DNA from: Schmidtea nova
Lineage: Eukaryota
Direction: 5' to 3'
Length of the DNA stretch: 64,000 bases
NCBI GenBank assembly: GCA_044892505.1
Contig: CM097883.1
Location: forward strand, 186,062,001-186,126,000
Shown: positions 1 through 64,000 of the stretch, piece after piece
How the letters are laid out: each line of letters starts with the position of its first letter
Numbering within the stretch: position 1 is the stretch's first letter
The notes under the pieces: model-generated
What the model was told of the DNA's origin: nothing
The model's database searches: none
The model's input: the letters and a program-made list of their open reading frames with translations, nothing else
Program-made: the position numbers and the translations under genes

Positions 1-399
1 TTGATTTTTTAGATTATTTATTTTTCGCAATTGTTTTAATAATACAGTTTAATTTTATAATCGATATTAAATAATTTTTAGATTGTTTGAATAATTACAA
101 TTTTAATTAATAATTTGTACATTTTGATTAGAAATTCGTTTCAATGATAAATCTCAATTATATTTTCACATCTTTATTATTAGATTTTTTTCTATTATTT
201 TTTTTTTGAAAATTAAAAAAAAATTGATCAAAAAATTTAAAAATAAAATATAAAAATTTAGAACTGATGATGTGTCACAGGCTCCAAACATCAATTAAAA
301 AGTGTTTCGTTTAAACAAAAAATTCTCATATTAAATTAGAAAAATCGTTATTGATTATTATACTGACTCTAATTGGGTATCAAAAAGGCCTTTTCTTCT

Positions 400-1450
400 A
401 TCTTCTTTTTACTTTGAACTGATTATATCATTTATAATTACTTCTACCATTTGATCAAATATTTCCTGTGGAACTGGAATTGGATAAGTATCTTTTCTCG
501 TAACTTGATTTAAATTTCGACAGTCAATACAAAATCTTTCTTTTTGACAAAGACTATTGATGACGAGAATGGTCATGAACTATCTCGAATTATTTTAAAT
601 TCTTTCATTGCTTTGATTTGTCGATCGCTTTCTTGATGTTTATAAAGAATTATATACGGGCGCAATTTAATAGGAGTTTCATCAATTATTGGTATCTCGT
701 GTTCGATCACTTGAGTAAGTCCCAAATCATATTCGTGCCTTACAAACACTGTCGGATCTTCTCAGTAGCGCCATGAATTCTCGTTTTTCTGCTCCAGTTA
801 ATTTGTCTCTAATAATCGTTTGAATACTGTTTCTACATCCTTTAAATGTTACTGAAAATCACTTGAAAATATTATTATGTCATCAATATAAACTAATGCA
901 TGTGGAATGTCATGCAAGACAAAATTCATACGTCTTTGGAACGTGGCTGGCGTTCCTGTTAAGCCAAATGGTAAAACATTGAATTTATACAAACCTTTAC
1001 CATCTGAGAATGCTGTTTTTCTTCTATCCACTTCTTTTACTTTAGACTGGTTATATCCTTTATTTAGGTCAATTACTGTGAAGAATTTCGCTTCTCCAAC
1101 CTGATCAAATATTTCCTGTGGAGCTGGAATAGGATAAGTATATTTTCTCGTAACTTGATTTAATTTTCGACAGTCAATACAAAATCTTTTTGACAACGAC
1201 TATTGATGATGAGAATGGTCATGAACTATCTCGTATTATTTTAAATTCTTTCATTGCTTTGATTTTTCGATCGCTTTCTTGATGTTTATATAGAATTCTG
1301 TACGGGCGCAATTTAATATGAGTTTCATCGATTATTGGTATCTCATGTTCGATCACTTGAGAAAGTCCCAAATCATATTCGTGTCTTACAAACACTGTCG
1401 TATCTTCTCAGTAACGCCATGAATTCTCGTTTTTCTGCTCCAGTTAAATC
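400..1450. repeat. Diverged tandem duplication of ~410-430 bp of the RT region (about 400-812 and 1020-1450)
   Basis: Long shared strings, e.g. tgatcaaatatttcctgtgga and gtaacttgatttaa.tttcgacagtcaatacaaaatc, occur in both copies with scattered substitutions. Confidence 0.9.
849..1450 (-). pseudogene. pol: Ty3/gypsy reverse transcriptase N-terminal remnant, truncated after the YIDD motif
   Basis: ORF 849-1196 has FCIDCRKLNQVT, FTVIDLNKGYNQ, FNVLPFGLTGTPATFQRRM, VYIDDII; upstream frames broken; no RNase H or integrase follows. Confidence 0.9.
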
Positions 1451-1572
1451 TTTGCTAATAAACTGGTTTTTATAGATTTTAATGTTCATCGGTAGTTTTT
1501 GATGGTTTTCTGTTCTAAATTATGTTAACCTTCCCAACTTTGTTTGGGTTTTATTTGAATGAATTTTGAGCA

Positions 1573-2160
1573 TTAATTTGCTATTCTTACGGGAACTCTT
1601 TGGACTTTCACTGTCATTTTTTCATGACACATTGGTATTTCATTTTTTTCTACCAGTTTCTGACTTGGTTCAAATATGCATCCATCATCTGATCCGTCTG
1701 TTACATTAGCATAATATATCACCTCGCTTCTCGCTGGAAATTCCACTGCTTGACTTTGAAAGACTACTTTATTTGCAATTTTACCGTGTTGTTCCTTTAT
1801 TAATTTTCCTATAGTTAGATCAAAACCAATTCTTTGTAATTGTCGCATAACATCCATATCAACTAAACAAATTAAGGGACATTTCCTTATCACTTACATT
1901 ATGCGTTATTTCTTTATTACCGATAATTAATTTAGCTTCTATTTTCCTAATTACATCTAAACAGTTCTGCGACATTGATTTGATCTTTTAACCGCTTGTT
2001 TCATACTTGCTCTTTGCGTGTTAACATTTATCCAACACTATTGTGTGACTTGAACCTGAATCCAACAAAGCTTCGACTGTTCTTTTATTAAACTGTATAT
2101 TTATCCGAGGTTGTTTGTCTTCTCCCCCCATAGTCATCACCGCATAACTACATGGTAGTA
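1573..2160 (-). pseudogene. Retropepsin aspartic protease remnant and pol linker
   Basis: Minus strand reads QPRINIQFNKRTVEALLDSGSSHTIVLDKC* (DSG active site near 2060); downstream ORF 1573-1893 resembles the protease-RT spacer. Confidence 0.8.
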
Positions 2161-2870
2161 GTCCAACTCCTCAATTTCACTGTTTCCCCTATTATTACTC
2201 ACTTTTCTCTCTCTAACTTCTATGGTCGTTACCATTGACCTACTGGGTTTTCCAGTCAGCGTCTTTTTATTACTTTACCTATCTTGATAAACTGGTTTCC
2301 TTTTACTCTCCTCAAATCTCATGGTCTGCTGGGTTTTCCAGTCAGCACCCTTCTTTTACTCATTTTGCCTTATTACTCTTCACTGTATGCATACTTTAAC
2401 ATTACTAGGTCACGTAATCAGCTTTACTCGCATTCATCAATACTCCTGGTGCGCACCTTTAAATCCCTCATTATCAATTCTGTTTCTCTCTGTGGTTGCT
2501 TATGCTTCTTCGGAGAATCTATTGTCGCGTTTCGTTAAGTCCTATTTTTCAAGGGCTATGGTCAAATCCTTTCTCTCAAGGACCCCTCTATTATTTCACT
2601 AAGTCCTGTATTTCAAGGAATTCATCTATTGTCTCCTTTCTTTCAAAGAATCCATTTAGCCTCGAGTTTTCCATTTACTCGGCTCATCTATTACAACTCC
2701 TCTATTCTACTGTCGATTCCTCAAATTCTCTGCTTGATTTTACTTTATGCGAGCTGACCAGGTGTCTTTCATCATTTATCCATTCGTCTTATCCCTTTTA
2801 TTACTCTCTATTCTTACTGATCAGTTAACGTCCTATTTTTATATTTTTCTGCGCGCGCCTAAACCTCATT
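2160..2870 (-). pseudogene. Degenerate gag remnant
   Basis: Position directly upstream of the protease; fragment ETIDEFLEIQDLVK resembles retrotransposon-gag Q..GE.IDEF; many stops. Confidence 0.45.
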
Positions 2871-3149
2871 GAGTTGTCCCTACCTTTCACCCCAACCAAA
2901 ACATATAAAAAGATCGCATTGGTCCACTGATGCGAGATGTGGTGATCAGTCACATCACAAGAGCTTTCCAATTTCAGCGATTGGCCCCTTTCTACACATC
3001 TCAGGTAAGTTGATCAGTTGGTTCCCCCAATGGGTGCTTAACGGACTACTCGTAAGTAGCTCATAATTACTTAGGTCATTTTTACCATATCATCATTAAA
3101 TCCTCATGACTTTCAACAACAACTGTACCTGTTAAAAATTTTATTTCTA

Positions 3150-3542
3150 TTACAAGTACACTGTTATTCTTTCAGATACGGGGAGGTTGCACATTGGACA
3201 TCGTTCATTTATTTTACAGTCACTACAAAATCGAAAATGCCCACACGGCAACAACATTATCTGGATTTTATTCATTTCGCATATGTAACACGTCAGATAC
3301 TGTATCGTATGTTCTGTTGTTATTTTCATCCATTCGTCGTGTTTCGTTACTAATTGTTGTTCTAGTCTGTGGCACTCGATATTCATTACAGAGTTGTTTA
3401 ATCGCTCTCTGTACCATTTGTACCTGGTTGTTGTGTCGATCGTATTCTTATTCTCGCTTATTCTCATTATCATTTCAACTCTTTCTGTGTTGTTTGTTGG
3501 TTCGCGATATTCTACTACTTCGAGTCGTCTTAGTTTTCCCAT
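3150..3542 (-). CDS. IAP-type C3HC4 RING finger protein without BIR domain (accessory ORF)
   Basis: C-terminal CYICEMNKIQIMLLPCGHFRFCSDCKINERCPMCNLPVSERITVYL* matches IAP/MDM2-like RING spacing and terminal aromatic tail; preceded by a predicted helical region. Confidence 0.85.
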   Translation of the reverse strand: MGKLRRLEVVEYREPTNNTERVEMIMRISENKNTIDTTTRYKWYRERLNNSVMNIECHRLEQQLVTKHDEWMKITTEHTIQYLTCYICEMNKIQIMLLPCGHFRFCSDCKINERCPMCNLPVSERITVYL

Positions 3543-4164
3543 TATCGTCTACACTGTCTCGTGGTTTGTCTCGAAAAACATTTGCATTGCTTTTATTTTG
3601 TTCTCCATCCCCTGAATGAATTTCCATTAATTTCACTGTCGATTTTTATTCATTATTTATTAATCCTATTCTATGGTAGCCTTACTGTTAGTTTTTTGTT
3701 GTTCTGTTTCTCGCGTCGTTGCTTATATATCCTCCTGTGTACTTGAATGTCGCCCCGACATGACCATTGTTTGTTGCCTACCCTCATATCCTTTTCATAC
3801 ATACCTTTCAGCATACCTTTACATGGCGTCATGCATACTTTTCATTACCTTTTTCACACTGTTATTCCTCATATTATTCATCATGCTTTCATTCATCATC
3901 AGGCTTTCGCCCCATTATCATTCATACTTTCCTTCTCATGCATACTTTTGTCACACTCATCATTCTCATTGTTTCATAACACATTCTTTTATTTTTCGAT
4001 CCAATTCATTTTTGCCTCAGGACTGTCAAAACCCTCTGTTACTATTTACTTGGCTTTTTCCGACAAAAATCAATTTCATCCCGCTAAGGGGTACTTTAAA
4101 ACTCTCTGCCGATATTGAATTCACTTTTTCCCACAAAGACCAATTTAATCCCGACTGAGCCCCT

Positions 4165-4425
4165 AAATTTATGCTGGTGTGTTGGTTAGATGTTCAACTG
4201 AGATCATATTTGATTTTATGCGTTAGGGTGATCTCGCCAACATAACAACATCTCCCCGCTGACACCCATGATGTATCCCTAACTACTCATCATGTTGGTA
4301 CTGTGTCAACGTTGTGAAATGACAAGGCAGGTGAGCAACCTTGCGGTTACTATTCCCTTGTTTATTCACGGTTCCACCACTACCGTTAGAAGGTCTGCGT
4401 GGTTTTGTTTCGGTCCCTTTCCTAT
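4165..4425 (-). ncRNA. Conserved structured cis-element, copy 1 (possible LTR R/U5-leader RNA)
   Basis: Homologous to 8385-8640 (+); stems ACAAGG/CCTTGT, AGTAACC-gcaa-GGTTGCT, CATGATG/CATCATG, GGTG/CACC. Confidence 0.55.
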
Positions 4426-4666
4426 TATTTAGTCTACTGTCTAGGGTATATTCGACTTTCGGATGTCCCGTAGCAAAAATGAATTGACTTTATTCAACTA
4501 TCTTACTGATTTTTCCAACACATACATACCTCAGTCATGCAAGTCATACAATTCAACTAGAATACATTTATTTTCCATTTAACAACATCGACGGATTGAT
4601 TACGGCGAGCAACTGTTTCTCGGTAAGACCACTCAGAAGGTCTACCTCAATTCCAATTCGTTCAGC

Positions 4667-5131
4667 CTATTCTCTTCGTTCTCGTCTCCTTTTCGCTCCC
4701 AATCGAATCCGTCGTTTCGTTCGTTTGGAGCCCTCAAGTTTCGACATGTTCATTGGAGTATTGGTCATGGAACTCGAGTCCATATCCGTTTGTATACCCG
4801 TAGATACATTGGTGGTCTCTATCCAGCGGTCGAAAGTGCTGGCTCGAATGAGAGGTCGCAATTGTTGTGTTATGAAGTCCTTTGTTGATGCCCTCATGTA
4901 ATTATTTAACTCCAGCTTCACGGCGGCCGTTTCTCGAGTTTGCTCTTTAGCCCTTCGCTCGGCTCGGTACCTGGCCTGTTGAATAAGTTTTACGCGCTCC
5001 GGATGAAACCACGTCGTTTTCACGACCTGATACTCTTCACTCAGCTGCCGTAGCCTACTCTCGAGCACTCTAACTCGTAACTTGGACTCCTTGGCTTCCT
5101 TCTTATAATCACGATCTTTATTCGTATTCAT
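4667..5131 (-). CDS. Coiled-coil protein/exon with GIQTD motif and basic C-terminal tail
   Basis: 154-aa ORF immediately after a pyrimidine-rich acceptor (ttttctctttttag|ATG); charged heptad-like N-half, STGIQTD, KRTKRRIRLGAKRRRERR. Confidence 0.55.
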   Translation of the reverse strand: MNTNKDRDYKKEAKESKLRVRVLESRLRQLSEEYQVVKTTWFHPERVKLIQQARYRAERRAKEQTRETAAVKLELNNYMRASTKDFITQQLRPLIRASTFDRWIETTNVSTGIQTDMDSSSMTNTPMNMSKLEGSKRTKRRIRLGAKRRRERRE

Positions 5132-5381
5132 CTAAAAAGAGAAAACGGGGATTAACATTCACTATGGTTAACTGTGGTCTTATGTCCCCTTTCTACCCTC
5201 GAGCTCTATGTCGTTAGTATTCAGAGAACTTTACACCGATTTGCCGTTCCGTACACGATCATCATTTCGTCAAGTAACATCACACATGGCATCATTCTTT
5301 TAATTTAAATACAACTTTTGCTACAAACATTTATTTATTTTTGTCACAACACGCGAGATTTTCATGTTTGTCCGATGAGTT

Positions 5382-5944
5382 TCAAGAGAACTCTATTAAT
5401 TCTTGATTGTATTGTCGGTCTGCTCGTCCTTTCCCGTCTGGCGGATAGATCTCGGGACACGAGTCCCAACATAGACGATCATTGTAGACGAAGACTTCCC
5501 ATAGTCTCTCGTCGCTCTGTCCCAACGGTTGGTTCATGTTGACACTTCCCGGCGCATGGAGGTAGTGTTGCATCTTGTCAGTGTGTATACATCGGGTCGA
5601 TCCATTAAGATGTAATTGAGCCTGTGGAAATCGGAGCCCGTCATGGAGTCATAACTCAATATCCATCTTGGTTGACATTGGGGATTCTCAAATTGGATGA
5701 ACCATCGGATGGGGGATCTGTTTGGCAAGTTGGACAACATTGACCACTCAGGGTCGCCTTCCCACCGCACTCGTAGTTGGAATGACAATGTGGTTCCTCG
5801 GGCGGCTGGATCGACGTGGCGGCGCATCCAGACTCGCAGATATCGTTCGGCAGATCGCTTGATATCAGTGGGAATGGTTTCTGAATCCTTGAATTTTATT
5901 TCCTTGGTAGCATGGCGCCGCCGCAGTACTTTCTCATGGTGCAT
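5382..5944 (-). CDS. Possible chromodomain-like accessory protein, split by a probable frameshift (ORFs 5534-5944 and 5382-5573)
   Basis: LRVRWEGDPEWSMLSNLPNRSPIRWF resembles chromo consensus YLVKWKG..TWEP.ENL...I..F; acceptor-like ttcag just upstream at ~5948. Confidence 0.35.
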
Positions 5945-6775
5945 TTTCTGAATGACGGAAAATTAAAGGTACTGTCGAACATTTCTCACGTTATCCCATC
6001 ATACGCCAATCATTCCTCATCATACGCTGTCGATCACATCATACATTCAAATATCAAAGATTTATACCTGCATGCATTCGCTTGAACGTTTGCTCATTTT
6101 CATCATACAACTGATCAGGTAGTATCAGACACTCGTCTTTTATCGATGCCACCTTACTCAATTTCATTACATTATGCTCTAAAGTTTGTCTACGCATCAC
6201 TACCACTTAGTTTATTGTTACATTTAAATCGTTTTGTGTAGGCCTGATCAGGATCGTCGTATCATGACGACCAGTAACTACTCATATATTGTGTCAATCG
6301 ATGCAACATAAAATAATATCGGTATTCAACAAACATTGGTCAAATTTTCATCGGGTTTTATAAGTTGAGGATGCCTCGTAGGGCGATTTGGGTTATGTAC
6401 GACAGTTGTTATCGCGGGAATCCTCACGCTGAGTGATACTACTTAGTGGACAGTAATAGGAATTCTGCCCCTAGACTGGTGTGAATCGAATTTAGGTTCT
6501 GGAATGTTGGTCTCTACCGTACTCTCTCTTTCTTCCACACCGTTTATTGCAACTGACTGACGGGCTGTGTCTAAACTACACTCTGGTCGTCTGTCATTAA
6601 TGGATATACCGATTTAATTCATCCGCTCACACATTACTTGAACACGCTATGTGCACCCTTCCCCTTCCGAATCAGTTTAGAATACCTATGGTCTCGCCGC
6701 ATCAGCACCTCACATGAAAATGTGTTGTGCCGAGAGGCCGAGAATCCCATCAGATCGACTGACCTTCGGGACAAA

Positions 6776-7319
6776 CTTATGAATTTTAATATGAGAGTTT
6801 AATTACATATAATAATAACAACTAACTCACGTACCTTTTATTCGCAATAGTCTTCACGGTTACAAAGTTGTTCCAAATTCAGTTGCTATCTATAAGCATA
6901 CCAAATTTGACTCTGGTAAAAAATCGACTCTTGCTACTGATTTCACTGCAATATTTATACTGAATGACGTTGCTGGCCAGCCAATCAGAATTGAGCATGT
7001 GTGCATATATTGGTTATTTTTTATGCTTAATGGTTTTTTTTGCGTATTCAATTCGGTGAGTCATTGTTTGCTCGTTTATCATTCTTTTGTTAATCTTTTG
7101 TTATATTTTAGATTATCATCGGTGTCGGCCCACGCCTGTCAGCTTTTGGTTCTATCTGAGTAAGTCTTTGTATTGTTATTTAATTTGATTTTATTCTTTT
7201 GTCAATTTTTCAGGCTTTGATGTGTACTGGTAATATGCCGACTGGTAAGTTATTTTTGCTCAATTTATTGCATTATTTGTTGTTATTTTATTTTAATTTA
7301 TTTTATGTTTTATTTCCAG
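6776..7319. promoter_or_regulatory. Putative bidirectional promoter flanked by short introns on both strands
   Basis: CCAAT (gccaatcag ~6980); plus-strand GT-AG introns 7056-7111, 7160-7213, 7245-7319; minus-strand intron ~6834-6776. Confidence 0.45.
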
Positions 7320-8080
7320 ATTGCTTGGCCCAACAATTTTCTGATATCAACATAGGTGTAACTAAATTTGGGTTTGCAATAGCCATTGCCATCAGATTTC
7401 GGAGTTTCTCTTTATTTAATTTACAATCAATAAGGATCATTTCTTGATATATATTCTACATGATGTTCTGGCTAAAATGAAACAAAAATCAATTTTATTG
7501 TTAAAATAGTGAGTTAATTTAATATCTGTTGAATGTATTCTAGTTTCAGCTTCGCGCACTATCATTTTGGATACATAAACGCCTTTATAATTTGTTGAAT
7601 TTATCATTTGACCACTTTTATTGGTGATAGCCTTCTTTATGAAGCGCATGCTAACTGTTAGTATTGTCCACATCAAACTGTTGCGGTTTTCTTCATCCAT
7701 ACTGGCGGTGATCTGACTGTTATATTTGGGGTATAATTAATATTAAAATTATCTGAACGTTCTCGAAACGGTTCTCCGCTCTATTCTTTGAAATTCATAG
7801 TTTTTAAGTGCGCTAAATTACATTCCTGGGTTTTGGCATTACACACAAGGATTGACTCTCCCATTTGGCAATTAGTTTGTTTCATGTTACAAAATGGGTG
7901 TGTTTTCAACTTTCCTGAGTCATCATCGAAAACTCCTTCAAGTTTTCTCAATTCAGTTAAATATTCCTCAATTACTACAGATTATTTGATAATTTTTCGA
8001 TCTAATTTGTATGGTTCACCTTCACAATCTCCATCTTGTTTCATTATTTCTTTTACGACCACTGTTTCTATTTAATTCTA
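7305..8080 (-). pseudogene. Env-like class III fusion glycoprotein remnant (herpes gB / chuvirus G-like)
   Basis: Fragments FCNMKQTNCQMGESILVCNAKTQECNL, STNYKGVYV...YFNNKIDF, and DCKLNKEKLRNLMAMAIANPNLVTPMLISENCWAKQSG; multiple stops and frameshifts. Confidence 0.55.
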
Positions 8081-8384
8081 TGATTTCGTTTGTTTTCAAA
8101 TTAATTTCCGAATTAATTTTTAATTCTCATTTTTGAAAAGTAGCTAGACAATTTTCAGGCATAACTTCCACTGGCCTTGGGATTGTATACATTTTTATGA
8201 ATGAAGTATGGCTCCATTTTCCACAATAAAATATAAAGGTAATACGCATAACCATACATTCTCTTTATTAAGAAGAATGTTGAATGAAATTAAAAGAATG
8301 GTGCGAGGTAATTAAATAAAATAAATAATGGGGACCGAAAGATTTACCAATATGAGAGATAGTAATAAATGAATAACGTTAATG

Positions 8385-8640
8385 TATAAAAGTGGGACCG
8401 GAATAAATCCACACAAGCCTTCTATCGGCAGTGGTGAACCCGTAGCTCTAACAGGGGAATAGTAACCATCAGGGTTGCTCACCTGCCCTGTTAGTCTACA
8501 ACGCTGGATGCAGTTCCAACATGACGAGCAATTAGAGGCGAGTCATGGGCATCAGCTGGGAGAATATCTTTATATTGGCGGGGTTGCCCTAATCTTCAAC
8601 ATCCTACGTTGAACATCAGCCAACAAACCAGCAAGTGGTT
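8385..8640 (+). ncRNA. Conserved structured cis-element, copy 2 (inverted, diverged)
   Basis: CTAACAGGG/CCCTGTTAG (8448-8494), AGTAACC-atcag-GGTTGCT, CATGAC/GTCATG, GGCA/TGCC; TATAAAA just upstream at ~8385. Confidence 0.55.
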
Positions 8641-10043
8641 GTTTTTTGAGCACTTGTTGCTTTTCCTTTCTGGGAATAAGTGCCTTTTGTTTGCTATAAG
8701 TAAATAAAAATAAGTTACGATAAACTCCTATACAACAATTTATTATTATAATTTCTTTCATGTTAAATTGAATTTTAATGTAACTACAGTAAAAATGTTA
8801 ATGATATTTTTATATAATTAACACTTGAATGTATTCTATCTTATTTAAAACTGCCTTTGGTTTGTGGAAGTCTGATATTTATTTCATCTTATTTATATAA
8901 TAAAATAGAGTCCTTATAATGAAAAATTATTAATTATATACCCAGGGCCACTGGACGCCTTACATGATAAATTAGACACCAGATTTTTTGTGAATTTTAA
9001 GACCCAAAGAAATTGTGTAGATTGGTACCTTAGCAGCTTTTAATTATTTGGTTACATCAGTGTAAATTTCTAAATACTGTTTACAAAAGTTAAAATTAAG
9101 AACATGCAACAATTGTCCAGTAAGAATAATTAATTATTAAATCTAACATTATATAAACTTGCAAATTTCCTAAAATTCCGAACAAATAGAAAATTCAAAT
9201 TTTAAAAATAAATTTCTTGTGATTATAATTCGAATGCATTGATTTTACCTGAAATAATATTTACTATCCGGAATGTGAATGTGTATTTCAGAATCAATAG
9301 GATTAATGCACGATTTAGAATTCACAGCACTGGTTTGGGAACGGAATTATTTATATTCACTTTTGGTGGTGTAGTGCCTCTGTTATTTATATATTATATA
9401 TATATATATATTAAAGTTAACTAAAATTTAATTAAATATATTTTTAAATTATATCACATTATATATAGATTTAAATAAAATATAAATATATAAGTGTTGT
9501 TTTAAAAAGGAGTTTTTGTTTAAAAAGGAAAAATAGAAAGTAGTTTAAAAAAAGAAGTACAAAAAAGCAAGCCATTTGTAAAGCACTATATACTTAAAAA
9601 GCAATTATTCACGAAGTAGTTTTAAAAGAAGAAATTTAAATCAATAATTCTCAAAGCAGTTTTAAAAGAAGAAATTGAAATCAATAATTCTCGTAGCAGC
9701 TTTAAATCCTACAAGTTCCCAACAGTTCAACAATGAATATTTTAATGAATTATATTTTATATCTCGTTTTTTCAATTTTTGATTTATTTGAGTTCACTAA
9801 AGGTGGAATTGTTATAATTTTATAATATAATCGCATTTTTTAATCACAAAGCATAAAGTCAATNNNNNNNNNNNNNNNNNNNNNNNNNNNNNNNNNNNNN
9901 NNNNNNNNNNNNNNNNNNNNNNNNNNNNNNNNNNNNNNNNNNNNNNNNNNNNNNNNNNNNNNNNNNNNNNNNNNNNNNNNNNNNNNNNNNNNNNNNNNNN
10001 NNNNNNNNNNNNNNNNNACAAAAGTATAAATAAATAACAGGTC

Positions 10044-10281
10044 AGATAAAGATGAGATAGATTGTTATATAAATCACAAAGCTAAATGAATTTGTCACAT
10101 AATAAAATTGTCAATAGATAAAATAGATTGTTATCTGAATCACAAGGCTCAATGAATTTGTCATACAATGGAATTGTCAAAAGATAATATATATTGTTAT
10201 CTGAATAGTAAGGCTGAATGAATTTGTCACACAATAGAATTGTCAAAAGATAAAATAGATTGCTATCTGAATCACAAGGCT
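10044..10281. repeat. 66-bp tandem repeat, ~3.5 copies
   Basis: Units start at 10044, 10116, 10182, 10248 (agataaaatagattgttatctgaatcacaaggct.aatgaatttgtca...). Confidence 0.9.
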
Positions 10282-10689
10282 GCTATGATGATTTATTGGA
10301 TGGATCAATGTGTATATAAAGCCTATATCTATTTGTCCCTATGCTATAGTCTTCATCTAACTCCAATACTGCTACCATTTTCCCTGTAACTAACATATTG
10401 AATAAAAAAGATTTATTGAAAAAGGAGTGAAAATAATTTGTGATAAAAAAATTATTCAAATAAGTTTTGACAAGGTAAATTGTTGATTGAAGTAATGATT
10501 TTGAAATTTAGATTTTGTGCAATTTGAGAAAATAATTTATTGAAATGAATTTATAATGAATTTATGAAGTCAGAGTAAAGAGAATCCATAATGAATAGTG
10601 AGGATTTATTAATTTATGTTGATTTATTAATTTATGTTGACAACGAAAACTATGATGTTACCTGTTCTCAGAGATTACCGATAGATCAA

Positions 10690-11090
10690 TACAAATGAGA
10701 TCCATTTTCATTTTTCAATTTTATGAATGAATATCGTATGTGTGCTACAGCTTATGGGTGGACAGAGGCAAAAATTATACAGAGATTTCCGTTATATTTA
10801 ACTGCTCGTGATGCATAGTGGATGATTGACAAGATAATAATTGGAGATGAGTGGACAAATTTAAATGATGCGATGGAAGATAAATTGGTATGCAAAGAAG
10901 TTAAAAGAATTTTGAGAAGAAAATTTTATGAAAGAACACAAAAAATATGATGAACCTGTTCTTGATTATGTGTATGAATTAATTTCATTAGCTAAAAAGG
11001 CATTTGGAGTAAACTCAGTTGATGATATCAATGTTAAAAATCTTATTATCGATAACTTTTTAAATGATATTAATAGAACTTTGAAGAAAA
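10690..11090 (+). pseudogene. Degenerate Ty3/gypsy gag remnant
   Basis: Reads DPFSFFNFMNEYRMCATAYGWTEAKIIQRFPLYL...RKFYERTQ..EPVLDYVYELISLAKKAFG with stops/frameshifts. Confidence 0.6.
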
Positions 11091-13499
11091 ACAACTTGTG
11101 TGATTGAGTTTAATGATATATTTGATTTAATAAGAAAAGTTTCAAAGGTTGAACAGCAATTAATTGAGAATAAAATGATTAAAAATTACAATGAATCTTG
11201 TTATAAAAGTAGTAATCAATCCTGTGATAATTAAATGAATCCTTTCTTATGTTATGATATGAATAATCGAAAAAGTTTATTAATAAAAAACGAGCATAAA
11301 TTAAAAAATGGAAATTTAGAATACTAGTTTTGGTCAGATGATTCAAAGTTCAATATGAATTGAGTTGTTTTACAAAAAAATGAAAATGTTTACTTTGTTA
11401 ATAAATGCTGTGCCCTACCTCAATTAGTTTCAATGAAAGAAGAAGAAATTGTATATGATAACCATAATCAATTTATTTTAAAAATATCGAATCTCAAAAC
11501 ATGTAATGCTCATTCCACAATTGTGTACAGTGAATCCATTCCATATGAACTCATAACCATCACGCAGGATACCGTTCATATGAACTTACAAATTTACAAT
11601 AATGAGTTGATGTCAAGTACCAGAAACAATAAAAAATGAAAAATAATAATTCTATTATTAAAGTTATGAAAGCTAAAGACAAACCTAAAGGACTAAAAAA
11701 ATATGTGTGTAATATTGATGCAAGATTTAAAAATTTGAGTGTTTTATATATGATTGTTAAATTAATATGGGTTCAATTAAAGTTCTTCGAAAGTAAACAT
11801 AAACAATAGATAATTAGATATCATTCTGAGTACATTAGTTCATCTATAAAGAATTACATTTGCATTCCAGCGATTGTCTATGTCAATGTTATTTATTTCA
11901 AATTAGGAAATCGTTTGGATCCAATGGAGAATTAAATAATAACATTTATTCATCAGTTGTGAATAGTTTAACTCAATTTGTAATGAAGTAAAAAGAAAAT
12001 CAGATGAGAAGCTATTAATATGCTGTCAAATGTTAATTTAAAGAAATTGATGTCTTCAAAAGATAAAATGACTTTAGTTATTACTAGTATTCAAATTAAA
12101 AATTGTTTGAACAATAATTTTAATCACATTCCAAATTCGAAGCAGTATTGAACAAAAATGCCTAATGTATTGTAAATTTAATTGATAAAATCTTTTGAGA
12201 TCGTCTGGGAGGAAAAGAGACGAGTAAAGTTTCAAATTTCTTAAAGTACAAAGGGCCAAATCCTATTTTTAATTTTTAAAAAGACGAATTGTTTGACTAA
12301 AAATTGTCAAATTAATAAAGGTTTGAAGCTATTAAGGGTCTAACTTCACCAAAGTTTTAGTTTTAATATGTTGATGAGATCTTTGAATTAGCAAATAAAA
12401 TGATTCATATACAGTTTGTGATACAACTGCAACTAAATGAAAACTACGTTAAATTAATAATAAGAGAGCAGAAACAAATTGTAGTGAATGCTAATCGATG
12501 CAAAAAAGGTATCTCAGATGGAAAATCAATTACGATCAAAACAAAAGAAAATCAATAATGAAACAATCATTCTCCCTACTCACGCTATTCGGAACCACAG
12601 TCAATGATGTGATTAAAAACATTCGTATAGTAAGATACTATTTAATTGCATGAGTTTGACAATACGTAGTAATTCTTTCTTTCATATTCTTTCATATTCT
12701 TTCAGTGATTTATACTCTACTTAAACAAACAATACCTTTTATTGTAACTGTAAATAATTTGAATTTAATTTATGTGTCATGTAATTTGATTGGTCGTATA
12801 ATAACATACCGCTGATCGATAAAATTTATGGGGTGAAAGAATAACGATTGTCTTCAAATGCTATTACAAAAATTTCAAATTATAGCTCAAATCAAAGAAA
12901 TTCGAAGCTCTCATTTAAAAATGAAAGAAATTAAAAAAATATGAAACTATATGAAAATTATTATTGGGAAAGAAGAAGCAGAACAGAGAAGAGCAATGTG
13001 ATCGAGGAGGATTTAAGGATACCAAATTAGACAAGAACAGGAGACCAAGAAATGAGATTATGCTTGATCGAAGTGGAGTGGAAATCAAATATAAAATTAT
13101 CAGAATTGTTGGTCAGAAAAAGAAAAGAACAATGGGAAATTCTCATAATTAAAGGGACGGTGAAAATTCTAGAAATAATAAGAATAATAAGAAAAAAATG
13201 GTATGATATAAAAGGAAAATATAAAATAATATAGTGATGCATGAGAAATAAAATTAGATAAAAGCAGTGGTAAAAATATTTATTTGTGAGTTGTATATTT
13301 AAATTAATCGATAAATGTATAAATAAAATAAAAGAATAATAAATGTAACGGTTAGAGAACAATAGCAATTGCTTAGTTACCCTAAATTCAAAATAATAAA
13401 AAATGTAGTTATAAAATATATACATGCCTGGATTAACCATTAGACAGACAAGGTACGTGCCTAGAGCACCAAGCGTTTGGGGCACAAGTCACTGGTGGT

Positions 13500-14090
13500 G
13501 ATGCCCCTGAGGTATCTCTGAATACCATTAACAAATGTCGTAAATCTGCATTCTACGCTATTGTTGACAAACTTGAGACAGAAATGAGTAGACGAGGACA
13601 AGTATATAAGGATGTAGCAATTCGATTTTATTGTTTGGTCGATGTATCACTATCACAAACATCTCAGTGTTGCGAAGAACTAATAAATACTTATCCTAAA
13701 GATCTGAATAATAATTTATATACTGAACTACAACAGTTTCATTCATATATACGCACAAGTTTCCTGTATCAAAATCGGAAAACAACACTTTCAATTATAG
13801 AGAATTATACAGTGTAATAGTTTAATAATTCTTTCAACATCGAGTGTGCCTTTCCAAATGTTGAAATTGCCTACCGCATATTTTAACATTAATGGTTACT
13901 AACTGTTAAACTGAGCGCTCTTTTTCTCAGTTGAAAGTACAAAAAATACAAATAGATCAACAATGAAACAAGAAAGGCTCGATTCCTTATCTCTGCTTAT
14001 GATTGAGGCAGATATGTTGCGCAAAAGTTAACTCTGACGATATACTCAAAAACTTTGCTAGATGTAAATTTAGAAAAAAAAACTTTAAAA
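13500..14090 (+). mobile_element. hAT transposase C-terminal remnant (ZMYM1-like)
   Basis: FYAIVDKLETEMSRR..., FPNVEIAYRIF, TERSFSQLK, RSTMKQERLDSLSLLMIE (hAT dimerisation domain). Confidence 0.8.
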
Positions 14091-15254
14091 TGTAAATGAT
14101 AATATCTTTTTGATATTTTTCATCTAATAAAAAATAAAGTAATTTTGTCTATTAGTTTCAAAATTTATCAACTATTAATTTTAATACATAAATACTTTAT
14201 TGCAGGTTTTATATGAGTGATAGTAGTACAAACTACAAACATATTTGTTAACAACTGTTTTCTTTGCATAATATTGAACATACCAGCGGTCACGGTTAGT
14301 GAAAGAACAGGGACCCAAGCAAAATGGGGCTCCCATGCCGGTTTGTGTTTTTCCTCTTTCTTTTTATACCATTATCGGGAAAATAATTATCTAGAATATC
14401 TGGAAATCTTACCGCCAAATTTGGATAATAACTAATTAAATTGTCCATCCTTCATTAGCGCCCGATGGATTTTATCTTTAATTGTTCTGAACAATTACCC
14501 GCCTTTGATCTCTCGGGACTTCTTGCGTTTGGGTTTCCCATTGTTTCGGGCTTCCGACTGATCAATTAACTAATTTTAATTAAATTGGTTTTTCGAAATA
14601 ACCTTCTCTGGGACCCATCACTCAATTTTTATTATTATTGGATTTGTCTTTTGATTTGGCGTTCAACTATACCCATTTCCCCCATTGAATATTTATTTTT
14701 AATTTTTGATAAATTTTAATTGATTTTTGCACTTTTAATTATTTTGATATTTTTTTTGATTTTTGAGCGAGAAAATAATGCGACACAGATACGTCGAGAC
14801 TATTGTGCAATAGTTCTTGTCGATAACATATTACGTTGCGGTAATTTAGATCTCTATAATGATGTCTGTCTTTAATTAAATAATTGTGTGTGTTCACTTT
14901 CTCGTTTCTTTTAGTGATCGTTTTACAATTTTCACTTTATTTATTGTGTTTGAATTTTACTTTTATAGTTATAATAGTAACCCCAACAATTATGACTTGT
15001 AGTTCGGTAAAAGTCATATTCATTTTGATGGATTGGATTTAATATCTTTCATAAGTAAATCCTACTATAATAGTTTTATATTTTGTCTTATTTTTCTTTT
15101 TATATTTTCTATTTCATGATAGTAGACTATCAAATCCGTTGTATCTTAATTAATTCGAGTTGTACTAGTTCTTACAACATGTTGTGTTTAATAATTTTAT
15201 TTAAATTTGTTTATTTCCTCAAGATGCCTCTTCCTTTACTTTGTGATTTTTGAT

Positions 15255-15375
15255 AGTTGAATATTTAAAATTAACTGGTGTTTTAATAATTGGGTATTTT
15301 GGGACTTTTATAAAATTTTAATTAAATAAATCTATGAAGGAAGTTCAGTCTTTTAAAACCGAGTTTGATTTAACT
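15255..15375 (+). repeat. 5' LTR (121 bp)
   Basis: Identical to 19763-19883 except one position (agttgAat vs agttgGat). Confidence 0.95.
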
Positions 15376-16647
15376 GGCGACCACGCCGAAAATCAGAATG
15401 TCAATGCAGTTTCGAAATCAACAAAGACGTTAATGGAATGCCTACCAAAATCATGCCAAGATATGCTCACGCTGAATATCAGACGATATGATGGACGAGG
15501 ATCGAAAGAAGCAGAAGAATGGATCAGAGACATAGAAGAATGGCTGTTGACAAATGGACAGCGATTGACAAGCACCTTCGATGTGTTATTAGTGGCAGAA
15601 GCTAAGACATTGTGGGGAAACGTCAGAGAAACAGAAACAACAGATGTGAAAGCCAAAACTTGGTTCCTAAATACTTTCACAATTACGAAGTCAATAACTG
15701 ACAAAATCAGAGAATTGGCAGTTCTGGAACAGGAAGATGATGAACGTTTTGCAGCTTTCGAGATTCGATTAAGGAAAGCTTTAGCTGAAGTTATAAATTC
15801 AGGACGATCAGAAGAAGATATTGTTCAAGATCTCATCGCAAATAAAGCACGTGATGCGAGATTGAGGGAAATATTATTGACAAAACCAGAAACAAAAATT
15901 GAAGAAACGAGATCATTGGCGAAGATTTTTGAGAGTAACCAAAAGGGAAGCAATAAAACTGAATTTATTAAATCAATTGGTAAAAGAACATATGCCAGCG
16001 TGATTGATGGAGGGCAAATGAGAATTCAACAGAATACTCAAGATACCAGACCTACACCATCACAAAGAAGACAATCAGAAGACCCATTTAGTCATCACAG
16101 ACCAAGAAGAGATGAACATCCGATACAATTCGAAGAAAATAACCGCGGTCGACGAGAACAATTCCCAAAAGAACAATTTTTGAGAAATGTTAGAATCCAA
16201 GATGGCTCAGAAAGAAAACTGCCAACAATTTCCATGAAGAATATAGCAAGAAGGATCTATAACGAAAGTAGAGGACTACCACAAGCACCGGCTCCAAAAT
16301 TAACAGTAGGTGATTGTTTTTGCTGTGGCGAAAGGGGACACAAAAGATATGAGTGCCCACTGGGAAATAAATGCCTGATATGTGGTAAAGAGGGACACGG
16401 ATTCCGAGATTGTTTTTCGTTACGGAAAGAGGTGCCCCGTCGATATCAAAGAATAGCGTGCATAGAAGAAGAAGATTCCAAATCTGAAAGAAGAGATTAC
16501 ACCGAAAACAGCCAAGATTTCAGAATGGCTCACAGCGATATGGAAGATAGATACAATGTTCCTGAAAAATATACTACATTGAGAGAAGACGGAAAAAACA
16601 TCAGCGACTCCATGGGTTTCATTTCGTCGGTGGAGTCAAGGCAATAA
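15334..16647 (+). CDS. gag: Gag with two CCHC zinc knuckles
   Basis: YDGRGSKEAEEWI, QEDDERFAAFEIRL, CFCCGERGHKRYEC, CLICGKEGHGFRDC; first ATG lies inside the LTR, true start probably downstream. Confidence 0.92.
   Translation: MKEVQSFKTEFDLTGDHAENQNVNAVSKSTKTLMECLPKSCQDMLTLNIRRYDGRGSKEAEEWIRDIEEWLLTNGQRLTSTFDVLLVAEAKTLWGNVRETETTDVKAKTWFLNTFTITKSITDKIRELAVLEQEDDERFAAFEIRLRKALAEVINSGRSEEDIVQDLIANKARDARLREILLTKPETKIEETRSLAKIFESNQKGSNKTEFIKSIGKRTYASVIDGGQMRIQQNTQDTRPTPSQRRQSEDPFSHHRPRRDEHPIQFEENNRGRREQFPKEQFLRNVRIQDGSERKLPTISMKNIARRIYNESRGLPQAPAPKLTVGDCFCCGERGHKRYECPLGNKCLICGKEGHGFRDCFSLRKEVPRRYQRIACIEEEDSKSERRDYTENSQDFRMAHSDMEDRYNVPEKYTTLREDGKNISDSMGFISSVESRQ
15375..15385 (+). promoter_or_regulatory. 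Primer-binding site TGGCGACCACG (tRNA-Arg type)
   Basis: Overlaps last T of the LTR; complementary to a tRNA ending CGUGGUCGCCA (GACCACG acceptor, as in eukaryotic tRNA-Arg). Confidence 0.7.
16593..16637 (+). promoter_or_regulatory. -1 ribosomal frameshift signal (A AAA AAC + stem-loop)
   Basis: Slippery heptamer in gag frame; GACTCCA (16606-12) pairs with TGGAGTC (16631-37); -1 frame is open to pol ATG 16695. Confidence 0.8.
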
Positions 16648-16694
16648 ATTATGAAAGAAGAAATGAACGAAGAAGAGACGAGGCAGAAGAAGAG

Positions 16695-19600
16695 ATGTAT
16701 CAGACGAAGGATGGAAGAAGTTGGAGTAAAATAATGTTGAATAATACAGAAGTAGATATGTTATGGGACTCTGGAGCGTCAGTAACAGTCATGAGCAAGA
16801 ATCTGTGGGAGAGAATAGGCAAACCAGACCTTCAACGTAGTACTATATTATTATGCGGCGTATTTTCAACTGGAGGTGAAGAGGCAATGGGATATATGAA
16901 TATATCAGCCACATGGAATCAGAAGACCAAAATTATCACAGTAGTGGTTGTAAAAGAGATCAAGCCAGAATTCATAGGGGGTATTGATACAATGAAAGAG
17001 TTTGGAGTAAAGTTAGTGAAGATCAATAATATAGAAACTTCATACATAAACAAAATCCACACTGATGAAGAAAGAATAAATAAAGCACTAATGGCGATGG
17101 CAAGTGAAAATAATAAAGACATTGAAGGAATGATCAGGAAATACGGCGGAATATTTATGGCGTCGAAATTTGATTTGGGATTTACAAATTTAGTTCGACA
17201 TGAGATGCGGATAACAGGAGGCCCAATAATGCAACATCCTCGACGTCAACCAATGCACATGGAGAAAAAGATTGAAGAACTGATAAAAGAATTAATAAAA
17301 GCAAATGTTATTCGGTGTTGCAAGAGTCCTTGGAATGCCCCGTTAGTTATAGTAGGGAAGAAAGATGGATCCATCAGGATGTGTGTAGACTATCGTGGAT
17401 TGAATGCCATAACAGAAAAGGAATCATTTCCGATGCCTAATACCAAATTCTTATTAGACTGTCTAGCGAATGCAAAAATATTTTCGTCAATTGATTTAGG
17501 CCAGGCGTACTATCAAGTAGAGTTGGCCCCAGAAATTCAAGAAATGACTGCATTCAGTACAAGAGAAGGACAATTTTGCTTTAACAGACTACCGTTTGGC
17601 CTAGCAACAGCTCCTGCGACATTCCAGAGACTGATGCACAAAGTACTAGAAGGAATGCTATTCAAAGGGGTAGTTGTTTATTTAGATGATATTTTGATTT
17701 ATGGGAAAAGTCAAAAAGACCACGATGAGCTACTAGGGGAAATATTTAGAAGAATTCAAATGGCAGGATTGAAGATAAATCCAGAAAAATGTGAATTCAA
17801 TAAAACAGAATTGTGTTTCCTTGGGCACACAGTTAACGAGAAGGGTATCCAGACAAACAGAAAGAAAGTTGAAGAGATCGAGAAAGCAGAAATACCAAAA
17901 TGTTCAAAGCAATTAAGATCGTTTCTCGGATTAACGAACTATTATCGAAGATTTATTAAAGACTACGCCAGAATCGCAGAACCACTATATGCCGCAACAT
18001 CTGGATGCGATAAAGATATAATTTGGACTAAAGAATGCAATGAGAGTTTCCAAACACTAAAGGAACGGTTGTGCGAGGCACCTATCCTTGATTATCCAAG
18101 AGAAGATAGGACATTTATCTTAGACACAGACGCTAGCTTTGGAGCAATTGGTGCAGTTTTGAGCCAAATTAAAGAAGATGGAGAAGAATCTGTTATAGCA
18201 TATGGTTCGAGACATATGACATCACATGAAAAGGGTTACTGTGTAACCAGAAAAGAACTGCTCGCTGTACATGAGTACGTCATACATTTTAGAGAATATC
18301 TTTACGGAAAGAAATTCATAATTCGCACCGACCACAAAGCATTGGTTTTCATGAACACTACAAAAACACCAATCAGTCCGCAGTTTCAAACATGGTTAGC
18401 AAACTTGTCTGAATATGATTTTGAACTAAAATATCGGAAAGGTGAACAACATTCGAATGCTATGGACTATCAAGATTAAAAAGTATGATTTGTTCCCAGT
18501 GTCAAACGCGACATGAAGATGCCAAGGAAGGAAAGTCAAAAATCCGATATATATATACTATCCAAAGAACAGAAGCTATGGAAAAAGTATTGGAGCAACA
18601 GCAGAAGGACATTAGGTTTCGAGAGTTACGAGAGATATTAGAAAATGGATGCGCACGGGACAAAAAGAATTGTTTCCCATTTAACGTAAAAAATACAAGA
18701 ATTGATGGAGGATTAATAACAGTCGAAAAGAACGAAAATATTTTAATGTTAGTTCCAGAAACCTTTGCAGGCTTATTAACAACAACTCTACATGAAGAAT
18801 TATGTCATATTGGAGTTAAGAAATTATTCCATTATATGGAAAAGATATTTTACTGGCCGAAGATGCAAGAAACAATTCAGCTCTGTTTACAATGTTGCGA
18901 TATCTGCTCTAAGAGAAAGATCGACCAGACAAGAACCAAGGAAATATTTATCCCTAGATGTAGTTCTGAATTCCTAGAACAGATTGTAATGGATGTGGCC
19001 TACATGGAAAAAAACACCATTAAAAAATATATGTTAGTAATTGTGGACCGGTTTAGTAAATTGATTTCTTTGACCGCAATCACGAAGCAAGACGAAGGGA
19101 CAATTTTCAAAACTATACTTAACAGTTGGATCTATCGATTTGGAAAACCAAAGATCATTTTAACAGATAGAGGACGCAATTTCGAAGGGAATTTTCTAAG
19201 ACAGAGACTACAGAAACTTGGAATCAAACAGGAATTCAGCTCACCTTACCAACACCAATCAAATGGATTAGCCGAACGAGCCATACGAACAGTAAGAGAT
19301 CTTATTACAGCGACATTGGCAGGTGGGTGTGAAGAGAGAAACTGGCATGAACTTCTACCTAGAATAGAGTTCAGTATAAATAGCAGTCGACAGAGTGCTA
19401 CAGGCTTATCACCATTTGAGATAATTTATGGACGGAGTGTTAACCTACATTCAAACCTGAAACAAGCAGAGATATCAAGAAGCGAATGGATAGAAGACGC
19501 AAGATATAACTCGAGTAAAGCCGCAGACACTATGAGAGCTATGGATAAGACAAAGAGAGGAACTCGTGTTTTTGAGGTGGGGGAGGAGGTACTCGTACGC

Positions 19601-19753
19601 AAAGAACCGCAGAACAGGCACAAGGATGGTATGCAGTACGATGGCCCATATAAAATCATCAGATTTCTATCACCTCATCGAGTCGAACTACATTCGCAAG
19701 AAGGAACGAAAGAAAGAAGAATCGAGTGGCTGAAGAAGTGGAAAAGTTCTTAA
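16695..19753 (+). CDS. pol: Pol (PR, RT, RNase H, integrase) broken by a 1-nt deletion near 18462
   Basis: LWDSGAS, YLDDILI, LDTDASFGAIG, HIG...C..C, DVAY, TDRG, GLAERAI; adding one G at 18461/2 restores NADGLSRLKSMICSQC. Confidence 0.95.
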
Positions 19754-19883
19754 GAAGGGGAGAGTTGGATATTTAAAATTAACTGGTGTTTTAATAATTG
19801 GGTATTTTGGGACTTTTATAAAATTTTAATTAAATAAATCTATGAAGGAAGTTCAGTCTTTTAAAACCGAGTTTGATTTAACT
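19752..19883 (+). repeat. Polypurine tract (AAGAAGGGGAG) and 3' LTR (19763-19883)
   Basis: PPT overlaps the pol stop codon and abuts AGTT; followed by TSD TTGAT. Confidence 0.95.
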
Positions 19884-20898
19884 TTGATATTTTCAAAGAA
19901 TTTAATACAGTTTTGTGGAATTACACATGGTTTTACAACTATTATAAACAACAAAAATTGTATGTTCTTTTTCTAAAAAACTTTTTGTAACAGTTTTATC
20001 ACGTAAGCAGAAAACAGCGCTTAAATATTATTGAAAATTTTAAAATTTACTTATAAACTTTGCATCATAAAAACAAATTTACGAGAGGCTATTTGGATGT
20101 CCCATAATCATGTAATTGATTCATTTTACTATCTTTACTAAAAAAATTGTAAAAGCAAATCGCTAAATATATTTTTTAAACTCCTTGTAGTTTTACTTAT
20201 TTAAATAAATTGTTTCTGAAATGATTATTTAAAAGAAATTTCATAAAAGAAAAATAAAGAATTTTATTTATTAAATACTAGTGAAAAAAAATAAAACTAA
20301 ACTAATAGTCGTTCAGTCTGTTGTACTTTTAAGTTAACGCGTGTCAAACTCGTGTTTACTGCCCACTGTGTTAATGTGGAACCTGATTTGGATATCATTA
20401 TTACCACTGACGGAATTCAAAAACTTTAGCAACCGGTTTGTCTGAACCGGTCAAATTACCAAAATTTATGATGCGGACTCAAAAATCGAACACATTCAAA
20501 TTAAATTTAAATAACTTATTTTTTATGGTACTATTATTATAAACCTGTCAATTATGGGTAGTATTTGCAAACAAATAAATAAATATTTCAAGTAACAAAT
20601 AATATTAACAACCGATTCACAAGAACTCTCAATCCATGGCCGGCTTTAGCTGGAAGCGTTGGATGAAAAGCATCGGGCGCCTCTTGTAGAGGGCGCTTAA
20701 AAATATAATTTTAGCCACTATTTAAATATGTCAAAAAACCATTAAAAAAATCTTTAAAAGAAATTTATTTTAAATAAAATTACCTTCAAAACCTATGCGC
20801 TGACTAGTTTTCAAAGTGTCTAAGAATAGTTTAGTTATTTAAAAACAAATCAATTATACGTATACAAATTAACTTTGAAATAGTCACTATATTCAGTT

Positions 20899-21412
20899 TA
20901 TAAAATGGTGATTCCTTGATGGTGATTCAATTAATAAGGATTATTTTATAATTGAAAATTTTTACTTAATAAAATTATTTTGCAGCAAAAGTTTATTTTG
21001 TTATTTATTAACCCTTTCCACTCATCTTGGCAAAAATTCTTGCCAAATATTTTTTTGGCCTAACACTCATGATGGTAAGAATGGTTGTGACACCAACATC
21101 ACTTCTTTCTGATTTGTGGTTCCTGAGATAAATAGACCAAATAATTACAAATTCCAACAAAGATTATTGAAATTCCACAAAATTCTCAAAATTAATGACT
21201 GGAACGAACAATCACGGCTAAATTAATGTGAGTGGAAAGGGTAAATTATATTCAGTTTAAATAAATTAATAAATAATTAACAAAATAAGCCTTTGCTGCA
21301 ATAACAATTTAATTAAGTGAGAAAATTTTTATTGCAGCAAAGGCTTATTTTGTTGCTTATTTATTAATTAATTTAATACTTAATGCTGCTACCAAGGAAT
21401 CACTATTTTATA
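20899..21412. mobile_element. Nested foldback MITE with 9-bp TSD (Mutator-like)
   Basis: TIR tataaaatggtgattccttg / caaggaatcactattttata; TSD tattcagtt; partial copy at ~33615-33720. Confidence 0.75.
21012..21241. mobile_element. Nested piggyBac-type MITE
   Basis: TIR ccctttccactca / tgagtggaaaggg; TTAA on left, taaa on right. Confidence 0.75.
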
Positions 21413-23479
21413 TATTCAGTTTATTTATTTCGATTAGAAAAAGTAATGCTATATGTATTTTCTTAAAAAATGTTTTAAAGGTCTACCAGTTATATTCAGT
21501 TTTCAAGTTTGTACATTAAATACAAACATATTTCGCTAATAAAACACAACTTAATATTAAAATTTTATAGTAAAAGTATTCAGTACATGTTTATTTATTT
21601 TGCAGAATTGAATCATTGTACAGTAAGTATTATTTAATTATTTTTATTTTTAATTCTAGTAATTTTTTAATATGTTTTTATTACAAATTTAACATAACCA
21701 ATTGATTTACGTTAAGTCCAAAAAACCAATAAAATAATACTCCTAGAAAATGGAAGTTTAAAAAGAGTTTCGCATCGGGACGCTACTTATGCTAAAGCCA
21801 GCCTGCCTCAATCCCACCACTACTTATTACCCTTATCAAGTTTAGCATTAAAACCTCTCATAATAATTCGATTTCCACTTAAAAAAATACTAAAAATTTT
21901 ATTCTATGTAAAATATTCACAAAAATATTAAATTTCACATAAAATTATATATTTACGGAACTTCAACAAAATTTCATTAAATAAATATTGAAAATATCAA
22001 CTTAAATTAGAAGATTTCCTTAAAGCATTAATTTTCATATCCACATTAAAAATAAGAAGTTGTTTGGCTGATGCGATGGCAACTTTGATCTTTCTCTTTT
22101 CTGTATTAACAGATATACTGGCACTAATAACTGCACTTTTGATGTTGAACATGGCTCCCAAAGGCTGGAAAATTTTAATTTTATAATTTCAACTTCTAAA
22201 GAACTTATCAAATTTTATTTATAGCAAAATTTATTAATTAATAGTTAGATTTCCATTTAAAAATGCTCTGACAAGAATAAGAAATTGAAAAATAATTTGT
22301 TGGGTTTGTCGCTAAAATAATAAATTGGCAATGATCACTCTGACTCTAAGTGTTCTTTGATTAATATCGATAACGAATTTCAAATAATATAAATTTTTAT
22401 TGATCAGAACAGTTACAATCTAGTCTTGGCTTTGTTGATCTTAAAGTAACTCAAGAGTTTAGTGCTTTATTAAAGCACTTCGTGAATGGAACTATCGAAT
22501 AAAACTTCAATTCGCAGTCACTTTATTATCGGCTCTACTATATTAGCGTGACTAGTTACTTTATGTTAACTTCATAGCTTCTCTTTTGTTTACGAAAACC
22601 AAAGTATGTTAGATATCAATTTGAATCTTCTTAAAATTACTTTAAAATCTTTCTTCTCAATAATAATTTTTTCTGAATTCTACATGCTTTTTTAAAAAGT
22701 TATAACAAATAAGATGAATCCCGTCCGAATACATTTCTGTCACAAATTCTTGACATAAAATATCTTCATTTTACTGCGATGACTTCTGTTTTTAAAGGGC
22801 GTCAAATTTTGTGGTTCTTGAAAAACAAATTTGTTTTTCAACTTTGCTTTTTGTCTTCTTCCACCGCTCTTGTCTTATCTGTGACAGCGGTCGAGATATG
22901 CCCTGCTTTTCCTTTTTGTTGTTCCGAATTTTTTTTATCATTCCGATGTCTCCGATAAGCTGTCAAGTAATAATTTTCTCCATGTTTTTGGTTTTTTGAT
23001 TTTGGAATTCCTTTTTGCCTTTTAGTACTTTTTAATTATGAATGACTTTCTTGGTTATTTGTTCAATTTCCTTTGTTTCGCTACCAAATTTTTGTTTTTC
23101 AAGTTTTGTTCTTCAAACATCTTTTTCGTATTTCTGAACATCATATCATTGACCTTTTCACTTTCTCCCAATCATTTTACTTATTTTTGCTAATATTTAA
23201 TTTATTATTTAGGTATCCACAACATATATAAAAGAGCATGAGATCACACATTCGCTAGTGGAAATATGATAATTCCCTAAGAGATTGAATGATGGTAAAG
23301 TCTCAATTTTGTTGTAAGTAGGTAAAAGTGTGAAGCCAGGAACAAAGAGATACGACTCATCGATGATTCATAACAAATAACATGAATCATCGCAATGACT
23401 CGCCGATGACATTATCAACGACTCATTTCAAATTTGAATTTTATAAACTCATCGATGACTCATTTCAAATTCTAAATCT

Positions 23480-23819
23480 GAATTCCCAAAAGTCAAAAAA
23501 GTCTTTGAGAGGTCTATACAAAGGTCATATCCTCGAAGGTTCACGGTCGGTCAAAAACATTCAAGGGATCTCCAAAATTAAATGTTTTTAAAACATTACA
23601 AGTTATATATCACTCAGAAGGACTTTTGATGATGAGTTCGATGGTCATACTCTTGAAGGATAGAAAGTTCAAAATTTTTAAAACCTAATAATATACATAT
23701 CATTCGAAAGATATTTGAGAGGTAAATATAATGGTCATATTTTCGAAGGTTATTTGTGTGTTCTAAATCTTCAAAGGGTAAAAAACTTTCAAGGGGTCCG
23801 AAATCTTTAAAACTATATA

Positions 23820-23897
<78 letters not shown>

Positions 23898-24180
23898 CTA
23901 AAGGTAATTGAATGACAAGTATGATCGTCATATCCTAGAAAAGTCATAGGTTCAAAATTTAAAACCTTATAATATACATATCAAACTAAAGGTAATCCAC
24001 AGATGAGTATGATAGTAATACTCTCGAATGTCTGTGTATGTGCTTGAAAAAAGCATATATTCAAATAAAGATACAAAATATTTTAAACCTTACAAGTTAT
24101 ATATCATTCAAAGGTCTTTGTGAGATGATTATGATGGTCATACCCTCGAAGGTCATACCGTCAAAGGTCAAAGATCAAAG
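23480..24180. repeat. Degenerate tandem repeat (ggtcata.c.tcgaagg motif) interrupted by (TA)n at 23821-23896
   Basis: Motif recurs about six times with flanking aaaaccttacaagttatatatca-like strings. Confidence 0.6.
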
Positions 24181-24299
24181 TTTTTTAAAACCATATTGTA
24201 ATGTCTTTGTTAAGTTACAGCTGCGTTGCAATGTTTAAATTGTAAAAACTTATAAAAAAATAATAATATTTAATAGAAAAAACGTGGCAATGATTTAAT

Positions 24300-25764
24300 A
24301 ATAGAAAAACGCCAACTAAGTAAATTCAACATAAACGCGATATATTTCGATTGTAAAACAATTTTCTTCAGGAAGCAATCAGAATAATCAATAATAAATA
24401 GAAAATACGAAATATTTAAACAAATTAATCAATAATAATCATTCTCAAATCTTTTACTGTATCATTGGTTATTTTTTGAGTAGAGCTGTTTGAAGAAGAA
24501 CTTGCTTTGATGACAATTTCAATTGCATGGAATAAATTGCTTGGACTTATGTTGTAACTGTCATCGACCTGACCATCTTCAGCACTAAGTAGAACATCTT
24601 CAATAGTGTATTCTTCTTGACACAGTGTAATGATTTCATCATCATCAACGACTTCTTCTGTTTGAATCATATCCTCTTCAACCATTATTTGATCAAGCTC
24701 ATTCTTGTGTGTCTCAAGAATGGGATCTGATGACAAGTTTTCTTCAGCATAAGACCCATGAAATCTGAAATAATCGCAACTTTTTTAAAACAATTTTTGA
24801 TGGTTTCTTCTTTCACATCTTCCCAAGCTTCATGGAGTATCAATATGGTTTTCTTAAGATTAACAATAAAGGCTTTTGTTTGATCAAGCGAGTTCATGTA
24901 ATCAACTACTAACTTTTTTCTGTAATGATACTTTAAATTTTTTATTATACCTGCATCCATGGGTTGAAGATGAGCAGTTGAGTTCTTTTGAAGCATTATA
25001 ACTTCAGTGTTCTGAAAACATTTTTTCAAGCTATGACTTGGAGCGTTATCAAGTAGATAAAATTTCTTTTTGTATTTCTCAGTTCATCATCAAGATGCTG
25101 CATAAAACAATTAAACAAATCAGTGGTCATGCTTTCGAATTTGCGTGGTAATTACAGTATCATGCTACATTAAATAATTTGGGTTCTTGCTATGTCAAAT
25201 AACAAAGTGTGTAATTTTAATTGATCCACTAACATTTGAACATAAACCTATGGTTATTCTAACTTTAGATTGTTTTATGTCTTTTATTTCTCGATCAATG
25301 AATTCTCAAGAGAATGAATTTTTGAAGATTGTCTGGAGTAAGTGTTTGAGCTTTCACAATTTTCCCATTTCTCTTTATTTTTCAAAATTTCTGATTACGT
25401 AGAAATTCCTAGGTCCAGGTTTAATTCTCTTCTGATAATTTGAGACAACTCACTCAGCGACATTTTCTTCGACTCCTTTATTGCAAAAATCTTTGCCTTT
25501 TGATAAATTGTAATTTTTGTTCTTTTTCTAGCCATATGGATATTTAATTTAAATAAATTAAAATTGTAAACAAGCTTAATATTTAAACAACATTAATCCG
25601 AAACTTTTAAAAATTATTAGAAATTTAATTCAAAAAAGAGCTTTCTGATTGCGGATCATGAAGTTTCGGATTAATGAATCAAATTTGTCTGGAAACGTTC
25701 GAAAATTGACGAAAGACAAAGTTTTTTCGGACTATGAAGTTTTCGGATTATTGAGGGTTGACTG
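24300..25764 (-). mobile_element. Tigger/pogo DNA transposon remnant (CENP-B HTH + DDE_1)
   Basis: LLDNAPSH, TAHLQPMDAGIIKNLKYHYRKKLV, AWEDVKEETIKNCFKK; TIR CAGTCAACCCTC with TA at 25765. Confidence 0.88.
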
Positions 25765-27829
25765 TATCTGACTTTTTTGGAAAAAACCTCTTAATTAATT
25801 CTTGATTTGTTATGGCTTGAAAATTTATTTTTAAAATGGAAATACAAGTGGATTGGTGATCAATTAAATATAATTACACTTACACCTTAGTAAAACATCG
25901 AATGTTAATTATATACTGTTTATTATTGTCTCAATAGTTAACAATAGAAAAAATACGTTGTTATTTTATTAAATTTAGAAAAATATATATTGTTTTTAAA
26001 AAAGAACAAACTTGAAAATGAATGACAACTGCTACATGACAATGACAGCAAATATAAAGTCAGGCGAATATAAGTGTTACCATCTAGATTTCTTGTAGAC
26101 ATAATTCCTGTTGCAGATATGAAAGTTTTACAGTGGAATTTAGTTCATTTATTCAACTAAAAAAACCAAAATGAATATAAATATTCGATTATGAAATATC
26201 CAGATATTTGAAGTTGAATGCTTTAATTAATACGTACAAGCAAAAAAATGCTGAATGAAAATAATGATGACACATTTTCATTAATTATTGATTGATTACA
26301 CACATGAACAGTACGAATGTAATAGAATTAACGTACATCAGGCGGGATGCAATAATAAGTTGCAGCCTTCAATCAATTTACCGCTGTAGTTACGTCTTTT
26401 TAGCAATTCAATTACAGAAGTGCCCGGTTAACAGGTAAACAATGCTATAATGAATGAAAACCAAAAAAAGTTTTATAAATTAAATACTAACTAGAAAATT
26501 GCTGGACTCTACAATTCTGAAAACATTATTGTTGCTGCCTCCATACATTATATACTGACCACCCATAATATATTGAGTCACATAACCCTAAATTGAATAA
26601 ATAAATAATTCAACAGTAAAAACTATAAATAATATAAGCAATAATTCTTTTTTATAGAATCAGTAATTTTATTTAATCAGTGAATTATTACATAGAATAC
26701 ATTGAGTATTAATATGTCGGAACTATTGGTTTTGATCTAAAGATATCTGAAAATGTTTATGTTGTAGAGGGACTATTAAAGTTGAAGAATATTTCCACAA
26801 AGAAATGTCATCAAGGAGTTAATGAAAATAAAATAAATGATTGAGGCATACCTAGGTAAAGTAGTATAAGATGCTGTTGTAACTATCAACTTATACCAAA
26901 TTTTTAATTACATTAAAAAATTAAAGGAATACTTAAAAGAGGTTTAAGCACCTACTAAACAAATGAAATAAAAATTACATAAAATGAGGAAATAAACAAA
27001 TGGCATCAACTTTAAATTCTTCCTTCAAGAACTTCATACTTTCACTTATAAACATTAACCAATTTTTAAATAATAGCAAGTGTACATATTTTATTTGAAC
27101 ATGTTTGAATTGTATTTTTTTCTCTTTTTTCTTAATGAATTAACCTTGTAGTTGATTTCTTTTTAAAAATAGATAGCCTTGGGGTGAGTAGTTGTACCTC
27201 GGTAGATCCCCCTTGGTGCACAACTATACTTAAAATAACACCACAAATAAACACAAATTGAAGAGAAGAATAAGAATATTTATAAACAAATCTATGATTG
27301 CTAGACTTGATGTATGGCATGATTCAAAATAAATAATTAGATGTTTTTCTAAATTACAATTACAGGAACACGATAAACACTTATGTGCGGATAGGAGTTG
27401 AGCATGCTAAGCTTTATACAAGGCATGTTTTGAAGAAAACAACTTTTTGACAGAGACTCTTTAATGATTATAAATGGAGTACATTTTTTGATGCCACCTA
27501 TCTAAGCTATATCTGTTCGTTTATTATTGAGTGAATAGTTGAGGAACCCAGCTTAGTGCCTCATTTATAGAGGTCACAAAATGATTATCTTCAACAAATG
27601 TAACATTTTAAAGTTCTCTGTCGTAAGCTCAACAACCCTGAAAAAAGGATCGCTTTTAATATTTTTCTTGATAGCCTTGAGCAATGGTATCCAACTGGTA
27701 AAAAGTCAAATAATAAGGGTAGACTATCATAATTAGTTTATAACAGATTAATGTCAAAGTAACTTAACAAATTAGAAGTACGTGAAAGAAATCAATTATT
27801 ATTAATCATTTATTTCTGCTCGTAGATAA

Positions 27830-29204
27830 TCTTTGAATTGTTTATTTATTGCAATGTCAAGTGTTTGAAGATATGCTGTCATTCCGGTGGGTATCATGAT
27901 CTAATCAATTCTTTTTTCTGCAATAAAGTTTTTAATGTCTTGTGCACGATGGGTGCTGGCCGAATCCCATACAAGCATGCCTCTTTTCCGGATCTCAAAA
28001 TAATTGATAACATTAAATCTGTCCATCTCCTTATAACTGTCTGCGTACACCATGCCTTTTCCAATTCAAGCACGTATATTCCAGAAATACGCACCAGCTT
28101 GTGCTTCTTACCTTTCGTTATTATTAGAGGTGCGAGCTTCTTTCCATCAAATCTAATCCCCAAAATACAATTCACACGCATGCTTTCATAACCAGTCAAT
28201 GGGATGTAGATTGATGATTCCCGTTTTTGTTGATTGTTGTTTGTGATTCTGTACCCATGAACACGGCAGTTTCGTCCATAGCCACCATGTTAGAGAGTTC
28301 ATATTTCGAAAAATCAGTTTTGTCAAGAAATTCTTTGAATGCAATCGCACGATTAATAATTTGTGCATCATCGAATTTGAATAGGGTCATTGATCTTCGT
28401 AACGAAAGTTCATATTTTGAAAAATAATTGTCTAATCAGTGTTTTGAAGCTTGAATTCATCGGAGGAAATTAAAAAATGTGGTATCAAAGATAGTGCAAA
28501 TTTCTGAACATCTGTCCTGCTAACAACCAACCCTACAGATCTCCTGTTAGCGATCCATTCAAATACAACATCTTCTAACTCAGGAAACAGCACTTGCCAG
28601 CCAGAACCCAACTTACGTTTCTTTGCATGTCCATCAGCTGCCCTTTGAACAAGGTTTTCATATTCGGCTCGCCATTTACAAACCAGTCGAAGATCTAGCT
28701 TCTTGTCCTTGCAAAAAAAGTAAGATTCTTTCCTTTTGATTCCTCCACGATTGCTTTCTTATATTCGATTGAATAGCTCTTTAGATTTGCGCTCATTATA
28801 TGGGCAATTAAAATTACAGTAAGATTTATAAATCTAATACATAATGAATCAAGTTTTAAACTAAATTGAACACTTTTATTTTTCTCATATTTACCTGGAA
28901 AATATATTTAAGTCATGTTCTACTATAACAATCAAGTTTTTTTAATATTTACTTTTATTTAAAAAAAATAATAATTTTTTTAAATGATAATTATGACATG
29001 TTTTTTGGAATTGTATTTAGATGGCAATTCTTTAAAATAACGACTTATTTTAAAAATTTTTAAATAATAGAAGTATTAAACCATATGAGCAAGTATTTTT
29101 TAGTATCGTTTTTGAATACCATATTGTAGGTCTTATAGTTATTTCGGTCATATAATAGATGTTAGGTCTTATTTTTTGGATAGGTCTTATTATGAGGGAA
29201 ATAC

Positions 29205-29206
<2 letters not shown>
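27830..29206 (-). mobile_element. pogo-family (POGK-like) transposon remnant
   Basis: MVAMDETAVFM, STGYESMRVNCILGIRFDGKKLAPLII; TIR CCGTATTTCCCTCATAATAAGACC with repeated aataagacc subterminal motifs; abuts (TA)n 29207-29276. Confidence 0.85.
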
Positions 29207-29280
<74 letters not shown>

Positions 29281-32200
29281 TTATAACACAGTAATAAAAA
29301 TATTCAAGTAAATATTAATAATCTTTTAAAAAATAAAACTTTCGTCATATAATAAGCCTTTTACTTTTAGGGTATAGTTAGAACATCGGAATTAAATTTA
29401 AAAAATGGAAAAGCTATTAAAGTTCTTTCAAATGTTGGAAAATATGAAAGAAAAAATCTAATCAACTTACAATAGCAAAAATAACTATGTACATTACAAG
29501 ATTAAAGATACATATGGAACATAAAAGTTTACGGTGAATGGATTTGACATATAATTAGTAGATTATTTATTAAAATATCATTTCTTCAAAGAAGACATTA
29601 AAGCAAGATTAGATTATTCCAAAAAATATAAAAATTAGACGGTAAAGGATTAGAAAAATGATATCAGATAAAACAAAAATGCTTGAACGGTAGTGATGGA
29701 AGTCGATGGAATGGGAAAATGCTTTGAGATCCACTTACATCTAAAAATGTAAAATGATTCATATATAATAAGTCCGTAATGATCTGAGACTGTATCAATA
29801 GCATTGTAATTAGTAATTTTCAGATTATTAATGGATACTCTTACATCTGGTAAGTATGCTAACATCCTTTCAGACTATTTGGTATAATACGAAAGACGTT
29901 TAATTTTGGGAGATTTAGCTACTGAAACAAAACAAAAATAGAAAATAATTGAACATTTATTCGATTCAATAGTGGTTGTTTCTTTGAATAATTGTGCTTC
30001 AGAAATTGATGTGGTGTTTGTTGGTTGTTGTTGCTTGAATTATCGTTCTTGAGAAATTGATGTTGCGTTTACTGGATTTTCTTTTCTTGCTTGATATTCA
30101 GTTTCCAAAAAGAGAGCCGTTTTTCGTGATTTAAACAAAAACTTTTTTATAATTCTTTATATATGATTTTATCTCATATAATATATATATAATATATATA
30201 TATATAATGATATAATGTCTAATTTAATTTAATTTACTTTATATATAAATATTTATAATATGAATATGACGGAAGCACTACATAAGAAATTTATACTTAA
30301 AACATAAGAACGATCCAAAGCATATTGTTAAAATAACCAAAGAATGTTTCAAAACTAAAAAATTGAAGTCCTTTAAAATTTGAAGTCCTTTAAAAGTCCT
30401 GATATGAATCTAATTTTGTTTTATTTTAAAAATATATTTTGTTGATTATTTACAAAAACATTTTTTTTCACATAGTAAGGTTTTGTTTTGAATTTAAATA
30501 TTCCACTTTATTATACATAAATATTTTGATTTAATTAAATAAATCTATAGATCATCAGTTTATTTATTAGAGTTATTTCATTTTATTAATAAATTAGTTT
30601 ATATTTTTGTATATAAGTTTAATTTTTACTTAACCCTTTGTGCAGTAATCAGAAGTCAGACACCTATAATTTTTACATTCATTTTTTATTTTTCCACTAG
30701 TATTTAACAAATAAAATTTATTTTGCTGTTATGAAATTTCTTTTAAATAATCATTTAAGGCACATAATTTATTTAAATAGGTAAAATTACAAGCAATTAA
30801 ATAAATTTGTTATTTAAAAATTTTCAATTTCTCTTTAAATTTAATTTAGTCTATTGTAATGTATTTTAATTTTAAATGTTTTCTCTTCACTCTTTTATGA
30901 CTTATTACGCTAAAATTATTATAATTAATTTTCAAAATTCTTTGATTTTTCTATCTTGTCGATTTTTCTATTGTTTTATGATTACTTGTCAATTATATAT
31001 TTGTTCGTGCTTTTTGTTCAGTATAATTTTTAGTTTAATATAATTTCTCCAGTGTGATTTGTATTACTTTTGTTTACTTGGTATTTTGCTCAATCAATTT
31101 AAATTTATTTTTCTACATGTTGTTTTATCGTTCAATTTAAATAAAATTCAGTTAGATTCAGTTTTTGCCTAACATTAAAAAAAATTCAAATTTATTCATA
31201 AAGTAGAAGCGCTAAAGAATTTGATGAAAATATGAAAAAAATATTTAATTTTAAACTTTTTAAAAATATTACTCTGGTTCTTTTATAGAAATTAAGCCTT
31301 GGCGATAATGATAGTTATTTGCAATATAATGTTTTTCAATTATAAAATAAAACCAATTAAGTTATACAAAAATGCATATTTTAATTATAAATTTCATTAT
31401 AAATTTGTATTGTGCAATGTACCAATTTTGGTACCAAAATTTTAATGAAATAACTGATTAATTTAAAATTTGATATTTAAAGAATTATTAAAATATGAAA
31501 AATAATTGTAGTTTATAGACTTTTTAACTCGTCATTTTTTAATAATAAATAATATCTAGAATTACCTGGCTAGGAATATTAGAGGTATCTTGGTAGTATT
31601 CAGATGTCGGAACACTAAATTGACCATAAAGAGCTCGTCCATCTATTGGGGATGAATTTAAAACATATTCGTTGAATTTCCATACCTAATAAAATAATGC
31701 TTTAATTTAAAAATTATTTGTAAAAAAAATAATTTTTTTATATAATAATAACCATTCGTTCTCTATTATCTGAAAAAGTTAAAAATAGCAAATTAAAATA
31801 AATATATATGATATTAACATTATTTTAATTTTATAATTAGATTGATCAATTTTAAAATGAACTACATCAGTTTTCGTTGGTCTCATCAAAATATAAAGTC
31901 AACCAATCCAAGCATTTACGGCATAGTTTCCCAATCTGTGGACCTCTGTACGTTTGTTTGAGTTACACAAATGCGATACGCATAATATAAAATGTTTTAT
32001 ATTTACTCTAATCTCCCAACCACCATTGTCAAATTAACAGTATTTGCAAATGTTGTGATACATGGATGATATTAGTTGATCATACACTTAATTTGAACTT
32101 TATATATAATATATTTGATGAAAGCGATTCAAAAAATTTAATATTTGATGTGGCTTGGTAGTTGAATGGTCACATACTGTTTGGGTCTGGTCATAAAGTT

Positions 32201-32382
32201 ATCAATGCGTTCGATCTCAGATGAGATTGAGTTTTTTTAAATGGTAATGATGAGAGTCAAATAAGTTTGAAATGCGTCTTCTTTTAAAAATAAACATCAA
32301 ATATCACAATAAAACATTAAATTATTATTTAATTTTAAATTACCATAATGTATTACAAATATAATTTAATAATTATGTTTTA

Positions 32383-33161
32383 GGGGTCATTGCATAATTA
32401 CGTCACGCTCGAGGGTGGGTGAGTTGGTTCCTTGAAAACGTGACGACATGTGACGTGGGTGGGTGGGTGAGTTGAGCTGAACGTGACGTCACTTCTTGTT
32501 GTATTTTATAATGGATGTATTGTAGATTTGGAAAAGAGGCAATATCAAGTTTGTGGATGAATTTTCCAACTGTTGTTGCCAAGACAAATTATTACCGCAT
32601 CTGTCGTAGACAAAAGAAGAATACCACAATAATTGTTATTGATTTAGTTGAAGAAGTAGCCGAAGTCGCAGACATCAGCGAACCTTCAGATAAACATGTC
32701 TGTTCACCCGCTTGTATGACCCAGAAACCGGTGTTTGAACTGTTTGGATCTTTTTTTAGTTTTACCTTCGGAACAACGTGGTAGTTCTTCATGGATTCCT
32801 GAACTCGAAGAACCAGTTAATTAAATTAATATTACTTGATCCACTGCTAAGACTTTTAAACATTTAAAAACTGATCTTGCTTAAGCATTTTAAATGAAGT
32901 GCTCGAAATAATTTTAAAATCCATAAGTTCATTTTACTTGTTGTTTGAATCATTAAATTTTTTTAACCCTGTTTCAACTGTCCGTAAATTTCTATTTTGA
33001 ATGGTTTATGGTACCACTAGGCTACCCCCCCATTTCGTGAACAATAAAGTGAAGTCACGATTGGGGGTGGGTGGGTCTAGGGAAATGTGACCAAGAGTGA
33101 CAGGCTAAGTGGGTTGGTCAAAATGGTCATTTTTGGTGTGACGTAATTATGCAATGACCCC
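32383..33161. mobile_element. PIF/Harbinger-type non-autonomous element
   Basis: Perfect TIR GGGGTCATTGCATAATTACGTCAC / GTGACGTAATTATGCAATGACCCC; 3-bp TTA TSD. Confidence 0.88.
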
Positions 33162-34059
33162 TTATCAAAATATATCAAATTTAATTAATTTAAAAATTGC
33201 ATTAGACCAAAATAATAAATAAAGAAAAGAGAGTATTTAACCTTTATCCGTCCCTAAAGTAAGTAACACTAAAGTCTTTTGGGCTAAAATAAACTCACAT
33301 ATGTATTTATATTAAAAAATAAATATATAGTATTTTTTGGTAATTTATTGTTAATAAATTCAAATAGAATAGAACAAAATATTCCACATAAAATAAATAC
33401 AAAGAATTTTCCAGTGGTTCAAAATTAACCCGATGGATGAAAGCTAAAGGTAAATCCTATTTGAAAAAAGTAAATGATAAATATGTATAGATTGTATTAG
33501 ATGCACATTGTGTTTATTTGTAATAAAAGTATGTTATATTCATAAGCAAAGTTATGATTAATAAATGGATATTAATTTTTCAAACTTTTCAGATTGACAA
33601 GGATTATGTTATAATCGAAAATTTTCTCACTTAATAAAATTGTTTTTGCAGCAAAGGCTTATTTTGTTACTTATTTATTTAATACTTAATGCTGCTACCA
33701 ATGAATCACCATTTTATTCTAACAATTAAAAGGCTTCAAATTTAACAAATTTTCGGAACTAACTATTAGAATCCCTAAATGCACTGTGTTGATTTTTGAA
33801 AACATACCAAATTTTGTTTCATTAAAGAATAAGTGATATAAACTTTATGTTGTTGCACAGAATAATCTCGAATGGTGGTAAGTTAGAAGAAAATTCAATT
33901 TTATTCATGCCACATGTTTAAGTCAAAAGATAAATTATATTATTAAAACAAATTAGTTTCTTAAAATATTTTTGGAGAAATTAAATCAAAATAATATCTG
34001 AAACAATATCATCATTTAATTTCTACATAGCACAAAATTTAAATATTAATAAATATATT

Positions 34060-34370
34060 TTACAGTTTGCTAAGCTGGTATTTTAGTCTGACATTTCTCA
34101 CTTTATAGATGAACTATATATTAATTTAGAAAAACTATAAAAAATCGTTTATGACCTGTCAAATAAAATAGAACCCTTTAAAAGAAAATTAAAATCTAGA
34201 GCACAAAAGGACAAGAAGACTGTTTTGATATTTTTCCATTATTTTTAGAATTCATTTCTGACAATGAAGATTTAAAGTGACAGGATGCATTTCGATACTT
34301 CAAGCTTTACATTGCACTTCGTCAAATGAATTTAGAAAGATAGTTTTTCGGAGAAACTAATGGGTAATTG
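34060..34370 (+). mobile_element. hAT-Charlie (ZBED5/SCAND3-like) transposase remnant
   Basis: AKLVF*SDI...YDLSNKIEPFKRKLK...FDIFPLFLEF resembles LAYL.DIF...I.AF..KL...MFP.L. Confidence 0.55.
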
Positions 34371-35367
34371 TTAAAACTTGATCGATTGCACTTTTTCACA
34401 ATCGTCCAGATTGCTGATAGTGATAACAGCGGAATATTTTAATTATTGCTTTATTTTTTGTGTGTGTGTGTTCAGGTCTCATACCGTCTATATACCAGTC
34501 AGTCAATTACTGATGACATGTATGTACAGACTACTAATTTACGAGACTACTTTACTAGTAGTCTACTATTTACAACATTCTAATCAATCACATTATTCCG
34601 TACCTGTTTAATTAGCACTGTATTTTATTTTGACATTTTTTGATACATATAATCACATAAAATTAATATATTTGTTTTTTGGAATTTATGTTTTGTTGTC
34701 GAGTCAGAAAAATGCCGAATTTGATTAATATTCTGAATTTCTAATCTTGAACAATCGGCGCCAGATGGGCGGAAGATTTTGAATTGTTCCGATTGTCCTA
34801 ATAATTGGCCCGATTGTGAATGTTACCGATTAATTAATCATGCTGTAGTAATCATTTAATTTTACCCTGAGAAAATAACAATCTTATTCTTTCACAACAA
34901 GAAAAATCAATTTGTTTTAAAGACAATAAAAATTAACTGAAATATTATGTTTAAATTTAAAATTAAAATTCACGAGGAATATCAAGCACTAATCGAAAAA
35001 GCAATTAAGGTACTCGTTTCCTTTACATTTACCGATTAAATGTGAAACTACATTTTTGTCCTTAGCGCTTTACAAATCAAAAACAGAGACCGTTTGGAAA
35101 TAAATCAGCATTGCGATTATCTATAATTTCTTTGAGGAATAAAATTAAAAAAATTATTGATTGAAATGCAAATACAAGTCTCTTTTTGAATAAATATTAT
35201 AAAAAATTTGGATTTTATTTTTACGTCATCTAATTTTCAAGTTATGTCGCAAGAAATAATAACAAGTATTATTTATTATATGCACTGTTTAATCTGTAGT
35301 GGTGGTCCGTAAATGATTGTGATCCACATTTGTAAAAAAAGTTTAGACATGGTGATATACTGTACAC

Positions 35368-35740
35368 CAAGGGTGTTTAACCTGCGACTCTCGGGCCGCA
35401 TGCGGCTCGCGTGTGGTATAACAAATATAAATCATTCCAATGTTGATGTTGTGCTTCACCATTTTTCTAATCAATACGCAATTAAAATTAATTCAATAGT
35501 TAGAGAAAATTTGTTAGAGTCTAACAAAAAAAGCACCAATTTCAAAAATCGAGTTCGTTCAAAATTACCACATAACATTGCATACCGAGATTATAATATT
35601 ATAAACATTATATATACAATGCATTTTTCATTATCATAATAAAACTAAAGTTTTAAATGTAATTGACTTTTTTATGCGGCCAACACACATTTAAAAATTT
35701 ACCATATGGCCCAGATGCTACAAAAGGTTAAACACCCCTG
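35368..35740. mobile_element. hAT-Charlie-type MITE (373 bp)
   Basis: TIR caagggtgtttaacct / aggttaaacacccctg; TSD ctgtacac/ttgtatac; subterminal gcggccgc-like motifs. Confidence 0.8.
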
Positions 35741-35967
35741 TTGTATACCAATAATTCTTATAGTACGGGTTTTATCATTCACGTTTTTATCATTTGTTTT
35801 ATTAAATAATCTAAAATCTCAAATTAAAAAAATTTTAGTGATAGCAAGCCTACGTGCTGCTCAGTATTCAAATAGCAGTCACACAGAAATGCCGTTTTTT
35901 AATAATTTTTGACATTTTTAAATTCATATTTTTAAAATTTTTTTAAAATTTACAATATCAAAATAAC

Positions 35968-38900
35968 CTGAAGTACAGCCTTTTCTCTTTTCCATGAGCA
36001 TGATATAATTGTATTTGTGAATGGATCTATGTCAATTCCATCTGCTCCACAAACGTGGGGACCTAAATATTGCCTTAATTATGAGAAATTAAATTTGATG
36101 ACATGCCATTAAAATATAAAACCTAACCACAATGAGCCTAATTTACGGTCATCCCAAATTTGAATAGTATTATCCCAACTAGCACTAATAAATATATGAG
36201 TATATTTAGAATCAGTTTTTCCCAAAGGATGATATTTAATTGCTGTTATTCTTAATGTGTGAAAATCTGCATTCAATACCGCATCTGAGGCTCGACCAGT
36301 TTGAAGAGTATGAGTCTCACTATAAAATAGTAATGTTAATTATTAATTTTAAATATAAAATGGTGAAAAACTTTGTATTTGCATAATTTATTTTCATTTG
36401 CTAAATTGTTCACACTTTGGAGACCGAACTCATGGAATGAAGAATAAAAATTAATTATTAAACTAACTTTTATCACTCATTTTCAGTGAGATCTGTTGAT
36501 ATATCAAAGCATTGAAAAGAGTTTAATATTTAATAGAAAATCATAAAAATAACAAATTCAGTAGACTCGCTATTATCTCGAGCCGCGCTGGCTGGGTTGT
36601 GGAAGGAACAGTCAAGGGTAGCAAAAAATTCGATTTTTTACATTGCTTGTAAAAATAATCATATAATATTAGTTAAACACTAGAAGAAAAAAATATTAAA
36701 TTTTGAAACCAAGGAAATTCTAAATTTCGGTTGATAACAAGAAATAATCTGGGTCCAGTGAGATCTTTGAAGGCAGATTGACCTTAAACAAACATTCTGA
36801 CTACACTTAATATAAATAAATATAATAACAAAAGTGCATTCGATTTATTAATTATGAAAATTAGTAATAAACTCTTCAAACAAATAAAACATAAGTTTAC
36901 AGGAACCTGATTTATTGACAGTTTTAATTAGTAATGTTCTACAAGACCCGAGAGAGTACCTAATTTAGTACCTAATTTAGTATTCAGTGTATTAAACTTT
37001 GTCAGAGGAGAAACAAAGTGATAATTTCTGGGCTATTTAGGTACGAACAAAAAGTCAAAATCTCAGAATTACGATAATTCTCAAATTATTTTTATTTATT
37101 TCATACATTGGACAGAATAGTAATTTTGTTGTAATGTAAAAAATCCACTATCCAAGATTTATGGTTTCTCGGAAAATAATATTTTTCGCTTGCTGNNNNN
37201 NNNNNNNNNNNNNNNNNNNNNNNNNNNNNNNNNNNNNNNNNNNNNNNNNNNNNNNNNNNNNNNNNNNNNNNNNNNNNNNNNNNNNNNNNNNNNNNNNNNN
37301 NNNNNNNNNNNNNNNNNNNNNNNNNNNNNNNNNNNNNNNNNNNNNNNNNNNNNNNNNNNNNNNNNNNNNNNNNNNNNNNNNNNNNNNNNNNNNNNNNNNN
37401 NNNNNNNNNNNNNNNNNNNNNNNNNNNNNNNNNNNNNNNNNNNNNNNNNNNNNNNNNNNNNNNNNNNNNNNNNNNNNNNNCGTTGGCTGTCATAAGGGTC
37501 CTCTCAGATTGTTGCTGCATGACAATGCCGGCTCCCTCGACCTGCTAGTGGGGTAAATCCTGGCACGAGGAATTGCAAACGTAGAAATAGAACGATATTC
37601 AAGACTAATTTGCTCAATTCAGCACTTGATTGTCCAGGGAATACCAAACATGTCGTCCCTTCACTCTTTGCAGCGCTCATCCAATGATTCAAATCCCAGT
37701 AAGCCGAAGTTGTCGATTTCCTTACGTCTGATCTAGCATCTGTAAATCCATCTAATCCCATCAGACAGTTGATTCGTCGGAGGTTGGTCACTTCATCACA
37801 ACCGAGATTATATTGAATCGCTGAATTGCAATCCATGAGAGCATCGGAATAGTTACCAAGTTTCATCAATGAAAAGGCACGATTAGAATAGCATAACGAC
37901 GTTGATAATAGGCATTTACTGTTACTCATATTCCACGAATCAATATATCTGTCGGATACACCTGTTTTGCCAGTTTCATTTTCGGCTCTAGCAATTATTT
38001 CCTCACCTCGTATCATTGCAGGAATAGAAATAGCTTGTATCTACGTCAACAACAAGGACAAAATTCCGAAACAGTTTTATTTTCCAATAAAATTCCCAAA
38101 TTTATCGATCTTTCAAATTCATGAAAACCCACAAAGCCGTTTTTAAATCACACCACAAAACCGAAATCATAAATAGCCCAAATAAACAAAAACAACTGTC
38201 ACAAAGACTTTTAAAAAACTTTTACTCGAAATCACCAAATAAACTCAGAAAAACAACAACTCCAGTTATTCCAAAAAATTCGATTTATTTCATCGATTTC
38301 CTTAAAAAACCAGACGAATCACAAAGCCATTCGTTTCTCTCTCGCGTCTGTGTGCGCACGCCTAGAAATCATCATTATCGCGCACACAGACATAATGAAA
38401 TTTACTTCTCACCTCGCACACTAATTCTTGAGAGCCATTTAGGCTTGTGATAGAATTAAATGCTGGATCAAAGCTCGTGTTTTCAGTCCGTTTTGCATAT
38501 GATTTAAACCGTCGATAACAATAGATTTAATAAACATTTCTAATTGAAATTAAATGTCATATAAGATTTATATAGATTTCGATAAGACCGTCTAACGGCT
38601 TTCGGCTTCCAGGCTCGCCCCACCTCTCTCACACCAATCAAGCCCCGCTTTTAATTATTTAATTTTTATTTAATAATCTTTTAAATATTTTATTAAGCGG
38701 GCGCGACCAATAATAATAATTGTTAAACTCAAGTCTTCCATAAAATTTATTAGTCACCATTAGATTATTATTTCTAATGTTTGTCAGTAATATTCAAACA
38801 ACTACCGTCTTAACCCGAAAATAACACCATGGTGTTGTATTTGAGTTTTTAAAATATTTTGACTTCTTAAAACATTGAAGAAAAATTCAAACATAACACC

Positions 38901-41013
38901 ACTTTAAATAACACCATATTTCTTGTGGCGTATACACATATAAAAGCTTGCAGTATTTGAATCTGGTAAGTACCATTCTGGTGGTTGATATTTTAAGAAA
39001 TACTTTTTTTATTATTTGTTATTTTAATATTAAAAATATATAAAAAAAAAGTTATTACATTAAAGTATTTTAAAACACCATGGTGTTATATTTGAATAAA
39101 ACACCAGAGTGGTCTTATATTCAAACATAACACCATGGTGTTATTTTCGGGTTAAGGTGGTAGGTATTTGCAATTTTGGCATTAATATAAATATTAACTG
39201 CATATACTTTAAAATTATTTCAGTATATAATATTCAAATTATATATAATTAATTTAATTAGTTTTAATTTAACCCTTTAAGAACGGGATTTTTAAAAGAA
39301 TGTTTTTAAAAAAATAAGTGTTTTTTATTCAAAAGTTTAATTTTGTATGATAAAGTTCAAAACAATGAACATCACACAACCCAACATCACAATTATTACA
39401 TTCAAATCTTGATCGCTTATTTGCATGTTGTTTTGATCCTGTTGTACAAACTATGCATTTTCTTTGGCCGGTAGTGTTTTGATTGTTCTTTTCAATGTAG
39501 GAAGAAAAGTGTCTTGAAGATAAACGAAGAGGATTAGATATTCTTGGTCTACCAACACTTGTTTTACGCATTGAACCGTATTTGGTGAAAATTTGTTCAA
39601 TAATATCAAGTTTATATTTAGTAAATGATAAATTTACTGGATTTATCATTCTGTATATTGTGTATGCATCAAAATCTTTTTAATTTTTTCAAAGTAGGTA
39701 ATGCTATATATCAAAATATGCATCTTTTAATTATCTTTCAAACGATTCCTAAATAAAAAAATTGTTAATCCGTTCTCAAGATATTTGAGTTACTATATAT
39801 AATACGCCCGTCCTGAAAGGGTTAAAATGGGTTTTGAAACTCCTTTTAATAATAATACTTATTACCTGTACTAAGATATATTGTGACAGAAAAATGATTA
39901 TAATAAATTACATACAATAAAATAATTAATCAAATATAATTTTGTCTATTTTAATCTTTATTAATTAAACTTCACATGCATTGACTTAATATTTTAATAA
40001 AACCTTATTAACTAATTAAATTTAATCTACATTTCAATTAATGCACGAAGTATTATAATTAAATAGAATTAACAAAATAAACAATTACCCTTTATGTAGA
40101 TATCTCGCTACCGTCCTTGAAGTAATTTCATAAACTTTAATTATAGCATCATCTCCTCCTGTTACAAATCTTTGAGAGTCGCCACTTATAGATATGCAAA
40201 GAATTTGATTCAGTTTTGATTCATTTTGTTTTGGATCTTTTATTGATGTAAAATAATATTCTTTCCATTCTCTGATTAACCTGCTTCTTATATTGGCACT
40301 AGTATAATGCCATAACCTAATATAACCAGACGCATCTAAACCGAAGTCAAAATTTCACAAATACTAAAACTACATTTACATGATGCTAATAAAAAATGTT
40401 TTGTTTCATTTGCTCCTTGTTTCTCAAAAGTCATGAATTCCATATGGGTCACGGGATATGTTTCTGATGACGCCTTGAGATTGTTCACTAAGTAGCTATT
40501 TTCGACATTATCGGTTGAATAAAACTAAAATTATTGGAAACTAATTAAATAATAATTATTTAATCACTAATTAATTGTATTAATAAACTACAAAAATTTG
40601 ACAAACGTGGAATGACACTTATAATATTATTTTCTTTTTACCAATATCATCTAAAACAAAATATCTATTCACCCAAAAATGATGCTGCCAATTTATATTC
40701 AGTCGAATATGTCTGTAAACTCTACAATCGACAAGTAAAGAAAATTCTATGCGTTTTCCAAGTTGAATCAAAAATTTATTTACTAAAAAAATATCAATTA
40801 CTGCAGGAGCAAGTTAAAAATTCATTACCAATTTTTACATAAGATCTACTTTTGTCAACAAAAATTTTCCGCGATTTATTTTTTCAAAGATTTAGCATAA
40901 GAAAAGTAAAAATATACATATAGTAAGTAAATCAAAATATAAATTATTACTTAAAAGTATTAAACTGAATTTAGTGGTAAATTAACATGAAAATCATATC
41001 AGGAGAATATTTT

Positions 41014-41098
<85 letters not shown>

Positions 41099-43123
41099 CA
41101 CACGGTGTAATATTTTGTAAAAATACATATATTTTTAATAGTTTAATAGGTTTATATAATGACACTTGTTCATACGTACGACTAGGGCCGCAACAAGGTA
41201 TGTTGGCGTGGTCCTGTGCCAGGGTGTCAGGAAAAATACGCCACCTCTTAACAGTTAAATTTATTTTAGCCTAAATGNNNNNNNNNNNNNNNNNNNNNNN
41301 NNNNNNNNNNNNNNNNNNNNNNNNNNNNNNNNNNNNNNNNNNNNNNNNNNNNNNNNNNNNNNNNNNNNNNNNNNNNNNNNNNNNNNNNNNNNNNNNNNNN
41401 NNNNNNNNNNNNNNNNNNNNNNNNNAAAAGTAAAAATGGTTGGACAATTAATACTCCCACTCAATTACTTGCTGTTCCTGAAGGCCTGTCGCCATGTGCC
41501 TTGAACCCCTTGTACCCGGTTTGGACAATTCTGAATACGTCACGTGCACTTCTTATTTTATAGTGTTGAATAGTTGTTGAAAATCGTAAATTAGAAGGGA
41601 ATATGAGACTTATTATATATTATTGGCGATCGACGTTATTAATTTGATTTTTATGTTTCTTGATGCTTATTTCATATTTAATTAATTAATTATTTAAAGA
41701 AATTGGTATTTTTTATAATTTTACGTTACATTTAAAATGAATATTAATTAAAAAAATTACCAATAATTAAAATAAAAATTTTTACAATCATGTGTAAACG
41801 TAAATAATTTCTTTGAAAACCGTTTTTAATACCGGTAGTGGATTCCCTATTTGGAAATATGCTCATTTAAAAAATTCTTTGAATTTAGTTTTTTTGTTGA
41901 AACATTTAAAAAGAAAATATGTTTTAAAGTTTTCTATGATTTACTGTGTCAGAGGAATTTCTTATGGATCTATTATTATTTCTTTGTTATTAGCCGTGAA
42001 ATTTTATAATTGCTTGGAACATGACTTTTTCTTGGAAGAATATGAACATTTTGTAAACCTTTAGAATAGAAATTAATGTTGGATGTGAGCACGTATTGAC
42101 CCTCGTTGAAACTTATTATAATATCTAAAAATTGAATTTTACCTTAAAAATCTAGTAGTTTCAGAGTGAATAATATACGAGTGTTAGTGAAGTTAGCGGA
42201 TGATAAAATAGAAAGTTAAAAAGAATCATTTCCATAAAACAATTTTATTTCCAAGAGACGTCAATGAGATATTCTTTGAAATCAGATCCAAGTAAAACAA
42301 TGATATTATTTTCAGCTTTAAGAGAATCAAAGAAAGAAACTGTAATGCTAAAAAGATTATTTCCCTATTTATAGGAGCCAAGAAAACTCCATAAGTATTG
42401 GTGGCTATAATATATGTGTAAATAAATATGCTTGTAATTGCTAAGATTAATTGGGATGTGTTTTAGGGTGGTAAAAAACAAGATTTTTGAGGTTTTAATA
42501 TACCATTTCCGTATTACTTGGTAGGGAATTATAACAGTAGTATTTTAAAAAGACATCTCTGATTTCACTATCATTCTTTTTTTATAGTAAAATGTAACAG
42601 TATATTACTAATTGCATTTTGTGTGAAAATGGGGAAATATTTTGGTTTATAATTTGTGAGATAATGCACATAAGGGGTGTTATAGTGACTCATATTAAAG
42701 CTAAAGATTTTTGCGCCAAAAAAATATTTTTTTAGAAAATTTGTTTGTTAATTCACTAATTTTTTGGTAATAATTTCGAGAAAACCAATATTACATACGG
42801 CTGTGATTAATAATATGATTGTATTTTTTGGCAATTTTAGAATATTTAGATAACAATTTGAAAGGAAGAAAAAAATTTGTTATACAAGGCATTCTAAAAG
42901 AGCATTTGTTATAATTTTCGCTTTATTAAGATCTGTGAGGTTGGACTTCCACTATAGTACTATCGCTAAAACCCACATTCTTAAAACTTTCATTATCCAC
43001 GAAGAAAGCAAATAACACAATTGAAATTTAATACTTACATTTATATTTCCATTTTGAAGACCAACAGCCCATAACGTATGGTCTGGAGTTGTTCGAATAC
43101 AAAACACATTTTCAGTAAAAGTT
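35968..43123 (-). CDS. Host WD40-repeat protein, internal exons 43123-43039, 40524-40380, 40335-~40087, 36319-36128, 36073-35968; termini unresolved
   Basis: GT-AG introns with consistent phases give TFTENVFCIRTTPDHTLWAVGLQNGNIN|FYSTD...FLLASYASGYIRLWH...ILCISISGDSQRFVTGGDDAIIKVYE...KGET...ITAIKYHP...FISASWDNTIQIWDDR...GPHVCGADGIDID...SCSWKREKAVLQ. Confidence 0.85.
37101..38016 (-). CDS. Intronless TPR protein (co-chaperone-type TPR) nested in WD40 intron; interrupted by gap and probable frameshift near 37520
   Basis: LCYSNRAFSLMKLGNYSDALMDCNSAIQYN...LRRINCLMGLDGFTDARSD; AATAAA after 37101; CpG/CCAAT-rich region upstream at 38330-38710. Confidence 0.65.
38805..39160. mobile_element. Tc1/mariner-pogo-type MITE with long TIRs
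   Basis: CCGTCTTAACCCGAAAATAACACCATGGTGTT / AACACCATGGTGTTATTTTCGGGTTAAGGTGG; TA on both sides. Confidence 0.85.
39273..39821 (-). mobile_element. piggyBac deletion derivative retaining the C-terminal cysteine-rich domain
   Basis: TTAA TSDs, TIR CCCTTT(C/A)AG(G/A)ACGGG; ORF 39329-39649 ends CIVC...ECNNCDVGLCDVHCFELYHT. Confidence 0.92.
41015..41095. repeat. (TAA)n microsatellite
   Basis: Direct reading. Confidence 0.95.
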
Positions 43124-43370
43124 CTACAAAATAAAAATTAGATTAAACTTGAATATTTACTGTTAATTTTAAGTTTATTTAATAGAATTAGTAGTTGCCA
43201 GTCAGGGTTCATTGAATCTCTACTGTTCAATGAAAAATTGTTACCAAATACATGTAAATAAATTCCTACAAAACCTTTAACCGATTGATAATGGTTAAAA
43301 GTGAACGAGTTCACCAAAAATATCAAAATATATACTATTTACAAAAAAATATATTAAATGAAACCTTGAC

Positions 43371-43988
43371 CAAGACTGACTTTAGCCGGAAGCGGTGGAT
43401 GTAAAAGTACTTAAAAACTTGGAATTTTAGTCTCTATTTAATGTAAAAAAGCTATTAACAGTTTTTTCTTCAAAAAAAGTTTTAAAGAAATCTTTTTAAA
43501 ATTAAAAAAAAATTATTTTAAACAAAATTTCCTTGAAAAACTACGCACCAACTAGATTTCAAAGTGTTTAAGAATTGTTTAGTTATTTCGCTAAAACAAT
43601 CAATTTTAAATAGCATAATTTATTTAGTTTAGTTATTTAGATTAAAAAGATTAATGTATTTCCTGAAAAAACTATTTTAAAAGTCTAGCAGTTTTATTCA
43701 GTTTTTAATCTGTTCAGTAAGTGCAAACCAATTTTGCTAATAAAAAACAACTTAATATTAAAATTTCGTAATAAAAAAGTGTTCAGTACATGTTTAGTTA
43801 TTTATCGAAATTGAATCATTGTACGGTAAGTATTATTTAAATATTTTTTATCTTTAATTCTAATTTAGAAGTAGTTTTTAATATATTTTTATTACAAATT
43901 TAACATTGCTAATTGAATTACGTTAAGTAAAATTGGCGTCTAAAATGAATTTGGCATCAGGGCGCTACTATTGCTAAAGCCGACCCTA
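43371..43988. mobile_element. hAT-type MITE, same family as 20635-21805, without the nested inserts
   Basis: TIR caagactgactttagc / gctaaagccgacccta; TSD accttgac/accttgat; internal sequence aligns with 21470-21800. Confidence 0.85.
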
Positions 43989-45357
43989 ACCTTGATTTAT
44001 AAATTTTAAAATAAAATATACAAGCTACCACTTGATTACCAATAATCTAAAAATTCAGTTTCGTAAAAATAATTTCAAAATACTTTTTAAAATATTTTTC
44101 ATTATATTTTTCCCATATAAAAAATAACATTTACATTGTTTGTACATTGTACAAATTCAGTTTCGTAAATATAATTTCAAAATATTTTTCATTATATTTT
44201 TCCCATATAAAATATAACATTGTACATTGTTTGGTTAAAATGAAACCTCTATGATTTTAAAATGTTTAAATTTCAAAATTCCAGTTATCAATCTTTTCTG
44301 GACAATGCGAGGAATTCATTTTCATTACTGATATCAGGTGTTGTGACAAAGTATTACGTGTGCTGCTTGTATAAATCGTATGTATGTTTACACTGGTTCA
44401 TTCACATTTAAATCAAAGTTCAGGCTTCATTTCTTTCATAATTAATGACACATTTGTATCAAGTTTAGAAAAATAAGTCATCTACCGACATGGATACTTT
44501 TATCATAACATAAATGTATGACGACTGGGAAGAAAGGAATAAAAAATGCTAAAAAATATTTGAAATCTTTGATTATCTAACTGGTCATTTATTACATTTT
44601 ATAAAATAATCAAAGATTTCTTTGAGACATTTGGTGTTGATTTGCCATTGACCTTTTGAACTTGACTTGAAAATTGCCATCTTCAATTGTTAGAATTAAC
44701 AAATAAAACGTTTTTCCTCAATATATCAAATGTCAACACAGTACATTAAGTTCTCAGTTTCTCGTATAATCTATCTGTTGCAACAGAAGCGTTTGTTTCA
44801 TTAATGATATTCAATATGTTTATTTATTAATTTTTTTTAAAAGCATTTATTACTTTACTTGCTGTAACACATGAAAAATAACGTGATAAACTGACAAAAT
44901 TTAGATTATATGTTTCATAGATCAGGAATTATATTATATTTTAAAAATACATCACTACCGATAAACAATAAAAATTTATATTTTTATTTATTCTAAATAA
45001 TAACAAATAATAAAACGAATTTATATATTACTTAAACACATTAAGTAACATAAAATAACTTAAAAATTAAAAAGAAAGATGTACAAAATTTACGGACGTA
45101 CAACGGTAATTATATAATTTGATTATTATTTCGTAATGAAAGATTTCAATAATGTTNNNNNNNNNNNNNNNNNNNNNNNNNNNNNNNNNNNNNNNNNNNN
45201 NNNNNNNNNNNNNNNNNNNNNNNNNNNNNNNNNNNNNNNNNNNNNNNNNNNNNNNNNNNNNNNNNNNNNNNNNNNNNNNNNNNNNNNNNNNNNNNNNNNN
45301 NNNNNNNNNNNNNACCTTTGATCTTTTTTTATTATTATTATCAATAATTCTCATAAT

Positions 45358-45487
45358 GACTATAGATCAAAATTTTTTTTTTATAAACAATAACAAAATA
45401 TTTCGGCACAGCACAGCACAGCACACTTGATAAAGGCTGTGCCGAAATATTGTGTTATTGTTTATAAAAAAAATTTTGATCTATAGT
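45358..45487. repeat. Near-perfect palindrome between two assembly gaps (foldback element core)
   Basis: Arms ~52 bp (45358-45412 / 45436-45487); related palindrome at 52033-52146. Confidence 0.85.
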
Positions 45488-46260
45488 NNNNNNNNNNNNN
45501 NNNNNNNNNNNNNNNNNNNNNNNNNNNNNNNNNNNNNNNNNNNNNNNNNNNNNNNNNNNNNNNNNNNNNNNNNNNNNNNNNNNNNNNNNNNNNNNNNNNN
45601 NNNNNNNNNNNNNNNNNNNNNNNNNNNNNNNNNNNNNNNNNNNNNNNNNNNNNNNNNNNNNNNNNNNNNNNTTTTCCTAAAATGTGTATATATTGGAACC
45701 GCCATCTATTTGGCGATGACCTTAAAAATATCAATTTTTTAACTTCGTTTAATAATTCCCATTTACTTTGTATATTTGAGATAATTGTGAAATTGGGACA
45801 CGGGAATTCTGACTTGTTATTTATCAATTGGAATTTCTGCATTTCAGTTTGCTTTTTAAAAGTCAAGTTAGTCAAGGAATTTAATAGCAATATAGCGTTA
45901 GATAACACCAATTTACTGATTAGATTCCATTTACATTTCGGCAACTATGACCAAGTGCTTCGATACTCGATTAATACAAAGTGCACACATGTAATAATGC
46001 CCGCGCACACACACAACTATTCACAATTATTTTATTTAAATCTTTAATTTCTAATGAACAGGAGAATTTGGAAAAGAACTCCAGAGTTATTACACTTTTA
46101 GTCGCAAGAACTTTAGACAATTTCAAATATTTCCGCGGTTCCAAAATATAAGGACAATAAATAACTTGTATATAACATCCAAATTGAATAGATATGTCTT
46201 ATAGAATTTATTATATATCAAAACAAACTTTTCACAATTCTTCTAGTTCATTTATTCCTT

Positions 46261-46401
46261 TTCCTTACACTTGTAGCCTTATTTTTTACTTGTAGCCTTT
46301 CCTTATACTTGTAGCATTTCCTTATACTTGTAGCCTTTCATTATACTTGTAGCCTTTCCTTATACTTGTAGCCTTTCATTATACTTGTAGCCGTTCCTTA
46401 C
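46261..46401. repeat. 19-bp minisatellite (ttccttatacttgtagcct) x ~7
   Basis: Direct reading. Confidence 0.9.
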
Positions 46402-46619
46402 TTTAGCTTTAATATATCTTTTGTAATTTTACATAATATTTTCCTTATATTAATATTCGTATATTTAATTTACTTCTAGTCGTTCTTATATTTTTTTATA
46501 ACTCTTATTTACAGATTTCAATATAAGTTAATTGTTTAAAATAGATAATTTTCATATAATAGTTAAAATGTTTTCGACTTTTTTGTCTCTTTTTATATTA
46601 AAATAAAAAGAACTTATGC

Positions 46620-48270
46620 AAGAAATGCGGAAAAAGCGAAATAAAGCAGAATCGGAAAGAAAGCGACAATGTTTGCGGCGGATTTCATGATTTTTCGCTA
46701 AGTCAAAGAGAAAGAATCATCCTCTGAAAATAATAAGATTATTGACACAATTTTGATTCCAAATAGTTCATCAGAAAGTGCATCTGTGAATACTATTTCA
46801 GCTTTAACTAAAGAGCTTACAAGTATGGATGAACTGGGTAATATCCCAACGGTATCACAAACGGAGAATGAAACAGTTGGTAGAGAAAGCCAATACGATC
46901 ATCTAAATTCATCAAATAAAACTGTAGATAATGCTTTGACTATTAGCCCAATCAATGACATCGCATTTCTTAATAAAAATAGTACAATGCAAATGGAAGC
47001 TTTTCTTAAATTTCCCAATTTTGAAATCCCTGAGAACATTTCATCATATGTAGAAAATATTAAATTTCCATTTCCTGTAAGAGACTGGTTGTGTGGTAGC
47101 AAGAAAGACTGACTTTATTTTGTGTTCCATGTTTTCTTAATAAGGCTGAATTGTGCGTATCTGTTCTTGGTAGTCCATTAGGTTTGAATATTGAAAGAGG
47201 TTGTAGAAAATTGAAAGACCGCATACCGAGTCATAAAATTTCAAAAAAAATAAGGGAATTATCTTCATTGGAAGTCAAAAATTAATAATGTCATCAAACT
47301 CCACATTAACCCTTCAACGGCTAGCGTTACTTATATGTAACTCTAAGGAAGAAACTTAAAACCTGAGAACATCGCATTATTATTATTGCGAATGACAAAA
47401 GTAGTCGTTAGTTTGTCGTTAAAAGCTGACGGAACAACATAGTGAATTGAGTTTACCAGTTAGTGCAACCAAATTTTATAAACTAGGTGCTAAATCAAGC
47501 GTAAAGTTTAGAGCGAAGAAAAACGGATAAAATACTTTTAACGGCAAAGGGAGTAGCAGAAAGCTGTGAAATTCATGGTGAGATTCAAACAACACACGAT
47601 CACAAAACACAATCCGATTCTGAGGAACATTACAAAATCGACGTTTTCTTCTGTATTGCTGATCCTGTAATATCTGGATTGCCAAGGCGGTTTAAATCAT
47701 TGCGTGAAATTTACAATTTATTTAAAATTATTTGGATATTTGAAGACTTATCTAAGGAAGAAATAAAAGATTCAGCCAACCGATTATTGGAAAAATACTC
47801 AAAAGAATTTATATTTTTAAAGAATATTTAAAGAACTAATTTTCACATAGATCCATTACCTGAAAATTTACAAAAAAAATTACGTAATTTTTGAAGTGAA
47901 TTTAATACAAGTGTTTCAAATGTGTCAATTACTCTTAGAATATTTTTGAGTCTACCCGTTTCTGTTGCTTCCGTTGAAAGAAGGTGTATTACCTAGAAAA
48001 GAATAAAAAATTATAACAGATCCACAATGTCTCAAGAAAGACTAAAAATATAAATTGTGATTATGCAGAAAAAGTTGATTTTGCAAAAATTAATAAAGAA
48101 TTTGTCAATTCTAAAGCGCGCAAGGAATTTTTAAAATAATTTTAAATTCTTGTTACTTTATATTTTTCTTACGTAATTTTTATAAAATTCGTTTAAAAGT
48201 TTAAAATAAATAGAGGGGTTTGGGCCCCCCCGAAAGGTTTTTTGTGGCCCGGGTTACTATTCTAGCCCGT
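46620..48270 (+). mobile_element. Internally deleted hAT (ZMYM1-like) transposon remnant
   Basis: RDWLCGSK (TTF-type Zn region), YKIDVFFCIADPVISGLPRRFKSL, LRIFLSLPVSVASVER, NRSTMSQERL. Confidence 0.75.
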
Positions 48271-49119
48271 GAATTACACGGAAACACCTCGAAACACATT
48301 TTTAGAAACAGTACTTTGGTAAAAAAAAGTTAACTTTTGACATTTTTTATTTGTCACAATTTATACTGCGACATAAAAACGCTAATAATAACAAATTACT
48401 TTTAATTTTTTATTAACTGAATTTTTTGAAAATTTTAACTAAGATACAAAACACGCATGGTTTTCACTTTGAAAATATTATTTTTTTAATGTTATATATT
48501 ATGGGATTTTCCATATGTTGAAAAATTTTCACCTGAACGAAATGAAATTTTCTATTCCAATATTAGCAAGAAGCAGACGGATTTTTGTTTTTCAAAATCA
48601 GATTGTCTATTCGGATAAATAAAAATGTTGGTAAACGGAAATTTAAGTTTGAACATAAGTAAATTTAATGCTAGTGGACCTCTATCAATTATTACTTATA
48701 CAATTGGATGCTATCTTGTAATTGTATTTTTGTAATTATATTATTTATATTAAACAGGTAAAATATATTTTAATCTAAAAAAATATTATGAAAAATTTTC
48801 AATATTTAAATTCAAACCTTAACAAGCATTATAAAAACAAATAATAATTTCAGTTTTAGTGTTTCATTTTCATTAGGCATAATGCGATTAGTATTTTTAC
48901 TAAATTATTTATTGGTATCATATGAGCAGTTGATTTTGAAAGTGGATGTAGTGCCTTCGTCATATATATATATATTTTAAATTATCGTTATATATTATAT
49001 AAGTATATATATATATTATTAAATTAAATATAGTTTATCTACAAATTGATTTATCGTTGTTTTAATGTTGCAAAAAATGGCAAGCATACAAATTCAAATG
49101 CAAAAAAGGACAGTTTCAT

Positions 49120-49390
49120 TAAATAAAAAGCACCAAGCAAACTGAAATGCGAAGATTAAAGATTCATTAAATAAAAAGCAGCAGGCACATCGAAATTCAA
49201 AGATGTCAGATTTTTAAAATAAAAAGCAGCAAACAAGCTCAAACGCAAAGATGACAATTTCAATAAATAAAAAGCACCAAGCAAACTCAAATGCGAAGAT
49301 AAAAATTTATTAAATAAAAAGCAGCAAGCAAACTCAAACTCAAATACAAAGATGAAAGATTTATTGAATATGAAGGAAGCAAATCAAAAC
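49120..49390 (+). repeat. 48-bp tandem repeat, ~5-6 copies
   Basis: taaataaaaagca.caagcaaactcaaatgc.aagat... repeated at 48-nt spacing. Confidence 0.8.
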
Positions 49391-49585
49391 TCAACGCGCC
49401 GACATTTTTATTATAATAAACGGTCATTATTGATAATAATTTATTTCAGAGTTACTAAAGTGGAGAAAGTCCATTTTGTTAAAAATAAGAGTTGCAGCTA
49501 ATATTCATTAGAAATTAGCTTAAAATTTCTGTTTTTAATCAATTCAATCATATTTTTAAATAACAGTATAAGTTATTTACTAGTA

Positions 49586-49856
49586 CAGTTAGCCCTCGAT
49601 TTACACAGTAGATTGGTTCCTCAAAAATACCGTGTAAATTGAAACGGTACAATTAGTAATTAAATATATATTTTATTGAAAATATATGTGTGTGTTGAAT
49701 ATAAAGTAAAAGAATACATTTTACAAATTTCTTTAATTTCGTGACCATGTTAAATTAAAAAAAGAATGTAATATAAATAGAATATTTCCGCATTTCTTCA
49801 ATCCTATTAAACCAAATTCGTGGAAATCGAGTACCGTGTAAATCGAGGGCTAAATG
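49586..49856. mobile_element. Tigger/pogo-type MITE (271 bp)
   Basis: TIR CAGTTAGCCCTCGATTTACAC / GTGTAAATCGAGGGCTAAATG; TA TSD. Confidence 0.88.
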
Positions 49857-50756
49857 TAATTCATTTTGGTCAATGATATTAATTGTTTGTTGATTTTGAA
49901 ATTGAGGCAAATCCACTCTAAATAACATAATTTTAATAAAAATTGAAATGCGTGCTATGTTAGTTAGTTTCCACAGTCACGGTAGAGCTAACAATCATTT
50001 TTATCATTCTATAAGTTTTGAGAAACTTAAAGTTGAAGGAAGGTGGAAATTAGACACAAAATAAATTAATATGGGTCTTTATAATTATTATAACTTTGTA
50101 ATTTAATGAAGCAGTGAGACCGGTAAGTAAAAATTGTTATAAAGGTAATGCTTGTTACTAGGAATTGATAATGTAACATAGAAATATCTGCTTAACAACC
50201 AATAACAATGTATTACAAGTTATTTTGTGCTGCACCTATTCGGAAAAAGAATGAAGTGTTAAATAAAATAGAAAAGTAAAGAAATAAATTATTCTATTTT
50301 TTATTATAACGGGGTGACCAACCCAAATGATCTTGTGGTCCACTTTCGAAATGCATTACAACTCCGTGGGCCACATATAAAATTATATATCCTCATATTA
50401 AATTTAGATAAACTATTACTCCAGCAGTGTGAAAATAAATAAAATATTCGTATTTAAAAGGAATATGTTTAACGTGTTTAATGTAATATATTATTAAACT
50501 CTACTGAATAATATAACTAGAAATACACGAATTATCTAAACAAAGATTACTACTATAATTATAAACATACTACTAAAAGTTGAAAGTATTTGCATATTTT
50601 TTATAATATTTTATAAGACAATTTCGTAGCATAACTTATAGAGTTGCAGGAAGAAGGTACGTATGCGGAAGAAAATAAAAGATTATTAACATTCATAATT
50701 AAATTTTTTTAAAATATTTTATTTAAGAAACGCCAACAAAGTATAATCAGCATAAC

Positions 50757-51760
50757 GCTATATATTTAGACCAAATATCAGTCTTCTTCAGGCCAGCAAT
50801 CACGATAACAAATAATAACTAGAAAATAAGAAATATTTAAACAAATTAATCAATAATGATCATCTTCAAACTGTAAACATATATTCTTAATAATAAATTA
50901 TTTAGAAATAATTTTCTTTTCATATTGATTTCAAGTATTGATTTCAAGTATTGATTTCAAGAAAAGAGTAAACAAAAAAAAACCTTTTTAAAACACAAAA
51001 TTCAATAAATGAAAATAGTTCTCAAGAAACAACATAATTATACCAAAAACACAATTCCCAACATGCAACACCCAGTTATTTAAACACATTCAAAATATCC
51101 GTGGAATAAGCAATTTTGGCAATGATTTCTGGATTTAAAGATCTAATAAACAATGCCTCACAAGTTACTCCGAATAATTTCTCGAACTTTTTGCAATAAT
51201 CTTAAAAGCAGAGATACCTACCTTTTTACTATCGCTTTTCTTAAAATGATCACTAATATTAGTCAAGTCATTTACTCGGATGTACTCAAAACTCTGGAGC
51301 AGAAATGACCGGAGTTTATTTTTTCTTTAGTTTATTTAATTAATTGAAGTCGTGTTAAAGAAGTTCCAATAATTATATCCTACTGTAAAACGCAGCCTGG
51401 ATTATTGCTGGCCCGAGTCATAAGTCCTTAAGATATACAGGTATCAACATCGAGTAACAACTGAAAATGCACTATAAAACGGTCCTTGAGTCTGTCCTGA
51501 AATGTGTGGAAAATCGCGCACTATATAAAAATATAATGAGAATTTCTTGTACCGACAATCGTACTTGTTATCAAGGCTTTAAAAACCAACAATCGGTACA
51601 TTTATTGATAGCCGAAATGAGAAAAGTTTGTTACTCAGATGTTTATCATTCCAAATAAAATTTTTGTATAAATTGGTTGTTTTTTATATCATGAATTGTT
51701 TCTCGTTTGCAATTTCTTTTTGAGAAAGCTGAAAGTCAACTCTTTTTACGCGTAAATTTA
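50757..51760 (-). mobile_element. Penelope-like element 3' remnant (GIY-YIG endonuclease C-terminus and hammerhead-like tail)
   Basis: CEALFIRSLNPEII and ISDHF...FKII fragments; downstream CCTGAAGAAGACT..GGTC motif. Confidence 0.6.
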
Positions 51761-52303
51761 ACTCGTGATAGTCTTTACTTGAGAATTTTCAATTTAATTC
51801 GGGAAATCTAAGAATTGACTCTTTTTATTTGTGAATTTATAAAATTGAAATTATTTTTTACAAATAAACTTACCAGTTTTTATATAAATTTTGAATAAAA
51901 ATTAATTTTTATTGAAAACTATCATAATTACCTTTTGGTTTCATCTTTGATCTATTTTTATATATAAATCAATAATTTTCATATTAATAATTGTATGACT
52001 ACAACACAATCCGTTTTTTTTGTTAGGAACGATATTTCGGCACAGCCTTTATCAAGTCTGTATTTATATTCGGAAATATACACTTGATAAAACTGTGCCG
52101 AAATACAGTGTAACTAGTAAGCAAAAAAATTTTGATTTATAGTCATACAATTATTAATATAAAAATTATTCATTTAAATTTTATTGAAAAGATTAATTAA
52201 AATTAGAAAATTAAATAAAAAATGAGAAATTTTTTAATGTATTACGGCACTGTAAATGTGATTACATAACAAAAGAAGCAATCACGTAATTAAAAATAAA
52301 GTT

Positions 52304-52563
52304 ATATAGCAGAATCCACTTTGACACAATTAAAAATTTATTAGGTAATCGGAAAAAACGATTGCGCAACGAATTTCCAAAAAATACAAAGTATTACATA
52401 ACACTAAAGTGTTATATAATTTTTGTAAATCCCCTTAAAAATTTTCTTGAGAGGGAATTCAGTGGCTTTTGATGGGTCAGGGGTAAATGACTTGAAATAT
52501 GACTGTGCTGTACCCTTCCTAAATCAGTACAAACATGTACTTCACATAAAATCTAAATGTTAT
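52304..52563 (+). repeat. Left direct repeat (putative 5' LTR, 260 bp)
   Basis: Differs from 59727-59988 by 3 substitutions and 2 single-base indels; followed by TGGTGGGGGT (52566), a possible tRNA-Ala-type PBS. Confidence 0.75.
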
Positions 52564-52844
52564 TGTGGTGGGGGTTTTATTTTATCCGGCGGGTATGTCG
52601 GAGTTCGTGGGAAAAGTTGGAAATTGCTCATAATAGCGATATAGATTATGAACAACTGATAATCAAGTCTGTAGATGAATTGGATACTTTAATCAATAAT
52701 CACTTTTTGTAATTTAGTTTTTTTAAAAATATAAATTTTAAATTTTGAAAGATTTGTTTATTATACAACTTGGAATTCATTTTTTTGACAATAAATTTTA
52801 TCTATAAGTTTTCAGAAACAAATTAGTTTGGAATTTTTAATAAC

Positions 52845-53180
52845 ATGGCTAGTAACCTAGAAAATGGTATCAATGTAATTACTGATCAGATGGGAAATCT
52901 TGATGTAAACTCAAATGAAAATATCAATACAAATCAAAGCTCTAATATGACATCGGATTTTAATCTTTTGAGGCGGAATAAGTATCTAGAAAATATGGTC
53001 ACGATGAATTCATATAACTGTGATAAATTACTTTTATCTCGAAAGTTGCCTATTTACCTGCTCAGCAGTTATCTGATAATCAAATCAATTCGTGGTATAA
53101 AACCACCAAAATGGTGTCAGAAAACGAGCCTGCACCATTATCATCTGGGTCATTCGCAGTGCCGGTCTCTTCGACAATGA
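52845..53180 (+). CDS. Upstream ORF, possibly the frameshifted N-terminus of the chimeric ORF
   Basis: One extra A at 53025-53027 would join MASNLEN...NCDK to the open frame [14 protein letters not shown]...MVSENE. Confidence 0.35.
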
Positions 53181-55222
53181 ATTCCGGCCAATCGTCAAAT
53201 CCAATCGCAACTCCTTTAACAAATAACATCAGCCAATTAAATATGCTCCGTGCTCCTTCGAGTTCTCAGTTCAAATTCAGAGCCAGTAGCAACCCATCCA
53301 ATAATATGTTCAGTGCTACTCTTGCCGGCAGTGCTCAGCAACAGCCGCCTGTGGCAGCTGAACCGTTCTTATTCAATTTCGGGAGCAATCAACCGGTTTT
53401 CCAATTCGGGGGCAGTGTAAATGCACCTAATGCACATCTAGCGTTTGCAGCTGCGTGCATTTTTCAAGCACAAGGTGACATTTGGCTCGCAATTCATCAC
53501 TTGGAAAAGGCCGTCACTCTCGAGCCTAATTTCTTAAATGCTTATGTCAATCTTGGGCACGTCTTCAGAGAAGCAAGGATATTCGATCGTGCCGTTGCAG
53601 CTTACATTAAAGCATTAACTTTGGATCCTGATAATCCTATTTTACACGAGAATCTTGCTTTTGTTTATTATGAACATGGTCTCTATGACCAGGCTATTGA
53701 CAGTTATCTCAAAATCATCGACTTACAACCTAATTTTCCTGATGCATTCTACAATCTAACCAAGGCAATGAAAGAAAAAGATTCTCTTAACAATTTGGCC
53801 AATCTTAAACGGGAACAAGGGCTCAATGAGAAGGTAACGAATATCTATAAAAAAGCATCGAAGATTTATGCAGAATTTATCGTTTCCCATTCCAACCTGG
53901 CTAGTATGTTGAAATTGCAAGGCCATTTACAAAGCGCTCTAAATCATTATCGAGAAGCCATTAAAATATCACCAAACTTTGCCGATGCATACTCAAATAT
54001 GGGTAACACTTTCAAGGAACTACAAGATTTACCGAATGCTGTACAATTTTATCAACGTGCTATTCAAATCAAGCCAACCTTTGCTGATGCTCATTCAAAT
54101 TTGGCAAGTGTATACAAAGATACGGGTAATATCAATGAAGCAATCGGGTCCTATACCACAGCGTTGAAAATCAAGCCAAATTATCCGGAAGCGTTTTGCA
54201 ATCTTACTCATTGTCTTCAAATAGTTTGTGATTGGGCGGATTATGATACACGAATGGAGAAACTTGTCACTATCATTCACGAACAATTGGAATATAAACG
54301 TTTTCCATCTGTCCCCCCTCACCACACAATGCTCTATCCACTCACTCCAATGGAACGCAAGGGTATTGCCGAGAGGCATGCTAAATTGTGTGTCGATAAA
54401 GTGATTCCATTACATAAATATAAATATAAATTCGTCAAGCAATTATTTCACGGTGAGCGATTAAAAATAGGATATGTCAGTTCTGATTTCTGTAACCATC
54501 CCACAAGTCATTTGATGCAAAGCATTCCTGGAATGCATGAAAAATCCAGTTATGAAATATTCTGCTATTCCCTAACATCTGATGATGGAACATCGTTTCG
54601 CCAGAAAATTGCATACGAGACTGAGCATTTTGTTGACCTGACTGCGATACCGAATAATGGTGATGCTGCAGATAGAATTCCCCAAGATCGCATTCATATC
54701 CTTATTAACATGAATGGATACACAAAGGGCGCTCGAAATGAAATATTTCCACTCATTCCAAGGCAACTCGATCACGCAAGTCTTTTTAAAAATTTTATTT
54801 TTAACTTATGTCTGCCCGTTTTTGGACAGTTTAATATTCCCGCCATGTCTAGCCGCGCGGGGGGTATCGGCGCCTCGGAGCCCACAGTTTATATAAACAC
54901 ACCTTTCTCTCTTTTTGTTGCCGTGGGGGGCAAAAACTATCACATCCTTCTTGCTGCTACCTCTACTGTAAGGGATTTAAGGGACACTTTACGCAACCTC
55001 ACCCCATTTAGTGCCCATTGTCAATTATACTTTAGCGGACATCGTTTAGATGACCAAGATTTATTGTCCACCCACAAAATTACCCACAATAGCGTGATAC
55101 AGGGTTATTTTCCTTTCCTCGGTGGCGCCTCAGACTCCGAGAGCGATCACCAGGAAAATGACCAGGCTGACCAAAGGAAAGGCAGCACTAGCGCGAAACC
55201 ATCTAAACAGAGGTCCACCTAA
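53111..55222 (+). CDS. OGT: Chimeric ORF: FxFG-rich region + truncated O-GlcNAc transferase (53456-54748) + linker + ubiquitin-like domain (~54905-55126)
   Basis: [15 protein letters not shown]..., [69 protein letters not shown], then Ubl ending [10 protein letters not shown]...FLGG. Confidence 0.95.
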
Positions 55223-56137
55223 CTATGTCAGTATTTTCTAGACGAAAATAACTCCCCACTGACATGGTTAATATCTACCGAGCTCGCACTCGAGGGCATA
55301 GGGGTTACATTATCTCGAGACAAATACTGTCGTATTTTACCATTAATCCCACCTAACATACTTAGTAAGTTGTCTGCAGTGATTCTCCGCACTTCCTCAC
55401 CTTCTTTCAAAAAACCTTACGAGGAATTAAAAACTGCGTTCCTCGACATTTTTAAAGAACCAACTGCTGCAGTTTTTACCAAATATTTCAAAACCCAAAC
55501 TTTGGGAAATAAAAAACCATCCCAGTTTCTTCAGCATGCTATTGCTGAATTAGAGCAAATGCACTCGGGTGCAGCAGCTGACAAGAATTTGTTGCGGCAG
55601 TTCTTTCTTTCGGCTTTGCCACCACATGCTCAACAAATTCTTGCTCTTTCCTCCACTGAAGACGTTGTCGAGCTAGCAAAAATGGCCGACAAGATAAACG
55701 AAGTAGTTCCTCTTGGTGCACAATCTGCATACGCGATCCAGGCAGATCACCAACCTACCGTGATGGCTTCTCCTTCATCAATTAAACCCTCTACGGAAGA
55801 AGCCTTAATAGCAGCCATCACCGGGCTTACTAAAAGGATAACAGAACTCGAGAGCTCGATGTCTTCTAGAAAACCTCGGGATGTAGCACCAAATTATAAT
55901 CGTAGACGCTCACCCTCACGCTCTTCTTCTAATAATAGAAATTTGTGTCGTTTTCATCACAAATTCGGAAATAAGGCAAGATTCTGCCATTTAGGATGTA
56001 GTTGGCGCGATAAGTCAACATCTTGCCAAATCCTTGATAAATGCATTTATCACGACAGGTTCGGCGATAAAGCTTTCAAATGTATACAAGGTTGTGTCAA
56101 GCATAAGACACAACAAACTGACACACAAAAAAACTAA
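55223..56137 (+). CDS. gag: Gag capsid and twin CHCC knuckles, same frame as the Ubl ORF beyond one stop
   Basis: Frame open from 55223: SPLTWL..E.AL...KY..IL..IP...PYEELK...LGNKKPSQFL...FFLSALP; CRFHHKFGNKARFCHLGC and CIYHDRFGDKAFKCIQGC. Confidence 0.88.
   Translation, partial: LCQYFLDENNSPLTWLISTELALEGIGVTLSRDKYCRILPLIPPNILSKLSAVILRTSSPSFKKPYEELKTAFLDIFKEPTAAVFTKYFKTQTLGNKKPSQFLQHAIAELEQMHSGAAADKNLLRQFFLSALPPHAQQILALSSTEDVVELAKMADKINEVVPLGAQSAYAIQADHQPTVMASPSSIKPSTEEALIAAITGLTKRITELESSMSSRKPRDVAPNYNRRRSPSRSSSNNRNLCRFHHKFGNKARFCHLGCSWRDKSTSCQILDKCIYHDRFGDKAFKCIQGCVKHKTQQTDTQKN
56128..56134 (+). promoter_or_regulatory. -1 frameshift slippery site A AAA AAC at gag stop
   Basis: In gag frame immediately before TAA; -1 frame reads K-L-I-M into pol ATG 56140. 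Confidence 0.7.
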
Positions 56138-56139
56138 TC

Positions 56140-59100
56140 ATGCCATCACTTCTTGCGGCAGAAGTCGGTGGCAAACTCCCTCCAGCTTTAGACCTTTTCC
56201 TACTCGACGCAGAATCACCAGTCTTTAATCTAGATGGTAATTCATCTAACAAATTACAATTTTTGATCGACACTGGCTCCAGTCTTTCGATCCTTCCAAA
56301 GGAATACTTTTCGAAATGTGACTCTACCGTTATTTCTCTTAAAGCCGCAAACGGTAGCGTCGTTAACACATTAGGTTCGAGGCAAATTTCTTTCAAATTG
56401 CCATCTTTGTCTGATCAAATATTTCTTTGGAATTTCTGCGTTGCCGACGTTGTGGTACCTATTTTAGGCTCAGACTTTTTGAGCGCAAATAGCCTGCTAG
56501 TGGACTGTCGTTCCCGTATCCTGAGAACACAAAACCACTCAGTATCTGCTCTTAATCATCGCATATCATTTGACTCGCCAAAAATCAATCACAGCACTAC
56601 TAACATATCTTCAGCTGTTATTCATCCGCAGATCGCGATCGACATTATAAATAAATACCTTAAAGATCCAAAAGACTCACAAACTTCAGCACCGTACTTT
56701 CATTCCATAGAAATAACTTCTGCACTTCCTATCCGCTGTAAGCTGAGACCTTTATCCAACGAAAAACTAGACTTCATCCGTTCGGAACTTTCCTCTTTAC
56801 TAAATAAAGGTACTATTCGGAGATCTAAATCTCCATGGTCTTCACCTCTGCATCTAGTCCCAAAGAAAGACGGCACTTTCCGTCCTTGTGGAGACTATCG
56901 AAATCTTAACGCCATCACCGTACATGATTCTTACAGCATGCCATTAGTCGGTGATATTCTTCACCGTTTGACAGGTGCTAAAATCTTTTCAACAATCGAT
57001 CTGGTTAAGGCATATCATCAAATTCCTATGAGAGAATCTGACATCGAGAAAACAGCCGTATTGACTCCAATCGGCCTGTTTGAATGCGTCTGGATGCCAT
57101 TTGGCCTTCGTAACTCTGCGCAGACGTTTCAAAGATACATTGACCAAGTTCTGATGGATTTGCCTTTCGCAATTCCATATATCGACGACATTCTCATAGG
57201 ATCTACCGACACAGAAACACACAAATTGCATTTAGATATGACCTTAAAAGCACTACATAAAAATAGACTTAAAATAAACACCGAAAAATGCATTTTCTTT
57301 CAGCATGAAGTCCGTTTCTTAGGTCATTTAATTTCTGAAAATGGAATTCGACCTCCTACAGATAGACTTGATACGATTTCTAATTTCCCACTTCCGAAAA
57401 CTGTATCTCAGTTAAGGAGTTTCCTTGGAACAATTAATTATTGTCATCGTTTCATCCCAAGGGTCTCTGATATCTTATCACCTCTGTCTGGTTTAGTTTC
57501 TAGACCAAAGAAATCCCTCGTTGTATGGAATGATGTTGCTTTACAATCATTCGAAAACGCGAAACTAGCTCTTGCTAGCATTCAAAGCCTTCACTTTCCT
57601 AAAGGAAATTTACCTTTAAACTTGACTACTGACGCCTCTAACGTAGCTATTGGCGCAGTTTTACACCAAATAAATAATAAAGTTTCCGAACCTTTAGAGT
57701 TCTATTCCAAAAAATTATCCTCTGCCCAACAGAAATATTCCGCTTTTGATCGAGAACTTCTTGGTATTTTTCTCTCGATCAAACACTTCAAACACTTGCT
57801 TGAAGGTGGATCTTTTACAATTTTCACTGACCACAAGCCTTTAACTTATCTTTTCAAAATGAAAGACCCATCTCCTCGACAGCAGAGACAAATCAGCTTT
57901 ATCTCCGAATTTTCTTGCGAGATACGCCACATTGCAGGCAAAGAAAACGTCATTGCTGACTGTTTTTCACGTAGCACTAATGCTATTCTTCACGACCCAA
58001 TGTTCTCATCGAACGATCTTCGTGAAAAACCACCTTCAGCCAAACACAGCCTCTTTCGGCGATAACCATGAAATCGTTGATGGAATTCACTTTGATACAT
58101 CTTTATCAGGTGTTTTACGACCAATTTTACACGATTCTTTACGCAAACTAGCCTTCCATTCCGCACACGACTTGCATCATCCAGGTTCTTCCGCCACTTT
58201 CAATCTTTTGCATTCGCAAGTTATTTGGCCAGCCATGAGGCATGATGTGAAACTTTGGGTAAGTCAGTGTATTGGTTGCCAACAACACAAAATAACCAGA
58301 CACACCAAACCACCTATTATCCATTATCCAACTGGGAATAGGTTTGAAATCCTTCATATTGACTTAGTCGGTCCTTTACCCGTTGATCATGGTTTTTCTT
58401 ATTTGCTAACCATGATTGATCGCAAAACACGCTGGTTCGAGGTAATTCCTGTGAAAAGCATATCTGCTGAAATCGTAGCAAATGCAATTCTTCAAAACTG
58501 GATAGCCAGATATGGCGTTCCTAAGTCCATAATCACCGACAGAGGAACCCAGTTTGAATCTCAGTTATTCCAACATTTAACTTCGAAACTAGGAATTCAA
58601 CATCTCCGATCTACCACATACCATCCTCAAACTAATGGCATGATCGAGAGATTTCATCGAACCTTAAAAACCTCGTTAGGAATTCTTTCCAATAACTTAA
58701 ACTGGACCAAAGCTTTACCTTTTGTTCTTCTCGGTTGGCGCAATACACCTTCCAGAACAACTGGAACATCTCCGTCACAGTTGTTGTTTGGATCTGCAAC
58801 TTCTTTACCGAGCGAACTAATCGATTTTGACAACACTCCTACTTTGGAAGAGTTAGACATTGCTAGAGATCACTTTCTCTCGATTGATAGCAACCCACAG
58901 TTTTCTTCTTCGACATCTTACACACCGTATGTTCCGAAAACCTTAAAGGACGCAAAACATGTATATGTCCGTAATGTAACCGATTCCAGTCTTAGAACAA
59001 AATATTCTGGACCTTATGAACTCATCGACATAACAGACAACAACGCACATATAGTCGTTAAAGGCATCACACAAACTATAAATTTATGTCGACTTAAACC

Positions 59101-59494
59101 TGCCTTCGTAATGTCTGACGATGTGATTGAAAAAGAAATTAAACCAAATTTAGATAAAACTCCAACAGAATTTAACACCATAGAACCAGAATCTGATATC
59201 AATAAAAACTTACCCGATTCCAACGAAATTGCGCGTACTTTTGTCACAAATTATAAAACAACTAGTGAAAACAATAACTTGGACATACCGCAAACTTCCG
59301 TTGTAGTAACACCAGATATACCACAACCTACTTCAATTCTCGCAAAACCTGACAAAAAGCGAATTCCGGGTAGAGTAACACATTGCGATAAAATTTGGGT
59401 ACGTAAAGTCGGACAAGACCCATCTACACCTGCACGACTTGCCCGAGTTTATTCCAACGACAATTTGACTCATCTGATGCTGAAATTTACATAG
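56140..59494 (+). CDS. pol: Pol (PR, RT, RNase H, integrase) with a +1 A at 58025-58029
   Basis: FLIDTGSS, PYIDDILI, TTDASNVAIG, TDHKPL, HHPG..C..C, HIDLVGP, ITDRGTQF, GMIERFH; removing one A restores DLRENHLQP. Confidence 0.95.
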
Positions 59495-59726
59495 TCTTTA
59501 TTGTTGCATTAACTTTCTTAAGACCGATATTTCCTTTAAACTTCATCTAATAAACATCATTCTATTATATTGTTTTCTTTTGGTATTTTCTTCAATACGA
59601 AATTAAACTTCTAACTAATATATTTTCTCTAAATTATTTTCCCAGAAAATCATTACCTAACTCCGTTAAACTACGACTTCACTACATTTCAATCACCTTA
59701 TTGTGGGTGGTTGAATAGCAAAATCC

Positions 59727-59988
59727 ATATAGCAGAATCCACTTTGACACAATTAAAAATTTTATTAGGTAATCGGAAAAAACGATTGCGCAACGAATTT
59801 CCAAAAAATACAAAGTATTACATAACACTAAAGTGTTATATAATTTTAGTAAATCCCCTTAAAAATTTTCTTGAGAGGGAATTCCGTGGCTTTTTGATGG
59901 GTCAGGGGTAAATGACTTGAAATATGACTGTGCTGTACCCTTCCTAAATCAGTACAAACATGTACTTCACATAAAAGCTAAATGTTAT
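59727..59988 (+). repeat. Right direct repeat (putative 3' LTR)
   Basis: Copy of 52304-52563; preceded by G-rich tgtgggtgg (degenerate PPT) and a 14-bp duplication of atagca(a/g)aatcca. Confidence 0.75.
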
Positions 59989-60339
59989 AATTTAAATTAA
60001 ATTAAATCTTCATTCAATAAAATTAATTTAAAATCATAAATTCAGTCTGGTCTTAGAGCATTTGAGTTGGACTCCGGATAGGATCGAGTTTGTTATTTGC
60101 TAATGATGAGACAAATAAACTCGTAAAATGTTTGCCATTAAAAATCTCATTGAATACCATATTAAAACTTTATTTTAAATAGTCACTGATCCGAAAACTT
60201 TAATTTAATTTGATTGAATAATAATAATTATTTATCAAATTCTTTTCCAATTATCAACTTTTTTTTAAAAAACAAAAGATTTAATTTTATTGTGAATTTA
60301 TTTTATTCTAGCTCATTGAAGTTTTCCTAAATATTTCCA

Positions 60340-60662
60340 CTAAAATAATGCATTTAATGAGTTAATATAAAGTTTTTCAAATTTGGAAAATTGCATCATA
60401 AAATGTAATAAATGAAATATATTTACTAACATGACTTGATTGAGTGAAATATTTCCTGAACTCGTACCGTATGGACTGATAAGCTTATTGCTCTCGATTG
60501 TATGGACAGATGATACAAGCTTCGAACGTGGAGAATGTGATGACGCAATTTCATTATTGTTTGTGAATTCATCATAGCCGTCGTCCTCCAACCTCGACGT
60601 CAATTCATCATCAGTGTCAACGTTTTTATAAACCTCTTCATCCTCAATTTGCATTTTCAGAA
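60340..60662 (-). CDS. Acidic low-complexity ORF/exon, unassigned
   Basis: MQIEDEEVYKNVDTDDELTSRLEDDGYDEF...; acceptor-like ttag upstream; no recognisable domain. Confidence 0.3.
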
Positions 60663-60921
60663 CTAATTCATTAATTCAATTAATTAATGATATGATATTA
60701 TTACTATTATTTTTATATTTAACAATTATTGATGTAATATTTAAAAATTATAAACCTTTATATATTTAGCAAAATATTATTACAAAATATGAGAAAAATA
60801 ATTTTAAAAAAATAAATAAATAATCTGTTTTAGTATTTCTAATCATAGAAAGGGAATTGTTTTTAATATATTTGTAAAAATATTTATTTTTACCATTGAT
60901 CTTTATTCAATTATTTGCATA

Positions 60922-61560
60922 CTAGTTCGTGGCCCAACGCATCATAGCGGCTAAATACACCTGTTATATGATTTTTAATGACTCTAGACTACAAAAGGAA
61001 TAAAACATTTATACAAAATTTATCAAAATATTAAACCATCACAATTAATTAGTCCTCTGACTGCGTTTAATAAACTTTTCAAGACAAATTTTACTGTCGT
61101 TTTTTTAGCTCGCTTTATAACCACAGAACTTTACGTATGACCTAGAGTATCTTTTCCGTTTGAGTGTATGAAATTCTTATAAGATAAGGTAGCTTCTTAT
61201 TCAAGAAAACCACAACAATATAAACTGAAAGAATCGTATAAAATTGTCAATAATTTAAAATCAAAGTTTCTGTCAACAACGCAAAAATTTAATAAAATTT
61301 AAAATATTACATTGCAACCTGGGTGAGTATTGAGATGTGCGATCTTTAGCTCACAAAAATGTTATTCATCAAGGTGAGTAGTTAATCTGATATAGATTGA
61401 GTCAGGCTACAAGATGAAGCGTCATACTATTTGCTATGTCTCATGATCTTTGCTCTATAAAAGATTTTGACGAGTCATTGCTTGTGTTATAATATAAAAA
61501 CAAAGGCATTCCTTACCCTCTACAGCGCGAATCTAAGGTCTTCAGACAAATATCTTTAGT
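60922..61560 (-). mobile_element. Helitron 3' end with degenerate helicase motif
   Basis: GC hairpin then CTAG|T at 60925-60921; cat agc aaa tag tat gac gct tca tct tgt resembles decayed HGQLYVALSR at ~61410-61440. Confidence 0.5.
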
Positions 61561-63155
61561 GTTTTAGAATTAAGAAAATATTTAAGACTTCTATTTATCT
61601 AACCATCTATCTATCTATTTTTCACGTTGGGAAATCATTTACATATAAATTAATTAGAATAGGAGATTTTATTTGGTTTTAAATGAGACAAGTGATAAGG
61701 TGTTTTTATTTATTATTAAATGCAATAAAAAGGTTTTGTTTGGTTGTTTTCACGTTTGGCACGGAAATAAAAACAGAACTACTTTGACGTATCGTACAAA
61801 GTATTTAGATAATATATATTTATTATTTCAAATGCGCGTAATGTCGCGCGTAAATAAAATAATCGACTAACATTGTTATTTATCAATGATAAAACATTTT
61901 TATGAAATTGTCTTCTTATCTGGTGCGGTTCTAAGAAGCAGGACATCAAAAAAACATGCTACTACTTAGAGTCTTGATCAAAAATCGAAAAGGCGTAATA
62001 AAACACCATATTTTAAACAAATATAAACTTTGGCTTCTCATATAAAAAGCAGAAAAGAAAGAATTGTCCTGGTAGGAGCTTAAGTGAAACAGTTATGTAA
62101 AATTCAACAAAGAAAATTAAAGGTTGACAGAAAAAGTAAGAATGTTAAAAAAAATATAAAAAACATAAGAGAGGTGAGTGGTTATACCGAGAAACCAGAG
62201 CTCTTTGAACTGCAGGTTTCAACAAATAGGAAATAAGGTTATTGTACCACAAAAGAAGATAAACAAGGGATCTATCCAAGAAAAGTGAAATTACTAAAAA
62301 GAAAGTCCTAGTCACCGAAGGCTTTACTAAAGAAAGTAGTGAGGAAATTTCGAAAGCGGTAAACTTTATGAGTTTAAAACAGCTTTTAAGTAATAATGAC
62401 TATGAAAAGTCACCAGCCTCTAAAAGAGAGAAAACTAATTTTTTGCAGTGCACCCAATATCATGCTACAGGAACTTTAAAAGTACAGAAAGCTTCCAAAA
62501 GTGAATTTCCGATCAATTCCTACTAAAACTAATACAAAATGGAACTTAAGGGCATATTTTACTTGCTTTTGTTCTCGTACTTGAGGTTTGACAGACAACT
62601 GAAGTGGCATGTGATTTTATCAGTGGTTCATGGGATGACACCTGGTTCTTTGCTCCTTACTTCAATCTTTCAGACTTTGACAATGTATCAGAAGCTTTTA
62701 AAGACATTCAAAGGCTTTAAAGTCAATAAAAAAGTTTTGATCAACAGAGCCAACACCTATACAAACACTGAGTTCAAATATCTGTGCTGAACGGGCAATT
62801 AAAGTGATGGTGGACTTACTTCAATTCTGAAAATTCACTGAAAAATTGAACATTGAATTTCTTTGAACTAAATAAAAATATGCATGTTTTTCATTTGTCA
62901 CTCTAAATTATAAAATGGTGCAAATTTTACTATAAGAATTATATTTTTTCTCTTCGAGAAATATTTTGAATGGTGAACCTTTCTTAAGCAAAAGAAAAAT
63001 ACCCATATTTTCTTGATTTGTGCACAAAACTCAACAAAATATAAAATGAGGATAGAGATCTGTAATACATACATACATACATACATATATACATACATAC
63101 ATATGCATAAATTTACATATACTAAAACTACAACAACTATAATAGCACAACACTA

Positions 63156-64000
63156 GCATATAAGTCCCCAACGAATAAACCTATAAGGAGCGTCTCATGA
63201 TTTTATTTTTTCTTTATTTTGCATGTTTTTTGGATTTATATCTTATAAATTCTTTGTCGTCGAGAGAAATTCTCTGTGTCTTTGCTTCGGGTCTAAACAT
63301 ATTTTCTTGTCGTTTCTTTGGAGAGATTTGATTGTCCAAATTGGTTGTGCTGGTATCATCGCGAATATCAGTTGCTGGTGTCAGTAGAGATACGCTGATT
63401 GCTTCTTTAAAGACATTGGGAACTGAATAACGTCATTGTATCAGTTACAAAAGCCTGAATTGTTGACTCTTTATTCACAAAATCTTTTCTGTGAACAAAG
63501 AATGAGGTTTGAAAAGTTCGACATTGTTTAAAATTAAAAATTCAGATTTTAAGTCAATATTTAAAATGTAATTTCGTACAAGCTGAAGTTCCGAAATGTT
63601 TGGGTTTGAATCTACTCTCAGTTTACTAAATCTGCCGGCTTAGAAGGTGATGTTCGCGACAGGAGTTGTGATGGATTGCCTCTTGTAACATTTGAAAAGT
63701 TTTTACTACAACCAAGTAAGGCAAACCGGAGAAATTTGGTATAATTGGAGTTTTTTCACCTAATGTTTAAGGATGCCTTTCGAGTTCAGTGAAAACGCTT
63801 GATCATACCGTGTGATTGTGGATGATAAACTATGCTGTGGATGTATTTGATGACTAATTTATCTATGAAAGAATTGAAAAAAAGATATTACCATTTTCTT
63901 CTCTGTCTGTAATGAAAGATCTCAGTACACCGTATTGAGCGATTCATTCTCGTAACACTGTCGATGCGACCGTGTCTGCTGAAATGAATTTGATAAGATT
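63156..64000 (-). pseudogene. Degenerate integrase and 3' end of a CsRn1-type element related to 52304-59988
   Basis: ISADTVASTVLRE*IAQYGVLRSFITDR...YHPQSHGMIKRFH parallels the intact integrase; ends in ttggggac-ttatatgc. Confidence 0.75.

Follow-up and report, generated by a model that had tools for sequence, protein, structure and literature searches.

A gypsy retrotransposon variant with in-frame host sequence ahead of a ubiquitin-like domain and Gag, and a predicted cut after the GG that joins them

The window, a 64,000-nt stretch of Schmidtea nova contig CM097883.1 from an AT-rich animal genome, holds on its forward strand, at 52564-59708, a damaged copy of a Ty3/gypsy retrotransposon (Table 1). 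Pfam places protease, reverse transcriptase, RNase H and integrase after gag, in the order of Ty3/gypsy pol, and the family, whose elements are about 7-8 kb long, has paired LTRs running TG...AA, a primer site, a polypurine tract and 5-bp target duplications; the LTR, primer site and target duplications were defined by comparison with 79 other copies (39 close ones and another 40). In the same genome, a DNA search scored 40 of 123 candidates, every one at least 97% alike, and a peptide search with the ubiquitin-like domain (Ubl) ahead of Gag gave at least 104 matches (150 scored of 220 candidates). The median identity of paired LTRs, 99.4% in 43 copies, indicates that the family moved recently. 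The Gag match to PF23055, at E 1e-4, lies below the Pfam cut-off. A second gypsy element at 15322-19753 of the window (gag, PR-RT-RH, IN) serves as an ordinary neighbour for contrast, and its 441-codon gag frame has no match to Pfam ubiquitin.

Table 1. Features of the retrotransposon copy and its flanks, in window coordinates.
Feature	Position	Strand	Remarks
Flank repeat	52304-52563		260 bp; second copy 59727-59988; direct repeat, 98-100% identical; distinct from the LTR
5' LTR	52564-53110	+	starts TGTGGTGG, ends CCACCAAA; paired in other copies
Swappable LTR segment	52749-53067	+	ATG at 52845 (MASNLENG...); varies between sub-families, flanks common
Primer-binding site	53112-53122	+	TGGTGTCAGAA; read through in the Gag frame as MVSE
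Low-complexity segment with two FG motifs	53129-53455	+	from sequence
Captured spliced fragment of host OGT mRNA	53456-54753	+	Pfam and host-gene match
ATG and 22-codon leader before the Ubl	54845-54910	+	not conserved
Diverged Ubl ending in GG, predicted cut site	54911-55126	+	Pfam, predicted fold, selection
Disordered linker from GG to Gag	55127-55219	+	pLDDT under 50 at residues 93-122 (AlphaFold2)
Stop codon private to the window copy	55220-55222	+	absent from all 79 other copies
Gag: DUF7041-like helical capsid region and two Cys/His knuckles	55223-56137	+	PF23055 and model
pol: protease, reverse transcriptase, RNase H, integrase	56122-59494	+	Pfam
3' end of family match	59495-59708	+	polypurine tract and 3' LTR absent from the window copy

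The window copy carries several lesions of its own. Its 5' LTR is ~540 bp shorter than that of most copies (about 1090-1120 bp there), the frame of its LTR segment is shifted near 53044, and its pol is divided between two frames near 58040. A stop codon lies 31 codons past the GG, at a position where 78 of the 79 other copies have a sense codon and one has a gap, and it leaves Ubl and Gag unjoined in this copy; the Ubl-Gag fusion proposed here by an earlier sequence-only reading is thus a property of its relatives, 17 of the 39 young copies having an open frame of 430 aa from the equivalent of the ATG at 54845 to the end of Gag. The 260-bp flank repeats were considered as LTRs and rejected, as a different sequence is paired at the ends of other copies; they were not seen beside the 39 other aligned copies. 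The flank duplication surrounds a copy that has no 3' LTR, a pattern suggestive more of repair or recombination than of normal integration. The primer-binding site is presumably of the tRNA-Leu type; ARAGORN found no tRNA.

The strong-context cccgccATG (54839-54847) and the domain closing in GG (55121-55126) are present as originally described, and the likeness to ubiquitin goes beyond chance, the 72 codons of the domain exceeding the Pfam PF00240 cut-off of 25.4 bits with a score of 28.5 (E 1.3e-6) at an identity to ubiquitin of about 20-25%. AlphaFold2, run on a 28-row alignment, predicts a block at residues 21-90 with pLDDT 77-92 and the beta-grasp order of elements, and Foldseek matched this model to ubiquitin, ISG15 and NEDD8 at target TM of about 0.80-0.84 and rmsd of about 2 A; a single-sequence model was poor (mean pLDDT 53) yet matched the same fold. 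Of the 79 copies, 69 retain the GG and 10 have lost it, three of these by change of the second glycine to Asp; we assume the losses to be decay after insertion. The FLGG tail of the window is a private variant, its Phe being replaced by Leu in 75 of 79 copies. As in cleaved precursors, a conserved xLxGG stands at the end of the domain and no Pro follows it. Residues Arg42, Ile44, Arg72 and Arg74 of ubiquitin, which we take to be its E1 contacts, form surfaces read by many deubiquitinases. The window's family has Gln42, Tyr44, His48, Pro72 and Leu74, all four contacts being replaced, so that only a tolerant enzyme could cut its Ubl, and the earlier idea that the released piece would be conjugated finds no footing in this family.

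To weigh selection along the element, dN/dS was calculated on 80 copies, variants shared by at least three copies being set against single-copy variants. The ratio for shared variants falls to 0.38 in the Ubl (44 synonymous and 55 non-synonymous, against 0.92 for single ones, P 0.0016), to 0.13 in Gag (against 0.83) and to 0.08 in reverse transcriptase (against 0.80), and reaches 1.18 in the leader after the ATG at 54845; neither the FG segment nor the two LTR segments give a selection signal. Purifying selection acts on the Ubl and not on the adjoining OGT piece at 54092-54745 (0.81 against 0.92, P 0.84). The TPR part of OGT does show a signal (0.43 against 0.75, P 0.037), which may come from selection or from the host gene having been captured repeatedly.

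The OGT piece is a spliced fragment of a host mRNA and not part of the element proper. It comprises TPRs and the first 181 of the 543 positions of Glyco_transf_41, matches a source gene at G000:C1:519.5 Mb at 97% over 53779-54753 (975 nt), and is devoid of an intron of about 1.8 kb present in that host gene. Host OGT genes lie at C1:216.95 Mb and C1:519.5 Mb of the same assembly, the second with a duplicated 3' exon 36 kb away. OGT had been given a place in the mechanism, a role hard to maintain for a piece of spliced host mRNA that one of the six families carries and that is neutral over 54092-54745. As for the FG segment, a 79% match at G000:C3:142308311-142308613, inside a 1157-codon frame, marks a candidate host source gene, and about 16 near-identical copies at G000:C2:449.3-449.5 Mb and 455.07-455.71 Mb, near the contig end, were apparently amplified by segmental duplication. 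A nucleoporin source was sought with PF10599, which matched nowhere, the controls included.

Searches with two distant relatives recovered five further families in the same genome, in all of which a Ubl-type xGG precedes Gag. The tails of the six families read LLGG, MRGG, LYGG, ARGG, LRGG and LRGG, and OGT is absent from the printed translations of the five. A copy with Ubl and Gag but no OGT also occurs in the window's own family, at locus L062, where the primer site is separated from the Ubl by only 150 nt and the tail reads LRGG. Distances from primer site to Ubl within the window's family fall into multi-copy classes of 1799, 1388 and 1031 nt that share one frame.

Beyond this genome, word-indexed protein searches gave no relatives, whereas a full HMMER search with Gag against 1.84 billion representatives found about 2977 related proteins with an E of at most 0.001. 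A Gag-only tree of 136 sequences (the window and 135 of the best 150 of the 2977, 15 truncated ones being dropped) places the window in a clade of 36 members with FastTree support of 0.93. A GG lies 5-55 aa before Gag in 33 of the 36, the other three being truncated at the N-terminus with only 21-26 aa upstream, and GG is present in 3 of 185 and in 11 of 138 control windows of 50 aa. Outside the clade, a Ubl occurs in one of the 16 sequences with at least 55 aa upstream among the best 150 of the 2977. This one, P0140, has its Ubl at residues 453-522, ending LRLRGG seven residues before Gag, and is perhaps an independent second origin or a gene-calling join. An apparently invariant GG in an alignment, A1, was discarded as circular, its rows having been selected for GG.

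The GG is kept among Gag relatives only 24-34% identical to the query. Of the 36 tails, 34 have Leu or Ile at position 73 and 29 have Arg or Lys at position 72 (Arg72 in 24 of the 36 distant relatives); nine different residues occur at position 74, and Pro never follows the GG. The body of the domain ranges from near-true ubiquitin, as in P0026 (E 3.7e-23) and P0115, to that of the window, which has no BLAST match to the Ubl of P0026. A tail that stays fixed as the body varies looks like a protease site.

The clade proteins come from metagenome sources, and for most database relatives, joins made in gene calling could account for the long N-terminus; two were checked as DNA, namely metagenome contig L176, with 1303 unbroken codons of cargo, Ubl and Gag followed by pol, and L178, with at least 796 unbroken codons. 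Host-like pieces precede the Ubl in P0005, P0012 and P0006 (histone H2A, 5'-nucleotidase and a weak cohesin HEAT match), of which P0006 alone was verified at the DNA level as a single unbroken frame. A metagenome scan gave three relatives among 191, none with a recognisable LTR or primer site, and LTR capture is thus demonstrated in the own genome only. Of 70 pattern matches in the viral collection none was confirmed as a relative, the phage DNA search was empty, and atlas searches returned ubiquitin and DUF7041 clusters only.

In all six own-genome families the Gag frame stays open upstream, across the primer site and into the LTR, giving one open frame that runs from an ATG inside the LTR across the primer site and cargo to Ubl and Gag. 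We examined the 600 nt before the primer site at 125 loci that have one (80 of 118 first examined and 45 of 52 more). At 87 of these 125 loci, which are not independent of one another, and in 11 of 19 cargo clusters, the longest ATG frame coincides with the Gag frame and extends to the primer site. At the remaining 38 loci it lies in the Gag frame with a stop (13), in other sense frames (19) or antisense (6); an LTR ORF of this kind is lacking from eight of the 19 clusters, and that of one family is only 27 codons long. Among 13 loci with the window's type of LTR segment, 9 have it in the Gag frame with no stop as far as the primer site. The LTRs of one family share their first part and their last 35-45 nt, whereas the middle is exchanged.

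What these middles encode was read by Pfam in all six frames of 26 representative loci, chosen after the 87-locus result. Of 27 stretches in the Gag frame, 6 were recognised, as protein kinase, histidine phosphatase, NOMO1, PCMT, DEAD helicase and the ZNF598 RING, and of 79 stretches in other frames, none; a seventh host cargo in the Gag frame is the N-terminus of a PP2A scaffold (residues 6-101). All seven identifiable host pieces are thus in the Gag frame, for which chance would be about 1 in 2000 among three sense frames if captures were independent and frame-blind, a figure that is indicative since the representatives were picked after the LTR-frame count. At L199, L217 and L218 the link to the Gag frame runs through sister copies, and a stop precedes the primer site in L199 and L218. 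The PP2A cargo matches host locus L162 at 98-99%, beginning 94 nt before the ATG; it is without a 50-nt GT-AG intron and joins the second intron boundary directly to the next exon, and hence derives from mRNA. PP2A scaffold and OGT are the two cargos with confirmed host source genes. The search for a source was negative for NOMO and for the two LTR segments of the window, four NOMO and seven other candidate loci turning out to be LTR copies or fragments. LTR frames at L116:2911-3468 and L071:1875-2327 consist of two successive pieces, in frame, showing that captures can stack, and starts resembling signal peptides are apparent by eye in L123 and L125.

Taken together, these comparisons support cleavage after the GG, and a role for it in tolerating upstream cargo, as a prediction from sequence, because the GG is kept across such distant Gags, the Ubl is selected, and the cargo is swappable yet in frame. 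Host deubiquitinases probably cut after the GG, which would free Gag from a variable host-derived front end. Early in minus-strand synthesis, reverse transcriptase would switch from the LTR end to a co-packaged host mRNA, whose 5' part would be copied into the LTR, and scanning ribosomes would then start at the borrowed AUG. Out-of-frame captures would die out, and in-frame ones would survive only because the cut at the GG strips the foreign N-terminus, so that the start of Gag would stay constant whatever precedes it. The released cargo-Ubl piece is probably waste. The chief doubt lies with the enzyme, given the ubiquitin surface residues lost in the window's family, although the diverged FUBI is cut at its GG by USP36 (PMC8354635). 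In a broader reading, to which we give somewhat less than even odds, this gypsy clade would have no fixed start of its own and would borrow host mRNA 5' ends for its LTR, together with their leader and start codon, as a heritable counterpart of cap-snatching, the domesticated Ubl letting host deubiquitinases strip the borrowed N-terminus off Gag; borrowed leaders could confer host-like translation or disguise from small-RNA silencing.

One rival reading differs on where translation begins. Gag could instead start near the Ubl, at 54845 or from a spliced RNA, with the Ubl as a cleavable aid to folding or yield like that of ubiquitin-ribosomal protein fusions, and with LTR and internal cargo as untranslated passengers. 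The ATG at 54845 is present in 44 of 45 close, young copies, a Met stands 70-136 codons before the GG in most families, so that internal starts are possible, and the cargo is without protein-level selection over most of its length. Against this, the ATG is found in only 54 of 79 copies overall and 10 of 34 older ones, being missing in the other 24, 51 ATGs lie upstream of it in the window copy, and in intact-framed copies the frame stays open upstream of it back into the LTR, so that the start originally assigned to 54845 is not upheld. A start near the Ubl would also leave unexplained the Gag frame of all seven LTR cargos and the three multi-copy internal lengths, and we regard it as unlikely.

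Two other readings concern the fate of the Ubl itself. If the cut occurs and the freed Ubl or cargo-Ubl is functional, either conjugated to targets or as a decoy for the host ubiquitin system, then the predominance of Arg or Lys at position 72 of the clade tails, the near-true ubiquitins of P0026 and P0115 and the measure of selection on the Ubl body would accord with this; the Gln42, Tyr44, Pro72 and Leu74 of the window's family, bodies that differ between families past BLAST detection, and cargo that is arbitrary and truncated speak against it, making it quite improbable. Integral Ubl domains are common, and the Ubl might be an uncut N-terminal domain of Gag that docks on the proteasome or p97 or governs how much Gag there is, with the GG a flexible hinge or relic. 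Such a role would fit the loss of canonical deubiquitinase contact residues in the window's family and, in the available part of that report, the internal Ubi2/SUMO-like motif of Burro elements (PMC6431247). A relic GG should, however, have decayed at this degree of Gag divergence, yet all 33 testable clade members keep it, with Leu or Ile at position 73 and no Pro after it, and Gag would have to carry arbitrary cargo, including the apparent signal-peptide-like starts; we hold an uncut Ubl to be very improbable.

If borrowing of host starts and cutting by host deubiquitinases are borne out, retrotransposons would have invented the ubiquitin-fusion trick long ago, and a host enzyme rather than the element's protease would set the start of Gag. 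This would explain how host sequence can be captured upstream of gag without loss of autonomy, and would provide a route for copying host gene starts to hundreds of sites, the NOMO piece alone having 134 matches in its own genome; such LTRs are liable to be annotated as copies of host genes.

Overall, the element appears to be a gypsy variant with an apparently unreported expression strategy, in which the cut itself is predicted. It shares with Ty3/gypsy elements having a DUF7041 (PF23055) Gag the LTR, primer site, gag, PR-RT-RH-IN pol and 5-bp target duplications. Ordinary DUF7041 Gag relatives have short N-termini and one knuckle, whereas the window's clade has a Ubl-GG leader and two knuckles, a frame beginning within the LTR, and an LTR terminus of AA, not CA. 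A beta-grasp domain and GG ahead of a fused partner are shared with ubiquitin-ribosomal protein and FUBI-eS30 precursors, but here the Ubl is encoded by a retroelement and sits behind variable cargo rather than at the N-terminus, the cut being a prediction. In the available portions of the work on FUBI, which is 36% identical to ubiquitin, the GG is needed for cleavage by USP36, which shows that divergence from ubiquitin need not keep a USP from cutting a Ubl at its GG (PMC8354635). Ubiquitin inserts likewise act as processing signals in cytopathic BVDV, as the sequence-only reading had pointed out; according to the available text, host hydrolases cut after ubiquitin to give the viral protein its true N-terminus even behind a foreign S27a fragment (PMC8310069), and these pestivirus inserts are recent, near-intact and confined to single strains, whereas the Ubl described here is old, diverged and fixed across a clade. 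The giant gypsy elements of planarians in which the Burro motif occurs exceed 30 kb, with Gag N-terminal and the motif between MATH and BCL-2, and the available part of their description does not mention GG cleavage (PMC6431247); the present element is far shorter and has its Ubl ahead of Gag. Fixed extra domains in LTR elements are described as rare, and a Ubl is not named among them in the available text (PMC9289625). The literature covered, outside subscription journals, supplements and Repbase Reports and in part available as excerpts, contains no report of a Ubl-GG ahead of Gag or of in-frame host 5' ends inside LTRs. The closest precedent for the capture step is LTR-mediated retroposition, in which, as far as the available text goes, template switching captures spliced host fragments, which often keep the reading frame of the parental protein, and gives internal chimeras flanked by discontinuous elements (PMC5131818); here, in contrast, host 5' ends lie inside the LTR and in the Gag frame, and the elements keep gag and pol and have spread.
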